Notes under the pieces: model-generated
The model's input: only the letters and a program-made list of their open reading frames with translations
What the model was told of the DNA's origin: nothing
Database searches by the model: none
Made by a program: the position numbers and the translations under genes
In this document: one piece after another, positions 1-32,000 of the stretch
Layout of the letters: every line of letters begins with the position of its first letter
Numbering within the stretch: position 1 is the stretch's first letter
Source: an uncultured archaeon
GTDB taxonomy: Archaea; Asgardarchaeota; Thorarchaeia; Thorarchaeales; CAZPUN01
Length of the DNA stretch: 32,000 nucleotides
Assembly: GCA_964589775.1 (NCBI GenBank)
Contig: CAZPUN010000055.1
Location: 5,677 to 37,676 of the forward strand
Direction: 5' to 3'

Positions 1-1
1 A

Positions 2-55
2 GAATTGAACTGGCCAAGAAAATTAGTAGATTTAATTGAAAAAGGAAGAACGTAG
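2..55 (+). CDS. Possible 3' end of a gene entering from the left edge (frame uncertain)
   Basis: Open frame ELNWPRKLVDLIEKGRT-TAG (alternative frame RIELAKKISRFN-TGA at 1-39) ends next to a hairpin and converges on the CLC gene; too short to identify. Confidence 0.25.
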   Translation, partial: ELNWPRKLVDLIEKGRT

Positions 56-70
56 AGCAGATAGCTCTAC
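52..70 (-). terminator. Hairpin terminator downstream of the CLC gene
   Basis: Perfect 7-bp inverted repeat GTAGAGC-agata-GCTCTAC, followed on the minus strand by GTTCTTCCTTTTTC, 4 nt after the CLC stop. Confidence 0.55.
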
Positions 71-74
71 TTAA

Positions 75-1853
75 CTATTTGTTCATGAATATTCGCGGTT
101 TTGGATAAAGATCGATATCATCGCTGGAGGACTTTTTCACGGCATATCGATAAGACTTGAGAATATCAGTCTTAGTTATGAATCCAATCATTTTATTTGG
201 ATTGTCAGGATCAACCACAACAGCGTGTCCTTCATCCTTCTCAATCATTTTATAGAGAAGTTCATCCACGTTTATGTCTGGATAGACTTTCAAAAAGTCT
301 TTATCAACCAATTCTGCAACAGTATATTGTGAGCCATCTTCCTTTGGCTCTATGCGAAGATCCTCCGCAATCACAGTTCCGATTATTTCGCCTTTATCAT
401 TAACAACTGGAAACTTTGTGTGTTTTGTTTCTTCAACCACTTCAATGGCTTCAATGGCGGTCATGCTTTCTTTTAGTATTGTTGGCTTTTTAGTCATGAT
501 ATCCCTTGCGGTAAGATTTTTCAAGACTGACATGTTTATACCGTGAAACAGGTCAATACCTTCTTCATGAAGTTCCTCAAGGTACATACTTCTTGGGTTG
601 TATAATTTCGTGACTGCTTGTGCTGTAGCCGCAGCAAACATCAATGGAACAATTAGGAAATAGTCATGGGTCATATCAATAACAAGAGCAATCATAGTAA
701 TTGGAGCATGTGCCACAGCTGCCATAAAGCCTGCCATACCGACAGCCGCAAATATAACCGGATGGGTGATTGTTCCCGGGAACAGAGAGTTCACAGTAGT
801 TGCGAATAAACTTCCAATGATCGAACCCATTACGAGGTTCGGAGCAATATCTCCACCACTCATTCCTGACCCAAGTGTGAATGCCGTGCCAAATATCTTC
901 AAACCAAGAGCAAATAAGAGCATTAGAATCGGGATTTGGTTCATACTAATTTCTTGAATGAGCGAATTAATGAATCCATATTCCAAACTTGGAAGTACAG
1001 GTGTAGTAAATAACATTACATCTACAATTGCCAACATACCAACAACTATCGCACCTAAAGTTGGTTTGAACATTCTTGCGAAATTAACTCGAAGGAACCA
1101 CTTTCGAACCGTATAGAATATGTGCATCCAGAGAATACCAAATAAGCCAAGTACAATACCAACAACTAGAAATAATGGAATCTCATTTAATGTTGCGACA
1201 CCAGTATAAGGAATAATAATAGACGGGTTTGCGCCATAGAACAGCTGGGCAACTGCAACTGCAGTAACTGAAGATAATGCGACCGTAATTGCAGAAACTG
1301 TCAGAACCCCACCCATGAGCAATTCGAGACCAAAAAGAAGACCACCCATCGGAGCATTGAAAGTTGCAGCGATTCCACCCGCCGCTCCACATACCACAAG
1401 CGTTTTCATCTGGAGTCGATTCAAATTGAGTTTACTACCAAACCAAGATGCAACTCCAGCACCGATTTGCGCAATTGGACCTTCACGACCTGCACTTGCA
1501 CCCGAGGCTAATGTCAGAGATGATGCTACTACCTTTGCTATAGGTACCTTCTTATCTATCCTACCGCCTTCTAGAGCAATCGCCTCAATTACTTGTGGAA
1601 CACCATTACCTCGAGCTTCAGGAGCAAATTTCTCTACAAATGGTCCCTGGATCAATGCAGCTATCACTGGCGATGCAAGAGCTCCAAATATTCCTAGAAT
1701 CGCGAGCCCAGTGATGAACCCTGCTCTCATAAAATCAATCAGCGCTCGAAAACCTACTGCAACAAGCCCTGATAATAGTCCAACAATGATTCCTAAAAGG
1801 TGCATCTTCAATTCTTGCGTGCTTGCGATGCGACGTATTCTCTGTGACATCAT
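75..1853 (-). CDS. CLC-family anion channel/antiporter with C-terminal CBS pair
   Basis: CLC motifs GNGVP, GREGP (gating Glu), FNAPMGG, GGDIAP and SMY, followed by two CBS domains (ARDIMTK...FPVVN; AVVVD...IGFITKTDIL). Confidence 0.95.
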   Translation of the reverse strand: MMSQRIRRIASTQELKMHLLGIIVGLLSGLVAVGFRALIDFMRAGFITGLAILGIFGALASPVIAALIQGPFVEKFAPEARGNGVPQVIEAIALEGGRIDKKVPIAKVVASSLTLASGASAGREGPIAQIGAGVASWFGSKLNLNRLQMKTLVVCGAAGGIAATFNAPMGGLLFGLELLMGGVLTVSAITVALSSVTAVAVAQLFYGANPSIIIPYTGVATLNEIPLFLVVGIVLGLFGILWMHIFYTVRKWFLRVNFARMFKPTLGAIVVGMLAIVDVMLFTTPVLPSLEYGFINSLIQEISMNQIPILMLLFALGLKIFGTAFTLGSGMSGGDIAPNLVMGSIIGSLFATTVNSLFPGTITHPVIFAAVGMAGFMAAVAHAPITMIALVIDMTHDYFLIVPLMFAAATAQAVTKLYNPRSMYLEELHEEGIDLFHGINMSVLKNLTARDIMTKKPTILKESMTAIEAIEVVEETKHTKFPVVNDKGEIIGTVIAEDLRIEPKEDGSQYTVAELVDKDFLKVYPDINVDELLYKMIEKDEGHAVVVDPDNPNKMIGFITKTDILKSYRYAVKKSSSDDIDLYPKPRIFMNK

Positions 1854-1899
1854 AGATCGCCTGTTCCTTTTTTACTACCCAATTTTGTAGCAAGTCAAA

Positions 1900-1916
1900 A
1901 TTATATATACGCTTTT
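1900..1916 (-). promoter_or_regulatory. Putative BRE/TATA promoter of the CLC gene
   Basis: Minus strand reads AAAAGCGTATATATAA about 50 nt upstream of the start codon. Confidence 0.35.
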
Positions 1917-2459
1917 CGACGACACAAATATAAATTTATAGGATTTTGCTACTACACAGTAATATGTTCATAGGTCCGTGGACTTTCTTACAAAAAATTT
2001 ACGAGAATACATCGATATTGATTTCAATATTTTAGTATTAGAACAGTACTCTACGTGTATGTTAATGAATATGAACTGCCCTAAAAAGATATCAGTATAA
2101 TATCAGTACAGAGTATTTATGATTTTCCGAACTAGACGTTCTTATGTATGCGTTTTGGTAAATATTTAGGCAATTCAACATTATTCTCGTTTAGTATTTA
2201 TTCTTAAGCAGGTTTAATAGATCGAGAACTTAAATGTCGAGAGCACAACACAATGTCTCATTTGTAAGATTGAGAATGAGAATATATGCAATAATTTCAT
2301 GAAAAATTTAGTATATCTTAAAATCGCTTTTTATATTAGTTTTTATAAAATAATAGTAATCATGATTGAACAGATGAAATAGCATCTATCAAAAAGCAAT
2401 AATTTAAATACTATTTTTTGCCGTTTTTGAACGTAATTATAAAAGGAAAGAAGGAAGTA

Positions 2460-3515
2460 ATGACCTTGGCGAAAGTAGGAATAGTAGGCTATGGAGCATA
2501 CGTTCCAAGATTTAGGATCAAAGCCGAGGAGATTGCGAAAGTCTGGGGCAAAGATGGCAAAGCGATTTCTTCAGGTTTGGGATTGATTGAGAAGTCAGTT
2601 CCGGACATTGACGAAGACGCTGCCACAATTGCCGTTGAGGCTGCTAGAAATGCTGTAAAGCATGCAGGCATTGATCCTAATAAAATTGGAGCGGTATATG
2701 TAGGTTCCGAATCACACCCCTACGCTGTAAAACCAACTGCTACAATAGTAATTGAGGCACTTGGAATTTCTGGCAAGGATATAACTGCAGCAGACTATGA
2801 GTTCGCATGCAAGGCAGGAACTGCTGCAATTCAAACGAACATGGGCCTTGTACAATCTGGAATGATTGAGATGGGACTTGCAATTGGAGCGGACACATCG
2901 CAAGGACGCCCCGGAGACGCTCTTGAGTTTTCAGCGGCTGCTGGTGGTGCTGCATTTATCATTGGAAAGGAAGATTTAGTAGCTGAAATTCAGGGAACAT
3001 ATTCATTTACGACAGATACTCCAGACTTCTGGAGAAGAGAAGGCGCTGATTTTCCAAAGCACGGCGCAAGATTCACAGGCAAGCCTGCATACTTCAGACA
3101 CATTACTGAAGCTGCAAAGGGCTTGATGGAAAAGATGGGAACGACTCCTGAAGATTATGATTTCTTTGTACCACATCAACCAAATGGTAAATTCCCAATG
3201 AGAGTTTCCAAGATGCTTGGATTCCCCAAGGAGAAAGTAGAACCCTCATTGATGGTTAGATACATTGGAAATACATATTCCGGTTCTTCAGTTGTTGGAC
3301 TTTCTGCAGTTCTTGACATTGCAAAGCCCGGCCAGAGGATCTTAATGACCTCATTCGGTTCCGGAGCAGGAAGTGATGCATTCGATATATTAGTCACAGA
3401 TAAAATCGAAGAGAAAAGAGGCAGAGTTCCAACTGTAAAATATTACGTGGATCGCAAGAAATACATCGACTACGGTACCTACGTGAAGAACCGCAGGAAG
3501 CTAAAGTCACTTTAA
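2460..3515 (+). CDS. Archaeal hydroxymethylglutaryl-CoA synthase
   Basis: [12 protein letters not shown], catalytic [23 protein letters not shown] and SFGSGAGSD. Start moved to ATG 2460 (AAGGAAG upstream). First gene of the canonical HMGS-thiolase-DUF35 cluster. Confidence 0.97.
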
Positions 3516-3527
3516 GGGGGTCAGAAA

Positions 3528-4691
3528 ATGGTAGGTAGAAAAGTTGCCGTTATTGGTACTGGAATGACAAAATTCGGAGAATTATGGGACAAGTCTCTTC
3601 GAGATATTGCCCTTGAAGCTGCAATTAATGCAATTAACGATTCTGGTGTTGAAGGAAAAGATATTGATGCACTCTATATCGGAAACATGAGTGCTGGTAG
3701 ATTTACTGGTCAGGAACACCTCGGAGCTCTTGCTGCAGATATGGGTGGTCTTCGCGGAATACCCGCTACGAGAGTCGAGGGTGCCTGTGCAAGTGGAAGC
3801 TTAGCGATACGAGAAGCATTTCTCGGTATTAAGGCAGGATTATATGATGTTGTTCTAGTTCTCGGTGCTGAAAAAATGACTGATGTCAGTGGCGAGCAAG
3901 CAACTACAACGCTCGGTGCTGCTGCAGATCAGATGTGGGAACTACAATTTGGTGCTACATTCCCATCACTTTACGCTATGATGGCTCGCTATCACATGCA
4001 CAAGTATGGTTCCACTATTGAACAACTAAGCAAAATTGCTGTAAAATCTCATGAAATGGGCGCTTTGAACCCATATGCACAATTCAGAATGAAGGTTTCA
4101 TTAGAGGCTGTAATGAATTCCACACCAGTTGCTGACCCCCTGAGAATCCTGCACTGCTCTCCCATCACAGATGGCGCAAGTGCTGTTGTTCTCGCAAGTG
4201 AGGAAGTCGCAAAGAAATTCACAGATGAACCGATCTGGATTGTAGGTTCTGCTTTAGCAACTGACACTTTGGCTCTTCATGACCGTGAAGATTTAGCCTC
4301 AGTTTGGGCAGCTAAAAAGGCAGCAAAAGAAGCATACAAGATGGCAGGTGTCACAGTCGATGATATTAACATCTTTGAAGTTCATGATTGCTTCTCAAAC
4401 GCAGAACTAATGGCGTATGAGGATCTCGGAATCACTCCAAAAGGACAAGGTGGAAAAGCAATCGATGAGGGCATAGTTACTCGGCATGGAGACAAACCTG
4501 TAAACATGAGTGGTGGTCTAAAAGCAAAGGGTCATCCAGTCGGTGCAACTGGCGTCGCTCAGATTGCAGAAATTACAACCCAACTTAGAGGTAAAGCTGG
4601 CGAACGTCAGATACCCGATGTGGAAATTGGACTGACTCATAATGTTGGTGGCTCAGGAGCCACTGCGGTAATCCACATATTGAGGAGGTAA
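3528..4691 (+). CDS. Acetoacetyl-CoA thiolase (archaeal SCP2-like type)
   Basis: VEGACASG (catalytic Cys), EVHDCF, GHPVGATG and HNVGG; RBS GGGGGT; 12 nt after the HMGS stop. Confidence 0.97.
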   Translation: MVGRKVAVIGTGMTKFGELWDKSLRDIALEAAINAINDSGVEGKDIDALYIGNMSAGRFTGQEHLGALAADMGGLRGIPATRVEGACASGSLAIREAFLGIKAGLYDVVLVLGAEKMTDVSGEQATTTLGAAADQMWELQFGATFPSLYAMMARYHMHKYGSTIEQLSKIAVKSHEMGALNPYAQFRMKVSLEAVMNSTPVADPLRILHCSPITDGASAVVLASEEVAKKFTDEPIWIVGSALATDTLALHDREDLASVWAAKKAAKEAYKMAGVTVDDINIFEVHDCFSNAELMAYEDLGITPKGQGGKAIDEGIVTRHGDKPVNMSGGLKAKGHPVGATGVAQIAEITTQLRGKAGERQIPDVEIGLTHNVGGSGATAVIHILRR

Positions 4692-4695
4692 AAAG

Positions 4696-5112
4696 ATGCC
4701 ACACATGAAAAATGTTCCATCACACTGGAGAAGCTTCCAAGCGGTATACAATCTGGTAGGTCAGAAATGCGAAAACTGTGGTTCCTATTACTTCCCACCA
4801 AGACCAATATGTCCCAAGTGCCGAAGAGACAGCAAACTCGTACCATACAAATTCTCAGGCAAGGGAGAGGTAGTCACATTTTCAATTGTACGTGCACCTC
4901 CTGAAGGATATGAACTCGGCGCACCATATGCAGTTGCAATCATTAAGCTCGATGAAGGTCCTATGCTTACAGCTCAATTAACCGATGTTGAACTTGAAGA
5001 TATCAAAATTGGTATGCGAGTTGAAATGGCATTCAGAAAGCTATACGAAGCAGACAAAGAAGCCTTCATCAGATATGGATACAAGTTCAGACCCGAGTGG
5101 AAACCTGAATAA
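4696..5112 (+). CDS. DUF35 zinc-ribbon/OB-fold scaffold of the thiolase-HMGS complex
   Basis: CENC...PPRPICPKC ribbon plus OB fold (PYAVAIIKLDEG, IGMRVEMAFRK, YGYKFRP); RBS GAGGAGGT. Confidence 0.96.
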   Translation: MPHMKNVPSHWRSFQAVYNLVGQKCENCGSYYFPPRPICPKCRRDSKLVPYKFSGKGEVVTFSIVRAPPEGYELGAPYAVAIIKLDEGPMLTAQLTDVELEDIKIGMRVEMAFRKLYEADKEAFIRYGYKFRPEWKPE

Positions 5113-5152
5113 AAAAAGAAAAAATAGCAGACTTCTGCTATTCAAATTTTTT
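5112..5152. terminator. Bidirectional hairpin terminator between convergent genes
   Basis: 8-bp stem AATAGCAG-actt-CTGCTATT (5123-5142) with an A-tract on the left and a T-tract on the right. Confidence 0.65.
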
Positions 5153-6501
5153 TAAATTGCTGCCTCGGCTTTTACTTCTTGTTTTGGTTTGATTTTTAGC
5201 CTTGCGAATATCTCAGGACTAAATACTATGAAGCTGACCGATGTTAAGATAAACAAGATACCAGAAATCATATAGAGCTGCATATCAGAAGCCGCGTATC
5301 CCATAATGACCAACAGTGCCATAATTGCAAATGTGATGGATTGAAGACCTGTAAGAGTCTTTCCACGACGTAATAGACGAACACCACCGATAAGAAATGA
5401 GGCAATTCCAATTATCAATGATGGAATGAAGAACATGTAAAACATGAATATATATAATGGCAAGATTTCATTAAATTGATATCCGATCATAATTGCAATT
5501 AATGTAATCAGCGATGATACAAATGCAATAAATATTTTTTCGATAATTCTGACGGGGTCAATTGAAACTCTACCCACGACTGAAGCATACAGCAAGGAAT
5601 AGATAGCAATGTATGCAATGACTGAACCTATAAGATATGGAGCGCGCTCTAATAGATATGTATAGCCCATAAGAACAAGTTCATGATTGATGTAGTATAT
5701 GGTATTTAGATAGTTGTTAATCAATATTAGAAACACAGTATATAACATATAGCGTATTGCTTGGCTTGCTTTTTCTTTGTATCTAGCATAAAAGATCACA
5801 ATGAACATAAGAAGAGTCAGAATTAGAATTGTTCGGCCAATGAAGAATATTAGCATATCCATTGAAGACATATTTACAATTATCAAACCTATATTTTGGC
5901 TAAATGCCATTGGAAATATGAAGTATATTGCAGACGTTTGAATATTTAAGGGACGGATACCTATAAATCCAAGAAACATAACAAGCAGAATAGCAAGAGC
6001 CGATAATTCATCTGGAACTGCAGTAGTCCATGTAGATTTAATAAATTCCAGCAAAGAGAGGTCTAGTAATAATCCAAAAGCAGATATTGCACGTCCATCT
6101 TCAGAAACTTTAGAAACAACAATACCTAGAATTAATGAAATTACTAGATTCCCTAGAAACACCGGAGGAGTTGCTGCAATAAATATTAAATGAAATCCAA
6201 ATAATATACCATATATAATTGAGATTAATGATGGAATTCTTGATCTCTTTTCATAAATTCCAAATGATCCCATTAGCAAGAACGAAAATACAAACGATAA
6301 TGAAATTATATAATTTAACGGTATTATTATGACATTCAATAAGTAGAGAAGCCATAGTACAGACAGACTATAAATTGTCCAACTCATAATCGCTCGAACT
6401 AGAAAATGTGCTAAATGTCGATAGCGTACTGTGGCTACAATTCCTATCAACAATGCATAAAATATTTCAATCCAAACAATTATCGTCAACGACTCGATCA
6501 T
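5152..6501 (-). CDS. Polytopic membrane protein (~14-15 TM), function unknown
   Basis: 449-aa ORF made almost entirely of hydrophobic helices; RBS AGGAG in the 15-nt gap after the peptidase gene. Confidence 0.8.
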   Translation of the reverse strand: MIESLTIIVWIEIFYALLIGIVATVRYRHLAHFLVRAIMSWTIYSLSVLWLLYLLNVIIIPLNYIISLSFVFSFLLMGSFGIYEKRSRIPSLISIIYGILFGFHLIFIAATPPVFLGNLVISLILGIVVSKVSEDGRAISAFGLLLDLSLLEFIKSTWTTAVPDELSALAILLVMFLGFIGIRPLNIQTSAIYFIFPMAFSQNIGLIIVNMSSMDMLIFFIGRTILILTLLMFIVIFYARYKEKASQAIRYMLYTVFLILINNYLNTIYYINHELVLMGYTYLLERAPYLIGSVIAYIAIYSLLYASVVGRVSIDPVRIIEKIFIAFVSSLITLIAIMIGYQFNEILPLYIFMFYMFFIPSLIIGIASFLIGGVRLLRRGKTLTGLQSITFAIMALLVIMGYAASDMQLYMISGILFILTSVSFIVFSPEIFARLKIKPKQEVKAEAAI

Positions 6502-6516
6502 TGATTTATCAACTCC

Positions 6517-7743
6517 TTAATCTTTATCGATATTTCTTAATGATTGAACTACGATTTGTTTCGCAATTTCAATATGTTCGTTATCAATATTATCCGGATT
6601 ATCATCCGGGGAATGCCAGAGCGGAAATAGACCATCCACATCCTTACAGAATAAAGTAGCTGCTTTTATGTCGCGCATGGTAAATGAAGTGGCATCTGTA
6701 TCTCCAAATGATATAGCAACCGAAGATATTTCTTTACCGATATCTTTTGCAGATTTAACTAAAAGATCAACAACTTCTTTTGAGTGTGTAATTGCATTTG
6801 CGGTCTCTTTGGCAATAACTGCGTGCTCACCAGTTCCAACAGTCTCAAGATTAATTACAAGAACATCCTTGATCTCGTCATAATGTTTTGTCACAAAGAA
6901 TTTACTGCCAATTAATCCGGGCTCTTCTGCACCGAATGACACCACCCAGACTTCTGTGGATTGAAGTGGATTCTCATGAATTTCCTTTCCAGCCCATAGA
7001 ATAGCGGCGACTGAACTTAGGTTATCAGAAGCTCCTATTACAGGCCGATTAGTAACCAGTCCGAATTTCATCATCATTCCGTTTATGAAACCGACTATAA
7101 TTAGCACTACAAATATCAGAAGTACTATAGTATGAATTGGTTCAGGAATAAGCGATTCGATGTTAAAAAGCTTCAATAATGACTCAATAAATAGGATTAT
7201 GATACCAAGAACTCCAACATTCTGTATAATACCCATATATCTCTTATATTTAAAGAAGAGTGGCATTTCATAGGCTGAGTCGTGATGCGCTGATATGATG
7301 ACGCGGTGTTTAACTTCGCCTTTAGGCTTTATGATTCCATAGACAGTTTTTGTTCTTTTCTTCTTACAGAATATATCGGATATATAAATGCGCTTCAGAC
7401 GAAATAGCAGGAATGTGAGTATACTCAGAAATGTTGTGAATAAAGATATCAAAATAGATATTGTATATAATAATGGATCTAATTGCAGAATATTGAAATC
7501 AGCAAGAAACGTTAGAAAATAACTAATGACGCCAATTGTAAAAATCCCAATAATAAAATTAATCATTATCTGTAGCGATCTAGGACATACCTGAAAATCT
7601 TCCTCGCGAACTTCATCTGTTATCTCAGACAATATCTGCTTGATTTCATCTGCGGTCTTCAAGTCTGATTCTGAGCCTGCAATTCTCGCTCCGTATTGCT
7701 TACAAATGTCGACAACAAAATCGTAAGGTTTTTCATAGTTCAA
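6517..7743 (-). CDS. Membrane-embedded M28-family metallopeptidase
   Basis: Zn-ligand motifs SAHHDS, GASDNLSS, GAEEPG, INLET and WHSPDD; two inserted TM hairpins; TTG start with GGAGG RBS. Confidence 0.9.
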   Translation of the reverse strand: MNYEKPYDFVVDICKQYGARIAGSESDLKTADEIKQILSEITDEVREEDFQVCPRSLQIMINFIIGIFTIGVISYFLTFLADFNILQLDPLLYTISILISLFTTFLSILTFLLFRLKRIYISDIFCKKKRTKTVYGIIKPKGEVKHRVIISAHHDSAYEMPLFFKYKRYMGIIQNVGVLGIIILFIESLLKLFNIESLIPEPIHTIVLLIFVVLIIVGFINGMMMKFGLVTNRPVIGASDNLSSVAAILWAGKEIHENPLQSTEVWVVSFGAEEPGLIGSKFFVTKHYDEIKDVLVINLETVGTGEHAVIAKETANAITHSKEVVDLLVKSAKDIGKEISSVAISFGDTDATSFTMRDIKAATLFCKDVDGLFPLWHSPDDNPDNIDNEHIEIAKQIVVQSLRNIDKD

Positions 7744-8011
7744 TTATGATTTCCTCCAACAACTAATTATATAATTAAGATAAAACGGAACTATTATTTA
7801 TTTCTTTTTGATTTTTTATTATATAGAACAAAATATAGGAAAATATTACAAAAAAGTTCGCAAAATATTTCATTAGTTTTTTGCTTTTACTCTAAAATTA
7901 ACTAGACTGAAAAAAAAAGTATATATCATGAATTTATAGATACATATTCATTGGACACATATAATTGTCATTACATATAATAGTAAATTGTAATAGAATT
8001 ATAATAAATAT

Positions 8012-8263
8012 TTAACCAAAAATATCATCAACGAATTCTTCTGGCTTTTTACTCTTTTCTTCATCTGCAATAACAAGTTCATGATCGCGAATATATACCC
8101 CCTTCGGACCTATTGCTAGATATAAAAGATAAGAGTGCCCCTTACTGCATTTTACAACCTTTTTGAATCTTAATCCACTTTGTGTGGATTTACGAACTTG
8201 TTCTTCGTCAACATCAACCCCATATAGTTCGCCACACTTTGGACATTTAAATTTCAATCGCAT
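8012..8263 (-). CDS. Small zinc-ribbon protein (CxxC...CxxxH)
   Basis: MRLKFKCPKCG...KCSKGHSYLLY; ATG at 8263 preceded by GGTGG. Confidence 0.75.
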   Translation of the reverse strand: MRLKFKCPKCGELYGVDVDEEQVRKSTQSGLRFKKVVKCSKGHSYLLYLAIGPKGVYIRDHELVIADEEKSKKPEEFVDDIFG

Positions 8264-8357
8264 ACCGATCCACCAACTCAAAAAATATTAATTAATATAA
8301 GGTTATTTTAAGTAGTATATAAGAATACCTCTATACACGCTTTTAGGTGGGCAAAAA

Positions 8358-9098
8358 ATGGATAAAAATATATTAAAAGCGGCAGAATTAATAAAAAATT
8401 CGGAATATCTAGTTATTTTGACGGGGGCAGGAATATCTGCAGAAAGTGGTATTCCAACATTTAGAGGCAAAGAAGGCTTCTGGAGATCATATAATCCTAT
8501 GGAATTAGCAACCCCTTATGCGTTCAAACGAGATCCGAAACTCGTCTGGGAATTCTATTCATATAGACAAAAAATTATAAAGAATGCAAAACCGAATGAT
8601 GCTCACAAAATAATAAAGGAATGGGAAGATAAAGGGATTGTAAAAACCGTAGTCACACAAAACGTTGATGGCCTCCACGAACGAACCGGATTAAAAAACA
8701 TAATACGACTACATGGCTATATATGGGGCGTTAAATGTACGAAATGCACATATCATGGTGTGTTAGATGAGCCTGCTGAAGGAATACCAAAATGTCCAGA
8801 TTGTGGTGAAATGCTAAGACCCGATGTCGTATGGTTTGGTGAATCTCTTGATCCCGTTGTAATTAATAAAGCATTTACAGAGTTTTCGAAAGCTGATGTA
8901 GGACTCATCATTGGAACTTCCGCAGTAGTCTATCCTGCAGCTGAACTACCGTTTGTTATAATGAGAAATGGCGGAAAAATCATTGAGATCAATCCCGACA
9001 GGACACCAGTCACTGATATATCAACAATAAGTATTCATAAGAGTGCAGCTGAGGCTATGCGAGAAATAAATCAAAAAATGAAAGCGCGAGAAAGCTAA
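8358..9098 (+). CDS. cobB: NAD-dependent protein deacylase, class III sirtuin
   Basis: GAGISAESGIPTFRG, TQNVDGLH, LHG, CTKC/CPDC, RPDVVWFGE and GTSAVVYPAA. Confidence 0.96.
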   Translation: MDKNILKAAELIKNSEYLVILTGAGISAESGIPTFRGKEGFWRSYNPMELATPYAFKRDPKLVWEFYSYRQKIIKNAKPNDAHKIIKEWEDKGIVKTVVTQNVDGLHERTGLKNIIRLHGYIWGVKCTKCTYHGVLDEPAEGIPKCPDCGEMLRPDVVWFGESLDPVVINKAFTEFSKADVGLIIGTSAVVYPAAELPFVIMRNGGKIIEINPDRTPVTDISTISIHKSAAEAMREINQKMKARES

Positions 9099-9655
9099 TC
9101 CGGAATGAATTTAATGGATTTTAGCAGAGTCAACCCAGCCTCATTATACTTTTCGTCCAGAAGTGCTAATGCGAAAAAGACGCGTTTTATAGATTCTATG
9201 TATCCCATCATGGAATATAGATAGGAATTTTTATGATCATCCTTATATTGCTTATATGAAATAGTAATTTCATTCCCATCGATTTCGAAACTTGTTCGCG
9301 CTCCATCTTCAAATAGTAGACCCGTGTAAATTTCTATTGCTTTCTCTTTTAATTTCTCATTCTCTATGTGTACATAAGTCGATACTGTTTTGTGTATTTG
9401 GAATGTCTAATTTTATATTTCGTCGATAACTCAAAAATGCGGCAGTTGGGTAAAACGGACCGAAATTGCAATTTCAATGTCTAGTAGTTTTGTAAAATCA
9501 TCTCGGGTCTTACTCTCGCCAACTATGTTTTCAACTTCTAATGGTAGAAAGTGCTTTGTGCTATAACTTCCGATTGTTAAACTCATTGCTATTTTTCCAA
9601 GGGCTTTTGCAACATCTTTTGCAGTTCTTTTCTTTGGAACTTTCAAATCAACAAA
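9095..9655 (-). pseudogene. Frameshifted gene of unknown function (~185 codons)
   Basis: Frame VDLKVPKKRTAK...LPHF hits TGA, TAA and TAG within 9 codons (9433-9407), then the same frame stays open ~104 codons (TFQIHK...SIKFIPD) to TAG at 9097-9095, overlapping the cobB stop. A shifted frame bridges the stop cluster. Confidence 0.6.
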
Positions 9656-9659
9656 AAAT

Positions 9660-9729
9660 TCGAAAATAAATTTTTGTAAAATAAAAATAAAATAATAAAA
9701 ACTAACAAAAAATAGAGAGAAAAGGAAAA
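9660..9729 (-). terminator. Oligo-T terminator region of the 1166-aa gene
   Basis: About 70 nt of T-tracts on the minus strand immediately after the stop. Confidence 0.5.
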
Positions 9730-12700
9730 TCACTTTTTCCGTTTCAAAACAACTACGATTATTACGAATATGACACCTACAATTACTGCAGCAGATATCA
9801 AATCTCTCGCACTTAAATTGAATTCTCCTGTTGTGCCGCTTGATGATGATGAACTTGCAGGATTCTGAGCAGTAACATATGCCACAAAGGCAGGATCATT
9901 GTCTATAGACTTACCGTCCCAGTGACTAAATCCTGTACTCATGAATAACATGTTTGCGTTCACAGTCCAAGTCGTAATGGATTCTGATGTACTACTCTGA
10001 TACATTGCACTGAATGCACCTACTGGAGCCGTCGAAGAGCCTGTAGAGTACGTCTTACCATCTTTACCCCAGACGTAAGTTGCACCACCCATTTGAACTT
10101 CAGCGAATGGTGTGTTATTCGCTCCGAACTGATAGGTGTTTGCTGAGATGCTTCCCATATTTGTATCATCAATTGGACGATTTCCTGCGCTATATTGAGT
10201 TCGAGTAGCCGAGCCTAGCACACCAAAATATGTAATTGCCAAGCTACGATTCTCTAAGACTGAATTATCAAAGTGATGCAAGTTCCAGTTTCCAATATAC
10301 TGATCGACTTTCAACGAAACTTCATGGTTCCAAGTTGCAGGGTTATTGGGATCAAACTGTGAAATATCAACTGAGAAATGAACCATAAATGAGATCTTAT
10401 CAATGGAAGCGGTTTCGATGTAATAATCAAAATTGGCAGGATCCAATCCATATACCGCACCACTGGTCTGTCTTAGGTCCCAAGCTCCTGTAATCGCTTC
10501 AGTTCCTTGCATTCGAATAGGATAGAGCGTACCGTTAATGTTTAGGAGTTCGACACCAAAATTGACTTGAGTGTCTGCGGATACATTTACGTTTCCGTAA
10601 GTTTGATTACTATCAAATGGCAGCGTGAATTTGATCTTTCCAACTTTATCAATTGTAAAGTAGTGCGTGACTTCGCTGGTTTTAATCATTCCATCTTCTA
10701 CGGTAAAGTCGGGAGCTCCTGGAGATGCTTCTGTAGCATTATCCTTGAATAATAGGAATCCAGCAAATTCGGCTCTGAAGAATGCCCACTGCTTCGATAC
10801 GTTGTTTATGGCAGTGAGGAAGTACTGACTTGTTCCAAATCCGAACCAAGACCATTCCCAGTGATTCGCAGGTTGGTCCCCAATTTGGACTTCAAGAGTC
10901 TTATTTACTGTAAGCCATGCAATGTATTCATATCCGGGATTAGGCGATTTATTTGTTTGATTTGCCCATACGATTTGGCGAATTCTATTAAGTTCTGTAG
11001 AATTCACTGGAGTCATATCTGATGCATGATACCAGTAGAATGTCTCAGTTGCATTAAAGTCCATACTAAATGTTACTAAGCCCATCCAATTATCAGATCT
11101 AAACTCATCACCTTGAAATTCAGGAGATGGATCAAACATTAGTTTCACGAGTAATGCTGTTTTGTTCACATGAACGATGTCGTTCCATGTACCGACACGC
11201 TGCACAAAGTACTGGTCTGCAGTCGTGTGAATATCGCCATCAAGATCTAAAGCACCATCTTCGGTGACTGTCCAGTGTTGTGGCTCCCACGTACGAGGAT
11301 TACCAATCATGAATGTAGGTGGCAAGAATATCGTTTTTTCATTGAAAATAACTCCACCAATTGATGACATTTTCTTAGTCCAGTCCATTGGGAGATACAT
11401 AGGCTTTACATAGTATGCCTCACTTCTCTTGCCAGTAAGTGTAAATCTATCGATAATGGCTTCTGTAGCATTTTCTGTGAACTTTATTCGTGTTGTTATC
11501 CTTGAAAAATCAGATGTCATGCTAATGGACGCCTTTTGAGCAATAATTGGATTAGTTAGAATGTAATTCTCTTTAAATATTAGAGCTCCGGTGCGTCTCA
11601 GATATATCTCTTTGGTAACATCACCATATGTAGTTACATTACCACTTTCAAAATCAATTGTTATGGAATATCGTACCTTATTAACTATGACATGAGTGTC
11701 ATTTACTATTTGTGAATGACCTAGCATTGTGTATGTAATATTGTACTGCTTAACTTCGTATTTGATTAATAATCCAGGATATTGAGACATTGTGAAAATA
11801 ATGGAACCATTAATTAATTCACTTCTTGCATATACATCCAGTGAGATATTCATCCATTCATTTATTCCGATACTTCTAATTAGGTCACCCGTTTCGGATT
11901 CCAGTCTTGCCTGAATTGCAAGGTCACCAAATGCTAAGGACAATCCATGTTGTTTGATCGCATAGCTAGGAAGAGCATGCTTTAGCTTCTGTGTGACAAC
12001 GCGACCAAGATTCACATCTACGTGGAATACAGTTCCATAACTATATAGTTCCCAGGAGGCATCAACTGCAGAAGTCAGATATCCACCCCATTGAACTACT
12101 GTCTGGTCTGAGCTTGCAAATGTAAATGTATTATTGACTACAAAATAATCCTCAACGTGCAACGTACTATTTTCAATTACTTTGAGGTTTACTTGCCAGA
12201 AGCCACCATATTTATTTTCGGTCCATGTCCAATAAATACTAGGATAGCCTACAAGAACGCGTGGACCAATGGATGCATTATACTCGTAGAACAATGATGG
12301 TAATACCTCAAAGCTAGCATGCTTCCATGTTGTATCTTTATCTGTAAGACTCGCAGGTATATCAACAGACAGTTCGTAATAGTATGAGGTATTATGAATA
12401 ATCTCTCCGAGATCAAATATCGCATATGAAATTGGCTCATTACATGAGATTTTGAATACAAAGGTCTGATTTACATCAGTATAGAAAATATGGTCTCCAT
12501 TTGTATCATAAAATCCTGCATCATAATATACTGGATATAGCCATTCGGTAAACGGAACAGCCATGCCAACTCCAATTGGTGGTGTTCTAAATCGTCCATT
12601 TTTAATAGATGCAAGCCAGCTTGGTCTTAGAATCATACCATTTGAGTCTGTGATTTTAAGCTCAGTCCAGAATACGGACGCTGGCACTTGAGATGTAAAT

Positions 12701-13230
12701 CTAAGAACAAAGGTACAATTATAATCGTTAGTTCCTTCATGATAGGCACTCATATCAGAACTAAATTCGATTACTGAGATCTGAACTTGGTCATTTGTAT
12801 TTCGTCTATATGCAAAACTAGCATCAACCCACCTCTGAGAGGTAACGTTGTAGCTTAGCATAAATACCATAACCATGCTTTCCGTCGGTGCATAACCCCA
12901 GAACTTTATCAATTCGGGTGTTGCTCCGGAAGGCATGTAATTCTTTGGAATTAGAACTTCAATTGCGATCCACATACTGGGATCAACTTTAAAATCATTC
13001 TCCATAATATTCGTTCCATTTAAATATTTGGCAGTCACAGATGGCTGAGGACCAAACATCCATCGAGAATTTGAATAACTGTGTGTATGATCTTCAACTC
13101 CATTGATATACTGCCATTGGACATTAATATATGGAGAACTCTCATTTTGAGCGGTGCTAATAACGGGTGCATTTACCAGCATGGTCAAAAATAAAATGCT
13201 GATTAACAGACCCATACTTATTTTTCTCAT
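9730..13230 (-). CDS. Large secreted, C-terminally membrane-anchored surface glycoprotein
   Basis: Signal peptide MRKISMGLLISILFLTMLVNAPVISTA, beta-rich body with many N-x-S/T sequons, SSSSSSGTTG linker, and C-terminal TM ending LKRKK. Confidence 0.88.
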   Translation of the reverse strand: MRKISMGLLISILFLTMLVNAPVISTAQNESSPYINVQWQYINGVEDHTHSYSNSRWMFGPQPSVTAKYLNGTNIMENDFKVDPSMWIAIEVLIPKNYMPSGATPELIKFWGYAPTESMVMVFMLSYNVTSQRWVDASFAYRRNTNDQVQISVIEFSSDMSAYHEGTNDYNCTFVLRFTSQVPASVFWTELKITDSNGMILRPSWLASIKNGRFRTPPIGVGMAVPFTEWLYPVYYDAGFYDTNGDHIFYTDVNQTFVFKISCNEPISYAIFDLGEIIHNTSYYYELSVDIPASLTDKDTTWKHASFEVLPSLFYEYNASIGPRVLVGYPSIYWTWTENKYGGFWQVNLKVIENSTLHVEDYFVVNNTFTFASSDQTVVQWGGYLTSAVDASWELYSYGTVFHVDVNLGRVVTQKLKHALPSYAIKQHGLSLAFGDLAIQARLESETGDLIRSIGINEWMNISLDVYARSELINGSIIFTMSQYPGLLIKYEVKQYNITYTMLGHSQIVNDTHVIVNKVRYSITIDFESGNVTTYGDVTKEIYLRRTGALIFKENYILTNPIIAQKASISMTSDFSRITTRIKFTENATEAIIDRFTLTGKRSEAYYVKPMYLPMDWTKKMSSIGGVIFNEKTIFLPPTFMIGNPRTWEPQHWTVTEDGALDLDGDIHTTADQYFVQRVGTWNDIVHVNKTALLVKLMFDPSPEFQGDEFRSDNWMGLVTFSMDFNATETFYWYHASDMTPVNSTELNRIRQIVWANQTNKSPNPGYEYIAWLTVNKTLEVQIGDQPANHWEWSWFGFGTSQYFLTAINNVSKQWAFFRAEFAGFLLFKDNATEASPGAPDFTVEDGMIKTSEVTHYFTIDKVGKIKFTLPFDSNQTYGNVNVSADTQVNFGVELLNINGTLYPIRMQGTEAITGAWDLRQTSGAVYGLDPANFDYYIETASIDKISFMVHFSVDISQFDPNNPATWNHEVSLKVDQYIGNWNLHHFDNSVLENRSLAITYFGVLGSATRTQYSAGNRPIDDTNMGSISANTYQFGANNTPFAEVQMGGATYVWGKDGKTYSTGSSTAPVGAFSAMYQSSTSESITTWTVNANMLFMSTGFSHWDGKSIDNDPAFVAYVTAQNPASSSSSSGTTGEFNLSARDLISAAVIVGVIFVIIVVVLKRKK

Positions 13231-13351
13231 ATTTATATCCCTCTACACCACTTTGTATCAATTTATTATATACAAAATGCAAAATAAGATTATCGGTTAT
13301 ATATTATAATTTTAAACTTAGAATTCCCATATAAATAAAAAAAAGAAAAAT

Positions 13352-14038
13352 TTAGAAAATAATTGGACCGCCAAATACCGGAATAATAAACAAAATTCCA
13401 ATTATAATTATGATGATTCCAACAACTGCTTCGATTTTATCAGCATGCATAGCCATAGTAGAAGCAAGCCGCATTCGTGCTTCCTGTGTAGCAAGTGCAA
13501 ATATCAGATATGGAATCATGACACCAATTGAGAACGAAATTAAATAGAATACAATGAGAAATAGGTTCGGTGCCGAAACGATCAATAGAAGATTCCCTAT
13601 GAATACCGGTCCAGAACATGGAGCAGCTATGAATGCATATCCAAGCCCAATTATGAATACATCGAGCATGCGTTCTTTGCCTTCTTCAGGCTTGTAATTA
13701 AAAATGACCGGAATTCTCGCAGTGAGCATTTTCAGCTGGGGTACAATTAAGAATAATCCAATAATTACCAAAACAACACCAAGAGCTGCCTGAATATATC
13801 CAAGATTCTGAATGATAAATAGAGCTATGAAACTTGCAAGTAAAGTGAATAGAGTAAAAGCTGTGATAATTCCAAAAACCAAAAGTAAAGTAATTTGAAC
13901 TACTTGACTGCGGTCAATATCCGCATTAAATAGACGAATCAGATATAGCGGAAGAATAGGAAATAGACATGGAGAAATCGCAATATAAATTCCAGAAAAG
14001 AAAAATGTAAAAATATAGGTGAAGAAGGTCGCATCCAT
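13352..14038 (-). CDS. ccdA: CcdA/DsbD-type transmembrane disulfide reductase
   Basis: SPCLFPILP and APCSGP motifs in a 6-TM protein; directly downstream of a TlpA gene. Confidence 0.9.
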   Translation of the reverse strand: MDATFFTYIFTFFFSGIYIAISPCLFPILPLYLIRLFNADIDRSQVVQITLLLVFGIITAFTLFTLLASFIALFIIQNLGYIQAALGVVLVIIGLFLIVPQLKMLTARIPVIFNYKPEEGKERMLDVFIIGLGYAFIAAPCSGPVFIGNLLLIVSAPNLFLIVFYLISFSIGVMIPYLIFALATQEARMRLASTMAMHADKIEAVVGIIIIIIGILFIIPVFGGPIIF

Positions 14039-14053
14039 TATTTTACAGCTCCT

Positions 14054-14647
14054 TTATAATAAGGCTTCTATTTGAATAGCTAACTCGTCTTCGGTCATAT
14101 AGCCTACATGGCGTGTTGATAATAGGCCATCTTTTGTTACAAAAGCTAATGTTGGAGTTGCACTAACAGCAAAATAATTCGCAACGCCATCGGTATCCAT
14201 TGCGAAGATCCAATTATCTAAAGTTGCATTATGATCATTTCTATAAGCTGCGAGTTGTTGAGAAGTTTGTGATTGCTGCACATCAATAGTTAGAATAACA
14301 ATCTTATCACCATATCGCTCAGCTATACTATGGAGAGCGTCCATTTCAGCCTCACATGCAGGACAGCCTACATACATTAATTCATAAACTACGACTTTAC
14401 CATGAAAATCATCAGTATCAAAAGTATTTCCATCAACATCAGTTAAATGAAAATTCGGAACTTGATTTGGATTAACGGTTGAACTGCTTGTAGGACCAGG
14501 CGACAATGAACCGAAATAATTTCCACTAACACTTAATACACCAATTGCAACTACGATGAATAATATGCCGAATAACCATGCGTTACGACCAATTTTGGTC
14601 TTCAAACTTGCCTTCTCTCGCTTTCTCTTTACTTTAACTCTGCTCAT
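14054..14647 (-). CDS. Membrane-anchored TlpA/ResA-like thioredoxin
   Basis: N-terminal TM, PNFHLTDVDG, GKVVV, CPAC and cis-Pro motif SATPT. Confidence 0.88.
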   Translation of the reverse strand: MSRVKVKRKREKASLKTKIGRNAWLFGILFIVVAIGVLSVSGNYFGSLSPGPTSSSTVNPNQVPNFHLTDVDGNTFDTDDFHGKVVVYELMYVGCPACEAEMDALHSIAERYGDKIVILTIDVQQSQTSQQLAAYRNDHNATLDNWIFAMDTDGVANYFAVSATPTLAFVTKDGLLSTRHVGYMTEDELAIQIEALL

Positions 14648-14799
14648 TTGGCATCCTCGTTTTTTATTTTATTATTATATTTCAGATATACGAGTGTATT
14701 ATTTTAGTTTTCATCATACAATTTAAGTATGTCGATTTTTGCGATTGAAAAAAAGGTAAAAAGAAAATGAATGAATATATTAAAAAAGAAAAGAAATTT

Positions 14800-15246
14800 T
14801 TATGTTTTCTTATATTTTCCCATAAGTTGTGCTTGTTCGAGAATATGACCCTTCATGGCTTTCTCAACGGCTTTCTTGTTCGATTTTTCAGAAAGATCTA
14901 ATGTAGTATCTAACGCATATAGTTTGAAGAAATATCGATGGGTTCCACTCGGTGGGCATGGACCCCCATAATTATTTCGACCCCAACTATTTTTGCCTTG
15001 TACGGCACCTGCAGGAACTGAATTCTCTTCAATTGTTTTAGTATCAGGAGATATATTCCAAACGATCCAGTGATCCCAAGTGCCCATTGGTGCATCAGGG
15101 TCATCCATGATAAGAACCAAAGATTTTGTACCGTCTGGAACACCAGAAATATCCAGTTGAGGATTGATGTCTACCCCTTGACATGTAAATTTTTTCGGAA
15201 TCATTTCCCCGTCCTTGAAAGCAGGACTTGAAATGCGTAATGTCAT
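14800..15246 (-). CDS. YbhB/YbcL family PEBP (Raf kinase inhibitor-like) protein
   Basis: SSPAF, DDPDAP, WDHW, YGGPCPP and HRYFFKLYALD. Confidence 0.95.
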   Translation of the reverse strand: MTLRISSPAFKDGEMIPKKFTCQGVDINPQLDISGVPDGTKSLVLIMDDPDAPMGTWDHWIVWNISPDTKTIEENSVPAGAVQGKNSWGRNNYGGPCPPSGTHRYFFKLYALDTTLDLSEKSNKKAVEKAMKGHILEQAQLMGKYKKT

Positions 15247-15446
15247 TTTTCTCCAACCCCAAATTTTTAATTATCAAAACGAATATATAAAGAATTTTAA
15301 TTTAACAAATAGGTCCGATAAAAATAATTTATTGAAAAACTTTTATTAAAGAATTGATTTCAAAGTTAAATAGAATTTATGAATTGGAACGAAATGCATA
15401 ATTTAAAATTCGTAAAAATAAAATGAAAATATCAAATAAAAAAGAG

Positions 15447-17039
15447 ATGGGCACATTGGAAGAAGAAATAGTAAAGTCGGACTTTCTGGTCATTGGAAGT
15501 GGAATTTCAGGGCTTCTATTCGCTATCAAGGCAGCTAAGCATGGCACAGTAAACCTCATAACGAAAAGATCTCTTTCAGACGCCGCAACTTATTATGCTC
15601 AGGGCGGTATAGCGGCCGTTACGTCACCCTACGATTCTTTTGAAGACCATATTCGTGATACTCTAAAAGCAGGTGATGGACTCTGTCATCGTGATGTTGT
15701 TGAACACATGGTACGAGCAGGACCGGAGCGAATCAAAGAACTTATCGAACTCGGGGTAAAGTTTACGAAAGAAAACGGAAAATATGATCTTGGGCTCGAA
15801 GGGGGCCATAGTAAAAGACGCGTTTTGCATGCGAAAGACTTTACGGGTAAAGAGATCGAGCTTGCATTAATTAAAGGCGTAAAACAATGTGAAAATATCA
15901 ATATCTTTGAAAACCATATGTCCATCAATCTGTATGCTTCAAATAATAAAGTTCGTGGAGCATATATATTAGACACAACTACAGGAACCATCAAGAGATT
16001 TATTGCACGTGTGGTAGTATTAGCTACTGGCGGGGCAGGTAAGGTATTCCTATACACAAGTAATCCGGATATCTCTACTGGCGACGGAATAGCAATGGCA
16101 TATCGTATTGGAGCCACAATTATGAATATGGAGTTCATACAATTTCATCCGACAATACTATACCATCCAAAAGTGAAATCGTTCTTAATATCGGAAGCGC
16201 TAAGGGGAGAAGGCGCGATACTTGTTGATGCAAAAGGCGAACGTTTCATGCCGAAATATCATCCGGACGCTGAACTCGCTCCCAGAGATGTAGTCGCCAG
16301 AGCCATTGATCACGAGTTAAAGAGGACTGGAGCTGATCATGTCTATCTGGATATTTCCTTTAAAGATGCAGATTACATTAAGAAAAGATTTCCAATGATC
16401 TATGAGACTTGCTTAAAAGTCGGAATCGACATAACACAGGAACCCATTCCAGTTGTGCCCGCTGCACACTATCTTTGCGGCGGAGTGAAAACCGATATTT
16501 ATGGTAGAACAGATGTTGAGAACTTGTTTGCAATCGGGGAAACGGCGGCTACTGGATTTCATGGTGCAAATCGTATGGCATCTAACTCTTTGCTCGAGGG
16601 AGCCGTTCTTGCACATAATGCCGCTATTGCAGCAGCCAAGATCGTGGAGAAGCATGAACCATTAGTAGAAATTCCGCCATGGGATCCGGGAAACGCTGTG
16701 GATAGTGATGAACTCGTCATCGTTACACATAATTGGGACGAAATTCGACGGACTATGTGGAACTATGTAGGAATCGTGCGGTCGAACAAAAGGCTTCTAA
16801 GAGCACGCAACAGAATTACACTTCTTATGGACGAGATAAATCAGTATTATTGGGACTTTAAAATCACACCGGACCTTATCGAATTACGAAATATTGCACA
16901 AGTGGCATATCTTATCGTAAAATCGGCAATGATGCGAAGGGAGAGTAGAGGTACTCATTATAATATAGATTATCCAAATAAATCCCATGAGAAAGTTGAT
17001 ACGATCATAAAGAAGGGATATCTTCCCGTTCCGGAATGA
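15447..17039 (+). CDS. nadB: L-aspartate oxidase
   Basis: IGSGISG, YAQGGIA, EGGHS..RVLH, QFHPT, LISEALRGEG, ELAPRDVVARAI, PAAHY, HGANRMASNSLLE and RESRG. Start taken at ATG 15447 (15423 also possible). Confidence 0.96.
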   Translation: MGTLEEEIVKSDFLVIGSGISGLLFAIKAAKHGTVNLITKRSLSDAATYYAQGGIAAVTSPYDSFEDHIRDTLKAGDGLCHRDVVEHMVRAGPERIKELIELGVKFTKENGKYDLGLEGGHSKRRVLHAKDFTGKEIELALIKGVKQCENINIFENHMSINLYASNNKVRGAYILDTTTGTIKRFIARVVVLATGGAGKVFLYTSNPDISTGDGIAMAYRIGATIMNMEFIQFHPTILYHPKVKSFLISEALRGEGAILVDAKGERFMPKYHPDAELAPRDVVARAIDHELKRTGADHVYLDISFKDADYIKKRFPMIYETCLKVGIDITQEPIPVVPAAHYLCGGVKTDIYGRTDVENLFAIGETAATGFHGANRMASNSLLEGAVLAHNAAIAAAKIVEKHEPLVEIPPWDPGNAVDSDELVIVTHNWDEIRRTMWNYVGIVRSNKRLLRARNRITLLMDEINQYYWDFKITPDLIELRNIAQVAYLIVKSAMMRRESRGTHYNIDYPNKSHEKVDTIIKKGYLPVPE

Positions 17040-17244
17040 CCTGTGCTTTTCTTCCTTTTCTTCATGATCTTAAAATACCATATTATACAGCGAAATAATA
17101 AAATTTTGTAAAATACGTTTATTTTAGATATATTTGAAAATACCAATTATAATAAAAAGGTTCTACAAAAAAACAAATCTATCATAAATCTTTTATTTGA
17201 AAAAGACTATCAGAATGCAAATTAAATAAAGGGGGCTTGTCCTT

Positions 17245-18789
17245 ATGAAAGGCTTCAAAGACCTATACAAAGAAGTAATAAAAGGTGGACTTTTCTCAGA
17301 AGGACATTGCTCGGTCTGTGGTGCATGTATTACAGTGTGCCCGTTGAATTTGTTATCATTCAGGAAGGAATCATTCTTTACACCCGGAGAAGAAAACCAC
17401 ATAGATAAAAAAGAAGTTAAAGAGGTATTCGCAAAATGCATCGATTGTGGTTTATGTTATGCAGCATGTCCTGAATTGAATTTCAATCTGAGACAAGCCG
17501 AAGAGCACAAATTCGGGTCTTTTGAATATACTGAGTTTGGTTATACTTTGAAAACGTTAGCCGCCCGGTCCACTGACCGAAGGCTATCCGAAAATGGTCA
17601 ATCTGGAGGTGTGATTACTACACTCCTAAAATACGTACTTGAAAACGATATCGTAGATGGCGTAATAACAACTGTGGAAGATGAAAATAACCCATGGAAA
17701 CCAATTCCTGTATTAATTACAAAAGATGAAATTGACATATTATATAAAACCCAAAAGTCGAAATATTTTCCATCCGCTACACTAACTGCACTACAAGATG
17801 CAAAGAAAAGGAAGATCAATAAGGTTGCAATTGTTGTATTACCTTGCCAACAACATGCGATTTCCAAAATGGCGATTAATAAAACATTCAAAAATTGGAT
17901 AGATCGCATTAGTTTTTCAATAGGCGTATTTTGTCTGGGAACTTATTGGACTGGCGAATTTTACGACTGGCTGAAAAAGAAGCATAAACTTGAACCACAG
18001 CAAATAAAGAAGATGTATTATGACTTTGAGAACTTTATTATCATTACTGAAGATAATAAAAAGATTATCGAAAAACGTGATGACATGTATTCTCTAACCA
18101 GAGGAAGTTGTAGAATCTGTGAAGACTTTACGAATGTGCTCGCAGACATTGCTGTAGGTGAAATTGCTACACCAGAAGGCTGGTCCACCGTAATTGTACG
18201 ATCCAATAAAGGGAAGGAAATCATAGAAGGAGCCATTCATAAGGACTACCTTTATACAAAACCATTAAGTCAGGAAGAACTCCGAATCGCCTCAGAAGTT
18301 GCAAAACTCAAATACGAATATCACGTATCCAAAAAGTTGTTCAAACTCGATTACGAAACATTCAAACGAAAATACTTGTTGATCGAACTTCCCACGGCAG
18401 AATCTGAAGGAATGCTTATGTTAAACATAATAGCAAAAAACGGCATTGATTTATATTCTGCTCGATTTGAAGAAATTAATAATATAGATGATACTCTTAT
18501 CGCAGGAGCACTATCTGCAATTCTTCAGTTCTCTAAAACAGTATTCAGTCGAAATGTCAATAACATAGACTTAGGAGATATGAATGTAATCGTTCGGAGT
18601 AGTGAGAATTTTACAATTGTTGCGGCAGTACGAAAAGGCTCAAAAGTCGAAAAGGACCAGAAAATATTCGATGAAATTTTGAAAGAACTTGAAAGTTCAG
18701 GAATTTCAAAACAAGTAGAAAATCTGATAGATACGTCCAAGATAGAAAATGAAATAGATAAAATCGTTCGGAAATTCTTCATAATATAG
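17245..18789 (+). CDS. FrhB/FdhB-family (F420-dependent oxidoreductase beta subunit) protein with 2[4Fe-4S] domain, fused to a C-terminal longin/roadblock-like domain
   Basis: CSVCGACITVCP, CIDCGLCYAACP, GQSGGVITTLL, PCQ, IGVFC, CRICEDF and ADIAVG; residues ~390-514 show the Asgard longin-like pattern (IIAKNGIDLY...DDTLIAGALSAILQF). Confidence 0.88.
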   Translation: MKGFKDLYKEVIKGGLFSEGHCSVCGACITVCPLNLLSFRKESFFTPGEENHIDKKEVKEVFAKCIDCGLCYAACPELNFNLRQAEEHKFGSFEYTEFGYTLKTLAARSTDRRLSENGQSGGVITTLLKYVLENDIVDGVITTVEDENNPWKPIPVLITKDEIDILYKTQKSKYFPSATLTALQDAKKRKINKVAIVVLPCQQHAISKMAINKTFKNWIDRISFSIGVFCLGTYWTGEFYDWLKKKHKLEPQQIKKMYYDFENFIIITEDNKKIIEKRDDMYSLTRGSCRICEDFTNVLADIAVGEIATPEGWSTVIVRSNKGKEIIEGAIHKDYLYTKPLSQEELRIASEVAKLKYEYHVSKKLFKLDYETFKRKYLLIELPTAESEGMLMLNIIAKNGIDLYSARFEEINNIDDTLIAGALSAILQFSKTVFSRNVNNIDLGDMNVIVRSSENFTIVAAVRKGSKVEKDQKIFDEILKELESSGISKQVENLIDTSKIENEIDKIVRKFFII

Positions 18790-18795
18790 GAAAGA

Positions 18796-19200
18796 TCAAA
18801 GGAACATAATCTTAAGATTCGGAAAGTCAATTTCGAGGTCTTTGAAAGTCTCACGTACGATCCCACTGAATATGACAATTGCATCCAAGATTTGCGCTAG
18901 ATAGATTGCGGATGCAGGAACAAAGCTTAGATTGCCTTTATAGGCAGTCTTTGCTATATTTATCATATCGACCTTCTTTATTATGAAATATTTTGATTCT
19001 ATCAGAGCAGATAAACATTTAGTTGCCTCTAGCTCGCCCATACGGTCTGCCAAAACATTATAGAGAGCTGCAACAATAAGCTCAGATGTGAATATACGAT
19101 TCTCAGGTGCTTTTAAGATTTTAAGCGCTGCCAAGCCACGTTCGGTTCCGTGAGCAATTTCCAAAAGTACGCTTAAATCGAAGATATACCTATTTTGCAT
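18796..19200 (-). CDS. PIN-domain (VapC-like) protein with degenerate active site
   Basis: YIFDLSVL N-terminal PIN motif, typical length and fold pattern; follows a small RHH-like gene; RBS GAGGTG. Confidence 0.7.
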   Translation of the reverse strand: MQNRYIFDLSVLLEIAHGTERGLAALKILKAPENRIFTSELIVAALYNVLADRMGELEATKCLSALIESKYFIIKKVDMINIAKTAYKGNLSFVPASAIYLAQILDAIVIFSGIVRETFKDLEIDFPNLKIMFL

Positions 19201-19211
19201 TGAAATACACC

Positions 19212-19427
19212 TCAGCTATATCCTTCAATAAGTCTTAGTGAGCCTTCTACAGTTCCTTTAAATTGCAAACATCCAACAAATTCGTTGATTTTTTCTGAAC
19301 TTTTCGCGTGCTGCAAAAGATATTGCAAAACATCATCAAAAGTTATAGTTTCATCACGTTCCATTTGCATCTTAAGCAAGATCTCTCTTAGCTCCTCGAA
19401 TGTCTTTTCAGACACATTTATTTTCAT
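19212..19427 (-). CDS. VapB-like antitoxin / ribbon-helix-helix DNA-binding protein
   Basis: MKINVSEKTFEEL...TFDDVLQYLL pattern; GGAGG RBS; upstream of the PIN gene. Confidence 0.65.
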   Translation of the reverse strand: MKINVSEKTFEELREILLKMQMERDETITFDDVLQYLLQHAKSSEKINEFVGCLQFKGTVEGSLRLIEGYS

Positions 19428-19521
19428 TTGTGAGCCTCCAACTCAGCAGACACTATTTGATTATATAAATTCGATACTAATAATTTTATTGATTTTAAAA
19501 GCAAAATCGCTCTTTCTTAAT

Positions 19522-20259
19522 TCATTTTAGTAATTGAAGCAAGTCGTTCTGCTGCTCTTTCGATAATTTTTTCATGCCGTCTTTTATGATCCAACGAGTG
19601 TGCCGATTATCATTCTGAGCCCAATTCCGTAGGAACTCAAACACAGCCTCAGGATCCTTTTTCGAAACTTCTCTCAATGCCCATCCTGCCGCCTTCTTCA
19701 CGTCTTTTTCAGAATCCTGCATCACTTTCTCTATCAGGTCTAGGCATCGTTTCGAATCTTCTTTTGCAGTCCGAATATATGGTGGAACTGTGGCAATCGC
19801 CAATCTGCGAGTCCATACATGCTGAGATGTAACCCAATTATGCAATATTGAAAACATTTCGTCTGAATTTGCAACTACAAGATTAACAACCGTCCGTATA
19901 GCCATCTGGTCGCAAATTTCCCAGTCTCCAATAGAATCTACAATCTCAAGAACAAAATTCTTTGTATCTTCATAATTCTTCTTACTAATATAACCCAATG
20001 CACTAATAACAATCAATTGTTCTTCTCGCCTGCCGGAATTCCAGAGCTGCAAAAGGCGTTCATATTTCCAATCATCATGAACAATTAGTTTCCCTAACTC
20101 TTTTCCAATGGAATTCAATAAAGGCGTTTTGGTGATTTTGATTTTTTCGGTCTTTTCTGCCATAAGAGCGTCCGAGATAAAATTACGTGCATCTTCAATT
20201 CTATTCTCAAATAAGAATTTGTAAATCTGTTTTGCTATCTCTTTAGTATCCAAATCCAT
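19522..20259 (-). CDS. DNA alkylation repair (AlkD-like HEAT-repeat) protein
   Basis: WEICD, WTRR and VKKAAGWALREVSKKDP. Confidence 0.88.
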   Translation of the reverse strand: MDLDTKEIAKQIYKFLFENRIEDARNFISDALMAEKTEKIKITKTPLLNSIGKELGKLIVHDDWKYERLLQLWNSGRREEQLIVISALGYISKKNYEDTKNFVLEIVDSIGDWEICDQMAIRTVVNLVVANSDEMFSILHNWVTSQHVWTRRLAIATVPPYIRTAKEDSKRCLDLIEKVMQDSEKDVKKAAGWALREVSKKDPEAVFEFLRNWAQNDNRHTRWIIKDGMKKLSKEQQNDLLQLLK

Positions 20260-20324
20260 ATGTTATCCCCAAAACTATAAGAAAAGGAAAAATAATAAAT
20301 GTTTTGAAAAAGAGGAAAAAAATA

Positions 20325-21962
20325 TTATGAGGGTACTTCGATCATGACATCTGGATTTAGAATCCAATTAGGATCAAATACTCGTTTCACTTCTGCGATC
20401 TGATGTATTTTATCACCATACATGACTTTAAGAAATTCTTTCTTGAGCTTTCCAATTCCATGTTCTGCAGAGACTGTTCCACCCAGTTCTACGGCTTTCT
20501 TGATGAATTTCATATAAAGTTCCCAAGCTCTATCTTGTTCTTCTGGATTCTTCGGAATTATATTCACATGTAGATGATTACTTCCAATGTGTCCGAACAT
20601 AACATACTCAAGACCCGAAGATTCAAGATTCTCGATATAATAATTAATGAAAGTTCGCAAATGCTCATTTGGAACAGCCATATCTGTACCTACTTTGTGA
20701 ATCTCAGGATACTTTTGCTTTATTCTAGCAATCGTGTTGTTAATATGCTCCGGAACCAAATGGCGAACAGCTTTCATTTTCTTGAATTCGGATATGTCCA
20801 TGGCAGCCCAACTCTGTTCCATATCGATGCCATGCTTTTCAAGTGCTGTCATGAGAGCCATGTAAAAGTCATCCATTTCTTCTTCCTTGAACGGAAATTG
20901 TGTGTAAATTATGGCCTCTGTATCTTCAGGAATGTCCGGAATTTGCACAGAGGAAGTCCCTGATTTCTTCGCCTCTCGCAAAATATTTACCGCATGCTTG
21001 TCCATAAACTCAACAAGTGTAGGATTGAGCCCTGAGGACTTATCACGTAAAGTATCTACAAGATCTAGAGCAGATTCCAGCTTCGGAACATATATCATCA
21101 AGGTCATAGTAGTTTCGGGTTTCTCTGTCACCCAAATCCGTACTTCTGTAATTACGCCAAGAATACCTTCAGAGCCTATGAACAAATCAACTAAATCCAT
21201 ATCTGGCTTTGCGTATAGTCCCGCAGAGTTTTTTGTTTCAGGCATCTTATAATCTGGAACCTTAACCTTAACTTCCTCACCATTCGAATATACAATCTTG
21301 AACAAACCATTTTCAGCCGTTATGTCCCCTCTATTGATATCTAACACTTCACCATTTGGAAGTACTACTCGCAATCCCTTAATCCATTCTCTCATCGCAC
21401 CATATTTGAAACTCATTGCACCTGATGCGTTAGTTGCAGTTGCACCACCCAATTGTGCGGTAGATTCTGTGGGGTCAGGTGGGAAAAAGTGCTTTTTGTC
21501 AGCCATATATTTTTCAATCACTTTGTCCATTTCAGGAGACTTGCCCTTTAATGAATCAATCTCTTTATTTTCAACAATACGATAAACATCTGCAAGAGGA
21601 ATCCCTGCCTCAAATACAAAATAATATCGCCCAGCGTCAGAATCAAAGCCAATACCCTTTAGCGCATTCATTTTTTCCATCGATATTAAATATGCATCCT
21701 CAGGAACTGCTCCGCCCGTCAGCCCAGTTCTTGCTCCTGAGATCTGCACAGGTATTTTCTGCTCATTCGCATGCGCAAGTATAGAGGCAACCTCACTTTC
21801 ATTTGCAGGGAAGAATAACGCCTTCGCTTTTCCCTTCACTGATTTTGATTCATCGGATAAATAATCAATGTAAGACTCTAAAATCTCGTTTTCATCAGAT
21901 ACATGACGAATCTTATCAATATCCACAAAATTCACTTTTTGAGTTTTTACAACATTGGACAT
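20325..21962 (-). CDS. FAD-linked oxidase/dehydrogenase (GlcD / D-lactate dehydrogenase family)
   Basis: SGARTGLTGGAVP, FPPDPT, GGATATNASG, FIGSEGILG, FGHIGSNHLH and SAEHGIG. Confidence 0.92.
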   Translation of the reverse strand: MSNVVKTQKVNFVDIDKIRHVSDENEILESYIDYLSDESKSVKGKAKALFFPANESEVASILAHANEQKIPVQISGARTGLTGGAVPEDAYLISMEKMNALKGIGFDSDAGRYYFVFEAGIPLADVYRIVENKEIDSLKGKSPEMDKVIEKYMADKKHFFPPDPTESTAQLGGATATNASGAMSFKYGAMREWIKGLRVVLPNGEVLDINRGDITAENGLFKIVYSNGEEVKVKVPDYKMPETKNSAGLYAKPDMDLVDLFIGSEGILGVITEVRIWVTEKPETTMTLMIYVPKLESALDLVDTLRDKSSGLNPTLVEFMDKHAVNILREAKKSGTSSVQIPDIPEDTEAIIYTQFPFKEEEMDDFYMALMTALEKHGIDMEQSWAAMDISEFKKMKAVRHLVPEHINNTIARIKQKYPEIHKVGTDMAVPNEHLRTFINYYIENLESSGLEYVMFGHIGSNHLHVNIIPKNPEEQDRAWELYMKFIKKAVELGGTVSAEHGIGKLKKEFLKVMYGDKIHQIAEVKRVFDPNWILNPDVMIEVPS

Positions 21963-22151
21963 CTATGCTCACCTGGACTATCTCTGACGCGTTTTGTAAG
22001 GAGTCATTTATTAATTATTCTATGAAATATCGTTTTGCCCTTTGCTGAGTTCCTTAAATTATTTAATATTTTTTAGATTTTTCTTACAATTTTTAGTTAA
22101 TACAGGAAACTATTTAAACTATTGTTAATATACCTCAATAGAGGAATGCGA

Positions 22152-24551
22152 ATGACTAGCGAAAAGGAACTAAGAATAGGAATAAAAGGAATGCACTGTG
22201 CGGGTTGTGCTTTAACAATAGAAAAGAGTCTTAGTGCTGTCGAAGGTATAAATTTTGCAAAAGTCAATTTGCCGGATGAAAAAGCAATAGTCAAATTTAA
22301 TCCGGACAAGGTTGATATTAAGAAAATCAAAGAAGTGATCAAGAGAAGTGGCTATGACGTATATGAGAAGCGGATACACTTGCCAATCAAGGAGTTTAAT
22401 CTGGATAACATTGATACGACCGTTAGGCAAATAGAAGATGAAGATGGAATTTTAAGAATAATTCCGGACAAAGAGAATCTACAATTAACAGTAGAATATG
22501 ACCCCACAGAAATTTCCTACAATAGATTGATTCAACTTTTCCGAAAGTACGGAATCGATATTAATGAGGAAAAAGATGAGAAGGAACTGAGCGCGAATGA
22601 TTTAGCTCTTCGAATGTATACAAAATTATTAATTATCTCATTACTCTTCGCAATCCCTATAGCACTTGTGAGCTTTAACATAATCACACAATATACGGCG
22701 TTTGTTACGAAAGGAGTCTTACTATTCATACTTGCAACTCCATTACAAATGATTGTAGGCTATCCTTTTTATGTTTCAGCATTCAAAGCAGCACGAAATA
22801 GAAATGCAAACATGGATACATTAGTAGTTCTCGGCACCTCATCTGCATACATCTATAGCGTAATGACTACATTCTTTATTCCGGGAGACCTGTTTTATGA
22901 TACAGCAGCGTTTCTATTTACATTCATTTTGATAGGCAAAGTTCTTGAGACAAAGGCAAAAGGAAAAACATCCGAGGCGATCGAAAAGTTATTGAATTTG
23001 CAGGCGAAAACAGCACGCCTAGTTCGGCCAGATGGTAGCGAAATAGAGATCCCAATTGAAGAAGTAAAAATAAACGACAAGATATCAGTGAAAGAAGGTG
23101 AGAAGATACCCGTTGATGGAACGATTATAGACGGATATGCATCCATAGACGAATCGATGATAACTGGAGAATCAATTCCTGTAGATAAAAAGAAAGGTGA
23201 TGAAGTATATGGTGCAACAATTAATCGAAATGGGCATATAATTATTAGAGCAACAAAAGTCGGGAAGGATACACTTCTTGCACAGATCGTGAAATATGTT
23301 CGAGATGCTCAAGTATCAAAGCCAAAGATTCAGAGACTGGCAGATAAGATATCAAGTATTTTTGTTCCAGTAGTAATGACTATTGCAGCAATAACATTCA
23401 TTTATTGGTATTTAATTGCGAAATCATCATTCATTTTCTCTCTTACATTAATGATTTCTGTCTTAGTGATTGCTTGTCCATGTGCGTTAGGACTTGCGAC
23501 ACCAACTGCGGTAACAGTAGGACTCGGTAAAGGAGCTGAAAATGGAATCCTAATGAAAGATGCAGAAGTACTTGAAATAATTCCGAAGATCACAGCAATT
23601 GTTTTTGATAAAACAGGTACACTGACGCTCGGTCGGCCGGAGGTCCATGAAATCTATGAATTAAAAGGCAAATCCGAAAAATATATTCTTGAGCTTGCTG
23701 CATCCGCTGAAAAACTCTCTACGCATCCCCTAGCAAAGGCAATTATCAAGAAGGCAAAAATGCAAAACATTATGCCCAAGAAGCCTCAAGAATATCAGAT
23801 GGTTGAGGGCAGTGGAATCATAGCCAAAGTAAATGATAAACGCGTCTTAATTGGGAATCCCAAGTTTCTTAATTCACAAGGAATTTCAACAGATAAAGTC
23901 CGGGATATTATTGAGAACTATGCAAATCAAGGTAAAACTCCAGTATGTATTACTGAGAATGAGCAAATTGTTGGAATCATTGCAATAAGCGACATGCTCA
24001 AACCAAGTTCTAAGGACTTGATTAAAATTCTGAAGGAAAAAGGAATTAAGACTTATATGATCACGGGAGATAACTGGAATGTTGCAAAGGCAATTGCAGA
24101 AGAGCTAGATATTGATGAAGTTCTAGCTGAAGTAATGCCAAATGAGAAAGCCACAAAGATCAAGGAATTGCAGGATAATGGGGAAATAGTTGCCATGGTC
24201 GGAGATGGTATTAATGATGCTCCAGCTCTTGCTCAAGCAAACATTGGTATTGCATTGGGCTCCGGTTCTGATATATCCATTGAAACAGGAGACATTATTC
24301 TAATTAAAGATAATTTACTTGACGTCATGGCAGCTATGAATCTTGGACATAAGACACTTTCAAAGATCAAACAAGGACTATTCTGGGCACTAATTTATAA
24401 TGTGATTTTCATTCCAGTAGCAGCAGGTATCTTGTTTCCTTTCGGAATTTTACTTCGACCCGAGTTTGCTGCATTGGCAATGTCTTTGAGTTCAGTCTCA
24501 GTTGTATCAAACGCACTGCTGCTAAAACGATATAATCCAAAACATAATTAG
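22152..24551 (+). CDS. copA: Cu(I)-translocating P1B-1 ATPase
   Basis: GMHCAGC HMA domain, TGES, CPC, DKTGT, HP, GDGINDAP, YN and MSLSS. Start taken at ATG 22152 after GAGG. Confidence 0.95.
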   Translation: MTSEKELRIGIKGMHCAGCALTIEKSLSAVEGINFAKVNLPDEKAIVKFNPDKVDIKKIKEVIKRSGYDVYEKRIHLPIKEFNLDNIDTTVRQIEDEDGILRIIPDKENLQLTVEYDPTEISYNRLIQLFRKYGIDINEEKDEKELSANDLALRMYTKLLIISLLFAIPIALVSFNIITQYTAFVTKGVLLFILATPLQMIVGYPFYVSAFKAARNRNANMDTLVVLGTSSAYIYSVMTTFFIPGDLFYDTAAFLFTFILIGKVLETKAKGKTSEAIEKLLNLQAKTARLVRPDGSEIEIPIEEVKINDKISVKEGEKIPVDGTIIDGYASIDESMITGESIPVDKKKGDEVYGATINRNGHIIIRATKVGKDTLLAQIVKYVRDAQVSKPKIQRLADKISSIFVPVVMTIAAITFIYWYLIAKSSFIFSLTLMISVLVIACPCALGLATPTAVTVGLGKGAENGILMKDAEVLEIIPKITAIVFDKTGTLTLGRPEVHEIYELKGKSEKYILELAASAEKLSTHPLAKAIIKKAKMQNIMPKKPQEYQMVEGSGIIAKVNDKRVLIGNPKFLNSQGISTDKVRDIIENYANQGKTPVCITENEQIVGIIAISDMLKPSSKDLIKILKEKGIKTYMITGDNWNVAKAIAEELDIDEVLAEVMPNEKATKIKELQDNGEIVAMVGDGINDAPALAQANIGIALGSGSDISIETGDIILIKDNLLDVMAAMNLGHKTLSKIKQGLFWALIYNVIFIPVAAGILFPFGILLRPEFAALAMSLSSVSVVSNALLLKRYNPKHN

Positions 24552-24662
24552 AGCCTATTCTCTTACTTTTTAACTGCAATTATGAAAGATCTAACAGAAA
24601 GAAAAATTATACCAAACAATAAATTTTTGTGCAATATCACAAATTATTATGTGGTGTGCCTT

Positions 24663-25646
24663 ATGAAATCAACTGTATATGGTCCTGTACCATCATGGAG
24701 ATTGGGCAGATCTTTAGGAATTGATTTGACATTGATTCCAAAAAAGTGCACATTAGGGTGTGTATATTGCCAATTGGGTGAAACCAAAAATTATGTTTCT
24801 AAGCCAGACGACTTGAAAAATCCTCCTGATGCAGAACGAGTTCTAAATGACCTCAAAAGGAAGTTAGAGCGAATAGACATCAATAGCTTGGACTACATCA
24901 CATTTTCAGGCACAGGAGAGCCAACACTAAATATAAACTTAGGAAGTATCGTTAAAAAGCTCAAAGAGCACTATTCAGAAATCCCACTAGCCATACTAAC
25001 AAATGCTACATTGTTTTATGATACGAGGGTGCGTCGGAATGTTATTGATATAGACCTAATATCTGCCAAATTAGATGCTGGAAATCAAAGGGCCTTTGAC
25101 ATAATAAACAAGCCAAGTCCAGATTTACCTTCTTTTGAAGAAATCGTACATCACATTAAGACGCTTAAGGACGAAATACACGGACGATTAGCATTAGAAA
25201 TTATGCTTTTGGAAGTTTCAGGGCTGATCAAAAATTATGTCGGAAAAGAGGCAGATGATCTTTTGGATAAAATTATAGCAATTAATCCAGATATTGTACA
25301 GATTTGCGCTCCATATCGTCCTACAGCACAGAAAATCGTTAAATTACCCACACAGGCTGAAATTGACGAATTTGAAGAAAAAGTTCTGCTTTATTTTCGA
25401 AAGGAGCAAGTTTGGACATATGGAAAACGGCATCATAACGAAGTTATTAGAACGAGGGGTCTGGAAGACAGCTCTGACGAAATTTTGGAACTCATTGAAA
25501 GGCGACCAGTGTCAATTGAAGAAATTTCAAGAACTCTACGATATGATAGTAAAACCGTAGAAAATGAATTAAAAAAACTCCTAAACAAATTCAAAATTAT
25601 AGAATTTGAAAAGAATGGAACAAAATATTATACTTTGAGAATATGA
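24663..25646 (+). CDS. Radical SAM protein (COG0731-like) with C-terminal winged helix
   Basis: YGPVPSWRLGRSLG, CTLGCVYC, FSGTGEPT, ILTN and AKLDA; start moved to ATG 24663 (GTGGTG RBS). Confidence 0.9.
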   Translation: MKSTVYGPVPSWRLGRSLGIDLTLIPKKCTLGCVYCQLGETKNYVSKPDDLKNPPDAERVLNDLKRKLERIDINSLDYITFSGTGEPTLNINLGSIVKKLKEHYSEIPLAILTNATLFYDTRVRRNVIDIDLISAKLDAGNQRAFDIINKPSPDLPSFEEIVHHIKTLKDEIHGRLALEIMLLEVSGLIKNYVGKEADDLLDKIIAINPDIVQICAPYRPTAQKIVKLPTQAEIDEFEEKVLLYFRKEQVWTYGKRHHNEVIRTRGLEDSSDEILELIERRPVSIEEISRTLRYDSKTVENELKKLLNKFKIIEFEKNGTKYYTLRI

Positions 25647-25667
25647 ATACAAGGCTTTTTCTATTTT

Positions 25668-26309
25668 TTAAAAGTTTATTGAGCTATTCCAATAGTCTGA
25701 GTTGTCTATCTGAACCTTGTAATTATGGGTTTCATGTATGAAATCCGTACCTACAATCTTGCATATATGCATAGTAAATCCACGATTATCTGTAGTCAAA
25801 TTGATTATGCCATTTGATATAGAATTTAGAAATCGTGATATATTTTCAGGTTGTGTCCTATTATCAAATATAAAGAGCTCGATCGTATTGAATTTTACTG
25901 CTTCTTCAATACTTTCTATAAAGAACTTCAAGACGTCTTTTACGTCGTTGTATGCAATTAGGCTATTCAGGCTATCAACAATTATAAATTCTGGACCGAA
26001 TTCCTTTCGTATATTTCGTAAGGTTATGTTAACCTCATACAATTGTGAGGAACAGGAGTACTCCGCAACAATATCCTGACCAAAGTTCATTTCGATTATT
26101 TTGAATAAATGATTTTGATGTTTTCCAAGTGATTGCATTACACGTCTGCTTCTAGGATGAAAAGAAGCATATACAATCTTTTTGTTTTCAGTTAAAACGT
26201 TTTTAATAATTTGAAGGGCAAATATCTCGGGATATGCTTCCGTTTCTGCATTTATTATGATTCCCGTGCCTTTTGGCGTGTTATGTAATATATTTTTAAG
26301 AATATTCAT
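25668..26309 (-). CDS. KaiC/RAD55-like RecA-fold protein with degenerate P-loop
   Basis: PKGTGIIIN followed by AETEAYPE in place of GxxGxGKT; Walker B FIIVDS; SNGIINL...ICKIVG tail; GAGG RBS. Confidence 0.72.
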   Translation of the reverse strand: MNILKNILHNTPKGTGIIINAETEAYPEIFALQIIKNVLTENKKIVYASFHPRSRRVMQSLGKHQNHLFKIIEMNFGQDIVAEYSCSSQLYEVNITLRNIRKEFGPEFIIVDSLNSLIAYNDVKDVLKFFIESIEEAVKFNTIELFIFDNRTQPENISRFLNSISNGIINLTTDNRGFTMHICKIVGTDFIHETHNYKVQIDNSDYWNSSINF

Positions 26310-26379
26310 ATTTATTCCTCAATGCTCGCATATCCCAAACCAAGATATAATACGATAAACCATTTTAAAAATCTATTCT

Positions 26380-26411
26380 TTTATTTAAAAAAAGAAAGGA
26401 AAGATTGAAGC
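26380..26411 (-). terminator. Oligo-T terminator after the longin-wHTH gene
   Basis: Minus strand CTTTCCTTTCTTTTTTT directly after the stop. Confidence 0.45.
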
Positions 26412-27575
26412 TCACTCAAAGCTTGGGACGGCAGGGTTGGATGGATGGAAAGCTTTGAGCATTTCCAGATAATGACTAGCTTCTTTTCCGGTCATTTCGC
26501 CTTCGTTGTATCGCTGAACCGTCTTAACGATTAACCAGCGAGGATAGACAAGATTTACACTGACGTCTGCGACAAGAATTACGAATTCATTTCCGGAATC
26601 ATCAGTGATACGCGTTAGGAGTTTCATCTTTTCGAGACGAGCCACAGCTTTCATTATATCTGATTTCTTATATTCTGAGAGCAATGTGAATAGGTGATCG
26701 GTTTGCAGTGGTCCTTCACGTAGTTTCGTAAGCAGGTCGTAAGTTGTAAAATTGATTATGATCTTGTATAATCTGAGTGCGTCTTTCCAGAGATATTCGG
26801 TTGGATTACGCTTTATGGAATTAATGTATTTTTCATGTATTTTTCTTGCTTCTTCAAGATATTTCTCAGCTACCTGCTTAGGCAACATACCGGATTTTAT
26901 TTTACGTACGAGGTCTATTGGTACTGTTCTAAGAATAAATAATCCGCGGATTAGAAATACGTGTTCTGAAGGATGTCCTTCTACCCAACCTGTTTGTACG
27001 ATTCCTTGACGAACCATTGGTCTTAATACAAGTTCTGGATCTACTTTCTTTCCCATCTCAGATTGAATGATCGACTCTACATCCGGAACGCTGATTGTTC
27101 CTTCTTCGAGTAAGTCTTCCAGAATAATCTTACGGACAGGCTCGCCAATTATATTTGCCAATCTCTGTTCTTGAGTCATCTGAGTGTATCTGGAAATCTG
27201 CGTGTAATAGCTTCTAAGTGATTTCTTATAGCTATCATCATATGCATTAATGAGCAGTTTTGTACCGACCTCTGTGAGCGCATCCTTATAGTCTTCTGGT
27301 TCTTCATCAGGACCCACTACAAGCATAACCATTGATGGCTGATGTCTCAAATGAAGTGTTAGACCACCATAGTAAACTCCTACTTTGAATTCATCAAATG
27401 AAAGGGAGACAAAGCCGGGTTTGGGCGTTTCTTCTGTTTCACCGAGCGTACAGTATCCATAGACCTTCATTAGAGTTGTAGCATCGAGACCCTTCTTGAG
27501 CTTCTTGGGATATTTTGCAACAGCGACTGGACCAACTTCATCGTCCCATTGGATTACAGCCATTCCTTCGGGCAT
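26412..27575 (-). CDS. uDENN/longin-domain protein with tandem winged-helix domains (NPRL2/NPRL3-like architecture)
   Basis: N-terminus AVIQWDDEVGPVAVAKYP matches the uDENN F/W-D-x3-GP-x5-YP motif; two wHTH-like segments (RKIILEDLLEEG...MVRQGIV; DLLTKLREGP...LEKMKLL). Start is 2 nt after the upstream stop. Confidence 0.75.
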   Translation of the reverse strand: MPEGMAVIQWDDEVGPVAVAKYPKKLKKGLDATTLMKVYGYCTLGETEETPKPGFVSLSFDEFKVGVYYGGLTLHLRHQPSMVMLVVGPDEEPEDYKDALTEVGTKLLINAYDDSYKKSLRSYYTQISRYTQMTQEQRLANIIGEPVRKIILEDLLEEGTISVPDVESIIQSEMGKKVDPELVLRPMVRQGIVQTGWVEGHPSEHVFLIRGLFILRTVPIDLVRKIKSGMLPKQVAEKYLEEARKIHEKYINSIKRNPTEYLWKDALRLYKIIINFTTYDLLTKLREGPLQTDHLFTLLSEYKKSDIMKAVARLEKMKLLTRITDDSGNEFVILVADVSVNLVYPRWLIVKTVQRYNEGEMTGKEASHYLEMLKAFHPSNPAVPSFE

Positions 27576-27577
27576 CT

Positions 27578-32000: not shown

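What the first reader, a model, noticed from the sequence alone, without database searches (positions are those of the whole stretch)
17245..18789. FrhB-family flavin/Fe-S protein fused to a longin/roadblock-like eukaryotic-signature domain
Seen: complete ferredoxin plus FrhB motifs over ~360 aa, a linker, then ~125 aa (18412-18789) with beta-hairpin IIAKNGIDLY, helix DDTLIAGALSAILQFSKTVF, three strands and terminal helices. No frhA/frhG or fdhA partner is adjacent. Known: FrhB binds FAD and F420; longin and roadblock domains are small-GTPase (Rag/Rab) platform, GEF or GAP modules expanded in Asgard archaea. Inference: a redox/F420 sensor wired directly into GTPase signalling, i.e. a primitive metabolic-state input analogous to Rag/TORC1 nutrient sensing. 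I know of no description of this architecture.
Basis: partly seen in the sequence, partly recalled or inferred. Interest (0 to 1): 0.75.

Follow-up and report, generated by a model that had tools for sequence, protein, structure and literature searches.

The report
Iron-sulfur flavoenzyme fused to longin domain
An Asgard archaeon encodes a complete FrhB-type iron-sulfur flavoprotein that ends in a true longin domain (the fold eukaryotes use to dock small GTPases); the fusion is real, old and undescribed in the papers I could search, but nothing yet shows that it talks to a GTPase or uses F420 in this organism.

Summary
Window 17245-18789 (+) is one 514-aa ORF: a 2x[4Fe-4S] ferredoxin domain, FrhB_N and FrhB_C (Pfam 9e-21, 7e-36), then a 125-aa tail.

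The tail is a longin domain. An alignment-based AlphaFold model (pLDDT 86) has the beta-beta-alpha-beta-beta-beta-alpha-alpha topology. It matches Ccz1, AP sigma, Fuzzy, BLOC-3 and VAMP7 longins at Z 10.5-11.7; roadblocks score lower (7.5-9.2).

The fusion is not an artefact. At least eight other distinct sequences from independent assemblies carry it (Thor-related, Heimdall-labelled and Asgardarchaeum MAGs). All 12 cluster cysteines are invariant. Seven FrhB cores form a starred clade; the Asgardarchaeum abyssi copy sits beside it on a long branch.

- No GTPase gene lies on this contig. The 23 longin paralogs of this genome are not clustered with its 24 small GTPases.
- One relative has a Ras-family gene downstream.
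- I found CofE but not CofG, CofH, CofD, Mtd or Mer-type genes here, so F420 use is doubtful.
- The sister clade carries a CBS pair at the same position, and the closest solved relative has its dimerisation extension there.

I therefore favour a docking or regulatory tail on an active oxidoreductase over a redox sensor driving a GTPase. The same stretch was flagged before in this scan (e1-5597131). This is a new variant of known kinds, of moderate interest.

The parts
17040..17244 (+). Intergenic leader between nadB and the fusion gene: T-rich run after the nadB stop, AT-rich stretch, GGGGG ribosome-binding site 8 nt before the ATG. The gene probably has its own promoter (inference).
   Evidence: sequence read directly; the sigma-70 scan is not informative for an archaeon
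17245..18789 (+). Whole ORF, 514 aa plus stop: ferredoxin, FrhB, linker helix and longin
   Evidence: full-length homologs
17305..17475 (+). 2x[4Fe-4S] ferredoxin domain (residues 21-77). The two CxxCxxCxxxCP motifs use C22/25/28/32 and C65/68/71/75, all invariant in 8 fusion proteins.
17557..17793 (+). FrhB_FdhB_N (residues 105-183), including the invariant Q119-x-G121-G122 motif
   Evidence: E 9.2e-21
17818..18273 (+). FrhB_FdhB_C (residues 192-343). C201, C230, C289 and C292 are invariant and align with cysteines of the solved F420-reductase subunit 8riu_B.
   Evidence: E 6.7e-36; alignment
18274..18411 (+). Helical C-terminal extension and linker (residues 344-389). It corresponds in position to the homodimerising C-terminal extension (350-370) of the closest solved relative.
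   Evidence: PMC11493965
18412..18786 (+). Longin domain (residues 390-514), beta-beta-alpha-beta-beta-beta-alpha-alpha, of the Asgard Fuz/Mon1-like longin family

Best explanation
The gene encodes a stand-alone, cofactor-complete electron-transfer flavoprotein of the FrhB/FpoF type (two ferredoxin-type [4Fe-4S] clusters, one FrhB [4Fe-4S], FAD). Its C-terminus carries a single longin domain that acts as a pairing and docking module.

Shown here:
- the domain order;
- the longin fold;
- invariance of all cluster ligands;
- the age and near-monophyly of the fusion;
- that the same C-terminal position holds a dimerisation extension in the closest solved relative and a CBS pair in the sister clade.

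Inferred: the longin tail pairs with a second longin or roadblock domain. That partner is either its own copy (a homodimer) or one of the 22 other paralogs in this genome, most similar in sequence to the tails of TPR-longin proteins. The pair would form the usual two-lobed platform. Through that platform the oxidoreductase is assembled, positioned or switched by a partner, possibly a small GTPase.

In this reading the enzyme is the regulated or recruited part, not the sensor. Its electron carrier in this organism is unknown. F420 is plausible in the Heimdall-labelled relatives that encode CofG, CofD and CofE, and doubtful here.
For: - Fold: VIA-align Z 11.7 to Ccz1 (126 residues aligned, rmsd 3.3), then 11.3-10.2 to AP sigma/mu, BLOC-3, Fuzzy, VAMP7, Sec22 and TRAPP. 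All 50 listed hits are longin or roadblock. Foldseek agrees.
- Active redox module: 12 Cys and the QxGG motif are invariant across 8 fusions that are down to 27% identical. The ferredoxin and FrhB parts are better conserved than the tail.
- C-terminus as the accessory site: in 8RIU the zeta subunit has a ferredoxin domain at 1-83, an F420-reductase domain at 84-349 and a C-terminal extension at 350-370 that makes the homodimer (PMC11493965). 8riu_B and 8rja_E are the best PDB hits at about E 1e-43.
- Sister clade: Fer4+FrhB+2xCBS proteins, also 502-514 aa.
- Modular use of the longin family: it is fused in this genome to TackOD1, wHTH, TPR, a Zn finger and a Ras-like GTPase.
- No fixed operon partner in five different contexts. 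This fits a self-contained enzyme.
Against: Homodimerisation alone would explain the data equally well. If the FrhB part were only an enzyme needing a dimer contact, the short helical extension seen in 8RIU would suffice, so the gain of a 125-aa longin domain hints at something more specific that I cannot name. The electron donor and acceptor are unknown.
Confidence: 0.45

Rival explanations
1. Redox sensor driving a GTPase. The reduction state of the FAD/Fe-S module changes the conformation or pairing of the longin domain, which then acts as (part of) a GEF or GAP for an Asgard small GTPase. Metabolic redox state would be reported to GTPase signalling, much as longin-containing GATOR1 and FLCN-FNIP report nutrients to Rag GTPases.
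For: - The best structural matches are the catalytic longin domains of Rab GEFs: Mon1-Ccz1, Fuzzy-Inturned and BLOC-3.
- 7 of 29 family members give sub-threshold Fuz_longin_1 hits.
- The same longin family is fused to Ras-like GTPases: P0010, own C21:15390-16259, and an Atlas cluster of 376 members.
- In Ca. Asgardarchaeum abyssi a Ras-family gene lies 560 nt downstream on the same strand.
- Other Asgard FrhB modules are fused to a wHTH domain, as sensors often are.
Against: - No GTPase on this contig.
- Longin paralogs are not clustered with GTPases: 1 of 23 within 5 kb against 2.4 expected, p 0.92.
- GTPase adjacency appears in one lineage out of five contexts. I estimate roughly a 10% chance of that by accident, given about 24 GTPases in about 2000 genes.
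- There is a single longin domain, not the tri-longin or longin-DENN architectures of known GEFs and GAPs.
- The CBS-fused sister clade suggests the tail is the input and the enzyme the output.
Confidence: 0.2
2. Plain homodimerisation or stability module. The longin domain only replaces the short dimerising extension of related FrhB modules, and has no link to GTPases or signalling.
For: - Longin and roadblock domains are dimeric platforms (PMC10933270).
- A solved Lokiarchaeota longin domain is a dimer (8yqg).
- The C-terminal extension of the closest solved relative makes the homodimer.
- There is no conserved gene neighbour.
Against: An unfused group of 368-378 aa sits in an unresolved three-way split with the fused proteins and manages without the tail. 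The tail has been kept over deep divergence, down to 17-30% identity, with conserved G400 and Y404. That suggests a specific partner surface.
Confidence: 0.2
3. Allosteric ligand-binding domain. The tail binds a small molecule or peptide and tunes the enzyme, as the CBS pair presumably does in the sister clade.
For: The CBS pair occupies the same position in the sister clade. Look-alike domains are fused to receiver domains in Thermoplasmatota and to OmpA in bacteria.
Against: From general knowledge, I know of no small-molecule ligand for longin domains. All strong structural matches are protein-protein platforms.
Confidence: 0.08
4. Artefact: two genes joined by misassembly or a sequencing error.
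For: One 2-kb metagenome contig (L065) has the FrhB and longin parts in separate reading frames.
Against: At least eight other distinct uninterrupted fusion ORFs come from independent assemblies (NCBI, JGI, ENA, Logan), at 27-81% identity. The linker is conserved in the closest relative (86%).
Confidence: 0.02

Closest known systems
F420-reductase subunits of the CODH/ACDS and formylmethanofuran dehydrogenase complexes of Ca. Ethanoperedens thermophilum (PDB 8RIU chain B, 8RJA chain E; PMC11493965)
   Same: Same N-terminal 2x[4Fe-4S] ferredoxin domain plus FrhB-type [4Fe-4S]/FAD domain. They are the best PDB sequence matches at about E 1e-43, over residues 1-357 (8rja_E) and 63-357 (8riu_B). 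The cluster cysteines align. The 8RIU zeta subunit carries an oligomerisation element at the C-terminus.
   Different: Those subunits are 359-370 aa, end in a short helical extension, and are plugged into large catabolic complexes encoded nearby. Here the tail is a 125-aa longin domain, and no CODH or Fwd partner gene is adjacent.
FrhB of F420-reducing [NiFe] hydrogenase (PDB 3ZFS/4OMF) and FpoF/FqoF of F420H2 dehydrogenase
   Same: Pfam FrhB_FdhB_N and FrhB_FdhB_C are matched with strong scores. NCBIfam hits are 1e-54 and 3e-36.
   Different: Scores lie below the NCBIfam equivalog cut-offs (185.6 against 269; 125 against 475). No frhA/frhG or fpo genes are nearby. F420 biosynthesis was not found in this genome.
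Longin domain 1 of tri-longin Rab GEFs (Mon1-Ccz1, Fuzzy-Inturned/CPLANE, HPS1-HPS4/BLOC-3)
   Same: These are the best structural matches (Z 10.4-11.7, about 125 residues aligned). Relatives of the tail give sub-threshold Fuz_longin_1 and Intu_longin_1 Pfam hits.
   Different: There is one longin domain, not three. Sequence identity is 10-14%. No partner subunit or GTPase has been identified, and GEF activity is untested.
Asgard longin and roadblock multidomain proteins (Liu et al., bioRxiv 10.1101/2020.10.19.343400; Tran et al. 2024, PMC10933270)
   Same: This is the same phenomenon: ESP-type longin domains shuffled onto prokaryotic domains. Examples are longin-GTPase fusions and longin fused to two-component-related domains. 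This genome has longin-TackOD1, longin-wHTH and TPR-longin.
   Different: Neither paper mentions a fusion to FrhB (no occurrence in either main text) or to any other redox enzyme in the longin and fusion passages I read. Public annotation of a fused relative (MGQ4914774.1) names only the FrhB part.
Fer4-FrhB-CBS-pair proteins (P0066; L060:12162-13703)
   Same: This is the sister clade of the longin-fused FrhBs. It has the same length class (502-514 aa) and the same logic of an accessory domain on the C-terminus.
   Different: The accessory domain is a CBS pair. From general knowledge, CBS pairs are adenosyl-ligand sensors, whereas longin is a protein-docking fold.

Membership tests
FrhB/FdhB family (Pfam PF04422 + PF04432) | Both Pfam domains matched above their gathering scores | tested here: met
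   74.2 bits (cut-off 22) and 123.9 bits (cut-off 23.3)
FrhB/FdhB family (Pfam PF04422 + PF04432) | Four cysteines for the FrhB [4Fe-4S] cluster and a flavin-site glycine motif | tested here: met
   C201, C230, C289, C292 and Q119/G121/G122 are invariant in 8 fusions. The cysteines align with those of 8riu_B. Their role as ligands is taken from the solved relatives.
F420-reducing hydrogenase beta subunit / FpoF (NCBIfam equivalogs) | Score above the equivalog cut-off | tested here: not met
   TIGR03289 154.5 against 331.5; NF040616 125.2 against 475; PRK09325 185.6 against 269
F420-reducing hydrogenase beta subunit / FpoF (NCBIfam equivalogs) | Partner genes (frhA/frhG, fpo, fdhA) adjacent | tested here: not met
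   The neighbours are nadB and a PIN-like ORF. NiFe large-subunit hits lie on contigs C7, C8 and C18.
F420-dependent enzyme | The organism can make or use F420 | tested here: inconclusive
   CofE is present (212.9 bits). There are no hits for CofG, CofH, CofD, Mtd or Bac_luciferase in a 96.75%-complete genome. f9 relatives with the fusion do encode CofG, CofD and CofE. Uptake of the cofactor cannot be excluded.
Longin domain | beta-beta-alpha-beta-beta-beta-alpha-alpha topology, with no N-terminal helix and a C-terminal helix packed on the sheet | tested here: met
   DSSP of the pLDDT-86 model. Longin matches span residues 18-144 of the 144-residue model, including both C-terminal helices.
Longin domain | Structural similarity to solved longin domains well above background | tested here: met
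   Z 10.2-11.7 to Ccz1, AP sigma/mu, Fuzzy, HPS, VAMP7, Sec22 and Bet5/Trs23. The tool's stated background for a best hit is Z 7-8.
Longin domain | Sequence-profile membership (Pfam longin families) | tested here: inconclusive
   No hit for this protein. Relatives hit Fuz_longin_1 below threshold: 7 of 29, best 8.9e-4. The own paralog L045 scores 25.0 bits against a cut-off of 26.1.
Longin domain | Binds a small GTPase or forms a dimeric platform | not testable with these tools
   No multimer prediction or assay was available.
Roadblock/LC7 (MglB, LAMTOR, DYNLRB) | alpha-beta-beta-alpha-beta-beta-beta topology with an N-terminal helix | tested here: not met
   The model has no helix before strand 1. 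Roadblock matches score lower (Z 7.5-9.2) and cover only residues about 5-120.
Tri-longin Rab GEF (Mon1-Ccz1 type) | Three tandem longin domains forming a heterodimer | tested here: not met
   A single longin domain follows the FrhB module.
Rag/Ragulator/GATOR-like nutrient-sensing module | Genomic or physical association with a Rag-like GTPase (GTPase plus C-terminal roadblock) | tested here: not met
   No GTPase on the contig. The only adjacent GTPase in a relative is a 176-aa Ras-family protein without a roadblock tail.

The most novel reading that the evidence does not exclude
The FrhB-longin protein is a redox-gated regulator (GEF, GAP or effector) of an Asgard small GTPase. That would be a direct, single-polypeptide link between the cell's electron-carrier pool and eukaryote-type GTPase signalling, and a prokaryotic functional analogue of longin-based nutrient sensing upstream of Rag/TORC1.
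Probability: 0.15. Interest if true: 0.85.

Novelty: new variant of a known kind. Interest (0 to 1): 0.5.

Why it matters
Asgard genomes hold dozens of longin and roadblock domains and small GTPases. Almost none has a known partner or input, because the genes are rarely in operons (PMC10933270).

A longin domain welded to an enzyme with strong spectroscopic and activity read-outs (FAD, three Fe-S clusters) gives a tractable entry point. One can ask what the tail binds and whether binding depends on redox state.

If the tail binds a GTPase, this would be the first concrete metabolic input or output for the Asgard GTPase network. If it only dimerises the enzyme, that shows longin domains served as generic pairing modules before eukaryotes recruited them for trafficking.

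The finding also corrects public annotation, which names these proteins only as F420 hydrogenase beta subunits.

Tried and rejected
- Single-sequence AlphaFold of the whole protein gave an unusable model (pLDDT 36).
- A sequence profile of the tail against PDB sequences found nothing meaningful (best E 0.3, designed proteins). Only fold comparison worked.
I could therefore not read the 47-kb, 69-kb and 24-kb contigs that carry P0063, a P0003-cluster member and P0075. These are the best untapped contexts.
- I looked for a conserved operon partner and found none. The neighbours differ in every fusion locus: nadB/PIN-like, GNAT/CheC-like, PLC-like, TPR and DRG GTPase, PmbA/TldD and Ras, Ig-like/PIN.
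- The two downstream PIN-like ORFs, here and beside P0007, are unrelated.
- The TPR protein upstream of the Heimdall-labelled copy has no detectable longin tail.
- I tested whether the FrhB proteins of about 500 and about 917 aa in the large family f22 carry the same tail. They do not: they have an N-terminal extension or a GltD/SudA-type fusion.
- The sigma-70 promoter scan is uninformative for an archaeon.
- Literature searches for Asgard+longin+FrhB and for longin+F420 gave nothing relevant.
- I did not verify the earlier scan notes about FrhB/Rag-GTPase/arrestin trios in other Asgard lineages.
Full report
**The gene.** Window 17245-18789 (+) is one uninterrupted 514-aa ORF. It is preceded by a 206-nt AT-rich spacer that holds a T-rich run after the nadB stop codon and a GGGGG ribosome-binding site. 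It probably has its own promoter; that is inference.

Pfam finds two 4Fe-4S ferredoxin motifs (residues 21-77), FrhB_FdhB_N (105-183, E 9.2e-21) and FrhB_FdhB_C (192-343, E 6.7e-36). NCBIfam places it near FrhB and FpoF but below every equivalog cut-off. It is therefore a member of the FrhB family but not an orthologue of a named enzyme.

The neighbours are L-aspartate oxidase NadB upstream (744 bits against a cut-off of 629) and a weak PIN-like ORF on the opposite strand downstream. The remaining nearby genes are unrelated:
- a DsbD/thioredoxin pair;
- PEBP;
- a DNA-alkylation repair protein;
- a GlcD-like oxidase;
- a P-type ATPase;
- a radical-SAM protein.

[NiFe] hydrogenase large-subunit hits lie on three other contigs.

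**The tail is a longin domain.** Residues 375-514 have no Pfam match. A full HMMER search of 1.84 billion representatives gave 60 relatives. I aligned 28 relatives with the tail: 25 of those hits and three own-genome paralogs (A1).

AlphaFold2 on A1 gave a confident model (pLDDT 85.9, pTM 0.79) with the order strand-strand-helix-strand-strand-strand-helix-helix.

An all-against-48,161-chains structural search returned only longin and roadblock proteins among its 50 listed hits:

| Match | Z |
|---|---|
| Ccz1 longin domain (126 residues aligned, rmsd 3.3) | 11.7 |
| AP-3 sigma | 11.3 |
| AP-4 mu N-terminal domain | 11.0 |
| BLOC-3 | 10.9 |
| Fuzzy | 10.7 |
| VAMP7 longin | 10.6 |
| Sec22, TRAPP Bet5/Trs23/sedlin, SRX | 8.7-10.2 |
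| Roadblocks (MglB, LAMTOR, Asgard roadblocks) | 7.5-9.2 |

The roadblock matches cover only the first 120 or so residues. Foldseek agrees.

There is no helix before strand 1, and two helices follow strand 5, so the domain is longin rather than roadblock. Sequence evidence points the same way but stays below threshold:
- 7 of 29 family members hit Fuz_longin_1, 2 hit Intu_longin_1 and 1 hits Robl_LC7.
- One paralog in this genome scores 25.0 bits against the Fuz_longin_1 cut-off of 26.1.
- The ESM Atlas look-alikes include clusters labelled Roadblock/LAMTOR2 or carrying Fuz_longin_1, and longin-like tails on Arf/Ras GTPases, V4R and receiver domains.

**The fusion is real and old.** Uninterrupted fusion ORFs occur in:
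- P0003 (81% identical; its cluster includes two NCBI contigs of 69 and 16 kb);
- P0004, P0007 and P0063 (NCBI MGQ4914774.1; its cluster includes a Ca. Asgardarchaeum californiense record);
- two Heimdallarchaeota-labelled MAGs, plus a third cut off by a contig end;
- Ca. Asgardarchaeum abyssi.

Across eight fusions that are as little as 27% identical, all eight ferredoxin cysteines, the four FrhB-cluster cysteines (C201, C230, C289, C292) and the Q119-x-G121-G122 motif are invariant. The cysteines align with those of the solved relative 8riu_B. Identity to the window protein falls from 93% to 32% in the ferredoxin part, from 82% to 31% in FrhB, and from 69% to 17% in the longin part. The tail evolves fastest but is kept.

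In a maximum-likelihood tree of FrhB cores, all fusions group together (98/94 support) to the exclusion of the unfused FrhBs of the same order and of the large family f22. After adding metagenome relatives, seven fusions form a starred clade. That clade, the long-branched Asgardarchaeum abyssi fusion and an unfused group of 368-378 aa form an unresolved three-way split. A single origin of the fusion is not excluded, and the unfused group may have lost the tail. Sister to all of them is a clade of Fer4-FrhB proteins that end in a CBS pair (Pfam).

One 2-kb contig (L065) has the two parts in different frames. I read this as a sequencing error or a local split, not as evidence against the fusion.

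**Distribution is patchy.**
- Among 400 genomes of the phylum, the fusion is in this genome's family (sole representative), in family f9 (3 of 3) and in family f3 (1 of 1). None of the 86 f2 genomes of the same order matched at the E 1e-45 filter. In the 40 of them searched without that filter, the FrhB homologs stop at about residue 360.
- Among the 83 genomes of f9's class, it is only in f9.
- Earlier scan notes call this genome a Thorarchaeote, and the nearest Atlas cluster agrees. I did not place it phylogenetically myself.

**What the longin family does in this genome.** A profile of the tail finds 23 ORFs at E <= 1e-5. Their architectures include:
- longin-TackOD1;
- longin-wHTH;
- TPR-longin (the tail's closest non-FrhB relatives);
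- longin with a C1-like zinc finger;
- longin with a Ras-like GTPase;
- six proteins of about 360 aa with an unknown N-terminal part;
- one 1640-aa protein.

The genome also encodes 24 Ras-superfamily GTPases at E <= 1e-10. The two sets are not co-located: 1 of 23 longin genes lies within 5 kb of a GTPase gene, against 2.4 expected from random ORFs. This matches what Tran et al. report for MK-D1. None of the GTPase hits is on the window's contig.

Among the five different contexts of fusion genes, only the Asgardarchaeum abyssi locus (seen in two samples) has a Ras-family gene. It is 176 aa and lies 560 nt downstream on the same strand. With about 24 GTPases in about 2000 genes, I estimate roughly a one-in-ten chance of that across five loci, so it is a weak hint.

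**Cofactor question.** The closest solved relatives are F420 reductase modules (PMC11493965). In this 96.75%-complete genome I found CofE (212.9 bits) but no CofG, CofH, CofD, Mtd or luciferase-like hit. The f9 genomes that carry the fusion do encode CofG, CofD and CofE. G041 encodes CofD and CofE. F420 is therefore a reasonable ancestral substrate but unproven here. The safe statement is 'Fe-S flavoprotein of the FrhB type'.

**Mechanism.** In 8RIU the homologous subunit has three parts: a ferredoxin domain (1-83), an F420-reductase domain (84-349) and a C-terminal extension that makes the homodimer (350-370). Our protein continues from that same point into the longin domain, and the sister clade continues into a CBS pair. 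Three different accessory elements at one site argue that the C-terminus is where this enzyme family receives its assembly or regulatory module. From general knowledge, CBS pairs in other enzymes are the sensing part and the enzyme is the output.

I therefore favour (0.45) an active oxidoreductase whose longin tail pairs with another longin or roadblock domain. The tail would place the enzyme under the control, or at the location, of a partner that may be a small GTPase.

| Reading | Confidence | Note |
|---|---|---|
| Docking or regulatory tail on an active enzyme | 0.45 | favoured |
| Plain homodimerisation | 0.20 | cannot be excluded |
| Ligand-binding allosteric domain | 0.08 | no known precedent for longin |
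| Assembly artefact | 0.02 | excluded by independent sequences |

**Novelty.** Longin domains, their expansion in Asgard archaea and their promiscuous fusion to prokaryotic signalling domains are already described. FrhB modules as plug-in electron-transfer units are also described. Their combination is not mentioned in the papers I could search, and public annotation misses the longin part. It is a new variant of known kinds.

The same stretch was flagged by this scan in another reading (e1-5597131). Other notes report FrhB genes beside Rag-like GTPases in other Asgard lineages. I did not test those, so they are leads only.

Noticed in passing
L060:12162-13703 (-), and protein P0066: Fer4 + FrhB_N + FrhB_C + two CBS domains, 502-514 aa. 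These form the sister clade of the longin-fused FrhBs. It is an FrhB-type enzyme with a CBS-pair (Bateman) module at the position where the longin sits.
   Followed up: partly
L022:1135-2550 (+) (genome G155): A winged-helix DNA-binding domain fused to Fer4 + FrhB (472 aa). It is a candidate redox-responsive transcription factor built on the same enzyme family.
   Followed up: no
L021:127-2877 (-) and L021:2861-3742 (-); L023:1021-2517 and 2529-3653: In the large Asgard family f22, FrhB is fused to a GltD/SudA-type NAD(P)H flavoprotein (917 aa) next to a DHODB-type FAD/NAD Fe-S protein. Elsewhere FrhB carries a 160-aa N-terminal extension and is followed by a second FrhB gene.
   Followed up: partly
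Own genome: C15:11268-12473, C28:6044-6649, C34:1747-3759, C32:2385-4379, C48:32629-33942, C21:15390-16259, C56:46192-48364, C39:40100-45019: There are 23 paralogs of this longin family in a 2.16-Mb genome. Examples: longin-TackOD1, longin-wHTH, two TPR-longin proteins, longin with a C1-like zinc finger, and longin with a Ras-like GTPase. There is also a tandem pair from a group of six proteins of about 360 aa with an unknown N-terminal part, and one 1640-aa protein.
   Followed up: partly
Own genome C23:147609-148298 (-): A CofE (F420 gamma-glutamyl ligase) homologue scores above its cut-off, while CofG, CofH, CofD, Mtd and luciferase-like genes were not found. Either the cofactor is scavenged or CofE has another role.
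   Followed up: partly
L049:5420-7811 (+) (Ca. Asgardarchaeum abyssi; the same arrangement is in L066): A Ras-family GTPase (176 aa) lies 560 nt downstream of the FrhB-longin gene. It is followed by two tightly packed genes of about 312 aa, the first with no Pfam match and the second with only a weak sub-threshold NeuB hit.
   Followed up: partly
window 9730-13230 (-) and 27578-31993 (-): Two very large ORFs (1166 and 1471 aa) have no Pfam or NCBIfam match.
   Followed up: no
L065:631-1836 (+): A 2-kb metagenome contig on which the FrhB and longin parts of a fusion relative lie in separate reading frames. This is either a frameshift error or a genuinely split gene.
   Followed up: no
L059:7951-11077 and L063:7198-11077: The unfused closest relatives (368-375 aa) keep an ArsR-type HTH gene and a Na/Ca-exchanger-family membrane protein nearby. 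In L059 the exchanger gene ends 13 nt before the FrhB gene.
   Followed up: partly
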